A DNA stretch of 64,000 bases from an uncultured Gammaproteobacteria bacterium (GTDB taxonomy: Bacteria > Pseudomonadota > Gammaproteobacteria > JAIEPX01): positions 73,303-137,302 of the forward strand of contig CAZMLO010000006.1 in the NCBI GenBank assembly GCA_964567285.1. Direction: 5' to 3'. How positions within the stretch are numbered: the first letter of the stretch is position 1; each line of letters opens with the position of its first letter. The translations under genes and the position numbers were made by a program. This document shows positions 1 through 64,000 of this stretch, piece by piece. The notes under the pieces were generated by a model. That model did no database searches. It saw only the letters and a list, made by a program, of their open reading frames with translations, and was not told the DNA's origin.

Positions 1-1562
1 TTGAGGCTTTCGATTATAATAGTAAGGAGACGCATAAATTCATATATGATGTTGCTAAACTCATGTTAGACCATGGTAACGCACACGATGCTGTGAGATG
101 CTATAAAGAATTATTAGATATTCTTGAGTCATCACCCCATACAGAGCCTTTAAAAATCGGGATTTGTTTAAGGCATATGGGTCGAGCAATGCTAAATATT
201 AATTTAATTGAAGCAAGAGTTGTGCTTGAAAAAGCCTTACAGATTCTTCAAAAAAATAAACTCCCTACAGAGATTGGAATGTGTTTGAGCGACATCGGTT
301 TTTCTTTCTTAGACTCAGATGTTCCAATGGCTAGAGTTCAACTCGAACAAGCATTACCTGTTCTTAGATCAACATTGGGTAATCAACATCTTGAAGTGGG
401 GCTTTGTTTAAGGAGTTTAGGTTTTGTATTACTTAAGCTTAATACTCTGAATGAAGCGGAGCGTAGATTCGAAGAAGCATTGCCTATTCTCAAAAGAGAG
501 AAACACCCTCAGGCTGGGAATTGTTTACTTAATCAAGGGTCTATTATGATGACTAAAGACCCAAAAAGAGCAAAGCTACTATTTGAAGAAGCTTTGCAAA
601 TTCTCAAAACCACCTTTGGTGATAGACATATTGATGTTGCTAAGTGTTTGGCAAATCTGGGATGGACTAAACTGAATCTGAATGATTATGATAATGCCCT
701 GATACTGTTTAAGGATGCTTTACCAATCTTTGAAGAAATTCTAGATCAATATAATCCTGATATTGCCGGCTGCTTAATGGGTTTAGGAAGAGCCCTATTC
801 ATGTGTAAAAATCCCGAACAGTCAGTAAAATATTTAACAAGGGCCTTAGATATTTTTAAACGGTCTTTTCCTATGACTCATCATCATATACAAACATGTC
901 TAAGTTTTATATCAGAAGCAACACAAGCGTGTACTCTGCTCGATGATAGGAGGCTTGATCCAGCCAAAGCAATATGCGTAGCTGCCGCAGAGGGAACTGT
1001 TGAGGAATTACAAAGATTGCTAGCTATCAATAAAAAGTACGCCAATACTCCGGAGAGTGTTCCTGGTAAGAAGTTGACTGCACTACACTGCGCTGTAAAA
1101 GGTGGTCGATCAGAGCATGTCCGAGTATTGTTAGAAACAATAGGGTTTACTTCGGTAAAAGATGCTAAGGGATGCACTGCTTTAGATTATGCTATCGAGG
1201 GAAATGATATACAAATCTTACAATATTTCGCTTTTTCAATACTGAAACTGTATGAAAAAGAAACACACGATAATCAATATATGTTGCCTCTAGTCTGTGT
1301 AAAATCTAATAATGAGTCTGCTCTAAAGTTGTTAATTCATCTGAATTGGCCAATTGATGGTGTAGATCCAAAAACCGGGCAATCAGCATTACATGTAGCC
1401 GTTCTTCAGAGGAATATAAAATTCATAAAGATGTTAATAGAAGCTGGTGCAGATCCTCAGCTAGAAGATCACAAAGGCCAATCACCCATTACTTTGGCTG
1501 AAAATAGTCCCGATATATTGGAAATATTATCAATTAAGCTAAAACTGTCTTTGAATTACTAA
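1..1562 (+). CDS. TPR (kinesin-light-chain-like, ~42-aa period) + ankyrin-repeat protein, 5'-partial
   Basis: ORF 63..1562. In-frame codons 3..62 have no stop, so the N-terminus probably lies upstream of the window. About six repeats of the type A..FEEALPIL...H..VA.CL.NLG, followed by canonical ANK motifs (TALHCAVKGGRSEHVRVLLE; GQSALHVAVLQRNIKFIKMLIEAGADP). Confidence 0.7.
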   Translation, partial: EAFDYNSKETHKFIYDVAKLMLDHGNAHDAVRCYKELLDILESSPHTEPLKIGICLRHMGRAMLNINLIEARVVLEKALQILQKNKLPTEIGMCLSDIGFSFLDSDVPMARVQLEQALPVLRSTLGNQHLEVGLCLRSLGFVLLKLNTLNEAERRFEEALPILKREKHPQAGNCLLNQGSIMMTKDPKRAKLLFEEALQILKTTFGDRHIDVAKCLANLGWTKLNLNDYDNALILFKDALPIFEEILDQYNPDIAGCLMGLGRALFMCKNPEQSVKYLTRALDIFKRSFPMTHHHIQTCLSFISEATQACTLLDDRRLDPAKAICVAAAEGTVEELQRLLAINKKYANTPESVPGKKLTALHCAVKGGRSEHVRVLLETIGFTSVKDAKGCTALDYAIEGNDIQILQYFAFSILKLYEKETHDNQYMLPLVCVKSNNESALKLLIHLNWPIDGVDPKTGQSALHVAVLQRNIKFIKMLIEAGADPQLEDHKGQSPITLAENSPDILEILSIKLKLSLNY

Positions 1563-1758
1563 GCTGTATGAGTTGTTCGTTGGATATTCGTGTGTCTTGT
1601 ATTACTACAATCTTCTTGGAAGATTCCTGAGATGGCCGTCAGCCCAGGCTCAGATTGATGATTGTAATACATCTTTGGCCTTGTGGATGGACAGGGTCTC
1701 GCATCTTATCGGGCACTGCGGTATTATAATGCCAGATCAATAAGTTAAGAGGTTTAGA

Positions 1759-2082
1759 ATGACCTTTGTCGTGAGTGATAGTTGTATTCGGTGTAAATAC
1801 ATGGATTGCGTAGAAGTCTGCCCTGTGGATTGTTTCCGCGAAGGGCCCAATATGCTCGTCATCGATCCCGATGAATGCATCGATTGCAATCTCTGTGTGC
1901 CAGAATGCCCTGTCGATGCTATTTATGAAGAAGATGATCTTCCAGAAGATCAAAAAGCCTATATTGGACTGAATGCTGAATTATCCAAAAAATGGCCCTC
2001 GATTACCGTCAAAAAACAGCCTCCCGCCGATGCTGATGAGTGGAAAGATGTAAAAGATAAGCTGAAATATTTGGAGAAATAG
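1759..2082 (+). CDS. fdxA: 7Fe ferredoxin (Azotobacter-type ferredoxin I)
   Basis: [25 protein letters not shown]...[20 protein letters not shown] is near-colinear with Azotobacter FdI, including the C-terminal LNAEL..WP.IT motif. AGAGG SD lies upstream. Confidence 0.9.
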
Positions 2083-2086
2083 TCCA

Positions 2087-2884
2087 ATGAATCATTATCT
2101 TAATATCAAAGAACTGAGTTGGTTGCTGCCTTTTGTTCGGGCCGGCTTTATTTTACTTATTGGTTATTATATTGCCTCTTATCTCTCGCGTAAATCGGAA
2201 ACAGTTTTTAAAGATTATGCCAGCCCACAATATTTAATGCTGATTAAAAAATCCGTCTATTTTGTGATTTTACTTTTATTCATCATTGCTTCATTGCAAC
2301 AGCTCGATTTTCAATTGAGTGTATTGTTAGGGTCTGCCGGTATTGCCACGGTAGCCATCGGTTTTGCAGCAAAAACCTCGATCTCGAATATGATTTGCGG
2401 ACTATTTTTGATTTTGGAAAAATCTTTTGTGGTGGGCGATACGATTAGCGTAAAAGGTCATCAGGGTGAGATCATGTCCATCGATTTACTCTCGATAAAA
2501 ATTCGCACCTCAGAAAATACGATGGTCCGATTACCGAACGAAGAAATTCTGAGCTCCGATGTGATGAATTTAACGCATTTTAAACAACGCCGTTTGGATA
2601 TTCTTGTTGGAATCAGTTATCAATCGGATTTGGTTGAAGTTCAAAAACTTCTGCTCAAAATTGCCGCAGACTGTCAATTCAATGTTCAAAAGCCAACAGC
2701 TTCCGTTATTCTAGAAAATTTTGGCGATACGGCCATCAATCTCAAACTGTCGGTCTGGGTGAATAAATCCGATTATTACGATGCCAAAGACAGCCTACAG
2801 CAAGCGATTAAGATCGCATTCGATCAACAAAGCATCGAAACGCCCTGCCCCCAAATGAAAATTCAAATGGTCGATAAAATTTAA
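2087..2884 (+). CDS. small-conductance mechanosensitive channel (MscS family)
   Basis: Three N-terminal TM helices, then an MscS beta-domain-like segment: [41 protein letters not shown]. Confidence 0.75.
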
Positions 2885-5535
2885 TCAGCAGCCAATTGCT
2901 CCAAAACGTAAGCTAAAATACCACCGTGTTGGAAATATTGCAGCTCATCGTTAGTGTCGATACGACAACGCAGAGGAATTGATCGTTGATCACCATTTTC
3001 ATTGGTCAGATCCATGTGCAAAGTTTTACCGGGTGAAATAGCGTCAAGCCCAATGATATCGATCACTTCTGAACCTGTTAAGGCCAAGGTTTTTTGATCC
3101 GTGCCTGGCAGAAATTCTAAGGGTAAAATGCCCATGCCGATTAAATTTGATCGGTGAATTCTTTCAAAGCTTTGAGCAATTACGGCTTTCACGCCCAATA
3201 ATCGCGTGCCTTTTGCGGCCCAATCCCGAGAAGACCCTGTGCCATATTCTTTACCTGCGATAATGACCAGCGGTGTTTTAGACGACAAATAGCGTTGTGA
3301 AGCATCGTAAATACTCATCACTTCTTGACTCGGAAAATGCCGTGTAAAACCGCCTTCTTTATCAGGTGTCATTAAATTGCGTAAGCGAATATTCGCAAAA
3401 GTGCCACGCACCATCACCTCATGATTGCCGCGTCTTGCACCATAAGAATTAAAATCCTTTTTCTGAACATTTTGAGAGAGTAAATACTGCCCTGCTGGCG
3501 ATTTTTCAGCGATCGATCCTGCAGGTGAAATATGATCGGTAGTAATACTATCGCCTAATAATGCAAGAATACGCGCGTTTTGAATATCCGTGGGTTTGCT
3601 ATGGTCAACAAAATAAGGGGGATGTTGAATATAGGTTGAATCAGTACGCCAGGTGTAAGTATCCGATTTTGAAGTGCCTAATTGCTGCCACTCTGCATCG
3701 CCTTTAAAGACATCGGCATATTGATCTTTGAACATTTTATCCTGAACCAGTTTAACTTCGGCATGGACTTGAGCATTGCTGGGCCACAGATCTTTGAGAA
3801 AAACGGGCTGGCCGTTTTTATCAGACCCCAAGGGTTCTTTGTGCAAATCAATTTTGGTTGTGCCGGCTAAAGCATAAGCAACCACCAAAGGCGGAGACGC
3901 TAACCAATTCGCTTTAACTTGGGGATGAATCCGACCTTCAAAATTTCGGTTGCCTGATAAAACTGCGCTGACGACCAAGCTATTATCGTCGATTGCTTTG
4001 GCGATAGGTTCATGCAAAGGCCCTGAATTTCCGATACAGGTGGTGCAACCATAGCCTACTAAATTGAAACCGAGTTGATCGAGGTAAGACTGTAATCCTG
4101 CTTTTTCTAAATAACTTGTGACCACTTTCGATCCCGGTGCAAGAGAGGTTTTAACCCACGGCTTTGTTGTTAATCCACGTTCGACAGCGTTTTTCGCTAA
4201 TAATCCAGCAGCCATTAATACACTGGGATTGGATGTGTTGGTACAGCTCGTAATCGCAGCAATGACCACAGCACCATGATCGAGTGATTCACCCCCTTCA
4301 AGGGTGATTGGTTTTGATTCAGTCGAGTTAGTTAGAGCTTGTTGTTGTTTTGCAAAAGCCTGAGGCAATTCTGAAAGCAATACTTTATCTTGTGGTCGAC
4401 GTGGTCCTGCTAAACTGGGCGCAACTTCGGATAAATCGAGATGCAGTGTTTCAGTAAAAACAGGCGCTTCAGAATTTTCATCGCGCCAGAGGCCCTGTGC
4501 TTTGGAATAGGCTTCCACCAAAGCGATTTGTGCGGCATCGCGTCCTGTTAACGCGAGGTAATTCAAAGTTTCTTGATCGACAGGGAAAAAGCCACAGGTT
4601 GCTCCGTATTCGGGCGCCATATTGGAGACGGTTGCTCGATCCGGTAAGCTGAGTTTTTCGAGACCCTCACCAAAAAATTCCACAAATTTATCGACTACGC
4701 CATGACTGCGTAAAATATGAGTGATAGTTAAAACCAAATCAGTGGCAGTAACACCTTCACGCAGTTCGCCGGTAATTTCAAATCCGACGACTTCCGGTGT
4801 CAGTAAGGTAATGGGCTGACCTAACATCGCCGCTTCTGCTTCAATTCCCCCGACACCCCAACCCAAGATGCCCAAGCCATTAATCATGGTGGTATGACTG
4901 TCCGTTCCGACCAATGTGTCGGGATAAGCAAAGGTTTTGCCGTTTATTTCTCGTGTCCAAACCACTTTGCCTAAATACTCTAAATTCACTTGGTGACAAA
5001 TTCCGGTACCCGGTGGAACCACGCTAAAATGATCGAAGGCTTCTTGACCCCAACGTAAAAATTCATAGCGTTCTCGGTTGCGTTCCATTTCGATATGAAC
5101 ATTATCGGCATAGGCGTGATTCGAAGCGTATTCATCGACTTGGACGGAGTGGTCAATAATTAAATCGACGGGTGTTAAAGGATTCACTTTTTTAGGATTG
5201 CCACCACGCTCTACCATTGCTGCTCTCATGGCTGCCAAATCAACAATGGCAGGAACACCGGTAAAATCTTGCATTAAAACGCGAGCCGGTGAAAAAAGAA
5301 TATTAGATTGAGTTGGATTAAGAGCCCAATTGGCTAGGGCTTTAATATCGTCTGCCTTAATTCGTGACCCATCTTCCCAGCGCAGTAAATTTTCCAGCAA
5401 AATTTTGAGTGTTTTTGGCAAGCGGTTAACAGCGGTTAATCCTGACTGTGCTAATTTTTCCAGTGAAAAAAATTGGTAAGACTGACCACCAACATTTAAA
5501 GTTTGTTCAGTATTAAAACTATTTTGCTGACTCAT
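2881..5535 (-). CDS. acnA: aconitate hydratase A
   Basis: 884 aa. Motifs: [61 protein letters not shown]. Confidence 0.95.
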
Positions 5536-5576
5536 TTCATAACCTCACTTAAAGAAATTTACACACTGCCATCCCA

Positions 5577-5695
5577 CTGGATCGCCACGTTCCGCTCGCG
5601 ATGATAGAAGTGATAGTTCATCACCCTGGATCGTCATGTGTTCGTGATGACACCGCCCCTGCCTCCGTCATCGCGAGCGAAGCGTGGCGATCCAG
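5577..5695. repeat. REP/MITE-like element: two inverted copies of a 29-nt repeat with a nested inner palindrome
   Basis: 5577-5605 is ctggatcgccacgttccgctcgcgatgat. 5667-5695 is gtcatcgcgagcgaagcgtggcgatccag, which is its reverse complement with 3-4 mismatches. An inner tcatcac/gtgatga palindrome lies between them. The same 29-mer recurs at 61380 and 62359. Confidence 0.75.
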
Positions 5696-5710
5696 AAAGA
5701 GCTATACACA

Positions 5711-8700
5711 TCAATAGGCAACTTCCACGGCATCGTTGCCATAGAGATGCTTTAAACTCTGTATTAAATCATTTTTGGGAAAAACCTTCCACTCATCTCC
5801 TAACAACATTCGGGCCCTGCCCTCTGAATTTTGGTAATTAATCAATACTCGGCAAGAACCTTGTTGAAACTGACGCAAGGTCGATTGTAAAGTTGGCAGC
5901 GTAGTTTCCATATTGGATATTTGAGTGGCATCAATCAGTAACGATTTGGCAAATTCACAGCGTGCCATCGAGAGATCCAAGATTCGCCTAGCGCTCATAC
6001 GAAGTCCTCCGCTGAACTCATCGATACTCACTTCGCCATCGATAATTAATAATTGATCCGCTTGAAGTAAAGGCCGGGCTTCTTCAAAGACTTCTGAAAA
6101 TACAGCAACTTCAATGATATCTTTACGATCTTCGATTTTCACAATGGCCATACGAGTATTTCGTTTAGTCATGAGTGTTCGAACGCTCACCACATAACCG
6201 GCCACCAACACTGTTTTTTTACGTTCGGTTGGTCGCAGGCTCGAAATATCATTGCTGATAAATTGGCGCAGTTCTTTTTCATATTGTTGAATAGGATGAC
6301 CACTTAAATAAAAACCGAGGGTTTCTTTTTCAGCTTGTAACCGTTCATCATCTCGCCAAGCAGGCACGCTCAGATATTCGACCTTAGTCGCCACATTCGT
6401 AGTAACCGCCATACCAAACAAATCTTGCTGACCAAATTCTTGATTTTTTCGGTGCTGATCGGAATAACGAAAGGCACTATCAATACTGGCTAATAAACTC
6501 GCTCGATGAGTGCCAAAATGATCCATCGCTCCTGCTTTGATTAAAGCTTCCAGCACACGACGATTCACTTTGCGCGTATCGACACGTTGGCAGAATTCGA
6601 ATAAATCCGTAAATGGCCCTTCTTTTCGCGCCTCTATAATATTATCAATGGCGGCTTCTCCCACGCCTTTTAAAGCACCTAAGCCATAAATTAAATGGGG
6701 TTTGCCGTTCGAAACAGATTGATAGTTCACAGTAAATTTATAATGGCTTTTATTCAGATCCGGTGGCTCAACCACCAAACCATTTTCTTCAGCATCTAAA
6801 ATAAAATTCACAACTTTATCGGTATTATCCATATCAGAAGATAAAACGGCTGCCATAAATTCTGCTGGGTAATAGGTTTTTAACCACGCTGTTTGATAGG
6901 ATAATAATGCATAAGTCGCTGAGTGCGATTTATTAAAACCATAGCCCGCAAATTTTTCCATCAAATCAAAAATTTGATTGGCTCGATCTTCAGGCACTTC
7001 TCGTTCTTTGCAACCGGTCACAAAAATTTCACGCTGCTCTGCCATTTCTTCCGCTTTTTTCTTACCCATTGCGCGACGTAATAAATCGGCAGCACCTAAA
7101 GTATAGCCTGCTAAAAATTGCGCAATCTGCATCACCTGCTCTTGGTATAAAATCACCCCATAAGTGGGTTTTAAAATGGGTGCTAAATCAGGATGCAAAT
7201 ATTCAACTCGTGCACGGCCGTGTTTACGATCGATAAAATCATCTACCATGCCCGATTGTAATGGACCGGGACGAAACAAAGCGACCAAGGCAATAATTTC
7301 TTCAAAAGCATCGGGTTTTAAGCGTTTAATTAAATCTTTCATGCCGCGGGATTCAAGCTGGAATACTGCAGTTGTGTTGCAGGCTTGCAGTAATTTAAAC
7401 ACTTTTTGATCGTTGAGGGGAATGGCTAAAATATCGATCGGTGTCTGACCTTGGTGTTGACGATGTGCATTAATCGTTTGGAGTGCCCAATCAATAATAG
7501 TCAGAGTACGTAAACCTAAAAAGTCGAATTTCACTAAACCTACGGCTTCCACATCGTCTTTGTCAAATTGCGTTACCAAATTTTCGCCGTTTTCTTCGCA
7601 ATAAAGCGGCGTAAAATCTGTTAATTTTGAAGGGGCAATCACCACACCACCGGCATGTTTTCCAGCATTACGAGAAATGCCTTCCAATTTTAGGGCCAAA
7701 TCAATCAGTGTCTTCACTTCTTCTTCGTTATAATAGCGGTTGAGCAATGTTTCGTCTTGTTTTAAAGCTTTTTCAAGTGTCATCCCCAACTCAAAGGGAA
7801 TTAATTTAGCGATTTTATCGACAAAACCGTAGGGATGTGAAAGTACCCGCCCCACATCGCGTACCACCGCTTTGGCCGCCATAGAACCGTACGTAATAAT
7901 CTGAGCCACACTGTCACGACCGTATTTTTCCGCCACATATTCAATGACGCGATCACGCCCCTCCATACAAAAATCAATATCAAAGTCCGGCATAGAAACG
8001 CGTTCAGGATTTAAAAAGCGCTCAAATAGTAATTCAAATTCGAGTGGATCAAGATCAGTAATATCCAGTGAATAAGCCACCAAAGAACCTGCACCAGAAC
8101 CCCGTCCTGGCCCCACCGGAATATTATTTTGTTTGGCCCACCGAATAAAATCTGCCACGATTAAAAAATAGCCTTCGAATCCCATAGAAGTGATGACATC
8201 GAGCTCTACTTCGAGACGATTAAGATATTCTTGTTTTTTTTCATCTGTCAGAGAAGCAGATGATTGTCTGATTTTTTCTAGACGATTATTCAATCCATTC
8301 CGAGCTTCACGTCGAAAGAATTCATCCGTTGTCATCCCTTCAGGAACGGGAAATTTGGGCAAATAATTTTTGCCAAGCGTTAAAGGGAGTGTGCATCGTT
8401 TAGAAATTTCAACAGAATTTTCCAGTGCTTCTGGAATATCCGCAAACAATGTGGCCATTTCTTCAGGCGTTCGGAGATATTGTTTCTCACTGTAAAGACG
8501 GGGTCGAGAAGGATCTTCAAGGGTGTAACCCCCATTAATGCAAACCCGCGCTTCGTGTGCTTCAAATTCATCAGCTTCTAAAAATCGCACATCGTTGGTG
8601 GCAACCACAGGCAATTGGAATTTTTGGGCCAACTGCAGATTGAGCTGCACTAGCTTTTCCTCATCAGCCCGTCCCGTCCGAATTAATTCCAAATAAAATC

Positions 8701-9190
8701 GACCCGGGAATAAGGCAGACCATTCTGCGGCCAAAGATTCGGCAAGTGCGGCATTGCCCGTCAAGAGAGCCTGTCCCAAATCACCCATTTTGCCTGCCGA
8801 TAAAGCAATCAGTCCTTCCGTTGAACCTGCTAGCCAGGACTTATCGATCAGGGGTGCCCCATTATCTTGGCCATCAAGATAAGCCTTTGATATTAAACGA
8901 GTTAAATTGCCGTACCCGATTTTATTTTGACAGAGTAAAACCAACCGACTAGGCGCGACTTTCGGGTTAGGACTGGCGATCAGTAATTCAGCGCCAATAA
9001 TCGGTTTAATCCCAGCCGCCAAAGCCGCCTTGTAAAATTTCACCATTCCAAACAGATTACAATGATCTGTAATCGCCACCGCCTTCATCCCCGCCGCTTT
9101 CGCTGCAGAAACCAAGGGTTTAATGCGCACAATACCATCCACGAGCGAATACTCGGTATGAAGATGGCAATGCACAAAAGAGGCGGACAT
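5711..9190 (-). CDS. dnaE: DNA polymerase III alpha subunit
   Basis: 1159 aa. PHP domain start FVHCHLHTEYSLVDG. Polymerase core motifs: PDFDIDF, GLVKFDFLGLRTL, FNKSHSATYAL. Confidence 0.97.
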   Translation of the reverse strand: MSASFVHCHLHTEYSLVDGIVRIKPLVSAAKAAGMKAVAITDHCNLFGMVKFYKAALAAGIKPIIGAELLIASPNPKVAPSRLVLLCQNKIGYGNLTRLISKAYLDGQDNGAPLIDKSWLAGSTEGLIALSAGKMGDLGQALLTGNAALAESLAAEWSALFPGRFYLELIRTGRADEEKLVQLNLQLAQKFQLPVVATNDVRFLEADEFEAHEARVCINGGYTLEDPSRPRLYSEKQYLRTPEEMATLFADIPEALENSVEISKRCTLPLTLGKNYLPKFPVPEGMTTDEFFRREARNGLNNRLEKIRQSSASLTDEKKQEYLNRLEVELDVITSMGFEGYFLIVADFIRWAKQNNIPVGPGRGSGAGSLVAYSLDITDLDPLEFELLFERFLNPERVSMPDFDIDFCMEGRDRVIEYVAEKYGRDSVAQIITYGSMAAKAVVRDVGRVLSHPYGFVDKIAKLIPFELGMTLEKALKQDETLLNRYYNEEEVKTLIDLALKLEGISRNAGKHAGGVVIAPSKLTDFTPLYCEENGENLVTQFDKDDVEAVGLVKFDFLGLRTLTIIDWALQTINAHRQHQGQTPIDILAIPLNDQKVFKLLQACNTTAVFQLESRGMKDLIKRLKPDAFEEIIALVALFRPGPLQSGMVDDFIDRKHGRARVEYLHPDLAPILKPTYGVILYQEQVMQIAQFLAGYTLGAADLLRRAMGKKKAEEMAEQREIFVTGCKEREVPEDRANQIFDLMEKFAGYGFNKSHSATYALLSYQTAWLKTYYPAEFMAAVLSSDMDNTDKVVNFILDAEENGLVVEPPDLNKSHYKFTVNYQSVSNGKPHLIYGLGALKGVGEAAIDNIIEARKEGPFTDLFEFCQRVDTRKVNRRVLEALIKAGAMDHFGTHRASLLASIDSAFRYSDQHRKNQEFGQQDLFGMAVTTNVATKVEYLSVPAWRDDERLQAEKETLGFYLSGHPIQQYEKELRQFISNDISSLRPTERKKTVLVAGYVVSVRTLMTKRNTRMAIVKIEDRKDIIEVAVFSEVFEEARPLLQADQLLIIDGEVSIDEFSGGLRMSARRILDLSMARCEFAKSLLIDATQISNMETTLPTLQSTLRQFQQGSCRVLINYQNSEGRARMLLGDEWKVFPKNDLIQSLKHLYGNDAVEVAY

Positions 9191-9378
9191 GCAGTTTTCC
9201 TTAGGTCTTTTCAGTAACGCCTACTGTATATCGAGTGAGCTTAGGCATGCAAGTTTGTATAGTGCTTACAGGCCTACTGGAATTGGGCAAAGAATCTACA
9301 GCAAAGTAAATTAGCAGGTAAAACTGGACTGCTATTACAAAGGTAGTCCATCGTCTTCTTGAGCCTTTTCCCCCTTTA

Positions 9379-9966
9379 CTAAGCCTTTTGGAGATGCAAT
9401 TTGACGGGGCCGAAACTTTTGCGGTGGATTTTACAGGGTCCTAAGGCTTGCAATGAAGCGAGGTGGGTTCGGGTGCCGTAGCCTTTATGTTGAGCGAATC
9501 CATAGCCGGGGAAATGTTGATCTAAGGCTACCATCTCTCGATCCCGGGTTACTTTTGCTAGAATCGATGCCGCGCTAATCAGGGGTTCAATTTGATCGCC
9601 GTTGACGATCGTTTCTACTGTACACTCAAGTTTGGGATTTTGGTTGCCATCGACAAGGGCGTGTCGTGGCCGTATTTCAAGCGCTTCGACAGCACGTCGC
9701 ATGGCAAGTAAAGTGGCTTGAAGAATATTGAGCTCATCGATTTCCTCGACTTCTGCTCGGCCGACGGCCCAAGACAGTGCCGAGGCTGTGATAATGTCGT
9801 AGAGTTCTTCTCGTTGCTTTTCTGAGAGTGTTTTCGAATCTCTGAGGGTGCTCATAGACTGTGCGGAGGGCATAATCACGGCTGCAGCCATCACCGGCCC
9901 TGCCAAAGGGCCGCGCCCTACTTCGTCGATGCCGACTGTCCATTCGGTATATATTCGTTTACTCAT
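9379..9966 (-). CDS. rnhB: ribonuclease HII
   Basis: [14 protein letters not shown]..., [11 protein letters not shown] and [10 protein letters not shown] motifs. Conserved position upstream of dnaE. Confidence 0.95.
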
Positions 9967-10071
9967 CCTCTACTTCCTTGTTAACATTGTACCCATGCTA
10001 GGGGTCAAAACTTGCTGATCCTAGCAAAAGCTGCGAGAATTGTCGTCTATTTTTCGAGAGGGGTTTTTATT

Positions 10072-11037
10072 GTGAAAAAATGTCGTGTTGCTGTTGTCGG
10101 TGTGGGTTACTTAGGTCAGTATCATGCCGAGAAATTTTCACAATCGCCTCAAGCAGAGTTAGTCGCGGTTTGTGACCATAATCCCGAACGTGCTGATGAA
10201 ATTGCGTCTAAATTAGGCGTGCAAGCGGTTTATGAATATCATGAACTGGTGGATCTCGTTGATGCAGTCAGTGTTGTTGTACCCACTTCATTGCACCATA
10301 AAGTCGCTAAATTATTTTTAACTGAACATAAACATGTATTATTGGAAAAACCACTGACACGATCCGTGGAAGAAGCAAATGATTTGATTCAAACTGCTAA
10401 TGCCAATAATGTAATTTTGCAAGTCGGACATTTAGAGCGATTTAACCCTGTCGTTAAAGCAATTTCTCCGTTAATCAATCATCCGCGATTCATTGAATGC
10501 ATTCGCGTTTCACCGTATAAACCGCGTGTTACTGACATCAATGTGATACTGGACGTGATGATTCATGATATTGATTTACTCTTAAATTGGCTTAAATCAC
10601 CGATTAAATCCATCAGTGCTCGAGGCTCAAAAGTTTTAACCGATCGCATTGATTTTGCGAACGCTCATTTAGAATTTGAAAATGGTTGTGCTGCGAATAT
10701 TACGGCCTCACGCGTTAGTTCAAAATCCCAACGAGAAATTAGAATCTCCCAACACGATGCCTACATCGAAGGCGATCTACAACAGAAAAAATTATTCATC
10801 CACCACAAAAATCACGACGAACCCCACAACTCCCTCATGCAAGAAGAAACTTTCGATCTCGGCGATGCCTTACGCGACGAATGCGAAGCCTTTCTCTGCA
10901 GCATCCTCAACAACACCCCACCCCAAGTTCCCGCCGAAGCCGGCCGCTCTGCCCTCATCACCGCCCTAGATATCACCCGAATTATCGCCGAACAATTGGC
11001 CGCTGATCATTCAGAAGCTCCTGCTCATGCAGGCTAA
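10072..11037 (+). CDS. Gfo/Idh/MocA-family NAD-dependent oxidoreductase (possible UDP-GlcNAc 3-dehydrogenase GnnA-like)
   Basis: Rossmann start (V)KKCRVAVVGVGYLGQYH and the EKP motif (LLEKPL). GTG at 10072 preferred over the ORF-track start 10012 because a GAGAGGGG SD lies ~8 nt upstream. Adjacent to lpxB. Confidence 0.8.
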   Translation: MKKCRVAVVGVGYLGQYHAEKFSQSPQAELVAVCDHNPERADEIASKLGVQAVYEYHELVDLVDAVSVVVPTSLHHKVAKLFLTEHKHVLLEKPLTRSVEEANDLIQTANANNVILQVGHLERFNPVVKAISPLINHPRFIECIRVSPYKPRVTDINVILDVMIHDIDLLLNWLKSPIKSISARGSKVLTDRIDFANAHLEFENGCAANITASRVSSKSQREIRISQHDAYIEGDLQQKKLFIHHKNHDEPHNSLMQEETFDLGDALRDECEAFLCSILNNTPPQVPAEAGRSALITALDITRIIAEQLAADHSEAPAHAG

Positions 11038-11092
11038 ATGAATTGGTACGGTATTGATCCTGATTAATTTTTAATCATAATCATGACTTGAC

Positions 11093-11121
11093 TTGACTTG
11101 ATTAACCAGGGGATATATAAT
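11093..11121 (+). promoter_or_regulatory. near-consensus sigma70 promoter of the toxin-antitoxin pair
   Basis: TTGACT (11093-11098), 17-nt spacer, TATAAT (11116-11121). The -35 lies inside three tandem ACTTG pentamers (11086-11100). The -10 ends 5 nt before the toxin ATG (11127) and there is no SD, so the mRNA may be leaderless. Confidence 0.5.
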
Positions 11122-11126
11122 TACAT

Positions 11127-11399
11127 ATGTGGAAGGTTTATGAGAAGAAAACCTTAGTTAAAGAACTCCGTAATGTACCGACTCACGTTTTACAGGATTA
11201 TGAAGTGTGGAAACGAATTGTTGAGTTGGATGGCCTAGAAGGTCTTCGATTAATTAAGGGTTTTCATGACGAAGCACTCAAAGGAGAATGGAATGGTTAT
11301 CGCTCATCACGTCTTAATAAACAATGGCGAGTGATCTATATCCCTAAGCCAGATCACTTTGAAGTTTTTGTAGTAGAGGTTAACCCTCATCAATATTGA
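11127..11399 (+). CDS. RelE/ParE-superfamily toxin (HigB-like gene order, toxin first)
   Basis: 90 aa. C-terminal half is LKGEWNGYRSSRLNKQWRVIYIPKPDHFEVFVVEVNPHQY, typical of RelE-fold mRNA interferases. It sits 3 nt upstream of an HTH antitoxin gene. Confidence 0.75.
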   Translation: MWKVYEKKTLVKELRNVPTHVLQDYEVWKRIVELDGLEGLRLIKGFHDEALKGEWNGYRSSRLNKQWRVIYIPKPDHFEVFVVEVNPHQY

Positions 11400-11411
11400 G
11401 AGGTGCACAAA

Positions 11412-11678
11412 ATGAGTATTAATTATAAAGATTTTATCAATTCCCGTGTGCATACCAAAGTCACACCCGGGGAAGCCTTAAAAATAATTCGCGAGCTTCA
11501 AGAAATTTCACAAAATGAACTCGCTAAAGCTACCGGTATTTCTCAATCTAACATCTCCGCCTTGGAGCACGGAACTGCACAAATGGGCAGAGTCACCGCC
11601 ATAAAATTAGCCCAAGCATTGCATGTACATCCTGCTGTACTACTCTTTCCTGATTATGATATTCAGGAAGCTGCGTAA
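11412..11678 (+). CDS. XRE-family HTH antitoxin (HigA-like)
   Basis: HTH segment ISQNELAKATGISQSNISALEHG. ATG at 11412 has a GAGAGG SD 8 nt upstream; the ORF-track start is GTG 11403. Confidence 0.75.
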   Translation: MSINYKDFINSRVHTKVTPGEALKIIRELQEISQNELAKATGISQSNISALEHGTAQMGRVTAIKLAQALHVHPAVLLFPDYDIQEAA

Positions 11679-11766
11679 ATTCTTGATTCTGAAAATCATT
11701 GCTTAAAAAGATCGCAATATCTGATAAAATTCCTTATTACATTGATTATCCTTTGAGAGGCTAATT

Positions 11767-12918
11767 GTGTCGACTGACCAACTCGATATTCTGATTATTA
11801 CAGGCGAACCGTCTGGGGATATGCATGCCGCGAGATTGGTGCGGGAGTTGAGGGAGCGGGAGCCGGGGCTGCGGATTGGGGCTATGGGTGGTGAGCAGTT
11901 GGCGGCGGCTGGGGCAGAGATTATTGTTGATCATCGTGGGATGGCGGTGATGGGATTTGTAGAGGCTTTTAAGATTTGGCGTCTGATCCGTCGCGCTTTT
12001 AAGCAGTTGAAAAAGGCTATACGTGAACGGCGTCCTCGATTGGTGATATTGGTAGATTATTCTGGATTTAATTTACCGATGGCGAAATTTGCCAAATCTC
12101 AGGGCTGTCAGGTGCTTTATTATATTGCACCGCAGGTATGGGCTTGGCGCCAGGGTCGGGTGCATAAAATCAATCGTTGGGTCGATACTTTGGCGGTGAT
12201 TTTCCCTTTTGAAGTGGAATTTTATCGAGGTTTTAATCGGCTAGCGCATTTTGTTGGGCACCCTTTGGCCAAAGAACCCCTCTGCTCCTTGACCCCTGCT
12301 CAGGCAAAATTTCAGTTGGATTTAGCACCTGCTCAGCCAGTCATTGGATTGGTACCGGGAAGTCGCATGGCAGAAGTCAAAGCAATTCTGCCGACCCTCT
12401 TATCTGCAGCCGCTAAACTCTATGCAGAAAATCCAGAACTGCAATTTGTTTTACCCCGCGCTTCTACCATCGATACCCTTTGGGTGGAAGAGCAAATCGC
12501 TCAGCACAGTCTCCCGATCAAAGTCATTTCAACAGATCGATATACCACTCTCCAAGCGTGTGACATTGCTTTGGCTGCCAGTGGTACTGTCACTTTGGAA
12601 TTGGCACTCTTAGAAAAACCGATGGTTATCGTTTACAAAGGAAATCCCCTCGCCTTTTGGCTAGCAAAAAAATGGGTAAAGCTGGATCATGCTGGTCTAC
12701 CCAATATCATTGCAAAGCGAGAAATTGTCCCTGAATTACTGCAACATGATTTCACTATAGAAAAAATTTATAAGCACGTTCAGGAACTTCTCCTAAATGA
12801 GAAGGAATATCAGCGTCAAAAAAATGAGTTAATGAAGCTACAGCAAACGTTGAACTCAGTTACTCCGAAGTGCTCATTATCAGAATTGGTTATTGAGCGC
12901 TTAATGCAGCCTAAGTGA
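11767..12918 (+). CDS. lpxB: lipid-A-disaccharide synthase
   Basis: ILIITGEPSGDMHAARL, DYSGFNL, YYIAPQVWAWR and GTVTLELAL motifs. GTG start. Confidence 0.93.
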   Translation: MSTDQLDILIITGEPSGDMHAARLVRELREREPGLRIGAMGGEQLAAAGAEIIVDHRGMAVMGFVEAFKIWRLIRRAFKQLKKAIRERRPRLVILVDYSGFNLPMAKFAKSQGCQVLYYIAPQVWAWRQGRVHKINRWVDTLAVIFPFEVEFYRGFNRLAHFVGHPLAKEPLCSLTPAQAKFQLDLAPAQPVIGLVPGSRMAEVKAILPTLLSAAAKLYAENPELQFVLPRASTIDTLWVEEQIAQHSLPIKVISTDRYTTLQACDIALAASGTVTLELALLEKPMVIVYKGNPLAFWLAKKWVKLDHAGLPNIIAKREIVPELLQHDFTIEKIYKHVQELLLNEKEYQRQKNELMKLQQTLNSVTPKCSLSELVIERLMQPK

Positions 12919-12949
12919 CTATAAAAAATATCGGGAGAAATTCATCGTA

Positions 12950-15790
12950 TTATTTTGGTAAAGACGTGAGTGTTGAGTTATTTGATGATAATAATAAATT
13001 GAGTCGTTTCTGAATGCAATCGACAAGTTCTACCTCATAGGGCCTTAACAGATCAAGAGCTTCAAGACAAAGCGACTCTTTTTCGGATATATTTCCAAGC
13101 GATTCATGAGATTTGGCCATGAAGTACAAAATATTAACTCTCATAAGAGGCAAAGATTGAAGACTGGTTTTGCTTAGGCATTCACTCAAGCTAGCCAGTG
13201 CAATTTGCGGCTGGCCCCCATACAAAAGAATGAGTGAGTAGTTGAATAACAAAGATATATGCCATTTCGAAATCGCACCTTCTTTTTTCAAAATACTCTC
13301 TAAGTGTGATAATGTTGAAGGCAAAGTATCTTTATCATTCATTCTTTCAATTGAGGCACAATTAAAATCACAAGCCTGTATCATAATATGATCAGAAGGA
13401 TAAAAGAGTTTTAAATGATTACGGCTGTTATCGTAATATCTTAGTGCCTGAGCTGTATCACCCGCGTATAAATAAGCATCCCCTTGGCGGTAATAAATCC
13501 AACCTAGAAAATCACTAAAATCTTGAAAACTCTCTGTAATTAATTGTTTTGCCACAATAAAACACTGTTGTGCGGCAGAGGGGTTACCCAAATGCAGTTG
13601 CAAATCGCCTAAATTATAGAAAGGGTAGAATTTCGAGGGGTAATTCTCCCCTGCTTCAAAAAATATCTTTATCGATAAATGGAGATGTTGGAATGCGCCT
13701 TTGAGATCCCCTTTATATTGATTGATCGAAGAGAAATTATTATAAGCCATGGCTAGATCTGTGGAGGAGGGAAAACGACTTTTATATATTTCAATAGCTT
13801 TAATATAATAAGGTACTGAAGCATCACGTTCATCTTGCTTATTCAGAGTTATTGCATAACCGACATAAGTGAGAGCTAACAAATAATAACATAAATTTTC
13901 AGGTTCCAGTTTTTTTCCCAAACAATAATTAATTTCTTTTTCTGCTGACAAAAATCCTTGGGCAGCACTTTTTAGAGCATTAAGATTATAGTTGGCATAA
14001 GCTAAAAATACTCGCGCAATGATAAACTCAAAACCACCCGCAAAATATGATTCTTTTTTTTCAATTGAAGCCATTAGATACTCAACAGAAAGAGTAAACT
14101 GGCCTAGATGATAATAAATTATTCCTAGACAACTCAATACGGAAGTATAGAAAGGATCAGACTGAAGGTGCAATTTTTTGATATGCTCCAAAATACTGAG
14201 TAGATGAGGAATAAGTAGTCTCCGTACTTTGAATTCTTCGGTAGTCAAAACTCTTTTTACAGGTGTAAGCGATTGAAAACTGCTGGTTATATCATGAATT
14301 AATATTCGTGAATTTAGATTGATAATACTATGATTATTTGCATGTCGGCTTTGTACTGCTAATTGAGTGAGTTTATGAATACATATTCCCCCCTCAGAGT
14401 CCCAAACTAATCCAAACATTTTTAGTAAGGATATGGCTGAATTCAAAGATTGAATCTCTGGAATGATACATAATAAGATCTCTAAAGGAATAGTAGTATG
14501 TAAATAGGCTATTCGTTCCAATAAATAGAGGGTTTTTTGAGGATTGGGACTTGCTTCTATAGCCTCTATTGTCATTTCTATAGTGCGCCTAATCGTACAT
14601 TGATGGTCTACCGGCCCTTTCTCGTGTGTCCAAGCGGTATGAGGATTTTTATTAAAGTCATCGATATATTTCCGTACTGATATCCTGCCATTCGAATTTT
14701 TAATATAAAAACCTGCCTGACAGATAGGTAGAGCTAGCATACCTAATGTTTCGCCAAGGACAATCAATTCTGAATCAGTAGCTTGAACTGTATCCCGAAA
14801 AAGAGCACGTAGGACGGCTATAACATCCTCTTTCTCAAAAAGGGGTAAAGGTCTTACTCTAACTTGTTGCCAATCAGGATTTGTTGTTGTAATGAGTACA
14901 TGACCAACACCGACACAACGAAAGGGTAATAATTCCTTAACCTCTTCTTCTTTTAGGACATCTTCTATGACTAAGAGCCAATTCAAAGGGGTTTCTTCTA
15001 AAAATCGTCTAACATTTTTAGTAATGGCTACAATTGAACAATTGGTCCAGTGAATTTTTTTTGAGACTTCTTCCTCTCCGAGGGAGTGATTAATTTCTTT
15101 TGCCAGATCAGTAATGTCATTTTCAAAATTGCGAAAGGATAGATAAAAAATAATATGATAATTATTTTTTACAGTCTCGCAAAACTTTCGACTCAATTGT
15201 GATTTACCTGCTCCACTATGTCCAGTAATAGCACGGGTTATGACCTGATGGGGTATCATAGGAAAATCATCAATCAAAATTTTTAATTCTCTCACCCTAT
15301 TAACAAAATAGAGAGAAGGATTTTCTGCGTTACAAATGATCAGCTTATCCGTTCCCTGTGCAACATTTTTATTAACAAAAAAGGAAGCCTTTGTAGCATT
15401 TTGAATTAAGCCTCTTGAAAAATTAGGTTGAGGCAAAACAATTTGTGTTTGAATATAATTAATGGTGGATTTCGGGGTTTCGGAACTTAAAACAATATCA
15501 ACATTGGTTTTTATTGCTTCAATTTCCTTAACATCTAAATGACTCAGTCCTTCTAGAATTTTCGCTTCAAATGTTGTATTTGTTTCCGTAGCGCTAAGCT
15601 TTATAATATCCAACAAAAACCCTTTGAGAGACTCTGAAAGTTCGAGTCTATCAAGGCTATCTGTAGTAACAGAGAGATGTGATTGTTTCAGTCGAAGTAG
15701 TATTTCGCTTAGCCAAGGGGGTGGGGGTGTGTTTGTGCTCTTGAATTGAGGAGATAACTGTTCAGGATTTTGAAGAGCTAGTTTTTGCAT
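12950..15790 (-). CDS. STAND (NB-ARC-like) P-loop NTPase with C-terminal TPR array and an unassigned ~160-aa N-terminal domain
   Basis: 946 aa. FVNRVRELKIL precedes Walker A GHSGAGKS (aa 190-197, nt ~15200-15223). Walker B is WLLVIEDV and an NB-ARC-like motif HVLITTTN follows. The C-terminal ~400 aa are TPR-like (YYHLGQF..A..Y, YKGDLKGAFQHL, YAGDTAQALRYY). The start lies 3 nt after the stop of the radical-SAM gene. Confidence 0.8.
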   Translation of the reverse strand: MQKLALQNPEQLSPQFKSTNTPPPPWLSEILLRLKQSHLSVTTDSLDRLELSESLKGFLLDIIKLSATETNTTFEAKILEGLSHLDVKEIEAIKTNVDIVLSSETPKSTINYIQTQIVLPQPNFSRGLIQNATKASFFVNKNVAQGTDKLIICNAENPSLYFVNRVRELKILIDDFPMIPHQVITRAITGHSGAGKSQLSRKFCETVKNNYHIIFYLSFRNFENDITDLAKEINHSLGEEEVSKKIHWTNCSIVAITKNVRRFLEETPLNWLLVIEDVLKEEEVKELLPFRCVGVGHVLITTTNPDWQQVRVRPLPLFEKEDVIAVLRALFRDTVQATDSELIVLGETLGMLALPICQAGFYIKNSNGRISVRKYIDDFNKNPHTAWTHEKGPVDHQCTIRRTIEMTIEAIEASPNPQKTLYLLERIAYLHTTIPLEILLCIIPEIQSLNSAISLLKMFGLVWDSEGGICIHKLTQLAVQSRHANNHSIINLNSRILIHDITSSFQSLTPVKRVLTTEEFKVRRLLIPHLLSILEHIKKLHLQSDPFYTSVLSCLGIIYYHLGQFTLSVEYLMASIEKKESYFAGGFEFIIARVFLAYANYNLNALKSAAQGFLSAEKEINYCLGKKLEPENLCYYLLALTYVGYAITLNKQDERDASVPYYIKAIEIYKSRFPSSTDLAMAYNNFSSINQYKGDLKGAFQHLHLSIKIFFEAGENYPSKFYPFYNLGDLQLHLGNPSAAQQCFIVAKQLITESFQDFSDFLGWIYYRQGDAYLYAGDTAQALRYYDNSRNHLKLFYPSDHIMIQACDFNCASIERMNDKDTLPSTLSHLESILKKEGAISKWHISLLFNYSLILLYGGQPQIALASLSECLSKTSLQSLPLMRVNILYFMAKSHESLGNISEKESLCLEALDLLRPYEVELVDCIQKRLNLLLSSNNSTLTSLPK

Positions 15791-15793
15791 AAT

Positions 15794-16951
15794 TTACAGG
15801 GGTTTTGTCATCTTATTTAAAACTACGTCCGTTAGTACTTGTACTGTAAGTTTGCATTCAACTGTTTCAGTTGTATCAAATCTCCCGTGCTCATAAAATT
15901 TATTAGAAGGTGATCCCCCGCCGCATAGATCAAAATAATCACAGCTTTCTGCACAGTTCTTTATACCTTGGGTAATGGAGGCTAGTTGTTGCTGAAAATC
16001 AAGTGATTTTTCTAGCTCTTCAAATCGCTTAATATTGAGGACGTTTCCAATTACAAATTTCTGGGGTTCGTTAGGAGTGCCACCGGCCATTTCTGGTGAA
16101 AATGTAGTTACATTACCATCTTTAGATATTGTTATAACACAGAATGCCACAGTTACATCCTTGGGAAATACACGATCCGGTGAGTGCTTTTTAATTAAAA
16201 GAAGTTGTCCTACGCCATTAATTTCTCTTATTTCCATAGCTCTACCATCAGCATCCCACAGATCATAAAGCCTTTCGAAAAACTCCTTATATCTTTCGAT
16301 TAGTCTCTGTCCAGATGTACCTGATAATGCAGCTCCGTAACTTGAGCTCTTATTATCGCCGTCTTGTTCGTCAATATTAAAACTGATTGATTCAAAGCCT
16401 TCAGTTTTGTAAAATTGAAAAATCTCGTCGGGATAATCAAGGCTGTAATCGGATAGGACCGCTATCGATCTTAAAGGGATATGATGCTTCTTCAGGTAGC
16501 TAACGCCTTGCATTGCTTTGTCGAAAGACCCTTTATTTCCCCACGTCTTTCTAAATCGATCATGAATATGGGCTGGTCCATCAATACTAACAGTTGCTTG
16601 GTAATTATATTCCCTGAAAAAGTCACACCATTCATCATTAATTAAAGTGGCATTGGTTTGGATACCCATATGAAATTTTCTGTTATAGATATTACACTTC
16701 TCGACTAATCTGTTAGCATTTTTATAAAAGTCTATCCCCGCCACCAAAGGTTCACCCGCATGCCAAACAAAGTTTATTATATCTTCATCATCGGTTGGTT
16801 GTGTTACTTCGCTCTCAAAAACGCAACGAAGAGCTCCAATGAGTACTTCGTCAGACATCAGTTGTTTATTTTTTCTGTCTGGAACATAGCAATATGAACA
16901 ATTTAAGTTACAAAAATTGGTAGGTTGCAATACAACAAGAGATGTTATCAT
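15794..16951 (-). CDS. radical SAM / SPASM-domain peptide-maturase-like enzyme (anSME superfamily)
   Basis: 385 aa. LQPTNFCNLNCSYCYV gives Cx3Cx2C at aa 14-21, followed by WHAGEPL. The C-terminal Cys cluster CAESCDYFDLCGGGSP...VEC is typical of SPASM/twitch auxiliary Fe-S sites. Confidence 0.85.
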   Translation of the reverse strand: MITSLVVLQPTNFCNLNCSYCYVPDRKNKQLMSDEVLIGALRCVFESEVTQPTDDEDIINFVWHAGEPLVAGIDFYKNANRLVEKCNIYNRKFHMGIQTNATLINDEWCDFFREYNYQATVSIDGPAHIHDRFRKTWGNKGSFDKAMQGVSYLKKHHIPLRSIAVLSDYSLDYPDEIFQFYKTEGFESISFNIDEQDGDNKSSSYGAALSGTSGQRLIERYKEFFERLYDLWDADGRAMEIREINGVGQLLLIKKHSPDRVFPKDVTVAFCVITISKDGNVTTFSPEMAGGTPNEPQKFVIGNVLNIKRFEELEKSLDFQQQLASITQGIKNCAESCDYFDLCGGGSPSNKFYEHGRFDTTETVECKLTVQVLTDVVLNKMTKPL

Positions 16952-16966
16952 AGCAAATGATCTTCA

Positions 16967-17215
16967 TTACCACTTAAGTTTGAAAGCATTGAAAGCACAG
17001 TATGCTTGATAACTAGTGTTGACTCTAAGAATCGGAACTCTATCTTCATCTTCAGGTTTGATTTCGTTCAAGTCATCTAAAATACGATTTTTTGTCGGTC
17101 GTGGAGTAATAAATAAGGGGTAATACCCTTTTTCAACGAATTGTCTAATCCGCAAATTTGTTTTTCCATCCGGTTGCTCAATTGGGTCTTCTTTATCATT
17201 ATTTTCTGTACTCAT
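16967..17215 (-). CDS. 82-aa candidate RiPP precursor peptide (acidic leader, aromatic period-3 C-terminal core)
   Basis: GGAGA SD 6 nt upstream of the ATG. The stop lies 15 nt upstream of the radical-SAM start. The C-terminus is ...NTS-YQA-YCA-FNA-FKL-KW. Confidence 0.55.
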   Translation of the reverse strand: MSTENNDKEDPIEQPDGKTNLRIRQFVEKGYYPLFITPRPTKNRILDDLNEIKPEDEDRVPILRVNTSYQAYCAFNAFKLKW

Positions 17216-17467
17216 CGGGTATCTCCATGAATAATATCTTGAATATGTTATATTATAATTTTAAATTTGTATATAGTGTTCATTGCATCTAAACTAAATA
17301 ATCAATAGTCTAACCATTATCGTAGCACACCAAAATATTATTAAATATTCAGCAGCTACTGCCCATTGATAGGTAATTTATTACACGACTTTCAGAATAC
17401 AGCCACTTGATAATTTTATGAAAAGTGATACTGTTCTACTTCCATTAACTAAAAGGAGAATTATTCA

Positions 17468-17902
17468 ATGAACTCAATCAAAAAAGCGATCCTGGTTGGT
17501 AGCAGTGTTTTAGCAATCGTTTTTGCTGCAAATTCTGCGCTAGCAGTGGGGCATAATGGTCACAAAGGTCATGCAAAAATCTGGAAAGACCAAGGACCAA
17601 ACATCGTAGTAACAGCTGATCCTAGCGATTTTGCTTACTCTATGAAATTAAAGTATGTACTCAAGAACAATGCTACTGGCAAACCGGTTAAAATTGACGT
17701 TGATCAAGCTGGCGTTGCTAACGCGCTTGCTCAATTGCAAACAGTCGGCACAGGCAACGTTCTTGTGATCAAAGAACTGTCTTTCAAAGATGCTAATGGC
17801 AAGAAATTAGATAATTGCAACATGATCAAAAACTCTGCTTTTGTCAGTGGTGCTTCTTCTGTTTCTATCGCTATCAGCGCAAACGGCTGTGTTGTACAGT
17901 AA
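17468..17902 (+). CDS. small secreted protein of unknown function (Sec signal peptide)
   Basis: AAAGGAGA SD. Signal peptide is MNSIKKAILVGSSVLAIVFAANSALA/VG. The mature N-terminus is His-rich (HNGHKGH). Two Cys lie near the C-terminus. A strong terminator follows. Confidence 0.7.
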   Translation: MNSIKKAILVGSSVLAIVFAANSALAVGHNGHKGHAKIWKDQGPNIVVTADPSDFAYSMKLKYVLKNNATGKPVKIDVDQAGVANALAQLQTVGTGNVLVIKELSFKDANGKKLDNCNMIKNSAFVSGASSVSIAISANGCVVQ

Positions 17903-17913
17903 TTTTGCTCTAT

Positions 17914-17943
17914 AAAAAAGGGGGCTCTTAGCCCCCTTTTTTT
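17914..17943. terminator. bidirectional rho-independent terminator
   Basis: aaaaaa-GGGGGC-tctta-GCCCCC-ttttttt, located between convergent genes (17902 + / 17955 -). Confidence 0.8.
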
Positions 17944-17954
17944 ATGTCGGAAAA

Positions 17955-18803
17955 TTAAGCATCAAATTCCGGTGCTTCAAACTCACCACTGCGCAAAATG
18001 CCACGTGTCGAATTATTGATGGAATCAATGAAATGTTGCACATCCGGATATTCACTCACTAAACTTTCAAGCTCTTTCATGGCTTGTGTTACATTTAATC
18101 CCTTGCGGAACAGGATGTTGTATGCTCGGCGTAAACCGGTAATCGCTTCGGTAGAGAATCCGCGTCGTTTTAATCCGACAATATTTAAACCACATAATTT
18201 GGCAGTATTACCAGTGACAATCACAAACGGTGGAATATCCTGTGAAATCATGGAAGCGGTGATTAAACTGTAAGCACCGATCGTGCAATTTTGATGAATC
18301 CCCACAAAGCCACCAATGCGCGCATAATCCCCTACTTTAACATGGCCACCAAAGGCTGCATTATTCACTAAAGTGACAAAATTTCCGATTTGGCAATCAT
18401 GTGCAATGTGCACATAGGCCATTACAAAATTATTATTACCGAGTCGGGTTGTGCCAATACCATTGGTGGTACCTCGGTGAATAGTACAAAATTCTCGGAT
18501 GGTATTATTATCCCCAATGTCGAGATAGGTTTTTTGATCTTTATAATTGGTATCTTGAGGCACTTCGCCAATCGAACTGAATTGATAAATGCGATTATTT
18601 TTTCCGATGCGAGTGTGCCCATTAATCACCACGTGAGATGCAATTTCGGTGCCCTCACCGATTTCTACATCAGGGCCGATCAATGTCCAAGGGCCTATTT
18701 TAACGCCATTAGCAATTTTTGCGCCAGGATGAACAATCGCACGCTCATCTATATTACTTGAGCTTTGCGACGGATGTTGTGTTTTTATTTTTTCTTCAAT
18801 CAT
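17955..18803 (-). CDS. lpxA: acyl-ACP:UDP-GlcNAc O-acyltransferase
   Basis: Hexapeptide-repeat left-handed beta-helix plus C-terminal helical domain ([13 protein letters not shown]). Lies downstream of fabZ. Has an N-terminal extension of ~20 aa relative to E. coli LpxA. Confidence 0.92.
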
Positions 18804-19245
18804 TGAGTGCCCCTTTGGCTGTCATAATTTCTGCACTGCACGCCAACTCTCCCTCTACAGTTGCCGTCCCCTGAAATTTCCAAATATCACGACGTACTTT
18901 GACGATTTCAACTTCTAACCGTAACTGATCGCCCGGTACAACAATCCGTTTGAATCGTGCATTATCAACGCCTACCAAATAAAACCAATTCTCTTTTGTT
19001 GGTAAAGTATGAATGGTTTTGTAAATTAAAATACCTGCCGCTTGTGCTAAAGCTTCAATCATCAGAACCCCCGGCATGACTGGGCTCTGTGGAAAATGTC
19101 CACAAAAATGAGGCTCATTCACGCTAACATTTTTGATGGCCACAATAGATTTATCCGGTTCACAGCTCAGCACTTTATCAACCAATAAAAAAGGATATCG
19201 GTGAGGCAGTGTTGCCATGATTTCAGTAATGCTTACCTCAGTCAT
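18796..19245 (-). CDS. fabZ: 3-hydroxyacyl-ACP dehydratase
   Basis: [11 protein letters not shown]...HF...PVMPGVL..EA.AQ motifs. The MTEVS start at 19245 is chosen because it lies just downstream of the lpxD stop; the ORF-track start is 19287. Confidence 0.92.
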
Positions 19246-20266
19246 TTTTTGCTTGCTCCAATTTTTTGACTCGACCAAACAATTCATTAATGTGTCGGGT
19301 TCTGATAACTTGACGCTGCCATTGTGTATAAGGTTGTGCTGTCACGCTAGAAGAATAAATGCCAGGTTCAGTAATGGAATGCCCTACTGAAGTCCCTCCC
19401 GTAAGAATCACTTGATCAGTAATTTCAAGATGATCACCGATAGCAACGGCTCCGCCAATCATACAATGTTTTCCAATCGTTGTACTGCCAGCAATTCCAA
19501 CACAGCCCGCAATAGCGGTATGAGCACCAATTCGAACATTGTGTGCAATCTGAATTTGATTATCGAGCTTAACGCCCTCTTCAATGATGGTATCGTCCAA
19601 TGCACCACGATCGATAGTGGTATTCGCGCCAATTTCCACATCATTACCAATATTAACGCTACCTAACTGAGGAATTTTCAGCCATTTTCCTCTTTCATTC
19701 ACCAATCCGAAGCCATCGGCACCAATCACAACGCCACTGTGCACAACCACACGATCGTTGAGCTTGACTTTAGAGTAGAGAGTGACATTGGGCGCTAACC
19801 AGCAGTCCTCACCCAAACTTGCGTTATCACCAATGACAGAGCCTGGTCCAATATTCGATCGCGCACCGATTTTAACGTGTTCACCGATGACAACATGCGG
19901 CCCAATCCAAACCGTTTTATCGATAATAGCAGTGTCAGCAATCACCGCAGTAGGATGTATGCCGGGATTTTGCCGGGACAATGTTGAAAACAAGGTCGCG
20001 ATTTTGGCATAGCCCACTTTAGGATCTTTAAGTACCAAAGCATTACCCGAATACTGAGAAAGATACTCATCGGACATTACGATGGCAGAAGCCTGAGACT
20101 GTGGCAAATAGGATTTATAAATCCCTGATAACAAAAAGGTGATTTCACCCTGAGCCGCTCGGTGAAGAGGAGCGATGCCCGAAATGAGCACCGATCCATC
20201 TCCCACTAAGCGAGCATTCAGTTTCTCGGCTAAGTCCGCTAAAGTATACTGAAGAGAATCCGACAT
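19238..20266 (-). CDS. lpxD: UDP-3-O-acylglucosamine N-acyltransferase
   Basis: 342 aa. N-terminal LpxD domain plus long hexapeptide repeats. Conserved skp-lpxD-fabZ-lpxA order. Confidence 0.93.
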
Positions 20267-20267
20267 C

Positions 20268-20774
20268 CTAACTAGACATCTTCTTCATGACTTTATCCGT
20301 GATATCATATTTTTGATCCATGAAAATAGCGGCATCTTTTGCAATCACAAAATCCCATTTTTCATCAGCAGCAATTTTCTTGACAGTATTTCTGACATTA
20401 TCAATCATGGATTGAACGGCTTCATTTTGTGCTGTCATCGCTTCTTGTTGCAAGGTGTATTGACGCTGTTGCAAACTTTGTTGCTCTTGGGCAATTTTGT
20501 TTTGCAGTTTTTCTTTGTCTTCTTTTTTCATCACCGCTTCATCGCGTTTTAATTTATCAATATCCGCTTTGAAAGCATCCGCTGATTTTTGCAGCTCTGC
20601 TTTTTTGGGACTAAAACGCTTTTCCAAATCAGCCCGTAATTTCTCAGCGGGTTTTGATTTCGTCATAATCTGTTGCATATCAACCACAGCGATTTTTACA
20701 TCTGCCTGCGCAACACTGAAAGCCATTAATACTGCACTCGCTACTAAAGCAACGAATGTTTGTTTCATCTTCAT
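20268..20774 (-). CDS. skp: periplasmic chaperone Skp (OmpH family)
   Basis: Signal peptide followed by a Lys/Glu/Gln-rich coiled coil. Lies between bamA and lpxD. Confidence 0.85.
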
Positions 20775-20839
20775 TCCTAGATCTCCTCACTGAAAGGTTA
20801 ATACACTCAACATTCAATTCTCTAAAAAGAGAATCGATT

Positions 20840-23194
20840 CTATAAACTGGTTCCGACTGAAAAGTTGAACAGACGAGGATGATTGAAATCGCCTGATACT
20901 TTATTCAACGGATAGCCCAGCGCAAAACGTAAAGGCCCGAAGGGTGATAACCACTCTACTTGCGCACCCGCACTGTAGTGTAATCGTTTGATATCAAATT
21001 GATAATTCACCTCTTCCAAGGGTTTACCCGAATCACATTCACGACCCCGTAATGTGAAATTGCTGTCAAACACGTTACCAGCATCAAAGAACACTAGGGT
21101 TCTGATATGCTCGCCAAACCACTCGGGCATGATCAGCTCGAGACTACCTGTGGTCAGGATATTACCACCAATCGTGGCATCATTCACATCCCGAGGGCCT
21201 AAGCTATTGTCATCGAAGGAGCGAACAGTATCAATTCCGCCAGCATAATAGTTTAAGAAGAAGGGAAGCCCTTCTGTATCGCCATAACCATTTCCATAAC
21301 CCAATCGCGCTCTAGCATTGAAGACGAAATTGAGCGGTAATGGATGATAATATGAGGCATCGTAATTAATTTTGTAGTATTCAAGACTGTTTTCAGTCAG
21401 AGATACACCCAAATTCAACTTAAGAGAATGACGGAAACCATCCGTCGGGAAAATAGCACGATCATAACTGCTATGACTCCAGCCTAAATTCGCTGTGAAT
21501 TGGTCGAAGTTGTCGCCATTTTCTGCCACAAATTTTTGGTAAACGGTTTGGTTAAATTCACAGTCTTTTTTGTTGATCATTAAATGAATATTGCTATAAC
21601 CCAAGCCAAAACTCACGTGGTTGTATTCAGAAATGGGCACACTAAAATTCAAAGAGGTACCATAGGTATCCATTTTATAGCTACTGATACCCACTTTGCC
21701 TGGCGTGGTTTTCTGATAAAAAGCATTCACGCCAGCACCAATGCCATTTAAGGTTAAATACGGTTTATAAAAATCGAAACTGTAATTTTGATAGGCATCG
21801 TTATTCTCGAAACTTAAGCCCATCGCGTTACCAGAGCCCAAGAAATTTTTGTGTTTGATGTTGGCACCGTAAACAAAACCCACAGCGTCGGAATAACCAA
21901 CCTGCACACTCGCTGAAGCCGCTGGAGCTTCTGAGATTTTGTAGCGAACATCCACCAAATTCGAGGAGCCGGGAACGGGTTTAGTTTCAACGTCTACTTT
22001 TTCAAGATAACCTAAGTTAGCTAGACGACGTTTACCTTCTTTGACTTTTGAAGAGGAGTACAGTCCGGCTTCAAACTGACGTAATTCTCGGCGAATAACT
22101 TCATCTTGTGTGGTTGTATTACCTTCAAATGAAACAGTTCGGACATAAACGCGCTGGCCCGGTTCCACATCAAAAACGATAGAAACTTCGTGAGTTTTTT
22201 CATTCACATCAGGTCGAATGTTGACTTTGGCAAAGGCATAACCCTTATCAGAGAAAAAATCCATCATGCGTTTTTGAGTATCAATTAAATCTCGGCGTGA
22301 AAAAGGTTTGCCTAATTCGAGCAGGGCAAGTTTTCTCAGCTGTGCTTCATGCCCTTCCAATTTACCGGACAGCGAATAACCTTTTAAGCGATACAAGGCG
22401 CCTTCTTGGACATTAATTGTAATAAATACATCGCGTTTGTCGGGTGTAATAGTCACTTGGGTTGAGGTGATTTTAAATTCCAAATAACCACGATCCATGT
22501 AATACGAACGTACGGTTTCTAAATCTGCCGCTAATTTATCAGCTGCGTAGCGGTCATTATGTGAAATAAAAGACCAAATTTTTGTGGTAGTTAGCTGGAA
22601 ATTTTTAAGTAAAGTTTTGCTCGGATATAATTTATTGCCGACGAAATGAATCGCTTTAATTTTTGCGACTTGGCCCTCAAAAATGTCGATATTAACTTCA
22701 ACGCGATTGTCTTTCAGGCGATTGATTTTTGTGTGAACCTTAGCATTATAACGACCCAGATTATAGTATTGTGATTCTAGCGAATGTTGGATACTTGAAA
22801 AAATGGATTGATCATAGACCCGGCCTTCGGCTACACCATTTTCTTTCAGCACTTTGAGCAAATCTTCTGATTTGATTTCTTTATTACCGTTGATATTTAG
22901 TTTGGTGATGACGGAACGTTCCACCACATGAATAATCAATGTGCTGTTGGTGCGAGAAATCCGGATATCATCGAAAAATCCCGTTTTATATAAATCTTCG
23001 AGCAACTTTCGAGATTCATTTGCTTGAAATTCTTCGCCTTCGTGAATGCTGATATAATTTCGCACAGTTTCCGGACGGACACGTTGCAAACCTTCGAATT
23101 CAATTTTTCGAATCACAAATGCTGATGCCATGATGGGCATAAAGCTGAGTGAAATGGCCAAGGCACTATTCAGTAATCGCTTTGAGTAATCCAT
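20840..23194 (-). CDS. bamA: outer-membrane protein assembly factor BamA
   Basis: 784 aa. Five POTRA-like repeats (I..I.FEGL.RV...V) and a C-terminal beta-barrel ending ...FNFSVGTSL. Confidence 0.95.
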   Translation of the reverse strand: MDYSKRLLNSALAISLSFMPIMASAFVIRKIEFEGLQRVRPETVRNYISIHEGEEFQANESRKLLEDLYKTGFFDDIRISRTNSTLIIHVVERSVITKLNINGNKEIKSEDLLKVLKENGVAEGRVYDQSIFSSIQHSLESQYYNLGRYNAKVHTKINRLKDNRVEVNIDIFEGQVAKIKAIHFVGNKLYPSKTLLKNFQLTTTKIWSFISHNDRYAADKLAADLETVRSYYMDRGYLEFKITSTQVTITPDKRDVFITINVQEGALYRLKGYSLSGKLEGHEAQLRKLALLELGKPFSRRDLIDTQKRMMDFFSDKGYAFAKVNIRPDVNEKTHEVSIVFDVEPGQRVYVRTVSFEGNTTTQDEVIRRELRQFEAGLYSSSKVKEGKRRLANLGYLEKVDVETKPVPGSSNLVDVRYKISEAPAASASVQVGYSDAVGFVYGANIKHKNFLGSGNAMGLSFENNDAYQNYSFDFYKPYLTLNGIGAGVNAFYQKTTPGKVGISSYKMDTYGTSLNFSVPISEYNHVSFGLGYSNIHLMINKKDCEFNQTVYQKFVAENGDNFDQFTANLGWSHSSYDRAIFPTDGFRHSLKLNLGVSLTENSLEYYKINYDASYYHPLPLNFVFNARARLGYGNGYGDTEGLPFFLNYYAGGIDTVRSFDDNSLGPRDVNDATIGGNILTTGSLELIMPEWFGEHIRTLVFFDAGNVFDSNFTLRGRECDSGKPLEEVNYQFDIKRLHYSAGAQVEWLSPFGPLRFALGYPLNKVSGDFNHPRLFNFSVGTSL

Positions 23195-23308
23195 AATTAT
23201 TATTAACCCCTTTAATCATCTTATTCACACCGCAGAGGACGCTCTCCTACTGCTGCGGCTTAGTCCTAAATCGCTGCCGGCGAGTATACCTGAGGAAATT
23301 CCTTTTTA

Positions 23309-23401
23309 TAAGGGGTCAGGTCCTCACAAATGACAAGATCTAAAAGGGGAGAGACCCTGCCCTCTCTTAGATCTTGTCATTTGTGAGGACCTGACCCCTT
23401 A
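23309..23401. repeat. 35-bp perfect inverted repeat (long hairpin) overlapping the dxr stop codon
   Basis: Left arm 23309-23343 (taaggggtcaggtcctcacaaatgacaagatctaa) is the exact reverse complement of right arm 23367-23401. The loop contains a further 5-bp gagag/ctctc pairing. The right arm encodes the last ~11 codons of dxr plus its stop. Confidence 0.9.
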
Positions 23402-24554
23402 CAAAATTGCGGGTTCTGTTGTCGATCTCGTAAAGGGCCTCCACAGAGTCGATTGGCGCACTGGCGGGCAGTTCTGTTAAGGCCTTGTCGATGAGTTGAG
23501 GTATGGCCAAATAGGGGATCTTTTCTTCGAGGAAGGCTTTGACAGCCACTTCATTGGCGGCATTGAGGATGGTGGGTGCTGCCCCACCCTGCTCTATGGC
23601 ATTAAACGCTAAGCGCAAGCAAGGGAAACGTTGTAGATCAGGTTTTTGAAAACTTAAGAGCCCTTTCTCCGCTAGATCTAACTTAGGCACTCCACTGCTG
23701 ATTCGCGCCGGCCAGCTTAAAGCGCAGGCGATAGGCGTTCGCATGTCCGGTACGCCCAATTGCGCCAGCTGAGAGCCATCGGCGTATTCCACTAAGGAAT
23801 GAATAATACTTTGGGGATGAATTAATACCTCTATTTTTGAGCAAGGCATGTTAAAAAGCCAATGCGCTTCAATGAGCTCCAGGCCCTTATTCATCATCGA
23901 GGCTGAATCGACGGACACTTTTGGACCCATAGACCAATTGGGATGGGCAATCGCTTGGGCTGGACTGACTTGCTGCAAATTTTCTAAGGGAATTTCACGA
24001 AAAGGCCCGCCTGAGGCTGTTAAAATTAAACGCTCTACACCATCAGGAGGTTGCCCACACCGATAACCCGGCGGCATGGCTTGAAAAAGCGCATTGTGTT
24101 CACTATCGACAGGAATTAAAGTCGCGCCACCCGCTTCGACCGCCTCCATCAATAGCTTTCCACCCATCACTAAGGCTTCTTTATTGGCTAAGCAAATTCG
24201 TTTTCCGGCTTTAGCCGCTGCAATCGCAGGGACAAGACCCGCGGCTCCCACCATCGCGGCTACCACAATCTGAACTTCGGTGTCTTGGCAAATTTTCACT
24301 AGACCTTCTTCACCGCCTAAAACTTCTGTCGGCAGACCTGCTGTTCGAATTTTTAGGGATAAGGCTTCTGCCGAATCAAGATCAGTCATCACCGCAAATT
24401 GAGGTTCCCATTGTTGACACAGTTCAAACATTTTTTGAACATTCGAATACGCAGCAATGGCATAAAGCCGATAATCATCACGGTGCGCAGAAAGAATCGA
24501 ACAGGTACTCTGTCCAATCGATCCTGTGGCGCCAAGTAAGGTTATATTTTGCAT
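23367..24554 (-). CDS. dxr: 1-deoxy-D-xylulose-5-phosphate reductoisomerase
   Basis: LLGATGSIGQST, LANKEALV, DSEHNA, GGPF, HPNWSMG and MNKGLE motifs. Confidence 0.95.
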   Translation of the reverse strand: MQNITLLGATGSIGQSTCSILSAHRDDYRLYAIAAYSNVQKMFELCQQWEPQFAVMTDLDSAEALSLKIRTAGLPTEVLGGEEGLVKICQDTEVQIVVAAMVGAAGLVPAIAAAKAGKRICLANKEALVMGGKLLMEAVEAGGATLIPVDSEHNALFQAMPPGYRCGQPPDGVERLILTASGGPFREIPLENLQQVSPAQAIAHPNWSMGPKVSVDSASMMNKGLELIEAHWLFNMPCSKIEVLIHPQSIIHSLVEYADGSQLAQLGVPDMRTPIACALSWPARISSGVPKLDLAEKGLLSFQKPDLQRFPCLRLAFNAIEQGGAAPTILNAANEVAVKAFLEEKIPYLAIPQLIDKALTELPASAPIDSVEALYEIDNRTRNFVRGQVLTNDKI

Positions 24555-25417
24555 TAGTTAAATAATGAGAAGTGAATAAAAATTGGGAGTGCTGGCAGCA
24601 TACTATCGATGCGATCCAGAATTCCGCCATGACCGGGTAATAATGAACCTGTGTCTTTAAGGCCCACATTGCGTTTCATCATGCTGATGCTTAAATCGCC
24701 GAGAACAGAGGCTAAAATGGTCCACAGGGAAACGGTTAATAATGTGAGAAGATTTTCAGAAGCGCTACCAAAATTCAACACAGCCAAATGACAGGCTCCA
24801 TTTGTACAGGTATGCAATATTTCAGCAACGGTAAAAACCAGCATCACAATGATGAGTCCGCTTATTAAAGCGCCCATCAGACCAGCAACCGTTTTGCCCG
24901 GGCTCACCGCAGGAATTAAGGCTGTTTTTCCCCAACGCTTTCCAGCAAAATAAGCAAAGGAATCAGCGCCCCAGATCAGTACTAAACAAAGCATCAACAT
25001 TTCACGGGGGAATTGTTGCAATCCAAATTTCACCAGAATATAAAAGCAAGGCGCTAAAGCCAAATAACCCATCAAACTCCTGAGCACACGACTTTGGCCC
25101 CAGTACGATGCGGTATTAGGATAACTGAGCACTAAAATTAAAATCAGGGGCCAGAAAATTAAACTTAGATTATATAAAATTAATGTCATCCAAGCGCTGA
25201 GAGTCGGTTGGAGGACGCCCGCTTCGATTAAAATAAATCCAAAGACATAGATTAATCGCATGATGATTGATTGCCAGCCCGCTAATCGAGACCATTCCCA
25301 ACTGGCTAAAATTAATAACGAAGCACAGACAGCCACAAAAGGTTCTGCGGGTAATTTAAAAACACCCAAAACAACCAGCGGTAGTAATATAGCGGCTGTG
25401 ATCAGTCGTTTTAACAT
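24554..25417 (-). CDS. cdsA: phosphatidate cytidylyltransferase
   Basis: Polytopic membrane protein carrying the signature SMMKRNVGLKDTGSLLPGHGGILDRIDS. Confidence 0.9.
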   Translation of the reverse strand: MLKRLITAAILLPLVVLGVFKLPAEPFVAVCASLLILASWEWSRLAGWQSIIMRLIYVFGFILIEAGVLQPTLSAWMTLILYNLSLIFWPLILILVLSYPNTASYWGQSRVLRSLMGYLALAPCFYILVKFGLQQFPREMLMLCLVLIWGADSFAYFAGKRWGKTALIPAVSPGKTVAGLMGALISGLIIVMLVFTVAEILHTCTNGACHLAVLNFGSASENLLTLLTVSLWTILASVLGDLSISMMKRNVGLKDTGSLLPGHGGILDRIDSMLPALPIFIHFSLFN

Positions 25418-26175
25418 AATGCCTCTTCCCTAAGTTGTTCGTTGGTTAAACCAAAACGACGTTTGCGCGAGGCAAATTCTACGATAGCTTTATCTAATTC
25501 TGCTGGGTTAAAATCGGGCCACAAAACTTCGGTGAAATAGAGTTCTGCATAAGCAATTTGCCAGAGTAAAAAATTTGAGAGACGAATTTCTCCGCTGGTG
25601 CGAATCAATAAATCAGGTTCTGGTAAATCAGCCAATGACATATAGTTAGAAAAACCGTCTTCGTCAATACTCAATTGACTAAGATCAGTTTCTTCCGCTA
25701 AAGCTGTTTTCGCAAATTTGAGTGCAGCATTAGCAATATCCCAACGGCCACTATAATTGGCAGCAATCACTAAAATTAACCCATCATTGTCTTTGGTAAT
25801 GCGTTCTGCTTGACGCATTTCGGTTTGGAGTTCCAGTGAAAAAGCTTTGCGATCACCTATAAATCGCAGTTGAACATTTTGTTGATGAAGCTTTTCAGTT
25901 TCGTTGTGCAGTGTTTGCAGAAAAAGTTTCATGAGTGCATTGACTTCAGCATCCGGACGCCCCCAATTTTCACGGCTAAAAGCAAAAAGTGTGAGGACTT
26001 CGATACCGACGGTGGGACAGTGTTCAACGATGCGTTTGATTGCTTGTGCACCAGCTTCATGTCCAGCAACACGAGGTAAAGCACGTTGCATTGCCCAACG
26101 ACCGTTTCCATCCATGACGATGGCCACGTGTTTTGGTTTACCACTTGTTTGAAGAGTGGCTGATTGTGAAACCAC
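25411..26175 (-). CDS. uppS: di-trans,poly-cis-undecaprenyl-diphosphate synthase
   Basis: HVAIVMDGNGRWA, LTLFAFSRENW.RP and RTSGE.RLSNFLLWQ motifs. Confidence 0.93.
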   Translation of the reverse strand: MVSQSATLQTSGKPKHVAIVMDGNGRWAMQRALPRVAGHEAGAQAIKRIVEHCPTVGIEVLTLFAFSRENWGRPDAEVNALMKLFLQTLHNETEKLHQQNVQLRFIGDRKAFSLELQTEMRQAERITKDNDGLILVIAANYSGRWDIANAALKFAKTALAEETDLSQLSIDEDGFSNYMSLADLPEPDLLIRTSGEIRLSNFLLWQIAYAELYFTEVLWPDFNPAELDKAIVEFASRKRRFGLTNEQLREEALC

Positions 26176-26733
26176 TTAAATCTCCAGCAGATCAGCTTCT
26201 TTGACACTGATAACTTTATCAATATCCGCAATAATTTTATCGGTGACTTTTTGAATATCAGTTTCTGCTTTTCGCTCATCGTCTTCAGAAATCGTTTTGG
26301 CTTTGAGCAACTCCTTAATTGCGCTATTCGCATCACGTCGAATATTACGCACAGCGACTCTCGATTTTTCGCCTTCCTCGCGAATAATTTTAATCAATTC
26401 TTTACGACGCTGTTCGGTCAGTTGAGGTAAGGGAACACGAATGACAGAACCGGCTGTTAATGGATTTAATCCAAGATCCGCATTTAAAATCGCTTTTTCT
26501 ACCACAGGAACCATGTTTTTTTCCCAAGGCGTGACTGTCAAAGTTCGAGCGTCTTCCACGGCAATATTCGCGACTTGGCTCAGAGGTGTATCATTACCGT
26601 AATAGGGAACTTTCACGTGTTCAATAATACCAATATTTGCGCGTCCTGTTCGTACGCGTGTTAATTCACCTTTTAACGATTCAATGCACTTATGCATGCG
26701 CTGTTCAGTATCCTTCATTAATGTAGAAACCAT
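26176..26733 (-). CDS. frr: ribosome recycling factor
   Basis: 185 aa. RTGRA, PLTEERRKEL-type ([10 protein letters not shown]) and VRNIRRDAN motifs. Confidence 0.95.
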
Positions 26734-27461
26734 TATTCCTCTCCTCGTTCCACTAAAGTTCCGACTTCCTCAGAAAGAATGACTTTCTTGATATTGCCAG
26801 GCACATTAATATTAAACACGCGTAACGAAATATTGTGATCTCGACACTGGCAAAAAGCCGCTAAGTCCATCACTCGTAATTCCTTGCTCAACACTTCACG
26901 GTAGGTGACGCGTTTATACAGCGTTGCATTTTTTTCAATCATGGGATCTGCAGAATAAACACCATCAACATTCGTTGCTTTGAGAATCACATCCGCACCA
27001 ATTTCTATACCACGTAAACTGGCGGCTGAATCGGTGGTGACCATGGGATTGCCGGTACCGGCTGCGAAAATAACAACGCGACCTACTTGTAAATGATGAA
27101 TGGCTTTACGTCGATCATAAGGATCCACGATGCCGGTCATAGGAATTGCTGACAATACGCGGGTTTCTAAATCAATGCCTTCGAAAACATCACGCATGGC
27201 GATGGCATTCATCAATGTGGCTAACATGCCCATATAGTCGCCAGAAATACGGTCTAAGCCCGCTTTCGACAGTGCAGAACCACGAAATAAATTACCCCCG
27301 CCTACTACAATACCCACTTGCACACCTAAAGCGATCACTTCTTTCACTTCTTGTGCTAAGCGGTGCATGACGGCGGGGTCTATACCAAAGGGACTATTGC
27401 CCATCAAAGCCTCGCCGCTGAGTTTCAATAAAACTCTGTGGTACAAGGGCTTTTCAGACAT
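26733..27461 (-). CDS. pyrH: UMP kinase
   Basis: [22 protein letters not shown] and TGNP..TTDSAA motifs. Confidence 0.95.
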
Positions 27462-28351
27462 TATTGAGCTCCCTGAACTTGTGCCATAACTTCTTCTGCA
27501 AAATTGTCTTCGCGCTTTTCAATACCTTCACCCACTTCAAATCGTTCGAAAGCGAGCACTTTTGCTTTTGCTTTGTTGAGTAATTCTCGCACCGAAATGG
27601 AGGGGTCTTTAACAAAGGGCTGTCCTTCCAAACTCACTTCGGCTAAGAATTTATCAACGCGACCTTGAACCATTTTAGTGATGATTTCAGCGGGCTTTCC
27701 GCTATCGGCTGCTTGCGCTGTAAAAATTTCTCTTTCTTTAGTGATAATTTCTGCAGGAATTTCATTGGCGGAAATAGCTTGTGGTTTAGAAGCCGCGATA
27801 TGCATCGCAATATCTTTACCCAAGTCTACGTTGTCAGAATCTAATTTTACGACAACGCCAATTTTATTCCCGTGTCGATAAGACGCTAAAGGATGATCAG
27901 AGCTCAGCAATTTAATGCGGCGAATTTGGATATTCTCGCCGATTTTTGCAACCAATTCTTGGCGAGCTTGTTCAATACTTTGATCAGAACCTGCTTGAAT
28001 AGGACGCTGACTCAATGCATTGATATCGGTGATTTTTGCAGCCAATGCTTCTTCGCAAGCGCTGTTCGCAAATTTCAAGAAATTTTCATCACGGCCCACG
28101 AAATCCGTTTCGCAATTAAATTCGGCAATCACAGCTGTTTTAGAGTCGTCACTTAACTTGATAATAACAACACCTTCAGCTGTTACGCGATCCGCCTTTT
28201 TATCAGCTTTCGCAGCACCTGCAATACGCATGGCTTCAACAGCGGCTTCGATATCGCCATTGGCTTCAACCAGCGCTCTTTTGCAATCCATCATTCCCGC
28301 ACCGGTACGATTTCTGAGTTCATTCACTAAGGAAGCTTTAATCGTCATCAT
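27461..28351 (-). CDS. tsf: elongation factor Ts
   Basis: [17 protein letters not shown] start, with a conserved core and dimerisation region. Confidence 0.95.
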
Positions 28352-29352
28352 TATTCTCCTGTAGTGGGTGTGTCAGTGGCATCGGTAGCTGCAGTAGTTG
28401 CACTTTTTGAAGTTGATTTGGCATCTGCAGTTTTAGCGGCGGCGGGTTTCACCACGGTTTTTTTAGTCACAGTGGTTTTTTTAGGCGCTGCTGATTTTTC
28501 TTCAGCTGTCGCAGTTTTAGCTGTTTTTGCAGAAGATTTAGCCGGTGCAGCTTCAGATTTTGCGGGAGTCTCGTCGCGTTTTTTGGTCACGACTTTACGA
28601 GCACCAGCATCCTCTTTCTTTTTCACTTCGGGTTTTGCTTTTTCAGGTTGCTTAGGTTCCGTTGCAGCCAAACGTTCACGTGCGGTAAGAATCGTATCAG
28701 CAATATGTTTGCAATAAACTTCAATCGAACGAATGGAATCGTCATTACCAGGGATAATATAGTCTATTCTGTCAGGAGAATTATTACTATCAACAATACC
28801 GATAACAGGAATTCCTAATTTAACGGCTTCTTCAACAGCAATTTTTTCATTGCCGACGTCAACAATAAACAGGGCATCGGGCAATCCACCCATTTCTTTG
28901 ATACCACCTAAACTGAGTTCCAGTTTATCTTTTTCGCGCGTTAGGGTAAGTCTTTCTTTTTTGGTAAAACCTTTGAATTTTGGACTTTCCGCTAATTTTT
29001 CAAGATCACGCAACCGACGGATTGATTGTCGAATTGTTTTATAGTTCGTTAACATTCCACCTAACCATCGATGATCGACATAAGGCTGGCCTGAACGAAT
29101 AGCATGTTCACGAATGATGCCAGAGGCCACATCTTTGGTTCCCACAAAAAGGACTTTACCTTTTTTAGAAGCCACACTGGAAATAAAATTCAGGGCTTCT
29201 TTGAACATGGGTAGAGTTTGTTCAAGATCAATAATATGGACATTAAGACGAGTGCCGAAAATAAAGCGAGCCATTTTGGGATTCCAGTAACGGGTTTGGT
29301 GCCCAAAGTGCACGCCAGCTTGTAGAAGCTCTTTCATAGAAACAGTAGACAT
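28351..29352 (-). CDS. rpsB: 30S ribosomal protein S2 with ~95-aa Lys/Ala/Thr-rich C-terminal extension
   Basis: [22 protein letters not shown] start and a conserved core to about aa 235. A low-complexity tail follows. The stop overlaps the tsf start (TAATG). Confidence 0.95.
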
Positions 29353-29520
29353 TGTAATACCTCATTTAGGGTTAGGCCTCCACATGCCCCTCCGAGGATC
29401 ACGCTTTCGCGTGGGCCCCTTTCACCTTCTAACTCTCTGAGCGAACTCTAAAGAGCACCCTAGAGGGTGTGTCGACATGTGTGTGATCTCAGCAACCCGC
29501 CTTTGGCGGATCACCGGTTG
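29353..29520 (-). promoter_or_regulatory. candidate structured rpsB 5' leader (S2 autoregulatory region)
   Basis: 296-nt map/rpsB divergent intergenic region. The segment next to rpsB is GC-rich with several complementary stretches (e.g. ccgcctttggcgg). Gammaproteobacterial rpsB mRNAs are known to carry a conserved structured leader. Not folded here. Confidence 0.3.
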
Positions 29521-29648
29521 TACTATCTTTTAAAAGCTTAATTGTGTTATTGTAAACAACCAAACTTTGTTATAAAATAGCATTTACGCAAAAGCGCGTA
29601 AGCTTTATATCATAGTTATTCTGAAACAACAACATTCTGTGGCACAAA

Positions 29649-30467
29649 ATGGCAATTCATATCAAATCAGCGATCGAGATTGAGAAAATGCGAGTCGCTT
29701 GTCGTCTGGCGGCTGAGGTGCTGGAGATGATCACTCCCCATGTAGTGGCGGGTGTCACGACAGACCATCTCAATCAAATTTGCCATGATTACATCACCGA
29801 TGTTCAAGACGCCTACCCTGCTTCACTCAATTACCGAGGCTTTCCCAAGTCTGTATGCACTTCCGTTAATCATGTCATTTGTCATGGCATTCCAGGGCCT
29901 AAGGTATTGAAAAATGGGGATATTTTGAACATTGACGTTCTGGTTCGTAAAGACGGCTTTCACGGTGACACCTCTAAAATGTTCTTTATCGGTGAGCCTT
30001 CTATACTGGCAAGGCGACTGGTTACTGTCACCCAAGAGTGTCTCTATCTCGGTATTCAACAAGTGAAGCCCGGTGCTTTGATCGGGGATATTGGTGCTGT
30101 TATTCAGGCCCATGCGGAAAAAAATCGTTTTTCTGTGGTGCGGGAATTTTGTGGCCATGGTGTGGGCGCTAATATTCACGAAGATCCGCAAATCCTCCAC
30201 TATGGCAAAGCCGGCACTGGCGAAAAAATTGTACCTGGCATGATTTTCACGATCGAGCCCATGATCAACGCCGGTAAAGCCGATCTTAAAATCCTCCCCG
30301 ATGGCTGGACCGCCGTCACCAAAGACCACAAACTCTCCGCCCAATGGGAACACACGATTTTGGTAACCGACACAGGATGCGAGATTCTGACTTTACGAGA
30401 AGAGGAAATTAGAAAAATTGAAAAAGCAGAGGTGAGTGAGATAGAGACAAGCAGGCAAGCAAGTTAA
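29649..30467 (+). CDS. map: type I methionine aminopeptidase
   Basis: IKSAIEIEKMR, NIDV, FHGD, GHG(V/I)G and EPM motifs. Divergent from rpsB as in E. coli. Confidence 0.95.
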   Translation: MAIHIKSAIEIEKMRVACRLAAEVLEMITPHVVAGVTTDHLNQICHDYITDVQDAYPASLNYRGFPKSVCTSVNHVICHGIPGPKVLKNGDILNIDVLVRKDGFHGDTSKMFFIGEPSILARRLVTVTQECLYLGIQQVKPGALIGDIGAVIQAHAEKNRFSVVREFCGHGVGANIHEDPQILHYGKAGTGEKIVPGMIFTIEPMINAGKADLKILPDGWTAVTKDHKLSAQWEHTILVTDTGCEILTLREEEIRKIEKAEVSEIETSRQAS

Positions 30468-30729
30468 CATTTGCAACTTGCATGCCTGAGCCATCCCAGT
30501 TATTGTTTTTTGGAGACGCTAACTTCTAAAATATTGATATTCTTCAGGAAATGAATTTTTAATACGCTATTGTGTTTTTTGACTACCATATCGTAGAGCT
30601 CGAATACTTCGTTGATTTGAAGTTCTTTAATACCCTTCCAGCCTACATTATTTTCAATACCGTCCCAACCGTATCAACATATTGTTTGGGTAATACCCAG
30701 GTATCGTTTATCGTGATTCATTTTGTAAA

Positions 30730-32112
30730 TCAAATTGATTGCCGATGTCCAAAAGGTTTCCAGGCAGGTGAAATAACGTTAGGCATGGAAGATCGACCTA
30801 GAAGACGAGCGGGAGCGATCGTGAATTCCCCAAAATGTTGGTTGATCAAATCGATGGCTTTATTGGTGTTGCGACGTTGAGTGTCGTTGGGCATAAAAAG
30901 ATCCTGTTGTTGATTATCAGGCCGAGGATCTAAGGCCGTGATTTGGACCTGAGAAATCCCCTCCCCTTGCCAGTAGCTTTGCATAAAGGATTGGCAGAGC
31001 TGATAAATGCTGCGCCCATCGGAACAGGGATAAGGGAGTTTTTCTTTGATGGCAATCCACTCCCAGTGCATGCCACGAAGGCCAATAAAAAAATGCGTAG
31101 CGGCCATTTGGTGCCGACGTAAACGGGCTGCTACTTTTTCGCTCATGTGGAGTAAATACAATTCAATCAAGGTTTTGTTGGTGGTGTTGGGTGGTATAAC
31201 CTTGCCATGGCCGATGGATTTAGGTGCCGGCACTGTTTGATGCAAAGGATCCGGATCAGCCCCTTGGCACATATACCAAATGCGGCGCCCTAGATTGCCA
31301 AAGCGCTTGGATAAAATACTGATCGGGATTTTCTCGATGTCGCCGCAGTAGATCACACCATAAGAAGCGAGAAAACGACCGATGCCTTTGGCGATGCCAC
31401 AAAGCTCTGTGACAGGAACTTGAGACAAACGAGCTTTGGCTTCCCAAGGGTAAATCACTTGAAAACCATCGGGCTTTTGTAATTTTGCCGCGTACTTTGC
31501 GGTGGTTTTATCGCCACTGAGGCCAATAGAGCATGGCAGACCCGAAACAGCGAAAACACGCTCTTTGGTGCGCTGAGCAATTTCAATGGGTGAGCCCATC
31601 AGTCGTTGGCAACGGGAAACATCTAAAAAAGCCTCATCCACAGAAAAGACTTCCACATCGGGTGTAATATCATGCATGGCTTCCATAATCAGCGTCGATA
31701 ATTCTGCATAGCGCTGTGGTCTAGCGGCACACTGAATGAGCTCAGGGCAGAGTTCACGCGCCTCATAAAGTCGCATACCCGTTTTGACCCCAAAACGCCG
31801 TGCCTCATAGGAGCTAGTAATAACACAAGAGCCCTGTCGACCGTTTGTTACAGCAATCGGTTGACCTCTCAATTCAGGAAAATCCATCTGCTCTACTGAA
31901 GCAAAAAAGGCATTCATATCCACCAAAATAATAGCCCGTGCCCATAAAGAGCTTTTGTTCTTCTTTGACTCTGTAGAGAAAGCTTCTACATCAGAATCCT
32001 GAAGGGCTTGTTCTGTTTTTTTTTGAGTGTCAAAAATACGACTCCTTCTGAAAAGGTTATTTTTTGTGCCATCCACGAGAGGAGTTTCCACTTGTATGGA
32101 AACTCCCCTCAA
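30730..32112 (-). CDS. Y-family DNA polymerase (Pol IV/DinB-like) with ~60-aa N-terminal extension
   Basis: ILVDMNAFFASVEQ..., FSVDEAFLDV and SIGLSGDKTTAKYAAKLQKPDG motifs. Lies downstream of lexA. The true start is uncertain. Confidence 0.85.
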   Translation of the reverse strand: MRGVSIQVETPLVDGTKNNLFRRSRIFDTQKKTEQALQDSDVEAFSTESKKNKSSLWARAIILVDMNAFFASVEQMDFPELRGQPIAVTNGRQGSCVITSSYEARRFGVKTGMRLYEARELCPELIQCAARPQRYAELSTLIMEAMHDITPDVEVFSVDEAFLDVSRCQRLMGSPIEIAQRTKERVFAVSGLPCSIGLSGDKTTAKYAAKLQKPDGFQVIYPWEAKARLSQVPVTELCGIAKGIGRFLASYGVIYCGDIEKIPISILSKRFGNLGRRIWYMCQGADPDPLHQTVPAPKSIGHGKVIPPNTTNKTLIELYLLHMSEKVAARLRRHQMAATHFFIGLRGMHWEWIAIKEKLPYPCSDGRSIYQLCQSFMQSYWQGEGISQVQITALDPRPDNQQQDLFMPNDTQRRNTNKAIDLINQHFGEFTIAPARLLGRSSMPNVISPAWKPFGHRQSI

Positions 32113-32198
32113 GACAACAGACTAAAAGAAGCATGGCCCGTTTTTGCTCCTTTACCTCAAGACGAGCAAGATCTGCTCATCCCAAGGAAGAGGATCAT

Positions 32199-32798
32199 TT
32201 AGCGCGATAAAAATCTCAGTAAGCCCACATACACGCCCTGAACTTGAACTCGGTCGGCGGGATAGGTCATGGGTTTTAAATGTGGGTTAGCCGGGACTAA
32301 GGTTACGCTTCGATCCCGATTGCGTTGCAAACGCTTTAGGGTGGCTTCGCGATTGTCGACCAGCGCAACCACAATTTGCCCATCGTCGGCTACATTGGCA
32401 TGTTTACACACCACTACATCGCCATCAAAAATGCCCTCTTCAATCATGGAATCCCCTTTGACTTGTAGGGCGTAATGATTATCGCGCAAGAAAATATTGG
32501 CGATATCAACGGTACGTTGATCTGAAATGGCTTCGATCGGTTGCCCTGCGGCAATCTTACCTAGCAAAGGCAAAAAACGGCGCTCATTGGCAGATTCACA
32601 GAGCTCAATGCTGCGTTTGCGGTTGGGTACCAAACGAATTAAACCCTCGGCAGTAACAGCCTGCACATCGCGGTGCACCACCCCACGCGAACTGATCCCT
32701 CTCGCCTTAGCAATTTCAGCCAAGGTGGGCGAATACCCTTGCTCCTCAATAAAATGCCGAATAAACTCATAAGTCTTCCGTTGCGCGAGCGTCAACAT
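32199..32798 (-). CDS. lexA: LexA repressor
   Basis: N-terminal winged HTH (LTLAQRKTYEFI...SPTLAEIA). Cleavage/peptidase S24 motifs: LPLLGKIAAGQPIEA, VKGDSM and ATLKRL. ATG at 32798 has a GGAGG SD 8 nt upstream; the ORF-track start is 32813. Confidence 0.9.
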   Translation of the reverse strand: MLTLAQRKTYEFIRHFIEEQGYSPTLAEIAKARGISSRGVVHRDVQAVTAEGLIRLVPNRKRSIELCESANERRFLPLLGKIAAGQPIEAISDQRTVDIANIFLRDNHYALQVKGDSMIEEGIFDGDVVVCKHANVADDGQIVVALVDNREATLKRLQRNRDRSVTLVPANPHLKPMTYPADRVQVQGVYVGLLRFLSR

Positions 32799-32900
32799 AA
32801 TAATATCCTCCATCTAGTTAGATCCTTCAAAACCGAGTATAGAGTACAAAAAGAGAACTTTCAAGTATTTTTTCACTAGGCAAGTCAAATCAAAGACTAT

Positions 32901-33956
32901 ATGATGTTCTACATGATCAGCTTTGAACATATCAGCAAATATTTTGGCAGCGGCGAGCAGCGCTTTGCAGCGTTGTCGGATGTCAATTTGTCGGTTGAAT
33001 CAGGAAAAGTATTGGGTGTGATTGGGCCAAGTGGGGCTGGGAAAAGTACCTTAATACGATGTGCTAATTTTTTGGAACGGCCCGATGCAGGGCAAGTTTT
33101 TATTGATCAGCTGAATCTCAATACCCTCAAACCGACTGAATTAAGAGAGGCCAGAAAAAAAATAGGCATGATATTTCAAGGGTTTAATTTAGTTTCCTCA
33201 CGTAATGTCTATGATAATGTCGCTCTGCCCTTAGAGTTGGCAGGCGAAGATAAAGCCGCGATCAAACAGAAAATAATGCCTTTATTAGAGCTGACGGGAT
33301 TAACTTCGAAAGCAAAAGTTTACCCTAACCAGCTCAGTGGCGGACAAAAACAACGTGTCGGTATTGCCAGAGCGTTGGCGAATCAACCCAAAGTTTTGTT
33401 GAGTGATGAGGCAACTTCGGCGCTTGATCCTGAAACCACGCACGCCATTTTACGACTGCTCAAAGACATCAATGAACAATTGGGTGTGACAATCCTACTC
33501 ATCACCCATGAAATGGAAGTCATCAAAGAAGTCTGTCATAACTTAGCCATTATGGAGCACGGAAAAATTATTGAACAATCCAGTGTGATCGAATTTTTTG
33601 GCAATCCGCAAACAGAATTGGCTCAGCGGTTTATTCAGAAAGATGCTAAAGATCATCTGCCTTTGGCAGTTAAAGCGCGTCTGCACACAGAACATACACC
33701 TGATTCTCATCCGCTCTGGTATCTTTCCTTTTTGGGTGCGAGCAGCCAGGAACCCTTAATTGCTCATCTGATGCAACAATTAGCGATTACATTGAATATT
33801 TTACAAGCTGACATCGAATTAATTCGGGATGTGACGATGGGCACGATGATCACTGAGGTGGTGGGATCGCCTGAAAATATTCAAGCGGGCATGAAGTTTT
33901 TGCAGACCAAAGGCGTTCATGTGGAGGTTATTGGTTATGTTAAACAAACGCATTAA
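32901..33956 (+). CDS. metN: methionine ABC transporter ATP-binding protein
   Basis: Walker A GPSGAGKST, LSGGQKQRV and a C-terminal NIL domain (LNILQADIE...G.M...). Confidence 0.9.
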   Translation: MMFYMISFEHISKYFGSGEQRFAALSDVNLSVESGKVLGVIGPSGAGKSTLIRCANFLERPDAGQVFIDQLNLNTLKPTELREARKKIGMIFQGFNLVSSRNVYDNVALPLELAGEDKAAIKQKIMPLLELTGLTSKAKVYPNQLSGGQKQRVGIARALANQPKVLLSDEATSALDPETTHAILRLLKDINEQLGVTILLITHEMEVIKEVCHNLAIMEHGKIIEQSSVIEFFGNPQTELAQRFIQKDAKDHLPLAVKARLHTEHTPDSHPLWYLSFLGASSQEPLIAHLMQQLAITLNILQADIELIRDVTMGTMITEVVGSPENIQAGMKFLQTKGVHVEVIGYVKQTH

Positions 33957-33971
33957 TGGACAGTCAAGTTT

Positions 33972-34625
33972 ATGAATAGCGAATTAATCAACATACTCTT
34001 GAAAGGCACTTGGGAAACACTGTACATGGTCTTAACCGCGGGTGGAATCGCTGTGCTGTTGGGGGTTCCGCTGGGCACCTGGTTGTTTACAACTCGACCT
34101 AAAAATCTCAATGAAAACATCATATTAAACAGGATATTAAGCGCTATTGTCGATGTGACACGTTCACTGCCTTTTATTATTTTATTGATTGCTATTATTC
34201 CACTGACACGTGCATTGGTAGGAACGAGTATCGGCACGACCGCTGCCATTGTACCCCTCAGCATTGCCGCCATTCCGTTTATGGCAAGGGTGGTCGAAAG
34301 TGCCTTGATGGAAGTCAACCCGGGTTTAATTGAAGCGGGACATAGCTTCGGAGCAACCTCCTTTCAAATCGTCGCTAAAATTCTCTGGCCCGAAGCCTTA
34401 GCCTCTATGGTCAATGGAATGACTTTAATGCTAATCAGTTTGATCGGTTATTCAGCCATGGCAGGTGCCGTCGGTGGTGGCGGATTAGGAACCGTAGCGA
34501 TTAATTATGGGTATCAGCGCTTTGATTTGACGATTATGTTGGCCACGGTGGCTATTTTAATACTCATCGTTCACTTCATTCAATTTGTAGGCAATCGATT
34601 AGTTCATCGACTCACTCATCACTGA
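33972..34625 (+). CDS. metI: methionine ABC transporter permease
   Basis: 217-aa five-TM permease between metN and metQ. Typical MetI start LL.GTWETLYMV. Confidence 0.9.
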   Translation: MNSELINILLKGTWETLYMVLTAGGIAVLLGVPLGTWLFTTRPKNLNENIILNRILSAIVDVTRSLPFIILLIAIIPLTRALVGTSIGTTAAIVPLSIAAIPFMARVVESALMEVNPGLIEAGHSFGATSFQIVAKILWPEALASMVNGMTLMLISLIGYSAMAGAVGGGGLGTVAINYGYQRFDLTIMLATVAILILIVHFIQFVGNRLVHRLTHH

Positions 34626-34636
34626 GGACATTCATC

Positions 34637-35434
34637 ATGCTATTCACCCGATTATTATTGAGTTTTATCTGCAGTGTTATTTTACTTTCTGCCTGCGGAA
34701 ATCACCGCAATAAAAACGAAATTTATGTGGGCACCATAGCCGGTCCCGAAACTGATTTGATGGAAGTCGCTAAGCAAGTGGCTGAAGAAAAATACGGGCT
34801 CAAAGTCATTATTGTCCAATTTAACGATTATTCACTACCCAACCAAGCACTGGTTGATGGCAGTATTGATGCCAACATGTTTCAGCACCAACCTTATTTA
34901 GATGCTGCAGTTAAAGCGAAAAATTTTCCTATAACAACGATAGGAAAGATGTTTATTTATCCGATGGGCGTTTATTCTTCAAAATGGAAAGATATCAATC
35001 ATTTACCCAATAATGCGATTGTAGCAATACCCAACGATCCCACGAATGAAACACGCGCCTTATTATTGTTGCAACAAGGTGGGTTAATAAAAATTAAACC
35101 CCACACCTCAGAAATCGTTGCACTCACCGATATCGCAAAAAATCCCAAACATCTTCAATTTAAAGAATTAGATGCCGCGCAATTGCCCAGAGTGCTTCCC
35201 GATGTCGACATCGCTGTTATTAACACCAACTACGCCCTACTCGCTGGCCTCAGCCCCAGTGAAAATTCTCTCTTAAAAGAAGCGGCAAGCTCGCCCTATG
35301 CCAATGTTGTAGTCGTACGCACCGAAGATAAAACCGCTGCTAAATTTCAAGATCTTTTAAAAGCTTTGCATTCTGACGAAGTTATAGATAAAGCTAAAGC
35401 TCTCTTTAACAATGAAGCAATACAGGCTTGGTAG
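34637..35434 (+). CDS. metQ: methionine-binding lipoprotein MetQ
   Basis: Lipobox LLSAC. NlpA-family motifs: NDY..PN.AL..G.IDAN.FQH and IAIPNDPTNE.RAL. Confidence 0.9.
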   Translation: MLFTRLLLSFICSVILLSACGNHRNKNEIYVGTIAGPETDLMEVAKQVAEEKYGLKVIIVQFNDYSLPNQALVDGSIDANMFQHQPYLDAAVKAKNFPITTIGKMFIYPMGVYSSKWKDINHLPNNAIVAIPNDPTNETRALLLLQQGGLIKIKPHTSEIVALTDIAKNPKHLQFKELDAAQLPRVLPDVDIAVINTNYALLAGLSPSENSLLKEAASSPYANVVVVRTEDKTAAKFQDLLKALHSDEVIDKAKALFNNEAIQAW

Positions 35435-35445
35435 TTGGAGTCAGG

Positions 35446-35476
35446 TACGCTTTTTATACCTGAAATAAAAAGCGTA
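35446..35476. terminator. 11-bp A/T-capped hairpin between convergent genes (possible bidirectional terminator)
   Basis: tacgcttttta (35446-35456) / taaaaagcgta (35466-35476) with a 9-nt loop. An alternative tcaggta/tacctga stem is possible. Confidence 0.45.
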
Positions 35477-35489
35477 TTCCTGGTTTATT

Positions 35490-36341
35490 TTAAAAAGAAG
35501 GTCCACTTAGGCTATTAGATTGAGATTTTATGAGGGCAGTAAGAGTATCCAAATTGGATGATTGTCGATTCTCTTCTTCAATATGGGCGCGGGTTGTGAC
35601 AATGATTTTTTCTATTAGCTCGGCAGGTAAATTATTAGCTCGATCGACACCTTCAAAGTTACCTGAGATTAAAAAAGCCAGTTGTACAATAAGTGGTTTC
35701 GGTAATTTCACGTTTATGAAAGTATCTAAACACCGACAGAGAAGTTTATCTTGATCATCGAGTGTTAACGTTGAATTTTCTAGTATCCATGCCGCACATA
35801 CAAATTGTCCGAAATAGAAAGCATAAAACAATACAGTACGATCGATATTATCTTTTGCACTTAGTAGTTCCGGTTTTTTTTCACTGAGCGATTTGAGTAA
35901 TTCTATCTGTCCCCCCATTGATGCTAAGTGCATAACGTTAGCACCCGCGGAATTACGCTGAGTAAATAACTCATCACCTAATAAAGCGTCTAATGCATCT
36001 TTATTACCAGCGAATGCTGCCAATTCCCAAGCACTCTCCATTTGCTCGATGAACGGACTGATTGTAAAAGATTCGGCAGGTGGGCCAATTTGAAAAGAAA
36101 GGGATCGCATCAACTTCACTTTATTTAAGGGATATCTTTTAAAAATTTCTGCATTTAATAAGCTTGAAGGTATACTTTGGAGATAATGATTAGGTAATGC
36201 TCTTTCAATGATCACCTTTCTCCATGCCCTTGAAACCCCCATGAATGGACGTAGTTGAGCGGGTTTAAAGAATTGGAACACGCAAGCCAGCACGTCTGGG
36301 GATGGTGCGAACACGGCAGATTGTTCATCTTCTTCTTTCAT
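35490..36341 (-). CDS. F-box + ankyrin-repeat protein (eukaryote-like, AnkB-type architecture)
   Basis: F-box: SPDVLACVFQFFKPAQLRPFMGVSRAWRKVII (aa ~14-47). ANK: GANVMHLASMGGQIELLKSLSE... and DRTVLFYAFYFGQFVCAAWILE. Confidence 0.8.
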   Translation of the reverse strand: MKEEDEQSAVFAPSPDVLACVFQFFKPAQLRPFMGVSRAWRKVIIERALPNHYLQSIPSSLLNAEIFKRYPLNKVKLMRSLSFQIGPPAESFTISPFIEQMESAWELAAFAGNKDALDALLGDELFTQRNSAGANVMHLASMGGQIELLKSLSEKKPELLSAKDNIDRTVLFYAFYFGQFVCAAWILENSTLTLDDQDKLLCRCLDTFINVKLPKPLIVQLAFLISGNFEGVDRANNLPAELIEKIIVTTRAHIEEENRQSSNLDTLTALIKSQSNSLSGPSF

Positions 36342-36518
36342 TTTATACCTGCTAAATCAATGGGAATACGATATAATAATTACCGAATTATACCCATTGT
36401 CTATTCTAATTGTCAATGATTATTATGAGAATAACAGGCTACCCTTTATGAATAGCGATAGAGCCAGGAAAATAGGACAAAGAATAACTGACAATGAATG
36501 AGCTAGAAAAAGTCAGTA

Positions 36519-37037
36519 TTATTTTTTTACGGTTGCTTTTAGAACAGTGGTATCAACGGGTTCTTCACGTTTTGGGTCTGCGCGGTACATTTCTTTTTCT
36601 CCATGTCCTTGCATGGTCCCTAGAGTGACAACCATCCAATCTTTTCTATCTTTAGATAATTTTGGAATGAGATTCTCGATATCATTCTTAATTGTTTCAC
36701 AGGTTTTTGTCATAGCCTTACATAATTCATAATCTATTTCATTGACTTTACCCTGCTTTTTTTCAATGCTAGGCATCCAAGTACCCGCTTCATTAAGGCT
36801 ATTGAGAGATGTTTTGACTATACCCGCATCTTTATGGTTCCATGCTAAGAATGTCACAATATTAGAAGATTTGGGAAAATTTTGAGCTAATCTTTCAGCC
36901 GCTGCACTAAAATTTATAACCGCTTGGACCTTTTTTAGCGTGGATGGATCCGCATTGTCTGTCTGGGCACGTGCTAATAGACTCTTAGCTGTCTCACCTA
37001 GGCTATGAATAATTTCATCTAAACTTTCACGTTTCAT
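36519..37037 (-). CDS. hypothetical protein (helical, no recognisable motif)
   Basis: 172-aa ORF in the same AT-rich islet as the F-box gene. No competing ORF. Confidence 0.5.
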   Translation of the reverse strand: MKRESLDEIIHSLGETAKSLLARAQTDNADPSTLKKVQAVINFSAAAERLAQNFPKSSNIVTFLAWNHKDAGIVKTSLNSLNEAGTWMPSIEKKQGKVNEIDYELCKAMTKTCETIKNDIENLIPKLSKDRKDWMVVTLGTMQGHGEKEMYRADPKREEPVDTTVLKATVKK

Positions 37038-37155
37038 CGCCGCACCCCCCTATGACGCGTACTGTAATTATAGTACAATTTGGATATTAGGCCAGCTATG
37101 CTCTTTGCATTCAACCATGTTAATATTGCTGTAGCCAATATCGAGAGTATAGAAA

Positions 37156-37926
37156 ATGGACAAACAATGTTTCTTCTTCACCCAAGACCAACTCATTGTC
37201 TTAGGCAAAAATCCTATACTCGGCTACAAGAAAACGCTTGAAGATTTGCAGTTGACCGTGCATGAAGTTATCGATGAGCAAAATTTGAGTTTTTTGAATT
37301 GTGATGTGGGTTTACCGCCTACTCAATTTTTAAACACAGAATATCAATCTATTCCAATTAAACGCTTTTTACCGGAAGTCGATTCAGCAATGCAACGACA
37401 AATATTGCGAAGCTATCACTGGATCAATTGGGAAAAGCAATCAAAATTTTGTGGGCGGTGTGCTAATCCACTGACCAAACATGCTCATCCCACAGAAAAG
37501 AAATGTTTATCGTGTAATATTTCTTACTTTCCGCGTTATTCACCTGCTGTGATGGTACTGATTCATCATGAAGATAAAATTTTATTAGCACGCTCTCCTC
37601 ATTTCCCTGACGGATTATACAGTGCTATCGCTGGTTTTATCGATATCGGCGAAACAGCTGAAGAGGCTGCGCATCGTGAAGTTAAAGAAGAAGTTGGCTT
37701 GGAAATTACCGATCTCGAATATTTCGGAACTCAAGACTGGCCATTTCCCGACAGCTTCATGATCGCTTTCCACGCAAAATATTTGCGCGGTGATTTAACC
37801 ATAGATAATCATGAAATCATCGATGCACAATGGTTCAGCATTGATAACGCCCCACCTTTTCCACCCAGTACTAGCATCGCCAGACGATTAATCGAAAGCA
37901 TGATTGAAAAAATCCACCCAAAATGA
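37156..37926 (+). CDS. nudC: NAD+ diphosphatase (Nudix)
   Basis: Zinc ribbon CGRCANPL...CLSCN and Nudix box GFIDIGETAEEAAHREVKEEVG. Confidence 0.85.
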   Translation: MDKQCFFFTQDQLIVLGKNPILGYKKTLEDLQLTVHEVIDEQNLSFLNCDVGLPPTQFLNTEYQSIPIKRFLPEVDSAMQRQILRSYHWINWEKQSKFCGRCANPLTKHAHPTEKKCLSCNISYFPRYSPAVMVLIHHEDKILLARSPHFPDGLYSAIAGFIDIGETAEEAAHREVKEEVGLEITDLEYFGTQDWPFPDSFMIAFHAKYLRGDLTIDNHEIIDAQWFSIDNAPPFPPSTSIARRLIESMIEKIHPK

Positions 37927-38024
37927 GTGTGTATTCCTCAAATATAGCCTACTCTCCAAGCAACCCATTAACCCCGATCAAAAACCTTCGATCGGCTGTA
38001 ACATTAAATGGAAATAATTAAAGG

Positions 38025-38816
38025 TCATGCCTGCTCGGCAACGTTGAAAAGATTAAAGAAATTTTGGGTCGTTTGCTGAGCGACTTCTTCTAAGGAACAG
38101 TTTTTTAATTCTGCGATTTTTTCTGCGGTGTATTTAACATAGGCAGGTTGATTGGGTTTTCCTCGGAAGGGAATCGGGGCTAAGTAGGGGCAATCGGTTT
38201 CTAGTAATAGGCGGTTTAAGGGGACTGCTTTGGCGACTTCGTGTAGTGTGGTTGCATTTTTAAAGGTAACAATGCCTGCCAAGGAAATATAAAAGCCTAG
38301 TTCCATCGCTTTTTCTGCTGTTGCAACATCTTCGGTAAAACAATGCATGATACCTTTGACTTGATCGGCCTTTTCCTCACGCAAAATTCTAATGGTATCT
38401 TCTTTTGCTTCGCGGGTATGAATAATTAAGGGGAGATTGGTGGCTTTGGCTGCTTGAATATGTGTTCGAAAACGAGCTTGTTGGGGTTTATGATCACCCT
38501 CAGTGCGATAATAATCCAGCCCTGTTTCACCGATGGCGATAATGCGTGGATGATCAGAAACTTTTATGATGTCTTCGAGTGTCGGTTCTGAGTCTGGAGG
38601 TTCATTGGGATGTAGGCCTACAGAGGCATAAACATTCTCATACTGCTCTGCTAACCCGAGAATCGTAGGAACGTCATCAAAAGTTATGGCGACGCAGAGA
38701 AAATAATCTACACCTGCATCTTTGGCATTGCGCATTAAAGTATCGAGAGGCTCATTATGGGCTTCGCTTAACCAGTGCAAATGACAGTGTGTATCTACTA
38801 AACTAATACTATTCAT
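38025..38816 (-). CDS. TatD-family metal-dependent hydrolase (YcfH-like)
   Basis: VDTHCHL, GLHP, GE.GLDY, HTR and ETD.PYL motifs. Lies downstream of holB as E. coli ycfH does. Confidence 0.9.
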   Translation of the reverse strand: MNSISLVDTHCHLHWLSEAHNEPLDTLMRNAKDAGVDYFLCVAITFDDVPTILGLAEQYENVYASVGLHPNEPPDSEPTLEDIIKVSDHPRIIAIGETGLDYYRTEGDHKPQQARFRTHIQAAKATNLPLIIHTREAKEDTIRILREEKADQVKGIMHCFTEDVATAEKAMELGFYISLAGIVTFKNATTLHEVAKAVPLNRLLLETDCPYLAPIPFRGKPNQPAYVKYTAEKIAELKNCSLEEVAQQTTQNFFNLFNVAEQA

Positions 38817-38912
38817 TCATACTCCAAAAGTGAGAAGAGAAGCCTGATTGGTACGTACGTATGCAGTACTTTTTTGCAGGGCAGTCGATTGCTATCAATA
38901 TTCGAGCGATTC

Positions 38913-39944
38913 TCATTTTGAATTTATTGCTCCGCTATAGGGTAACAAAACTGATTCTAAGAGTAGTTGAATATTCGGATTTGCGCTACTCATCACTCTA
39001 CGCTTTGCTTTAAGAATATCGCTCATCAAAGACCAGAGTTTTGGAAGATCACAACGAGGTAGCAACGCCTGTAAATCAGTGGCTAAATAGCGGTGTTGAA
39101 TCTCTGATGGGCTTAATCCTGTTAATAAACGAATTAGATCTTGAATCAAGGTTGTTAAGATACTCAAAACAAGCGTGGGCGATTGTTTCGACCAACTTTC
39201 AGCGGCTTTAAGGACTGACATTTTACCGGAAAGAACACGGATAAAATCGATTGAAACTGTTTGTATGTATTGCCACTCACCACTTTGTGCCAATCGCAGT
39301 GCTCGTAGGGGCAATCCATCGGCTAAGGCAAGTAGTTCTGCTGCAGGTGGCGATTTTTTATCGGGAATGGATTTTTTTGAAGAAGGTTTTTCTAGCGGTT
39401 GAGGAAGTTCTTTGAGTTGTTCTTCAAGCCACGCTAAAGCTATTTCGGCAGTAGGTTGCTCTGCACGGAATTCAAGACAACGACTTCGAATAGTGGGGAG
39501 CAGCGAAGAAGGATGATCGGTGACTAATAATAAAAATACCTGTCCATTGGGCTCTTCTAAGGTTTTGAGCAAAGCATTCGCAGCGGCACGATTCATGGCC
39601 TCAGCAGGATGAATAATCACCACTTGAAATGAACCATAGGGTGTTTTAGTGAGCGATTCTGTCAGTTCACGAATTTGAGCAATACTAATTTGCTTTTTGT
39701 CTTCTTCGGGAGCGACTAAAAAATAATCAGGATGAGAATTTGCCTGAAACCACAGACAAGATTGGCATTGGGAACATGCCTCGTTGCCTTTTTCAGCACA
39801 GAGTATTTTTTGCGCTAAAGCTTCTGCAAAAGCAAATTTCCCTAACCCCTCGGTACCAGAAATCAACAGGGCATGCGCCAAACGTGCTTGATTAAAAGCT
39901 TGAGTGGATTGTAACCAATAATGTTCCAACCAAGGTGTTCTCAT
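38913..39944 (-). CDS. holB: DNA polymerase III delta' subunit
   Basis: HALLISGTEGLGKFAFAEALAQKILC, CQSCLWFQANSHPDY, ANALLKTLEEP and TIRSRC motifs. ATG at 39944 has a GGAG SD; the ORF-track start is 39983. Confidence 0.85.
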   Translation of the reverse strand: MRTPWLEHYWLQSTQAFNQARLAHALLISGTEGLGKFAFAEALAQKILCAEKGNEACSQCQSCLWFQANSHPDYFLVAPEEDKKQISIAQIRELTESLTKTPYGSFQVVIIHPAEAMNRAAANALLKTLEEPNGQVFLLLVTDHPSSLLPTIRSRCLEFRAEQPTAEIALAWLEEQLKELPQPLEKPSSKKSIPDKKSPPAAELLALADGLPLRALRLAQSGEWQYIQTVSIDFIRVLSGKMSVLKAAESWSKQSPTLVLSILTTLIQDLIRLLTGLSPSEIQHRYLATDLQALLPRCDLPKLWSLMSDILKAKRRVMSSANPNIQLLLESVLLPYSGAINSK

Positions 39945-40018
39945 TTTCACTCCACTAGATGCTAACGTCCATATCTTGCCCATCTCAGGTGAAAAATGAA
40001 CGTTATAGCCAATTCAAA

Positions 40019-40651
40019 CTAATTATCGATTATTTTTTCAATACAGTCACGTACTGCCAGATTCACCTTTTCCACGGTTTGTGTTGCATCAATCATACGA
40101 AAACGATCGGGATAATCTTGAGCGCGCTGATGATAAATGGCTCTGACACTCTCAAAAAAGCTTAAGGTTTCTGTTTCAATTCTGTCTTTGTCGCCTCGTG
40201 CGGCTATTCTTTCAAGGCCGACATTAATGGGAGCATCCAGCAACAAGGTTAAATCGGGTTGTAAATCGTTGATAAATTGTTCCTCTAGCATTCGAATTTT
40301 TTCCAATGGTATCGAACGTCCACCGCCCTGATAGGCATAGCTCGCATCAGTAAAACGATCCGAGATAACAATTTTTCCTGCATTTTTAGCGGGGAGCACA
40401 ACCGATTGAACATGCTGAATTCGGCCTGCGAAATAGAGCAATAATTCTGTTTCAGGGTTCATAATTTCATCGTAGTGAGACAAAATAACTTGCCTAATTT
40501 TTTCAGCGATTTCTGTGCCGCCGGGTTCGCGTGTGATAATAAAATCCAGTTTTTTTTCACTTAAAAAATCGGCCAGACTTTTCATCACAGTACTTTTACC
40601 CATGCCCTCAGTACCTTCGATGGTGATAAACAATCCCTGTTTTGATTGCAT
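40019..40651 (-). CDS. tmk: thymidylate kinase
   Basis: FITIEGTEGMGKST, TREPGGT, DRF..AS.AYQG motifs. Confidence 0.93.
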   Translation of the reverse strand: MQSKQGLFITIEGTEGMGKSTVMKSLADFLSEKKLDFIITREPGGTEIAEKIRQVILSHYDEIMNPETELLLYFAGRIQHVQSVVLPAKNAGKIVISDRFTDASYAYQGGGRSIPLEKIRMLEEQFINDLQPDLTLLLDAPINVGLERIAARGDKDRIETETLSFFESVRAIYHQRAQDYPDRFRMIDATQTVEKVNLAVRDCIEKIIDN

Positions 40652-41667
40652 TATTCTTTACCTTCCAATTTGCGTAGTTTTGTCACAGCAACATTATGCT
40701 GCGCTAAAGTAGCAGAAAATTCGTGAGAGCCATCGCCTTTGCTCACATAATACAGCGAATCTCCATCAGCGGGATGCAAGGCGGCTTGTATCGCGCTTAA
40801 ACCTGGACTGGCTATTGGTGTTGGCGGCAACCCTTTAAATAAGTAAGTATTATACGGGGAATTGACTTTCAAATCATCTTTGGTGATATGCCCCGTATAT
40901 TTTACACCCACCGCATAAATCACAGTAGGATCGATTTGTAACAACATGTTTTTTTGCCAACGCCGTAAAATAACGCCAGCTACTTGGGGACGTTCTGAAG
41001 ACACAGCCGTTTCTTTTTCAATCAATGAGGCCACAATCAAAGCGTCCTCCTCTTTCAGATAAGGCAAATTTGGCGCTCGTTCTGGCCAGAGTTTTTTAAG
41101 GGTCTTATCCATTAAATGCTCAGATTCTTTTAATAAAGCCAGATCACTGGTTCCCCGAGCAAATTTGAAGGTACTCGGAAAAAACAGGCCCTCAGGATTT
41201 TTATCGGGTTGGCCTAAAAGCGCCATAATTTCTTGGGGTGATTTGTCTTGGATGTTGTGCTGAATATAAGGATTTTTCGATAAAGCTTCGACAATCTGAT
41301 TAAAACGCCAACCCTCAACAAAAGTAATATCGCGGTATCGAACTTTTCCGTTCACTAATGTTTGCAAGACTTTTGCTGGTGTAATTTCAGTGGGAATTTG
41401 ATACTCCCCTGCTTTAATATGGCCAGTTAAATTTTTTAGTCGTGCTACTAATACAAAAGCGCGAGGCCGTTTTATAACACCCTCAGCGTGCAAAATATCG
41501 GCGATTTTACCAATGCCACTGCCAGGTGGTATATAAATTTCAGCAACTTGGAGATTTTTTGCAGGAACAATATAAAAGCCTAACCACTCTATTGTTAAGC
41601 ACAATACTAAGGTTGTTAATGCGATTGCTACAACAAAATAGCCATACGTGCGCGCAACTGATCTCAC
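40651..41667 (-). CDS. mltG: endolytic murein transglycosylase MltG (YceG)
   Basis: N-terminal TM, ASLIEKET, and a YNTY...GLPP.PI..PG motif. Confidence 0.9.
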   Translation of the reverse strand: MRSVARTYGYFVVAIALTTLVLCLTIEWLGFYIVPAKNLQVAEIYIPPGSGIGKIADILHAEGVIKRPRAFVLVARLKNLTGHIKAGEYQIPTEITPAKVLQTLVNGKVRYRDITFVEGWRFNQIVEALSKNPYIQHNIQDKSPQEIMALLGQPDKNPEGLFFPSTFKFARGTSDLALLKESEHLMDKTLKKLWPERAPNLPYLKEEDALIVASLIEKETAVSSERPQVAGVILRRWQKNMLLQIDPTVIYAVGVKYTGHITKDDLKVNSPYNTYLFKGLPPTPIASPGLSAIQAALHPADGDSLYYVSKGDGSHEFSATLAQHNVAVTKLRKLEGKE

Positions 41668-41670
41668 ACC

Positions 41671-42909
41671 CTAAATCTTCTTAAAAATTAAACTACCATT
41701 GGTTCCACCAAAACCAAAAGAGTTTGATAAAACAGCATTGATTTTTCGCTCTTGAGCTTGATGGGCGACGAAATTCAAATCACAACCTTCATCGGGATTA
41801 TCTAAATTAATCGTAGGCGGACAAACTTGATCACGCAATGCCAACACAGAAAAAATAGATTCCACAGCACCGGCTGCTCCTAACAAATGGCCTGTCATTG
41901 ATTTTGTAGAACTCACCGCTAAACGATAGGCATGATCACCAAAGGTTTCTTTAATGGAAGCTGCTTCAATCACATCACCGGTCGGTGTCGAAGTTCCATG
42001 CGCATTAATATAATCGATCTCTTCTGGCTGCATATTGGCATCGCGTAAGGTATTTTTCATTGCAGCGACAAAACCTTTTCCATTTTCATCCGGTGATGTA
42101 ATGTGATAAGCATCGGCACTCATACCAAAACCCGCTAATTCAGCATAGATTTTTGCACCCCGCGCTTTGGCATGTTCATATTCTTCTAAAACCATGACAC
42201 CAGCGCCTTCTCCCAACACAAAACCATCGCGATCACGATCCCAAGGACGGCTCGCCTTTTGTGGTTCATCATTACGCGTTGAAAGTGCACGCAATGCAGC
42301 AAATCCACCCACACCCAGTGTGGTTGTCGCCATTTCGGCACCACCCGTTAACATTACATCGGCATCACCATAGGCAATCATTCGTGCTGCCGTACCGATA
42401 TTATGGTTGGCTGTTGTGCACGCCGATACAATCGAAAAATTAGGACCTTTCAGCCCAAATTTAATGGAAACCACACCTGCGACCATATTGATAATAACGC
42501 TGGGAATAAAAAAAGGATTGATTTTTCGTGGACCCGATTTCACTACCACATCATGCATTTGTTCGATCGCAGGCAATCCACCAATACCCGATCCGATTAA
42601 TGCACCAATTCGATCGGCATTTTGTTCGGTAACTTCTAAGCCTGAATCCTCGAATGCTTGGTGAGCAGCTGCTACACCAAATTGAATAAATAAATCATTG
42701 CGCCGCGCTTCGCGGTTATCCATATAAGGTGTAACATCGAAATCTTTGACAGCGGCAACAATTTTCGCCGCATAATCGGTGGCATCAAATGAGCTAATTA
42801 ATCCGACACCCGATTGTCCAGCAACAATAGCTTTCCATGTCTGTTCAACATTTAAACCTAAAGGAGAGACCATTCCCATGCCTGTAATAACAACGCGACG
42901 ACGACTCAT
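41671..42909 (-). CDS. fabF: 3-oxoacyl-ACP synthase II
   Basis: RRVVITG.G, SACTT (active-site Cys), HGTSTP..D and NSFGFGG.N motifs. Confidence 0.95.
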
Positions 42910-43005
42910 AATATTTCTCCTTCGGTAATGATAATCAGCTCAATCACTGAAGTGAGTAATTGTCCTAAAAAGTAAAACTACTCACCTCAAAAAACGACGA
43001 TTGGA

Positions 43006-43275
43006 TTAAGCGGCATCTTTGACATGATTTTCGATATAATCGACAGCGTGCTGAACCGTAGTAATTTTCTCGGCGTCTTCATCCGGAATTTCAATTTCAA
43101 ATTCGTCTTCTAAAGCCATTACCAGTTCAACAGTATCCAGAGAATCAGCGCCGAGATCGTCAACAAAAGAAGCAGTCATGGTAACTTCATCTTCCTTAAC
43201 GCCTAACTGTTCCACAATCTTGCTCACTACTCGATCTGCGATCTTCTTGACTCGATCTTCAATAATTGCAGCCAT
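43006..43275 (-). CDS. acpP: acyl carrier protein (with small N-terminal internal duplication)
   Basis: [20 protein letters not shown] with the phosphopantetheine Ser. Start [12 protein letters not shown] at 43275; the ORF-track start is 43332. Confidence 0.93.
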
Positions 43276-43522
43276 TAACCTGTCCTCATAAAAAATGACA
43301 AAAAAGGTTGGTGTATTGCCAACGCCAACCACCTAGTTTATTCAAACCTTATTAACTTGCAAGCTCTTATTTCTTTGTCAGTCAACAATATATCAATATG
43401 TCGCAAATAACGCGCGATAAACCCCAAATCTGTGCATCAGAAACGGCTCTTGCAAGAAGCATAAGAGCGCTAAAAAATTAGGCTCAGGGGAGCGGTTCCC
43501 GCTTAAGCAGGAACTCCTGGGC

Positions 43523-44272
43523 TTAAGACATGTACATCCCGCCGTTCACATGCAGCGTCTCACCGGTGATATACGATGCAGCATCAGAGGCCAGAAAGGC
43601 AACTGCATTGGCGATATCCTGCGGCTGACCAATGGCTTGAAGAGGAATTCGGCTCAAAATTTTGGCTTTCTGATCATCGGTCAAAATATCGGTCATTTCA
43701 GTAGCAATGTACCCAGGTGCAACAACATTTGCTGTGATACCCCGGCTTGCGAGTTCTTGTGCTACCGAGCGATTAAAACCAATTAATCCTGCTTTGGCGG
43801 CTGCATAATTCGCCTGACCAGGACTGCCCATCGTGCCTACTATAGAACTAATGGAAATAATCCGACCCCAACGCGCTTTCATCATGTTGCGAATACAGGC
43901 TTTAGTCAGATGAAAAATAGCGGACAAATTGGTGTTGATAACATCACCCCATTCATTCTCTTTCATGCGAAGTAATAAATTATCGCGAGTAATGCCGGCA
44001 TTATTCACCAATATTTGCACGATCCCCTGTTCGGCTTCTATTTTTTCTAAAGCTTCAGAGATGGAATCCGTTTTAGTGACATCCAAGACCATAGACTTAC
44101 CTGCATATCCTGCAGCTTTTAAGTAGTCTGCAATCGATTGTGCACCCGATTCGCTGGTTGCAGTTCCGATCACAAAATGTCCTTGCTTTGCTAATTCCAA
44201 AGCGATCGCTTTACCGATACCACGAGTGGCGCCTGTCACTAAAGCAATTTTTGGTTGATTTGTATTTTCCAT
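43523..44272 (-). CDS. fabG: 3-oxoacyl-ACP reductase
   Basis: TGATRGIGKAIA, NNAGI and the Y..AKAG catalytic motif. Lies between fabD and acpP. Confidence 0.95.
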   Translation of the reverse strand: MENTNQPKIALVTGATRGIGKAIALELAKQGHFVIGTATSESGAQSIADYLKAAGYAGKSMVLDVTKTDSISEALEKIEAEQGIVQILVNNAGITRDNLLLRMKENEWGDVINTNLSAIFHLTKACIRNMMKARWGRIISISSIVGTMGSPGQANYAAAKAGLIGFNRSVAQELASRGITANVVAPGYIATEMTDILTDDQKAKILSRIPLQAIGQPQDIANAVAFLASDAASYITGETLHVNGGMYMS

Positions 44273-45216
44273 TAAACGGTTTCTCCTAAAAGTGTGGACA
44301 AGGATAATTCTTCACTCAGTGCGATGACTTCCATCGTGCTATCGATGCGTTTCACTAAACCGGCTAAAACTTTTGCAGGGCCACATTCCCACGAAACTGA
44401 AATGCCATTCGCAGTTAAAACCTGAATCGTTTCTACCCAGCGAACAGGATGATCCAACTGTTCTGCTAAAGCCGTACGAATTTCATCCGGATGATCATGC
44501 GTTTTTACATCCACATTGTGAATAATTTTAATTCTGGGTGGACGAATAGTTAGTTGATTTAATTCTGCATTTAATTTTATTTTTGCAGGTTTCATCAAAG
44601 CACAATGCGAAGGTACACTGACCGGAATTTTTTTCGCGATTTTTGCACCCTTCGCTTTTGCTAAATCAATTAAGCGCTCTACCGCAGTATTTTCACCAGC
44701 AACCACCGTTTGTCCGATCGCATTAAAATTAGCAGGAGCAACAATTTGACCTTGAGAAGCTTCTGTACAGAGCGCATTAATATGTTCATTTTCTAGGCCA
44801 ATAATAGCTGCCATAGCACCAAACCCGACGGGGACTGCTTCTTGCATATAACGTCCTCGAGCTTGAACTAATTTGAGTGCATCACCAAAATCTATAGACT
44901 CAGCACAAACTAAAGCGCTGTACTCTCCCAAGCTATGCCCTGCTAAAAAAGCCGGTTTTTCCTGCTGGTTTTCGATCAGCAAACGCCATAAAGCGACACT
45001 GGCAGCAAGCAAAGCAGGTTGAGTAATTTCTGTTGAATTTAATTTTTCTTCAGGACCTTCCGCAATAATCTTGCCTAAATCATAAGCAAGATAGTCAGAA
45101 GCTTCTGTAAAGGTCTCTGAAATTATAGAGTATTTCTGCGCGAGATTCATCAGCATTCCAACTGACTGGGAACCTTGCCCTGGAAAAATTACCGCTAAAT
45201 CGTTTCTCGACATTTT
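44272..45216 (-). CDS. fabD: malonyl-CoA:ACP transacylase
   Basis: FPGQGSQ.VGM and GHSLGEYSAL motifs. ATG at 45216 has a GGAGA SD; the ORF-track start is 45240. Confidence 0.93.
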   Translation of the reverse strand, partial: KMSRNDLAVIFPGQGSQSVGMLMNLAQKYSIISETFTEASDYLAYDLGKIIAEGPEEKLNSTEITQPALLAASVALWRLLIENQQEKPAFLAGHSLGEYSALVCAESIDFGDALKLVQARGRYMQEAVPVGFGAMAAIIGLENEHINALCTEASQGQIVAPANFNAIGQTVVAGENTAVERLIDLAKAKGAKIAKKIPVSVPSHCALMKPAKIKLNAELNQLTIRPPRIKIIHNVDVKTHDHPDEIRTALAEQLDHPVRWVETIQVLTANGISVSWECGPAKVLAGLVKRIDSTMEVIALSEELSLSTLLGETV

Positions 45217-45297
45217 TTGATCTCCATTTAAGCCGGCCATTTAAGGGGGCAGGACTAACATTGAAACATTAGGGTAACCTGTGTTAGATCTTAGCCC

Positions 45298-46314
45298 TTA
45301 TGCTTTTAATAATTGTGCCACTTGATGTTCAATTTTATCATGCACATTACCATTAGCTTCGATAATGGCTTCTTGAATAGCATGAGCAAACGCAGGCACA
45401 TCAGCTCCACCATGGCTTTTAATCACAATTCCACGCAAACCAATCAAGCTAGCGCCATTTCGACGACCTGGATCGATAGCGAACTTTAATCGATTAAAAA
45501 CGGGACGAGAAAATAAGGCCACTAGTTTGGTCCAAAAATTCGCTTGGTAAGATTGTTTCAAATAATGGGCAAATAATTTCGCCGAACCTTCTAGCGTCTT
45601 TAAAGCGACATTACCAACAAAGCCATCACAAACTACCACATCAACATTACCTGAAAAAATCGCATCGCCCTCAACATAACCGATATAATGAATAATTTCG
45701 CTATCATTTAATCGTTGTGATGCTTCTTTGACTTGTTCATTCCCTTTAATTTCTTCAGAACCAATATTTAACAAACCTACTCGCGGCGCCTCAATATTAT
45801 CTGCGACTTTGCATAACAAAGATCCCATGATGGCAAATTGAAAAAGATTTTCAGCGCTGGAATCGACATTCGCTCCCAAATCCAGAACGCGGACTTCTTT
45901 TTCAGGGTGCATAGTGGGTAAACTGGTAATTATGGCAGGGCGGTCTACACCTGGAATCATTTTTAGCACAAAGCGCGCAATGGCCATCAAGGCTCCGGTA
46001 TTACCGGCGCTCACACAGGCTTGGGCTCGGCCTTCTTTAACCAAATTTATAGCCACTCGCATCGATGAATTTCGTTTAGAGCGGAGCGCTACAGAAGGAA
46101 GATCATCCATGCTCACGACTTCCGAGGCAGGTTGAATCTCTATTCTATCTTGCAGTGGCGAAGAGGTTATTCCTGCACGAAGTGCTTGCTCATCTCCCAC
46201 CAGGATCAAATGCAAATTAGGATTCTGTGCCAAGGCATTTAATGACGCAGGGACAGTCACTACGGTTCCATAGTCACCGCCCATTGCGTCAATCGCAATG
46301 GTTAACTGTTCCAA
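45298..46314 (-). CDS. plsX: phosphate acyltransferase PlsX
   Basis: IAIDAMGGD, GNTGA and DGFVGNV.LK motifs. Lies downstream of rpmF. Confidence 0.93.
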   Translation of the reverse strand: MEQLTIAIDAMGGDYGTVVTVPASLNALAQNPNLHLILVGDEQALRAGITSSPLQDRIEIQPASEVVSMDDLPSVALRSKRNSSMRVAINLVKEGRAQACVSAGNTGALMAIARFVLKMIPGVDRPAIITSLPTMHPEKEVRVLDLGANVDSSAENLFQFAIMGSLLCKVADNIEAPRVGLLNIGSEEIKGNEQVKEASQRLNDSEIIHYIGYVEGDAIFSGNVDVVVCDGFVGNVALKTLEGSAKLFAHYLKQSYQANFWTKLVALFSRPVFNRLKFAIDPGRRNGASLIGLRGIVIKSHGGADVPAFAHAIQEAIIEANGNVHDKIEHQVAQLLKA

Positions 46315-46319
46315 GGGAT

Positions 46320-46517
46320 TTACTCTTCGTCGTCTGAGGGAACTTCTGCTTTAACAACAACTTGGCGACCACGATGGAATCCATCGGGTGTCATATGATG
46401 TCGGCGATGGGTTTCACCGCTGGTTTGATCTATCGTTAATGCGGGATTGGTTAGCGCATCATGTGATCGTCTCATTCCACGTCTGGAGGGTGGAACACGA
46501 CTCTTTTGTACTGCCAT
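46320..46517 (-). CDS. rpmF: 50S ribosomal protein L32
   Basis: [19 protein letters not shown] start, with the typical C-terminal region. Confidence 0.93.
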
Positions 46518-46642
46518 CTCTAAAGTCTCCTAATAACAAGGCTGAATTGCGCATTATGATAAGCAAAGTCCACAGTTGTGTCAAAGATTAAATCATTATA
46601 TAGTGCCGCTTATTGTTATTTAGGCTTGCATAAGGAGATCCA

Positions 46643-47194
46643 ATGGCCTCAATTTCGCGCTTCATACTCTTGTCCTTTTCCCTTATCGCGTTGACCTGGA
46701 CCTTCGAAGCGAAGGCAAAACCCCCACAAATTTGCTATTGCCCCTGTCCTACGGCTCCTGTTGTCAACTTGAAAGACCCTAAAATTGGACCCATTCGATT
46801 ATTAAATTGGGTGAGTGACGCTGCCACCCTGTCTTTCCATTACGACTATCGTGACATCGAGAAGTGGATGAGGGAATATTCACCCTACTTCGACACCCGC
46901 GGTTGGTTTCATTACTACCAAGCACTCAAGAATTCAGGCAATCTAGAGAAAGTCGCTCAAGATCAAATTACAGTCAGTTCTGTACCGCTAGCACCCGCTA
47001 CAGTCCTCTGGGAAGGGGTTGATTTAGAAGTATACAAATGGCGTGTACAAATTCCTTTGCTTGTTCAGTACCAATTTGCTTCCGGGAAACTTATTCAACA
47101 GAAGATGTTGGTCAATATGTCGTTGCGTAGAATACCTGATTCTCTCGGTAAAGATGGCATTGGCATTGAGAGATTTATTGCGAAACCAATTTAA
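46643..47194 (+). CDS. IcmL/DotI-family protein (type IVB secretion-related paralogue), signal peptide
   Basis: The pattern W..DA...SF.YDY......YF...GW..Y..AL..SGNLE.V......VSSVP.APA......G...Y.W.VQIPLLVQYQ......GIGIE.FIA mirrors my recollection of Legionella IcmL/DotI. No other dot/icm genes lie nearby. Confidence 0.6.
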   Translation: MASISRFILLSFSLIALTWTFEAKAKPPQICYCPCPTAPVVNLKDPKIGPIRLLNWVSDAATLSFHYDYRDIEKWMREYSPYFDTRGWFHYYQALKNSGNLEKVAQDQITVSSVPLAPATVLWEGVDLEVYKWRVQIPLLVQYQFASGKLIQQKMLVNMSLRRIPDSLGKDGIGIERFIAKPI

Positions 47195-48128
47195 TGGCTT
47201 TTGCAAATATTGGATCTAGGGTCGCGCAAAAAGTAAGAGGTTGATTGATTCTGGGATCTTTTAGGGTGATGCTGGCGGCATGTAGATACAGGCGATGTTT
47301 TAGGCCTACGAGTTTTTTATCGCGTTCTCTGTCGCCGTATTTGGGGTCCCCTACTATGGGGTGCTTTATGGCTTTGGCATGAACCCGGAGTTGATGAGTT
47401 CGGCCAGTCAGGGGCCTGGCTTCCACTAAAGTTGCCTGTGCAAATCGTTTAATCACACGAAATTCTGTGTGGGCCTCCTTTCCATCGCGACTGACTCTCA
47501 CAATTCGTTCGCCGGATTCAAGCAGGTCTCTTTGGAGTGGCAAGTCCACATTACGGCGATCAAAGGTACAGACCCCATGAACCAGCATCAAGTAGGATTT
47601 TTTAACGACCTTAGCCTTAAATTGTTCCTGTAAATTCTTGTTTATACTGGCTTTTTTACAGATCAGCAAACAGCCGGAAGTGTCTCGATCCAAACGATGA
47701 ACCAATTCTAACATTTTAGCCCGAGGCCTAAGTAATCGCAGCGTTTCAATCACGCCGAGAAGAACCCCGCTTCCGCCATGAACCGCAATCCCCGCAGGTT
47801 TATTTAGGACTATAATGTCTTGATCTTCAAAGATAATGTGTGATTCCAAATCTTGTAAACGACGACTGGCCTTGTCTAAGCATAGTGTCGGGGCAGACTC
47901 CGCACGTCGAAAAGGCGGAATTCGCAGCAAATCGCCACTTTTTAGGCGATAATCCGCACTAACTCGCCCCTTATTAACCCTTACCTCACCGGCCCGAATT
48001 GCTCGGTATAGCCGAGATTTTGGCACTCCCTTGCAGGTTTTAATCAGATAATTATCAAGACGTTGCTGATCAGCGCTCTCATCGATTTGGAGGGTCTGAA
48101 CGGTCTGAGATCTGCCTTTGCTGTCCAC
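47175..48128 (-). CDS. rluC: 23S rRNA pseudouridine synthase RluC
   Basis: S4 domain plus HRLDRDTSGCLL and RTHQLRVH motifs. Divergent from rne as in E. coli. Confidence 0.88.
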   Translation of the reverse strand: MDSKGRSQTVQTLQIDESADQQRLDNYLIKTCKGVPKSRLYRAIRAGEVRVNKGRVSADYRLKSGDLLRIPPFRRAESAPTLCLDKASRRLQDLESHIIFEDQDIIVLNKPAGIAVHGGSGVLLGVIETLRLLRPRAKMLELVHRLDRDTSGCLLICKKASINKNLQEQFKAKVVKKSYLMLVHGVCTFDRRNVDLPLQRDLLESGERIVRVSRDGKEAHTEFRVIKRFAQATLVEARPLTGRTHQLRVHAKAIKHPIVGDPKYGDRERDKKLVGLKHRLYLHAASITLKDPRINQPLTFCATLDPIFAKAIKLVSQ

Positions 48129-48135
48129 GAATTGT

Positions 48136-48164
48136 TTGCTCTTAAAGTGAAAACTTGCTATACT
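48136..48164 (+). promoter_or_regulatory. candidate rne promoter
   Basis: TTGCTC (48136-48141), 17-nt spacer, TATACT (48159-48164). This would give a ~370-nt 5' UTR, close to the long E. coli rne leader. Confidence 0.4.
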
Positions 48165-48170
48165 ACTTCA

Positions 48171-48543
48171 GTTTGAATGAGTATTCACTGATTAAAGATA
48201 GTTCAGTGAAATTGCGCAGATTATATCATAGAAACAGGCCTCTGGCCGGCGCAAATGAATTTGATGATTGGATACCAATTGGGTATTGTGGTTATTGGCC
48301 ACAATGAGAATTAAACCGCATCGCGTTTTGGAGTTTTAAGATTATCCTCAAGGAATAGTTTTAATGTGGGTGATGGAAGAAAATGGCAGAGTCAATGAAA
48401 ACACAGTTTAGAATAAAACAGCTCGTCTGCATCACGAAAGGAATCACGAAGTATTTCGAATCACATTATTGTGTGAGCACACCTTAACCTGAGCTTCAAT
48501 GAATCAAAACAACTCAGCGCGTTGCTTAAATGAGTTGATTGAA
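48171..48543 (+). promoter_or_regulatory. long rne 5' UTR (candidate RNase E autoregulatory leader)
   Basis: Non-coding stretch between rluC and rne containing several hairpins (e.g. attgtgg-ttattgg-ccacaat). Position and length match the known E. coli rne leader. Sequence homology not verifiable by eye. Confidence 0.4.

Positions 48544-64000: not shown

Follow-up and report, generated by a model that had tools for sequence, protein, structure and literature searches.

Triceptide RiPPs are made by three-residue cyclophane-forming radical SAM (rSAM) enzymes of the GrrM/OscB family, among them the enzyme of the OscA/OscB pair (Nguyen et al. 2020; summarised in PMC11002830). OscB cross-links Trp or Phe to the C-beta of residue i+2 (PMC11002830), and HaaB accepts Ala at position 3, the cross-link being made to the Ala C-beta (PMC11499958). 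HtkC, encoded by the third gene of a triceptide cluster, co-purifies with the precursor and adds no modification (PMC11499958). In FxSxx systems, as Kaur, Burroughs, Iyer and Aravind described (eLife 2020; PMC7159879), the peptide-processing modules are obligately coupled to AP-ATPase-TPR proteins; these authors proposed that the processed peptide acts either as a toxin or as an amplifying signal. The first-pass annotation of the DNA studied here stated that the role of such a STAND/TPR partner had never been explained. This was too strong, since Kaur et al. 2020 (PMC7159879) proposed one and NCBIfam names a 'cyclophane-containing RiPP biosynthesis TPR protein HaaT'. We found no experiment on the role of the partner in the literature.

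We analysed a stretch of 64,000 nucleotides (the window) from a Legionella-like bacterium of Legionellales type. It holds an operon of three minus-strand genes, packed as first described with stop-to-start gaps of 15 nt (peptide/rSAM) and 3 nt (rSAM/STAND), within the following surroundings:

12919-17954, no strand: low-GC insert (about 5 kb) in the lpxB/lpxA interval, from the composition profile, holding the operon and an unrelated 144-aa ORF
12950-15790, minus strand: 946-aa ORF, the STAND protein (ORF call)
15794-16951, minus strand: 385-aa ORF (ORF call), the rSAM, assigned by TIGR04261 as a GrrM/OscB-family cyclophane-forming peptide maturase
16967-17215, minus strand: 82-aa ORF, the predicted precursor peptide (ORF call)
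17216-17467, no strand: divergent AT-rich intergenic region with the likely operon promoter (weak sigma-70-like site scan)
17468-17902, plus strand: divergent fourth ORF, 144 aa, signal-peptide-like, inside the same low-GC insert

The impression of AT-richer DNA at the trio was borne out by the composition profile, in which GC content falls from 0.42-0.47 in the flanks to 0.34-0.38 between about 12.5 and 17.9 kb. The lpxB gene (11767-12918) lies on the plus strand, convergent with the operon. The GFO/IDH/MocA-TA-lpxB segment therefore has an inverted orientation compared with the bamA-skp-lpxD-fabZ-lpxA run, and the region is not simply interrupted. The earlier picture of an interrupted lpxD-fabZ-lpxA-lpxB block is therefore right about the insertion and incomplete about the lpxB side. 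The same lpxB-insert-lpxA arrangement is present on four metagenome contigs (L001-L004). No flanking repeats, integrase or tRNA were found around the insert, and the 144-aa ORF had no counterpart at any related locus. Sigma-70-like sites lie on the minus strand at 17365-17337 and 17344-17316, in a scan that was not enriched over shuffles.

A toxin-antitoxin (TA) pair (11127-11678) lies 1.27 kb from the operon, close to the distance first given; its HTH_3 antitoxin is solid, whereas the RelE/YafQ-like toxin stays below the Pfam cutoffs. A low-GC insert beside a TA pair would suit a conflict or defence module of the FxSxx kind, in which insert and TA pair are parts of a defence neighbourhood, the modified peptide is a toxin or alarm, and the STAND is an Avs/NLR-like sensor-effector that brings about growth arrest or death on infection or stress. 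Elsewhere in the window, a DotI/IcmL homologue and ankyrin-repeat proteins support the suggested host association, and another TPR+Ank protein is encoded at the left edge. These genes also fit a coincidental neighbourhood, in which the STAND, perhaps an effector translocated by Dot/Icm, would belong to the many eukaryote-like NB-ARC/TPR/ankyrin paralogues that a Legionellales-type genome carries and would by chance lie beside an independent two-gene RiPP pair. Against this, the 3-nt gap and common strand point to co-transcription.

The rSAM passes the GrrM/OscB model (TIGR04261; 364.9 bits, cutoff 310) and falls below every cutoff of the AmcB, anSME, DynA, YhhB, FxsB (TIGR04269; 103.6 against 370) and XyeB (97 against 450) models. 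These profiles place it with triceptide-type rather than Fxs enzymes. Among the 1207 homologues found, the nearest shares 51% identity. All motifs quoted before are present (FCNLNCSYCY, HAGEPL and NCAESCDYFDLCGGG...EC), with CX3CX2C at residues 14-21 (nt 16889-16912). As for the proposed SPASM/twitch type, the C-terminal Cys cluster exists, but the set is reduced, with only C333, C337, C343 and C366 (nt 15854-15955) conserved in 116 homologues, and Pfam SPASM has no match in the protein. By sequence, these four Cys suffice for a single auxiliary cluster.

The closest PDB entries are anSME 4k37 (E=1e-25), which is the closest solved structure by sequence, and ChlB 9gm3. Together with 173 bits in the anSME model, this similarity might suggest a protein-modifying rSAM, for example an anaerobic sulfatase maturase, with the small ORF not being its substrate and no RiPP being made. 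We rejected the maturase identity and regard this reading as extremely improbable, as 173 bits is far under the cutoff of 349 whereas GrrM/OscB passes, no sulfatase gene was found near the rSAM among the window ORFs, the single auxiliary-cluster Cys set is unlike anSME, and a conserved precursor family lies upstream of the enzyme. A grouping with sulfatase maturases, which the first-pass annotation had named as an argument against its own reading of the trio, was thus not what we found.

The peptide gene has its own Shine-Dalgarno sequence, as reported (GGAGA, 17222-17226, 6 nt 5' of the ATG). No signal peptide was found in the 82-aa product, and none of the NCBIfam and Pfam precursor models matches it. 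Two elements stand out:

17117-17128, minus strand: leader motif G30-Y-Y-P33, in ...QFVEKGYYPLF... (8-peptide alignment A3)
16970-17014, minus strand: predicted core S-YQA-YCA-FNA-FKL-KW-COOH, aromatic-X-X triplets at the extreme C-terminus

Apart from Met, only the columns of G30 and P33 are invariant in the alignment of eight peptides. The leader motif G[FY][FLY]P was found at all eight clade loci (8/8) and at 1 of 130 loci elsewhere (p=3e-12). The predicted core consists of four aromatic-X-X triplets (YQA, YCA, FNA, FKL) followed by KW and is enriched in aromatic residues (5/15 against 4/67 in the remaining peptide, p=0.009). The peptides of relatives carry 3-5 such triplets, e.g. WRN, FSN, FRN, FRD, FAN and WVD. 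Since all eight clade loci have a homologous small ORF with leader motif and aromatic-X-X core directly upstream of the rSAM, sequence comparison identifies the 82-aa ORF as a real precursor. Its core aromatics are putative cross-link sites by analogy with the chemistry of OscB and HaaB (PMC11002830, PMC11499958). Core position 3 is Ala or Leu, not Asn or Asp, and therefore OscB-type specificity is not simply transferable.

The STAND protein can be divided into three parts:

15416-15733, minus strand: N-terminal module, residues ~20-125, unannotated, recurring in NB-ARC/NACHT proteins
14174-15331, minus strand: NB-ARC/AP-ATPase module, residues 154-539 (A2 alignment, Pfam, NF040586)
12950-14113, minus strand: C-terminal TPR array, residues ~560-946 (Pfam TPR_12, TPR_2, TPR_10, TPR_1)

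By sequence it is a canonical NB-ARC ATPase that carries TPRs and, at its N-terminus, an unannotated helical domain. The motifs first listed were all recovered (YFVNRVREL, GHSGAGKS, LLVIEDV, VLITTT and the TPRs), and in the A2 alignment Walker A (G190-S197), Walker B LLVIED, LITTT, a GLPL-like motif and an IHxLxQ MHD-like motif are all intact. Pfam NB-ARC scores 24.5 bits (cutoff 23.5). The best NCBIfam match is NF040586, the Fxs TPR model (91.5 bits, 4.8e-26, residues 162-440), which covers the NTPase part only and stays below the 300-bit cutoff. NTPase profile matches in the PDB are AfsR, NRC1, Roq1, PH0952 and Apaf-1, with AfsR closest to the clade profile. The TPR array (TPR_12, 1.9e-18), presumed to be the sensor or peptide-binding arm, showed no similarity that we could detect to its counterparts at related loci. 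The N-terminal module is probably all-alpha; it has no Pfam match, its AF2 model shows four helices at low confidence (pLDDT 54), and Foldseek gave no match. It recurs at the N-terminus of seven NB-ARC/NACHT proteins (P0136, P0138, P0142, P0147, P0158, P0179, P0224) with 31-46% identity.

This shuffling of the N-domain, like that of an adaptor or effector domain, is compatible with the defence reading, as are the insertion of paralogue P0138 together with HipBA between surA and lptD and the much faster divergence of STAND and peptide compared with the enzyme. FxSxx peptide, rSAM-SPASM and AP-ATPase-TPR have been listed among NTP-dependent conflict systems (Kaur et al. 2020, PMC7159879). The defence module considered in the first-pass annotation nevertheless received no direct support and we judge it unlikely: PADLOC returned no match for the STAND or the peptide of the window, its matches for five related STANDs were trivial (TPR) or below threshold, no vWA-MoxR, TIR, peptidase (HEXXH) or nuclease domain was found at the operon, a recognisable effector is absent, and fusions in relatives look biosynthetic, not toxic.

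These fusions join the STAND to an NRPS-like AMP-binding/PP-binding/thioesterase (A-T-TE) module, which takes the N-terminal position in at least three loci (L005/6, L007/8, L091). They suggest a biosynthetic scaffold or tailoring protein, whose STAND-TPR part would bind the precursor and present it to enzymes with no signalling role; the fusions would also acylate, aminoacylate or off-load the peptide, and the window STAND would be a reduced scaffold or chaperone for efficient RiPP maturation or stability. In L005 and L007 the giant gene immediately precedes the peptide gene on the same strand, peptides of A-T-TE loci share a conserved hydrophobic-basic-Arg C-terminus, and the HaaT family name refers to RiPP biosynthesis. 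Yet the window STAND has no enzymatic domain, we know of no NB-ARC switch among RiPP scaffolds, an A-T-TE-STAND also occurs away from any rSAM (L178), and L092 keeps the same leader with no STAND within 8 kb. HtkC was pulled down with its own precursor, but co-expression left the peptide unchanged (PMC11499958). We therefore consider a scaffold a possible but rather unlikely explanation.

Co-conservation of the three genes, which the first-pass annotation proposed to test, was borne out at clade level. Six of seven clade loci carry a homologous STAND in the rSAM flanks, compared with 3 of 111 other loci (Fisher p=1.7e-7), among lineages whose rSAMs are 45-52% and whose STAND NTPases are 25-33% identical. 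Three loci (L005, L007, L090) have the STAND upstream, the window and L009 have it downstream, and in L091 it is convergent at 3.3 kb; L010, the closest rSAM relative, shows none on a contig that ends 0.8 kb downstream. As the linkage is conserved across deeply diverged loci despite rearrangement, the STAND is a genuine partner of this peptide/rSAM clade, and on sequence evidence the coupling is real but clade-specific. Some adjacency could be opportunistic, because the STAND family is abundant in such genomes, also rSAM-free (L173-L178), with N-domain-sharing paralogues lacking an rSAM in the same metagenomes. The nearest NTPase relatives (P0134, P0162) are not rSAM-linked either, and only 9/100 bootstraps of the NTPase tree place the window protein as sister to rSAM-linked STANDs. 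A purely coincidental neighbour is nonetheless quite improbable given the enrichment across lineages with <52% rSAM identity and differing gene orders, and the same coupling in FxSxx, AmcB (L056, L062) and Haa systems. Cyclophane rSAMs of the GrrM/OscB kind are active alone in E. coli. For this reason, and because L092, a close relative, has the leader but no STAND, the STAND more probably reads or uses the peptide than serves as a prerequisite of cross-linking.

The trio of peptide, peptide-modifying rSAM and NB-ARC/TPR STAND is thus supported, and we think it reasonably probable that it combines a minimal RiPP module of the triceptide type with a dedicated NLR-like switch, whose STAND reads or receives the peptide via its TPRs. 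The 82-aa peptide would be translated and recognised via its leader ...KGYYP..., a role suggested by motif conservation. The rSAM would abstract the C-beta hydrogen of residue i+2 and join this carbon to the aromatic ring of residue i, so that the C-terminal YQA-YCA-FNA-FKL-KW would carry as many as four three-residue cyclophanes; this step is proposed from GrrM/OscB family membership and the published OscB and HaaB chemistry. Since the operon lacks signal peptide, protease and exporter, the product, a leader-bearing peptide with a rigid aromatic tail, would most likely be kept in the cell. There the TPR arm would most likely bind it, and a nucleotide-dependent switch would engage the N-terminal module, a mode of action proposed from the analogous MalT, AfsR, Apaf-1 and Avs proteins and from the FxSxx model of Kaur et al. 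The output module would be the novel helical domain in the window and the A-T-TE enzyme in at least three related loci.

Compared with known systems, the window STAND shares with ligand-gated STAND regulators and receptors (AfsR, MalT, PH0952, Avs/NLR) the full set of NB-ARC motifs and, C-terminal to it, a TPR sensor arm, and lacks a DNA-binding, nuclease, protease or TIR output domain as well as a PADLOC match. The proposed ligand is an rSAM-modified peptide of the same operon, for which we know of no experimentally shown precedent. With GrrM/OscB triceptides (TIGR04261; OscA/OscB) the operon has in common the family-model match, the precursor immediately upstream and the aromatic-X-X core. 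Typical members, however, have signal-peptide or 'GIDP' leaders and long WxN or DPF repeat arrays, whereas the window clade forms a distinct precursor family with a cytoplasmic-type G-[FY]-[FLY]-P leader and only 3-5 triplets; position 3 is Ala/Leu in the window instead of Asn/Asp, the window lacks the common ~275-aa HxD...H accessory gene, and the STAND partner is found in this clade only. HaaA/HaaB/HaaT and HtkA/HtkB/HtkC (NF041717; PMC11499958) are likewise cyclophane rSAM clusters with a third large TPR or unknown protein, and HaaB cross-links to Ala, the position-3 residue of three window triplets. Their aromatic residues are His rather than Tyr and Phe, the rSAM belongs to a different subfamily, and the window STAND has no match to the HaaT model at E<=0.01. 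The architecture parallels that of FxSxx-COOH systems (NF040586, TIGR04269), with a small peptide, a cyclophane-type rSAM and an NB-ARC/TPR STAND, the core at the extreme C-terminus of the peptide, and NF040586 as the best curated STAND match, whose cutoff the L005 homologue passes (315 against 300). The early proposal of an Fxs/triceptide-like system thus holds for the architecture and the triceptide-type enzyme, and an Fxs identity was rejected on the FxsB and XyeB scores and on the lack of an FxSxx C-terminus, zincin (HEXXH) peptidase, TIR and vWA-MoxR context. The N-terminal output domain also differs (novel helical domain or A-T-TE module), and the host is a Legionellales-type proteobacterium instead of an actinobacterium. 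The operon therefore represents a rare proteobacterial version of a pairing known so far only from actinobacterial comparative genomics, and with three genes it is small enough for testing the role of the ATPase.

The three genes of the operon are packed on the minus strand, with gaps of 15 nt between the peptide and radical SAM (rSAM) genes and 3 nt between the rSAM and STAND genes:

12950-15790 (-), STAND NB-ARC/TPR gene, 946 aa
15794-16951 (-), rSAM gene, 385 aa
16967-17215 (-), precursor peptide gene, 82 aa

ORF calls reproduced exactly the positions, shared strand and gaps given in the first-pass annotation, and all motifs quoted there were found in the three proteins. A GGAGA box is located 6 nt ahead of the ATG of the peptide gene, and the AT-rich region of 250 nt upstream of this gene is divergently shared with a 144-aa ORF. 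The low GC content suspected for this DNA was confirmed, with values of 0.34-0.38 over ~12.5-17.9 kb versus 0.42-0.47 outside. The lpx gene block had also been described as interrupted. An insertion is indeed present there; however, lpxB is found on the plus strand, converging on the operon, as part of an inverted segment:

10012-11037, opposite strand to bamA-skp-lpxD-fabZ-lpxA, Gfo/Idh/MocA oxidoreductase
11127-11678, opposite strand to bamA-skp-lpxD-fabZ-lpxA, RelE/YafQ-like + HTH_3 toxin-antitoxin (TA) pair
11767-12918 (+), opposite strand to bamA-skp-lpxD-fabZ-lpxA, lpxB

Since this block (10012-12918) opposes in strand bamA-skp-lpxD-fabZ-lpxA and also rnhB-dnaE, an inversion accompanies the insertion. 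The oxidoreductase gene would correspond in position to those of GnnA-type UDP-GlcNAc 3-oxidases in some lipid A gene clusters. Direct or inverted repeats, tRNA genes and integrases were looked for at the borders of the low-GC island and none were found, and promoter and terminator scans of the operon gave no enrichment over shuffles. The gene order around the trio recurs in four metagenome contigs, the locus being recovered via the rSAM; an exact look-up of the window STAND sequence returned no record. One further gene is encoded in the insert:

17468-17902 (+), 144-aa ORF with a signal-peptide-like N-terminus, divergent from the peptide gene

This ORF had no Pfam, NCBIfam or PADLOC match, and homologues were absent from all ~170 related loci, so that it was seen solely in contigs of the window organism. 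We therefore rejected it as a fourth, secreted component of the system. Elsewhere the window encodes a DotI/IcmL-type T4BSS inner-membrane component (PF11393, 1e-31; 46643-47194 (+)), alone beside rluC/plsX-like housekeeping genes, and an ankyrin-repeat protein (35490-36341 (-)) with an N-terminus that is F-box-like by eye. The DotI/IcmL gene and the ankyrin-repeat proteins point to a Legionellales-type, host-associated (intracellular) organism.

Among the NCBIfam models, the rSAM passed the cutoff of TIGR04261, which describes GrrM/OscB cyclophane-forming peptide maturases (364.9 bits, cutoff 310), over residues 8-382 of 385. Scores were below cutoff for AmcB (277 vs 425 bits), the anaerobic sulfatase maturase TIGR03942 (173.1 vs 349 bits), FxsB TIGR04269 (103.6 vs 370 bits) and XyeB (97 vs 450 bits). 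The enzyme thus does not group with the sulfatase maturases, a placement that the first-pass annotation had named as speaking against its reading, and the Fxs label suggested there does not hold for it. In 116 homologues the cysteines of the CX3CX2C motif (C14, C18, C21) are 97% conserved and those of the auxiliary cluster (C333, C337, C343, C366) 100% conserved. Compared to a 7-Cys SPASM, the C-terminal set, read as SPASM/twitch-type in the first-pass annotation, is reduced, being enough for one auxiliary cluster, and the Pfam SPASM model gave no match. We found 1207 homologues, the nearest of which are 43-51% identical; rSAMs with at least 43% identity form ~30 clusters (90% identity) among 5.8 billion proteins, so that the system counts as rare. 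Judged by its sequence, the enzyme is a member of the GrrM/OscB cyclophane-forming maturase (triceptide synthase) family.

No NCBIfam or Pfam model matches the 82-aa ORF. In 8/8 distinct readable loci of the close clade, i.e. of the rSAMs nearest to that of the window, the rSAM gene is directly preceded by a small ORF (77-119 aa). These ORFs have in common a leader motif x-G-[FY]-[FLY]-P with invariant G30 and P33, which was present in all eight clade loci versus 1/130 other GrrM/AmcB-type loci (p=3e-12). The 82-aa ORF is thus not an orphan, as precursor-family homology extends across the clade. The close-clade peptides have no signal peptide; many precursors of the wider rSAM family start with one and continue with long arrays of WxN or DPF repeats. 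Behind the leader, clade peptides carry 3-5 aromatic-X-X triplets (e.g. WRN, FSN, FRN, FRD/FAN/FNN, WVD/WGS). The window peptide ends in four (S-YQA-YCA-FNA-FKL-KW-COOH), and five of its nine aromatic residues lie within the last 15 positions (p=0.009). By analogy to characterized precursors, these triplets are predicted cross-link sites. OscB is reported to link Trp-C7 or Phe-C4 to the C-beta of Asn/Asp two residues on (PMC11002830), and the triceptide synthases HaaB and HtkB tolerate Ala or Lys at that C-beta position (PMC11499958). Precursors of the OscA/GrrA type are marked by WxN/FxN repeats and a Gly-rich repeat. With Ala or Leu at position 3, the window core is unlike OscA and nearer to HaaA, whereas clade relatives do carry WRN, FSN, FRN and FAN.

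The third gene product showed matches to TPRs and to Pfam NB-ARC (PF00931; 24.5 bits, just over the cutoff of 23.5). Its sole meaningful NCBIfam match was to the FxSxx-system TPR protein NF040586, at 91.5 bits (cutoff 300) and restricted to the NTPase part (residues 162-440). Alignment with STANDs of related loci revealed the complete AP-ATPase series (F-x-x-R, Walker A, Walker B, the RNBS-B-like sensor LxT[ST], the GLPL motif GxLPLA and the MHD-like IHxLxQ), and the solved structures nearest to the NTPase profile are AfsR, plant NRC1/Roq1, the archaeal TPR sensor PH0952 and Apaf-1. With its motifs intact and in order, the protein is a member of the NB-ARC/AP-ATPase clade. An exhaustive HMMER search yielded 2546 relatives at E<=1e-3, of which 330 reached E<=1e-10. 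All of them are at most 30% identical, and the window STAND is therefore a very divergent member of a large family. Word-seeded searches returned only the protein itself and one 23%-identity match for the full sequence and nothing for a six-sequence NTPase profile, both of which reflect the limit of the prefilter, since HMMER found 330 relatives. In a neighbor-joining phylogeny of the NTPase modules, distances were saturated and bootstraps uninformative as to descent from rSAM-linked STANDs or from N-domain paralogues.

Residues ~20-125 of the STAND form a separate, unannotated module. Other NB-ARC proteins and one NACHT protein begin with a version of this N-domain (31-46% identity), and several of them also end in ankyrin repeats; two such proteins from the window locus's own metagenomes are not beside any rSAM. 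A low-confidence AlphaFold2 model (8-sequence alignment, mean pLDDT 54) suggested four helices, and a Foldseek search of this model against the PDB gave nothing below E=6.9. One N-domain paralogue from the same metagenomes as the window (P0138, N-domain-NB-ARC-TPR-Ank, 1206 aa; L173 3380-7000 / L174 1919-5539) is inserted together with a HipBA TA pair between surA and lptD, and represents a second case of STAND and TA genes within a conserved envelope-biogenesis gene block. At the left edge of the window (3-1562 (+)) lies a truncated protein, the C-terminal 519 residues of which consist of TPR_12/TPR_10 repeats and, after these, ankyrin repeats. It shares this C-terminal architecture with the STAND paralogues P0134, P0138 and P0224 and is probably another NB-ARC/TPR/Ank paralogue of the window genome.

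With several such paralogues, the operon might reflect a coincidental adjacency of one among many STANDs. We screened 166 distinct loci around GrrM/AmcB-type rSAMs with an iterated NTPase-module profile. A homologous STAND was found within the available flanks in 6/7 close-clade loci versus 3/111 loci outside the clade that had 6 kb or more of flank (one-sided Fisher test, p = 1.7e-7), the three being two actinomycete AmcB systems and one from Rhodopila. The position of the STAND differs among the close-clade loci:

Window, STAND gene following the rSAM gene after 3 nt
L009, a STAND on either side of the peptide-rSAM pair
L005/6 and L007/8, STAND directly ahead of the peptide gene
L090, same position as in L005/6 and L007/8
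L091, STAND 3.3 kb downstream in convergent orientation
L010, the only one of the seven without a STAND; contig end 0.8 kb past the rSAM, with a SET-domain gene there

The lineages of the clade are old: in pairwise comparisons their rSAMs are 45-52% and their STAND NTPases 25-33% identical, and the peptides can be aligned only in local stretches. The linkage has thus been retained through several rearrangements and deep divergence, an argument for function and against one inherited accident. Two observations speak against obligate coupling: L092 (rSAM 43% identical, same leader) encodes an aspartyl-protease-like gene and has no STAND within 8 kb, and neither of the two NTPase relatives that rank nearest across the entire database is linked to an rSAM. 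The first-pass proposal of a trio was upheld by the counts and by the linkage kept across deeply diverged lineages, and we regard the three window genes as a coupled unit. The SET-domain protein of L010 (6394-7074; PF00856, 5e-9), which follows the closest rSAM relative (51% identity), is encoded by a gene within which the contig ends. SET domains are eukaryote-like methyltransferase domains typical of Legionella-type effectors. In L009, a YcaO / nitroreductase / small-ORF cluster (1-2260) constitutes a second RiPP-type cluster on the opposite strand, directly beside the STAND-peptide-rSAM-STAND genes. A TIR-like C-terminal part of the 840-aa STAND of this locus was considered and found unsupported by PDB sequence search, Pfam and PADLOC.

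Next to the GrrM-like RiPP pairs of L005-L008 and L091, the STAND-TPR part forms the C-terminal half of a protein of >1,850 residues (2,331-2,384 aa as called in L005-L008) with AMP-binding, PP-binding and thioesterase (A-T-TE) domains in its N-terminal part:

L005 1-5553, A-T-TE-STAND-TPR protein
L007 1-5610, A-T-TE-STAND-TPR protein
L091 12465-17176, A-T-TE-STAND-TPR protein
L178 3000-7804, A-T-TE and STAND as a split gene pair

The L178 pair lies among housekeeping genes in an rSAM-free vicinity. The L005 protein passes the cutoff of FxSxx_TPR (NF040586; 315 vs 300). We found no description of this architecture in the literature. The N-terminus is the output position of STAND proteins, and in the clade this slot holds either an NRPS-like enzyme or the novel helical module of the window. 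Gating of an NRPS-like module by a STAND switch is a possibility suggested by these unreported giants. The loci with an A-T-TE STAND are also those with tailed precursors; the peptides of the window, L010 and L092 stop at or just past the core. The precursors of L005 (5623-5922), L007 (5679-5987) and L091 (7606-7881) extend beyond the aromatic core by 20-30 acidic, Asn/Glu-rich residues with a hydrophobic-basic-Arg end (LSFKR, VGFRR, ISLKR). A protein of ~275 aa with an HxD...H pattern is recurrent beside GrrM/AmcB rSAMs across phyla (23 loci):

L005 7122-7952, ~275-aa HxD...H protein
L007 7124-7969, ~275-aa HxD...H protein
L090 5366-6193, ~275-aa HxD...H protein
20 further loci, ~275-aa HxD...H protein

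It had no Pfam or NCBIfam match. The pattern is suggestive of an Fe(II)/2OG-type metal triad, and the protein is likely a tailoring enzyme of triceptide clusters. Other genes added in relatives encode an ABC transporter (L091) and a protease (L092). The window has none of these and thus represents the minimal form.

The A-T-TE fusions might also indicate that the STAND itself has a role as biosynthetic scaffold or in tailoring. Triceptide synthases modify precursors on their own in E. coli (PMC11499958, PMC11002830). Because of this, and because L092 keeps the leader without a STAND, we favour a role of the STAND as reader or receptor of the peptide over a requirement for cross-linking. In our reading, the rSAM would introduce as many as four cyclophanes (i to i+2) into the C-terminal tail of the peptide. 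The peptide would stay intracellular, as the operon encodes no signal peptide, protease or exporter, and would be bound by the TPR arm. Nucleotide-dependent switching or oligomerisation of the STAND would then activate the N-terminal module. The peptide core and STAND diverge faster than the enzyme, which is compatible with a co-diversifying ligand-receptor pair, although this is weak evidence. Our specific model, which we offer tentatively and regard as possible but doubtful, is that the stapled peptide serves as the cognate, self-encoded ligand of an NLR-like receptor. Its cross-linking to cyclophanes would produce a rigid aromatic epitope for recognition by the fast-evolving TPR arm, and binding would flip the NB-ARC switch and activate the N-terminal module, i.e. 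the new helical domain in the window and the A-T-TE enzyme in no fewer than three related loci.

Cyclophane (triceptide) RiPPs form a large class that was defined only recently, and the presence of large TPR/STAND proteins in their neighbourhood has been noted before. If true, the model would describe the first RiPP-gated STAND and explain the recurrent STAND/TPR partner of FxSxx, AmcB, Haa and the present GrrM-like cyclophane system. In Legionellales-like bacteria, the coupling of peptide, cyclophane-rSAM and AP-ATPase/TPR protein has arisen anew with a GrrM/OscB-type enzyme at its centre, outside the actinobacterial FxSxx setting of the original description. With three genes and without peptidase, oxygenase, exporter or enzymatic fusion, the operon of the window is the simplest of the versions seen. 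It is therefore a convenient case for the question of whether modified self-peptides can be read by a bacterial NLR-like protein.

The association of peptide, rSAM and STAND/TPR protein is already recognised, with a published hypothesis. In FxSxx systems, a small peptide is combined with a zincin peptidase, an rSAM-SPASM protein and, always, an AP-ATPase bearing C-terminal TPRs; these systems occur inside vWA-MoxR ternary conflict systems as well as standalone in actinobacteria, and a role of the processed peptide as toxin or amplifying signal was proposed by Kaur, Burroughs, Iyer and Aravind (Kaur et al. 2020 eLife, PMC7159879). That context, together with the low-GC island and its TA neighbours, would fit a defence or conflict role of the window trio. 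PADLOC lends this role no support: in PADLOC-DB 2.0 the window STAND and peptide matched 0 families, related STANDs nothing relevant, and the rSAM gave weak pVip matches only (PDLC02903 and PDLC02904; 31.9 and 17 bits). An NCBIfam model is named 'cyclophane-containing RiPP biosynthesis TPR protein HaaT', and HtkC, likewise a third gene product, co-purifies with its precursor and adds no modification (PMC11499958). In the literature on FxsA/B/C and on rSAMs with STAND, NB-ARC or TPR proteins we found no experimental work on the partner. Compared to the FxSxx systems, which were described in actinobacteria, the window originates from a different phylum, and its output domains are new. Its rSAM belongs to a subfamily other than FxsB (103.6 vs 370). 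Its precursor is of another family and ends in F-K-L-K-W, with no NCBIfam match, instead of F-x-S-x-x-COOH. None of the three proteins has the HEXXH of the zincin peptidase. The TIR-AP-ATPase and vWA-MoxR context (PMC7159879) is lacking as well, since Pfam detected no vWA, MoxR or TIR and the genes neighbouring the trio are housekeeping genes. With the STAND also below the NF040586 cutoff (91.5 vs 300), an Fxs identity has to be given up, and the operon is best classified as a triceptide RiPP pair of the GrrM/OscB family whose AP-ATPase/TPR partner is FxSxx-like.

Follow-up and report, generated by a model that had tools for sequence, protein, structure and literature searches.

The 946-aa STAND NTPase encoded in the window (the 64,000-nucleotide stretch of uncultured gammaproteobacterial DNA analysed here) carries at aa ~24-122 what its alignments identify as a real, conserved and previously undescribed domain without known relatives. 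In bacterial NLR-like STAND proteins it is the N-terminal domain that tells what the system puts out, and such proteins are interpreted accordingly. We tentatively propose that this segment, quite possibly, is a lineage-restricted, non-catalytic N-terminal output or adaptor module common to a small NLR-like STAND repertoire in a few gammaproteobacteria. As a role for the N-domain, a non-enzymatic signalling handle common to these proteins is more probable than a toxin or a module for peptide recognition.

Gene structure and domain layout

The ATG of the STAND gene lies 3 nt past the stop codon of the preceding radical SAM gene, and upstream of the W26 codon there is no in-frame ATG, GTG or TTG other than this start; these features show the N-terminal extension to be genuine rather than a product of ORF calling. 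The original prediction described an N-terminal region ahead of the FVNR..EL motif (aa 161-169) and the P-loop, and translation confirmed both the ORF and the quoted start. Its assumption of a single ~160-190-aa domain holds in part: the core at aa ~24-122 is conserved, aa 1-23 are found in the window protein alone (the homologues have ~8 residues ahead of the conserved Trp), and aa 123-160 form a variable linker. Poor conservation or disorder, named beforehand as evidence against the domain, accordingly describes these two flanking segments and not the core. In the N-domain family, 48-83 aa separate the end of the domain from the P-loop, and family members have Ser/Thr-rich C-terminal tails. 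The features are collected in Table 1.

Table 1. Features of the STAND gene and its RiPP neighbours (positions in the window)
Feature	Position	Strand	Basis
STAND NTPase ORF, 946 aa, ATG start	12950..15790	-	ORF list and translation
N-terminal region, aa 1-189 of the STAND NTPase	15224..15790	-	last residue directly precedes the P-loop
Leader, aa 1-23, MQKLALQNPEQLSPQFKSTNTPP...	15722..15790	-	family alignment; start codon context
Conserved N-domain core, aa ~24-122	15425..15721	-	phmmer matches, alignments, composition
Variable Pro-rich linker, aa 123-160	15311..15424	-	no conservation in family alignment
NB-ARC type STAND NTPase module, aa 161-~480	14351..15310	-	Pfam, NCBIfam, PDB profile matches
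Walker A GHSGAGKS, aa 190-197	15200..15223	-	translation
TPR repeat region, aa ~550-946, and stop codon	12950..14143	-	Pfam TPR matches
GrrM/OscB-family cyclophane-forming radical SAM/SPASM peptide maturase	15794..16951	-	TIGR04261, Radical_SAM Pfam
82-aa candidate triceptide precursor, leader KGYYP, core ...YQAYCAFNAFKLKW	16967..17215	-	translation

Distribution and architectures of the N-domain family

When 1.84 billion cluster representatives were searched exhaustively with phmmer, with the single sequence as query and no iterated profile, 11 relatives of the N-domain core emerged (E 1e-22 to 6e-4), query aa 20-140 aligning to residues 4-125 of these proteins; such conservation lies well beyond chance. 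The domain sits at the extreme N-terminus in 11/11 relatives, and what follows it varies: NB-ARC-TPR in P0123, P0125 and P0130; NB-ARC-TPR-Ank in P0126 and P0128; NB-ARC and a 1,300-aa C-terminal region without a Pfam match in P0131; NACHT, then a separate WD40 gene, in P0124. P0129 and P0133 are complete short proteins that carry the domain without an NTPase. At least four of these proteins (P0123 to P0126) come from four sequencing runs that also carry the window operon, at 100% identity with zero nucleotide differences, and are encoded at other, scattered loci, none of them close to a radical SAM gene; this points to several N-domain copies in one genome, as judged from shared sequencing runs and not from a closed genome.

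The family is very rare and restricted to a few uncultured, low-GC, ankyrin-rich gammaproteobacteria. A word-indexed homology search returned no match to aa 1-189, and with the full protein it returned the protein itself and one TPR match; the exact window protein is absent from the contig index. Pattern scans found no relatives in the GTDB species representatives (full protein and a 4-sequence domain alignment) or in the JGI metagenome contigs (two different alignments), tblastn with the N-domain found no match in the plasmid and phage collections, and neither the window nor the 19 loci examined hold further copies of the domain.

Sequence and predicted fold of the N-domain core

The core is ~100 aa long and acidic (pI 4.7-6.5 in 11/12 members), with the motifs WLxxIVxRLKQSxL, DxLxxLxLSxSLKxFLxEI and LGVKEIEEI and a C-terminal, strand-like (S/T)xQYVxNQFxF. 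Only three residues (W26, D44 and I62) are invariant, E91 and K56 being nearly so, and the 12-member alignment contains no conserved Cys or His. Relatives share 35-53% identity with the window protein over the N-domain versus 17-25% over the NTPase module, and N-domain identity exceeds NTPase identity in 23/28 pairs. This stronger conservation fits constraint by a shared partner or by self-association; recent domain shuffling or gene conversion could be another source.

The earlier reading of aa 1-~165 as lacking any recognisable motif was borne out across Pfam, NCBIfam, PADLOC, PHROGs and PDB families. Pfam-A, NCBIfam and PADLOC at E<=1 gave no N-region match with aa 1-165 or aa 1-189, PHROGs gave none to the N-domain, PDB sequences searched with a profile of the N-domain alone gave no credible match, and Pfam-A at E<=10 gave none for the N-domains of all 12 members. 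Structure prediction followed by Foldseek, the check proposed with the original prediction, yielded AlphaFold2 models from a 12-sequence alignment with pLDDT of 49.7 for aa 1-165 and 51.5 for the trimmed core. The predicted secondary structure, of low confidence, has four helices followed by beta-like segments, and the models serve for a rough helix count only; the Foldseek search of the trimmed-core model against the PDB gave a best E of 4.6 and TM <=0.32, which is meaningless.

The NTPase core and TPR region

By motif and score, the window protein is a STAND NTPase of the NB-ARC (AP-ATPase) clade, a class defined here by Walker A GxxGxGK[ST], Walker B hhhhD[DE] and an NB-ARC score at or above the curated cutoff. 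It has the Walker A motif GHSGAGKS and the Walker B motif LLVIEDV, and PF00931 (NB-ARC) matches aa 187-302 at 24.5 bits (Pfam cutoff 23.5). The Pfam models TPR_12, TPR_2, TPR_10 and TPR_1 match between aa 646 and 790, and the TPR region is presumed to be the sensor. The family profile retrieved AfsR from the PDB sequences at 3e-11, then Roq1, NRC and Apaf-1; the nearest solved relatives of the core are AfsR, Roq1, NRC, Sr35 and Apaf-1. In these proteins an output domain lies N-terminal to the NTPase: SARP in AfsR, TIR in Roq1, CC in NRC and Sr35, and CARD in Apaf-1. The N-domain is a discrete conserved module at this very place, in agreement with the output position that had been suggested for it. 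DNA binding of the AfsR/SARP type was considered for the N-domain and rejected because of its acidic composition.

NF040586 (FxsC) aligns to aa 162-440 of the window protein at 91.5 bits and to the paralogues at 102-288 bits, all under the 300-bit cutoff. In every NB-ARC member this alignment begins at profile position 1-8, right after the N-domain and linker, so that the N-domain is an add-on ahead of a complete NB-ARC-TPR core. Among the PADLOC anti-phage STAND models (Avs, bNACHT and others), the only match was a weak one of mad8 to the P-loop (E 0.047), with none on the N-domain.

The neighbouring RiPP genes

The radical SAM gene scores 364.9 bits with TIGR04261 and 103.6 bits with TIGR04269 (FxsB; cutoff 370). 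An enzyme of the GrrM/OscB three-residue cyclophane synthase class was taken to require at least 310 bits with TIGR04261 and a small neighbouring precursor with many aromatic-X-X motifs, and the gene product is assigned to this class by both features. The precursor ORF ends 15 nt ahead of the radical SAM gene, and the peptide has the C-terminus AFNAFKLKW. The enzyme itself has no N-terminal extension, its CxxxCxxC motif occupying aa 14-21 and TIGR04261 matching from aa 8. GC content is 0.35-0.38 in the precursor, radical SAM and STAND genes versus 0.425 in the window.

A small precursor ORF with the leader motif KG(F/Y)(Y/L)P lies upstream of both of the nearest relatives of the radical SAM gene that were examined (51% and 48% identity), and neither locus has a STAND neighbour. 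A dedicated leader-recognition role for the STAND protein is not supported, because these closest GrrM/OscB relatives have a precursor without a STAND partner. Enzyme and peptide are all that is required in E. coli for precursor modification by the characterised three-residue cyclophane synthases (review PMC11002830). The pair of peptide and radical SAM enzyme looks self-sufficient; therefore mining of this cluster for a natural product need not take in the 946-aa gene as a presumed supplier of leader recognition. The window locus is one of few cases of a STAND protein operon-linked to a GrrM/OscB-type cyclophane RiPP pathway.

Proposed function of the N-domain

We propose that ligand would be bound by the C-terminal repeats, namely the TPR here and the TPR and ankyrin repeats, the WD40 or the Pfam-less C-terminal region in the paralogues, and that the NB-ARC or NACHT core would then undergo nucleotide exchange and oligomerisation. 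Oligomerisation would cluster the flexible, linker-tethered N-domains, which may signal via protein-protein contact, either among themselves and with the free-standing N-domain proteins, or with a single common partner further downstream. The N-domain would accordingly be non-enzymatic and act by induced proximity, and the window copy would function downstream of the co-transcribed triceptide genes or in parallel with them, and would not recognise their leader. Several features speak for this adaptor reading: the domain occurs nowhere but at the extreme N-terminus, it is found on differing NTPases and sensors and on short proteins, it probably exists in several copies in one genome, it is better conserved than the NTPase module, it is small and mostly acidic with no conserved Cys or His, it stands as an add-on ahead of a complete NB-ARC-TPR core, and it takes the output position of the solved relatives. 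A small non-catalytic domain in multiple terminal copies per genome is the pattern of the effector-associated and Death-like domains (PMC8195603). The adaptor argument lacks one of its supports, since none of the 11 homologues has an N-domain copy fused to an effector domain (protease, TIR or nuclease) and no candidate partner protein was found in the homologues, the window or the 19 loci. Against it also stand the two AlphaFold2 models, which yielded no assignable fold, and the negative profile comparison with bDLD3. Nor does the adaptor model explain the tight operon link to the radical SAM gene, with its 3-nt gap and common low GC.

The original prediction had raised the possibility that the N-domain substitutes for the RRE missing from the radical SAM enzyme; in this role it would hand the 82-aa precursor to the GrrM/OscB enzyme or link maturation of the peptide with the NTPase. 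Such a role would be in keeping with a co-oriented STAND gene at so short a distance and of the same low GC, with an enzyme devoid of an N-terminal extension, and with the NB-ARC-TPR and TPR proteins named in other cyclophane RiPP systems (NF040586, NF041717); the size and predicted mixed alpha/beta content of the N-domain also fall within the RRE range (PMC11002830). We nevertheless regard it as unlikely, as 6/6 other N-domain STAND loci read have neither a radical SAM gene nor a precursor, the nearest radical SAM relatives retain precursor and leader motif without a STAND gene, characterised enzymes of the class need the peptide alone, no PqqD/RRE Pfam match appears in any of 12 members at E<=10, and the predicted order of helices first and strands last, at low confidence, differs from that of an RRE. 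Alternatively, the N-domain could be a docking point coupling the NLR-like sensor to the triceptide pathway, at which the oligomerised STAND protein recruits or releases the radical SAM enzyme or the precursor. Ligand sensing by the TPR would then trigger synthesis of the cyclophane peptide on demand, or the peptide would feed back as the sensor ligand, and the same domain in the paralogues would link other sensors to a common hub. We hold this to be distinctly improbable; if true, a host-associated bacterium would possess a RiPP system gated by a STAND protein as well as an NLR-like repertoire whose adaptor is private to it.

Other readings place the activity in the domain itself or in another compartment. 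An enzymatic or toxic effector (nuclease, TIR, NADase or protease), as the original prediction had considered, is the usual N-terminal role in Avs-type defence STANDs (PMC13581612), and the invariant D44 with the nearly invariant E91 and K56 could be seen in this light. The core is only ~100 aa, acidic and with three invariant residues, and it lacks a conserved His, Cys, Ser-His or acidic pair motif and any PADLOC, Pfam, NCBIfam or PDB match; with free-standing copies that have no obvious inhibitor, catalysis appears quite unlikely. A membrane-targeting helical bundle like plant CC, fungal HeLo or bacterial Bell, whose N-terminal helix is freed upon oligomerisation and damages the membrane, would agree with the amphipathic, conserved first helix that starts ~8 residues from the start Met in 11/12 members, with about four helices predicted within ~75 aa, and with the N-terminal position on NB-ARC proteins that have CC-NLRs among their solved relatives. 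It is improbable for an acidic domain whose first helix contains Arg, Lys and Gln, whose window copy has 17 additional residues ahead of that helix, which also exists free-standing and which has no sequence or profile similarity to such families in Pfam-A or the PDB sequences. The domain might instead belong to eukaryote-like effectors that an intracellular bacterium translocates, the STAND-TPR/Ank proteins acting inside a eukaryotic host and the N-domain targeting a host factor or compartment. Ankyrin repeats in family members, the SET-like, VirK and large ankyrin genes at three related loci (L015, L016 and L018), a TPR-Ank protein also encoded in the window, the C-terminal tails rich in Ser/Thr and the confinement of the family to a few uncultured genomes are in line with this view, which is improbable for a copy that shares its operon with bacterial RiPP genes and which gives a place of action, not what the N-domain does. 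Amyloid or prion-like signalling, in which the (S/T)xQYVxNQFxF strand (with VVIGSQ in some members) templates a partner motif as in BASS, is highly improbable. The segment is Q/N-rich with alternating hydrophobics and lies directly ahead of the linker in an NLR-like protein, and BASS-bearing NLRs typically have N-terminal extensions of 10-150 aa (bioRxiv 10.1101/2020.01.06.895854); on the other hand, a sub-HMM over the window and the 19 loci found nothing at E <0.5 beyond the N-domain family, the G-hydrophobic-Q-hydrophobic-G signature is absent, and the motif lies inside a larger conserved domain.

The N-domain, an output-position domain without a known relative, is common to sensors with four different C-terminal regions and two NTPase clades, an arrangement that has the design of an immune-receptor repertoire. 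With its definition, the catalogued STAND adaptor and effector modules gain a further family.

Comparison with known systems

The window protein resembles FxsC in its NB-ARC and TPR core, to which the FxsC profile aligns from its first positions behind the N-domain, and in being encoded beside a cyclophane-forming radical SAM/SPASM enzyme. It differs in that the NF040586 profile has no counterpart of the N-domain, the neighbouring enzyme is of the GrrM/OscB type and not FxsB, the peptide ends in ...FKLKW and not FxSxx, and the paralogues scoring best on the FxsC profile adjoin no radical SAM gene. The window protein does not qualify as FxsC (the NF040586 equivalog), scoring below 300 bits and having neither an FxsB-type enzyme nor an FxSxx-COOH peptide beside it.

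The RRE is a PqqD-like winged-helix fold of three strands and three helices. The N-domain is of similar size and, in the window, lies in a RiPP operon with an RRE-less enzyme, whereas it has no PqqD/RRE signature and most family members lie outside RiPP loci: consistent co-occurrence with a RiPP precursor and enzyme fails, the window copy standing alone against 6 other loci without them. GrrM/OscB-class enzymes also work without an RRE (PMC11002830). The N-domain departs from BASS in that, over the window and the 19 loci, no matching motif is present on an adjacent-gene effector, and the upstream genes differ at every locus.

The effector-associated and bacterial Death-like domains (EAD/bDLD; PMC7159879, PMC8195603) differ from the N-domain in several respects: the latter has no Pfam match, hhalign against bDLD3 gave a probability of 0.2% in a profile comparison that covered bDLD3 alone (alignment from the eLife 2021 supplement, the mollusc-specific CARD alignment there being left out), no effector-fused copy is present among the 11 homologues, and the host organisms are not known as multicellular. 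The two share small size, an apparently non-catalytic nature, terminal position, fusion to STAND proteins, probably several copies per genome, and free-standing forms. The SARP of AfsR, the TIR of Roq1, the CC of NRC and Sr35 and the CARD of Apaf-1, although without detectable similarity to the window N-domain, occupy the same position ahead of a homologous NTPase core.

An N-terminal domain ahead of an FxsC-like core

The original prediction had reported no recognisable motif in aa 1 to about 165 of the 946-aa STAND protein. The sequence it quoted agrees exactly with the translation, and its statement is borne out: neither aa 1-165 nor aa 1-189 matched anything in Pfam-A, NCBIfam, PADLOC or PHROGs, or anything credible among PDB sequences. 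The start codon lies 3 nt past the radical SAM stop, and no alternative in-frame start was found before the first conserved residue, which indicates that the N-terminal extension is real. Behind it come an NB-ARC NTPase (Pfam match aa 187-302, barely over its cutoff; Walker A GHSGAGKS at aa 190-197) and TPR repeats (Pfam matches between aa 646 and 790).

A word-indexed homology search returned zero relatives of the N-terminal region; exhaustive phmmer against 1.84 billion cluster representatives recovered 11 (E 1e-22 to 6e-4), in all of which residues 4-125, the extreme N-terminus, align to query aa ~20-140. The alignment divides the region into a 23-residue leader found in the window protein alone, a conserved core (aa ~24-122) and a Pro-rich linker without conservation (aa 123-160), which runs up to the FxxR/FTGR..EL motif opening the NTPase module. 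W26, D44 and I62 are invariant, and L27, Q36, S37, L49, L51, S52, K56, E91 and Q116 nearly so; the core is acidic (pI 4.7-6.5 in 11 of the 12 members), and neither Cys nor His is conserved in it. The N-domain is thus a real conserved domain.

All NB-ARC members match FxsC, the NB-ARC/TPR component of FxSxx-COOH systems, in its NCBIfam model; the alignments start at profile positions 1-8 and score from 91 bits (window protein) to 288 bits (homologue P0123), always below the 300-bit cutoff. Since this match begins right behind the N-domain and linker, the members have a complete FxsC-like core and carry the N-domain as an addition in front of it. The PDB matches of a profile of N-domain plus NTPase (AfsR, Roq1, NRC3, ADR2, PH0952 and Apaf-1) aligned over the NTPase part only; in such solved relatives the segment N-terminal of the aligned core is an output domain (SARP, TIR, CC or CARD). 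Compared with the window protein, the N-domain is 35-53% identical and the NTPase 17-25%; across members the means are 43% and 31%, the N-domain being the higher in 23 of 28 pairs.

Two AlphaFold2 runs on the 12-sequence alignment gave low-confidence models (mean pLDDT 49.7 and 51.5) that agree only on four helices (aa ~25-36, 53-67, 71-83 and 87-94), and Foldseek found no meaningful match for such a model. The models leave VDIVLSS and STINYIQTQIVL, two segments towards the C-terminus in which hydrophobic residues alternate, without an assigned structure.

Genomic setting

The gene string runs rpsB-tsf-...-uppS-cdsA-dxr-...-bamA-skp-lpxD-fabZ-lpxA, the three-gene block, an inverted lpxB, a HigB/HigA-like pair, an oxidoreductase gene, rnhB and dnaE; the string that the block breaks is among the most conserved in Gammaproteobacteria. 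GC content is 0.35-0.38 in the three block genes, 0.425 in the window and 0.41-0.47 in the lpx genes, and no convincing promoter or terminator was found between the three genes, so that they appear to form a single operon on an insert of different base composition. The divergently transcribed 144-aa gene beside the precursor gene encodes a protein that could act for the RiPP block as an exported partner or as its immunity factor.

Features of the window and of comparison loci
Feature	Location	Strand	Description
N-terminal region	window 15224..15790	-	aa 1-189 of STAND protein
STAND ORF	window 12950..15790	-	946 aa
Radical SAM/SPASM gene	window 15794..16951	-	385 aa
Candidate precursor peptide ORF	window 16967..17215	-	82 aa
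144-aa gene	window 17468..17902	+	clear signal peptide (MNSIKKAILVGSSVLAIVFAANSALA); no family match
Insert	window 11767..18803		block plus 144-aa gene, between lpxA and lpxB (lpxB turned round) in the otherwise conserved bamA-skp-lpxD-fabZ-lpxA-lpxB-rnhB-dnaE string
Toxin-antitoxin pair	window 11127..11678	+	RelE/HigB-like (90 aa) and HTH_3 (91 aa), between oxidoreductase gene and lpxB
499-aa protein	window 63..1562	+	FxsC-like TPRs (aa 83-290), C-terminal ankyrin repeats; no NTPase, no N-domain
Ser/Thr-rich tail	window 12953..12990	-	STAND C-terminus
P0124 and WD40 gene	L011 4008..8481		536 aa (N-domain-NACHT), 61-nt gap, 933 aa; type II secretion genes adjoin
P0125	L008 2178..6949		beta-lactamase-family gene adjoins
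P0131	L018 6343..13292		beta-lactamase-family gene adjoins
Putative SET-domain protein	L015 6394..7074		by eye, eukaryote-like methyltransferase; directly after closest radical SAM relative

Distribution and architectures

From Pfam scans of the homologues and reading of their loci, the N-domain precedes NB-ARC-TPR in P0123, P0125 and P0130, NB-ARC-TPR-ankyrin in P0126 and P0128, NB-ARC with a 1,300-aa C-terminal region without Pfam match in P0131, and NACHT in P0124, which with the separate WD40 gene that follows looks like a split NLR-like sensor. P0129 and P0133 are complete short proteins without an NTPase, the latter with an ankyrin gene behind it. Four sequencing runs that contain the window operon with zero nucleotide differences also yielded P0123-P0126, at other loci, beside T2SS genes, lptD/surA, folD and genes for which no Pfam hit is recorded; most simply, one genome would hold these four and the window protein as paralogues. 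The samples or assemblies behind P0129, P0130, P0131 and P0133 are different ones. P0125 and P0131, from different assemblies, may be positional orthologues, though their N-domains are only 33% and their NTPase modules 45% identical. The family is very rare: scans of 185,579 GTDB species representatives, of JGI metagenome contigs and of plasmids and phages did not find it.

The window protein, P0126 and P0131 end in Ser/Thr-rich tails that have a hydrophobic residue close to the terminus (SSNNSTLTSLPK, ESTSLSSTCGIQ, SESSLSIML), which, judged by sequence, are reminiscent of type IVB secretion signals.

Proposed role of the N-domain

The radical SAM enzyme matches the curated NCBIfam GrrM/OscB model of cyclophane-forming maturases (364.9 bits; cutoff 310), and the N-domain or the TPRs had been suggested as a possible leader-recognition (RRE-like) element for it. 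Of the radical SAM relatives whose context could be read, the nearest two (51% and 48% identity) both have immediately upstream a small ORF with an aromatic-rich core and the KG(F/Y)(Y/L)P leader motif of the window peptide, and are followed by a SET-like protein and a 276-aa protein of no known type, not by a STAND NTPase. According to a review, simply co-expressing OscB, XncB or MscB with its precursor in E. coli led to modification (PMC11002830), and none of the six further N-domain loci has a radical SAM gene or precursor-like neighbour. These observations speak against leader recognition as a general or necessary function of the N-domain, a reading we do not favour; the N-domain may have a local, secondary role in the window operon.

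At the end of the window precursor, aromatic-X-X triplets follow directly on one another (YQA-YCA-FNA-FKL-KW) with Ala or Leu at position i+2, where the nearest relatives have Asn, Asp or Lys (FRD, FAN, FNN and FSK in L015; FPN and FSN in L016), a difference that suggests a different cross-link acceptor in the window peptide. L016 also holds a VirK gene and, upstream of the precursor, a 2,331-aa AMP-binding/PP-binding/thioesterase/TPR protein.

The best-supported reading makes the N-domain a non-catalytic output or adaptor module, specific to the lineage and common to a small set of NLR-like sensors at their N-terminus. This reading fits the extreme N-terminal position, the free-standing copies, the small size and composition, the reuse with NTPases of two clades and C-terminal regions of four kinds, and the conservation exceeding that of the NTPase. 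Nucleotide-driven oligomerisation would cluster the N-domains, which would then signal via protein-protein contact. We favour this module over a small enzyme, a membrane-active helical bundle, an amyloid motif or the host-directed module of a translocated effector. The earlier proposal that the output of the protein would lie in this N-terminal slot is reasonable in its logic.

The arrangement follows the organisational pattern reported for effector-associated and Death-like domains (PMC8195603). The likeness is one of organisation and not of family membership, for which a comparison with the published bDLD3 alignment by hhalign gave a negative result; among the 11 homologues, in the window and in 19 loci, neither an effector-fused copy nor a partner protein was found. 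The N-domain represents an undescribed, very rare, tiny domain family in an already known architectural slot.

Follow-up and report, generated by a model that had tools for sequence, protein, structure and literature searches.

Triceptide synthases, which are mined and engineered as a route to strained macrocyclic peptides, join an aromatic ring to the C-beta of X3 in aromatic-X2-X3 motifs (PMC11499958), and the X3 C-beta is the crosslinked position in all characterized triceptides (PMC11499958, PMC11002830). OscB joins Trp-C7 or Phe-C4 to the C-beta of Asn or Asp, and precursors of the OscB type carry W/F-x-N/D repeats, are often Gly-rich and in many cases have a signal-peptide-like N-terminus. 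HaaB and ScaB act on His-Ala-Ala, with a His-C2 to Ala C-beta link formed by HaaB, and a ScaB substrate in which His had been swapped for Tyr gave a Tyr-C3 to Ala C-beta link (PMC11002830). Acceptance at X3 is a current engineering question, as addressed with e.g. HtkB D214H and HaaB H204D, in which a residue that tunes X3 specificity is exchanged (PMC11499958). Ala is rejected at X3 by HtkB, as only trace product was obtained from K3A (PMC11499958), and the MicB ring is lost with S7A (PMC12912966). Larger partner proteins are also known, namely the TPR protein HaaT in the HaaA/HaaB/HaaT cluster and the NTPase-TPR protein FxsC, which together with a peptide and a radical SAM/SPASM enzyme makes up the FxsA/FxsB/FxsC system (FxSxx-COOH; MscB). 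The accessory protein of the Htk system, HtkC, co-purifies with its precursor but does not modify it (PMC11499958).

In the window, i.e. the whole stretch of 64,000 nucleotides of DNA that was analyzed and to which all positions refer, we found an 82-aa ORF which, judging from its sequence and surroundings, is probably a RiPP precursor modified by an adjacent enzyme of the GrrM/OscB family. The features of the locus are as follows.

12919..17954, no strand: low-GC insertion of 5,036 bp with four genes, between the convergent 3' ends of lpxB and lpxA
12950..15790, minus strand: STAND NTPase (NB-ARC) and TPR protein of 946 aa, putative accessory protein (NB-ARC and TPR_12 in Pfam)
15794..16951, minus strand: radical SAM peptide maturase of 385 aa, GrrM/OscB (three-residue cyclophane-forming) family (TIGR04261, PF04055)
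16967..17215, minus strand: probable precursor peptide gene, 82 aa plus TAA stop, with leader at about residues 1-68 and core at 69-82
16970..17011, minus strand: putative core YQA-YCA-FNA-FKL-KW, four contiguous aromatic-X-X motifs plus a C-terminal Trp
17117..17131, minus strand: leader motif K29-G30-Y31-Y32-P33, family consensus G-[FY]-[YFL]-P
17223..17226, minus strand: Shine-Dalgarno sequence GGAG, 7 nt 5' of the ATG, as read from the sequence
17252..17257, minus strand: candidate -10 box TATAAT, of low confidence
17468..17902, plus strand: 144-aa protein with a signal-peptide-like N-terminus, divergent from the operon and cargo of the same insertion

Since the maturase gene starts 15 nt past the precursor stop codon, and the STAND/TPR gene 3 nt past that of the maturase, the three genes are presumably co-transcribed. 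As in OscA/OscB (GRRM), the maturase scores above the TIGR04261 cut-off, the precursor is encoded directly upstream, the core consists of several contiguous aromatic-X-X triplets, and an aromatic to C-beta C-C link is to be expected. The window peptide differs from the GrrM/OscA precursors in that its motifs are Tyr/Phe-x-Ala/Leu, with Tyr and Phe instead of Trp as aromatics, in that Gly-rich repeats are missing, and in that the leader is charged and of a cytoplasmic type, with the KGYYP motif and without any signal-like segment. The most important difference from the described systems is Ala/Leu at X3, and the combination of Asn/Asp at X3 with a Gly-rich repeat precursor, by which the GRRM/OscA-OscB subfamily is recognized, is absent from the window peptide. 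Ala at the crosslinked X3 position is shared with HaaA/HaaB/HaaT and ScaB, and a TPR protein in the cluster with the former; however, the native aromatic residue of HaaB and ScaB is His, which does not occur in the window core, and the window enzyme is of the GrrM/OscB family. Neither a HaaT-type TPR protein nor a His-Ala-Ala motif was found in the window system.

The three-gene logic of the Fxs system is also that of the window, and the first-pass annotation had seen an echo of the FxSxx-COOH rule in the C-terminus. Phe is indeed found at position -5 in both, but Ser at -3 is replaced by Leu in the window peptide, which ends F-K-L-K-W and has no FxsA match. Furthermore, the maturase reaches 103.6 bits against the FxsB model (cut-off 370), the STAND/TPR protein reaches 91.5 bits against the FxsC model (cut-off 300; residues 162-440 only, i.e. 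the NTPase part and the N-terminal third of the model), and the C-termini of related precursors, including the spacing of the last aromatic from the C-terminus, are not conserved. Neither the echo nor membership in FxsABC is thus supported. What the locus does have are the maturase family, the radical SAM and auxiliary Cys residues, an adjacent, conserved and co-oriented precursor gene, and an aromatic-X2-X3 core, all of which are triceptide features. We thus regard the system as an apparently unusual member of the known triceptide class, within the GrrM/OscB family, rather than as a new kind.

The maturase had previously been placed in a broad class comprising XyeB, GrrM/OscB and FxsB. Of these, GrrM/OscB was upheld, with 364.9 bits against TIGR04261 (cut-off 310), while XyeB (TIGR04496, 97.4 bits, cut-off 450) was, like FxsB, below its cut-off, which speaks against membership in the XYE (XyeA/XyeB) group. 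The enzyme also matches PF04055 and does not reach the cut-off with any other maturase model checked, e.g. AmcB (277 bits, cut-off 425), DynA (170, cut-off 450) and YhhB (151, cut-off 445). The CX3CX2C motif (C14/C18/C21) and the residues C333/C337/C343/C366 are invariant in 25 clade members, and the latter, as the only four conserved C-terminal Cys, would suffice to bind a single auxiliary cluster. Among solved structures, those closest in sequence, though still distant, are anSME 4k37 (1e-25) and a triceptide synthase, ChlB 9gm3 (1e-13), which acts on a YDR motif, with Arg at X3 (PMC11499958). Once its own species cluster and its counterpart on the contig L001 are set aside, nothing among 5.8 billion proteins exceeds 51% identity to the enzyme. 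Its PADLOC matches, the only ones obtained, are to viperin-type models and are confined to the N-terminal radical-SAM region.

The full translation of the minus-strand ORF at 16967-17215 is MSTENNDKEDPIEQPDGKTNLRIRQFVEKGYYPLFITPRPTKNRILDDLNEIKPEDEDRVPILRVNTSYQAYCAFNAFKLKW, and bases 16970-17011 correspond exactly to YQAYCAFNAFKLKW, i.e. the last 14 residues, with the stop codon next. The four strict aromatic-X-X units at 69/72/75/78 and the terminal Trp, as read in the first-pass annotation, were confirmed by translation (...VNTS-Y69-Q-A-Y72-C-A-F75-N-A-F78-K-L-K-W82). The residues between these four aromatics are non-aromatic, and the complete set of aromatics in the peptide is F26, Y31, Y32, F35, Y69, Y72, F75, F78 and W82. 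The leader had been described as acidic and charged; it is charged, with 14 Asp/Glu and 11 Lys/Arg in residues 1-65, but only mildly acidic, with a net charge of about -3. When the peptide was shuffled (n=200,000), runs of at least four strict aromatic-x-x units appeared at a frequency of 0.0027, or 0.005 if aromatics were also permitted at the X positions. Such runs are present in two out of the 523 window ORFs of at least 30 aa, the other being a probably spurious 39-aa ORF at 27464-27583. The aromatic periodicity by itself is only moderately unlikely, and its weight comes from the genomic context.

Searches with the peptide returned a single homolog. By k-mer/phmmer search, only the peptide itself and P0002, a 76% identical peptide encoded on the contig L001 from another metagenome, were found, an exhaustive profile search of 1.84 billion representatives recovered only the peptide itself, and a profile of 12 precursors recovered only its own input sequences. 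Pfam and NCBIfam hold no family for the peptide, and the suggested comparison with known precursor families gave no match to any NCBIfam precursor model at E<=1, FxsA included. As direct searches thus fail beyond P0002, the family was assembled via the neighbors of the enzyme, and with only one homolog from sequence searches, it is a short motif and synteny that tie the peptide to this family.

A small same-strand ORF was located directly 5' of the radical SAM gene at every related locus read (with enzymes 43-51% identical), namely L023, L024, L025, L027, L028, L029, L270, L271 (with two ORFs), L272 and L273, adding up to 11 upstream ORFs. The contig stops within the L273 ORF, whose leader is thus outside the view, and the other ten are complete. 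These ten are 77-119 aa long and have three to five aromatic-X-X motifs each, close to the C-terminus. In this clade the motifs are contiguous or have one spacer residue between them, as exemplified by FRD-S-FAN-H-FNN-S-FSK-M-YSR, FAQ-WGM-FRN, WLD-V-WGN-V-WSK-FGA and WFD-R-WYQ-T-WMN. The leader motif G-[FY]-[YFL]-P occurs in nine out of the ten complete upstream ORFs, the exception being the second L271 ORF, and in 11 out of 12 aligned precursors, among which G30 and P33 are the sole near-invariant columns, with little other shared sequence. The aligned leader regions are listed below.

window: EKGYYPLF
L023: SKGFYPFF
L024: EAGYFPEL
L025: EKGFLPHL
L027: RLGFLPAL
L028: RRGYYPFF
L029: EQGFLPNV
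L270: DKGYYPII
L271 (first ORF): QKGLLPDI
L272: AKGFLPEV

The motif, KGYYP in the window peptide, is presumed from this conservation to be the recognition element for the maturase. When a profile of the ten complete ORFs, built without the window and L001 peptides, was run against the 523 window ORFs, the window peptide was the sole significant match (E=1.7e-5), the next being at 0.27. This places the window peptide in the family of upstream ORFs. The period-3, back-to-back arrangement recurs in L273, whose ORF tail ...NFIFRDYSAYCKYNMYAKMSI reads FRD-YSA-YCK-YNM-YAK(-MSI). More distant GrrM-type loci (34-40% identity) have classical WGN/WNN/WRN or FPN repeat peptides upstream. Loss of the small ORF from homologous loci, or of its aromatic periodicity, had been named in advance as grounds for giving up the reading, and neither was observed, as both the ORF and its aromatic-X-X motifs are conserved in the relatives. 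What emerges is a small unnamed precursor family, with G-[FY]-[YFL]-P in the leader as its defining motif, which escapes standard peptide searches.

As to the chemistry, the leader (about residues 1-68), by way of its K-G-Y-Y-P motif, would dock the peptide on the radical SAM enzyme, which would cleave SAM reductively and take a side-chain hydrogen from the C-terminal core. The resulting carbon would bond a nearby aromatic ring, with -2 Da per link, and up to four adjacent small cyclophane rings would form in Y69-L80. In the canonical register, i.e. ring(i) to C-beta(i+2), the links would be Y69-A71, Y72-A74, F75-A77 and F78-L80, and the chemistry would be Ala/Leu-directed as in HaaB and ScaB, as opposed to the Asn/Asp-directed OscB. 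We infer the modification of the peptide, as well as the number and positions of the links, from sequence comparison. The canonical register is the most likely one, and we rate the full set of four canonical rings at somewhat short of an even chance.

The residues at X3, the second residue after each aromatic, are Ala, Ala, Ala and Leu in the window peptide. Across 59 distant GrrM-type precursors, Asn occupies X3 in 65% of the motifs, Asp in 3%, Ala in 1% and Leu in 0.7%, and out of 47 motifs in the close clade, 36 have N/D/K/Q/R/S at X3, three have Ala and none has Leu. The earlier proposal that the C-terminus is a core for the adjacent cyclophane-forming enzyme is backed by the comparative evidence, with the qualification that a typical X3 is found in none of the four motifs. 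As no window motif has a family-typical X3, the linked atoms cannot be read from the sequence. By analogy with the Ala-directed enzymes, the canonical register is chemically possible in the window core, while atypical for the GrrM/OscB family.

A different arrangement is unlikely in our estimate but has to be taken seriously, namely that the peptide is the substrate of the maturase with links other than aromatic(i) to C-beta(i+2). The register could be reversed, with the polar residue two before the ring as partner (Q70-Y72, C73-F75 and N76-F78), the rings could be larger, spanning four residues between successive aromatics, a link could run via the single Cys73, or modification could be restricted to one or two motifs out of four. 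The window core does not contain any aromatic-X-Asn/Asp/Lys motif, and it can also be parsed as T-S-Y, Q-A-Y, C-A-F and N-A-F, so that every ring is preceded by a polar residue at i-2. Aligned as Y-x-A-Y-C-x-aromatic-N-x-aromatic, the window and L273 cores have the aromatics and X2 (Cys and Asn, at i-2 of the following ring) in common, whereas X3, i.e. the i+2 residue, differs (A/K, A/M and L/K). The canonical register predicts the reverse, although the comparison involves two sequences only, and it is the conservation of the polar i-2 positions, and not of X3, that makes a non-canonical register a serious rival. Three- to five-residue rings through C-C, C-N and C-O bonds are moreover known from radical SAM cyclophane synthases (PMC11499958), and WprB links at C-gamma (PMC11851443). 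Against such an arrangement, every characterized member of the GrrM/OscB family, and of the other triceptide families, crosslinks residue i to residue i+2, running from N to C (PMC11002830, PMC11499958), and the other ten clade precursors parse naturally forward with a polar X3 (e.g. FRD-S-FAN-H-FNN-S-FSK and WLD-V-WGN-V-WSK). At the enzyme level, the window maturase and P0016, the L273 enzyme, are not nearest neighbors despite their similar cores, and agree with each other against the clade consensus at five scattered columns, with no clear meaning.

A bolder combination, which we find somewhat doubtful, is that an enzyme of the GrrM clade natively joins Tyr/Phe rings to the unactivated Ala methyl or the Leu C-beta, or works in a register that is reversed or new in some other way, to give four back-to-back rings over 12 residues, a chemotype undescribed for the family, from a minimal three-gene island in which the STAND/TPR protein is an obligatory partner. 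If true, a native GrrM/OscB-family enzyme with only Tyr/Phe-x-Ala/Leu core motifs would widen the substrate scope of the family, provide a natural case of Ala/Leu-directed crosslinking by Tyr and Phe, and yield a compact four-ring scaffold.

The STAND/TPR protein has homologs beside three of the related precursor/maturase pairs, i.e. those of L028 (E=3e-34, over about 670 residues), L025 (E=2e-20, here fused to adenylation, carrier and thioesterase domains) and L273 (E=2e-14). Large TPR proteins are also annotated beside the L024, L027 and L272 pairs, and these gave no direct match to the window protein (those of L027 and L272 via stop-broken translations). Against the HaaT model, the window protein reached only E=0.068 and 11.2 bits (cut-off 1125). 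Its association with a precursor and a radical SAM enzyme parallels those of FxsC and HaaT, and STAND/TPR proteins are now tied to this GrrM-type clade, besides the Fxs and Haa systems. Any role of the protein in the window is putative. A role in defense was considered and set aside, as no PADLOC defense-system match was obtained.

The small ORF is a gene under selection as a protein. The exact peptide was called by gene callers in four independent assemblies of the same organism, and the gene of P0002 lies, as in the window, 15 nt 5' of a radical SAM gene, whose product shares 92% identity with the window enzyme. A codon comparison of the window and L001 genes gave 22 synonymous and 20 non-synonymous differences, strongly partitioned along the length of the peptide: the core (residues 69-82) is under purifying selection and invariant, with five synonymous and no non-synonymous changes, residues 16-65 have 17 synonymous and nine non-synonymous changes, and residues 1-15 have no synonymous and ten non-synonymous changes. 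Selection thus acts on the protein, and most strongly on the aromatic C-terminus and the central leader. This is a RiPP-like pattern, in which the core and the recognition region are constrained while the N-terminus is free to vary. A 9-bp near-repeat, GCTTTCAAT and GCTTTCAAA, is present at 16996-16979 on the minus strand with 8/9 bases identical, as noted in the first-pass annotation, but the unit duplication read into it is weakly founded, since only 6/9 bases of the repeat match in the L001 gene, and the repeated Ala-Phe codons largely account for it.

The codon pattern also bears on the very improbable case in which the small protein is real and conserved but unmodified by the radical SAM enzyme, e.g. 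as a partner or regulator of the STAND/TPR protein, with the true substrate encoded elsewhere. Such a protein would fit with an insertion that encodes no leader protease and no exporter or transporter, with the atypical X3 residues, and with the capacity of TPR proteins to bind peptides, as when HtkC co-purifies with its precursor (PMC11499958). Yet the position, orientation and 15-nt spacing of the ORF match those of precursors throughout the family, no other window ORF matches the precursor profile, and conservation is strongest at the aromatic C-terminus, as for a core. Lastly, a chance frame with accidental aromatic periodicity, to which the AT-rich intergenic DNA, a shuffle frequency of only about 0.003-0.005 and the second window ORF with such a run might point, is effectively refuted by the L001 codon pattern and the profile match, as well as countered by the conserved GGAG ribosome-binding site and the calls in four assemblies.

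Around this ribosome-binding site, GGAGAT is identical in L001. The candidate -10 box is part of a block, TATACAA(A)TTTAAA..ATAAT, that is common to the L001 upstream region, where the box is CATAAT. A promoter scan of the sequence gave no enrichment over shuffles and did not list TATAAT at 17252..17257, and a terminator scan was likewise without enrichment over shuffles. A terminator-like hairpin at 17130-17115 was taken as coincidence, since it falls within the KGYYPL codons and has no preserved counterpart in L001.

The operon is situated on the 5-kb insertion between lpxA and lpxB, as indicated by a MAG of Gammaproteobacteria JTS-AC386 (L274), the closest relative in the species collection (Dxr 69% and LpxA 79% identical). 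In this genome the layout bamA-skp-lpxD-fabZ-lpxA / lpxB-oxidoreductase-rnhB-dnaE matches that of the window, and the lpxA and lpxB ends are just 48 nt apart. The insertion has a GC content of 34-38% compared to 42-49% in the flanks, and no flanking direct or inverted repeats were found at its ends. The 144-aa gene is located within the segment missing from L274; its product has no significant family match and does not resemble the signal-peptide protein encoded upstream of the Tatlockia locus. Related loci also carry a 270-290-aa unknown protein, an Asp-protease-like protein and an ABC transporter, none of which has a counterpart in the island. The host is an uncultured, Dot/Icm-bearing and probably intracellular gammaproteobacterium. 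JTS-AC386, for its part, has a clade member of its own (P0004, at L023), found at another locus and with a different core.

Comparison with the closest relative (the MAG JTS-AC386), in which the matching position between lpxA and lpxB is an empty site of only 48 nt (L274 6774-6822), showed that a low-GC insertion of 5,036 bp, at 12919-17954 in the window, separates the convergent ends of these two genes. Its cargo is the entire operon together with the gene for a 144-aa secreted protein. No repeats were found flanking the insertion. The features around and within it, and those bearing on the host, are as follows.

63-1562, plus strand, and 35490-36341, minus strand: two ankyrin-repeat proteins
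11127-11678, plus strand: RelE/HigB-like toxin (90 aa) and HTH_3 antitoxin-like protein (91 aa)
17468-17902, plus strand: 144-aa protein with a signal-peptide-like N-terminus, divergent from the precursor
46643-47194, plus strand: DotI/IcmL type IVB secretion component (PF11393, 2.5e-31)

The 144-aa protein carries a His-rich stretch (GHNGHKGH) and had no family match in NCBIfam, Pfam or PADLOC, nor was similarity found to the secreted protein of the Tatlockia MAG locus. The toxin/antitoxin-like pair is located between a GFO/IDH/MocA oxidoreductase gene and lpxB, and the toxin matched the Pfam families YafQ and HigB weakly, under their cut-offs. The closest relative lacks these two genes as well.

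Within the precursor gene, a terminator-like hairpin, AAGGGTATTACCCCTT, lies at 17115-17130 on the minus strand, exactly where the conserved leader motif KGYYPL is encoded. This overlap is probably coincidental, since synonymous changes in the 76%-identical precursor copy (L001) break the hairpin.

At the other end of the peptide, about half of the clade precursors (L024, L025, L027, L028, L271 and L272) have an acidic C-terminal extension past the aromatic motifs, and as this often terminates in a basic pair (e.g. SFKR, GFRR or SLKR), the sequences suggest a follower peptide. The peptides of the window, L001, L023, L029, L270 and L273 end directly after the core. In one of the more distant loci (L113 1500-1733), where the rSAM is 40% identical, the encoded peptide repeats FTNQPPPDP four times exactly and is a multi-core precursor that differs in style.

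In several related loci, NRPS-like adenylation, carrier-protein and thioesterase domains are fused to the STAND/TPR protein, giving fusions of 2,300+ aa, and these fusion genes adjoin the RiPP precursor/rSAM pair.

L025 1-4553: STAND/TPR-NRPS-like fusion
L027 1-4610: STAND/TPR-NRPS-like fusion
L272 9465-11176: STAND/TPR-NRPS-like fusion

Lastly, the DotI/IcmL component and the two ankyrin-repeat proteins, one with a TPR fusion and the other with an N-terminus judged F-box-like by eye, suggest a Legionellales-like, possibly intracellular gammaproteobacterial host. A GrrM-type locus is also present in the Tatlockia MAG (L031).
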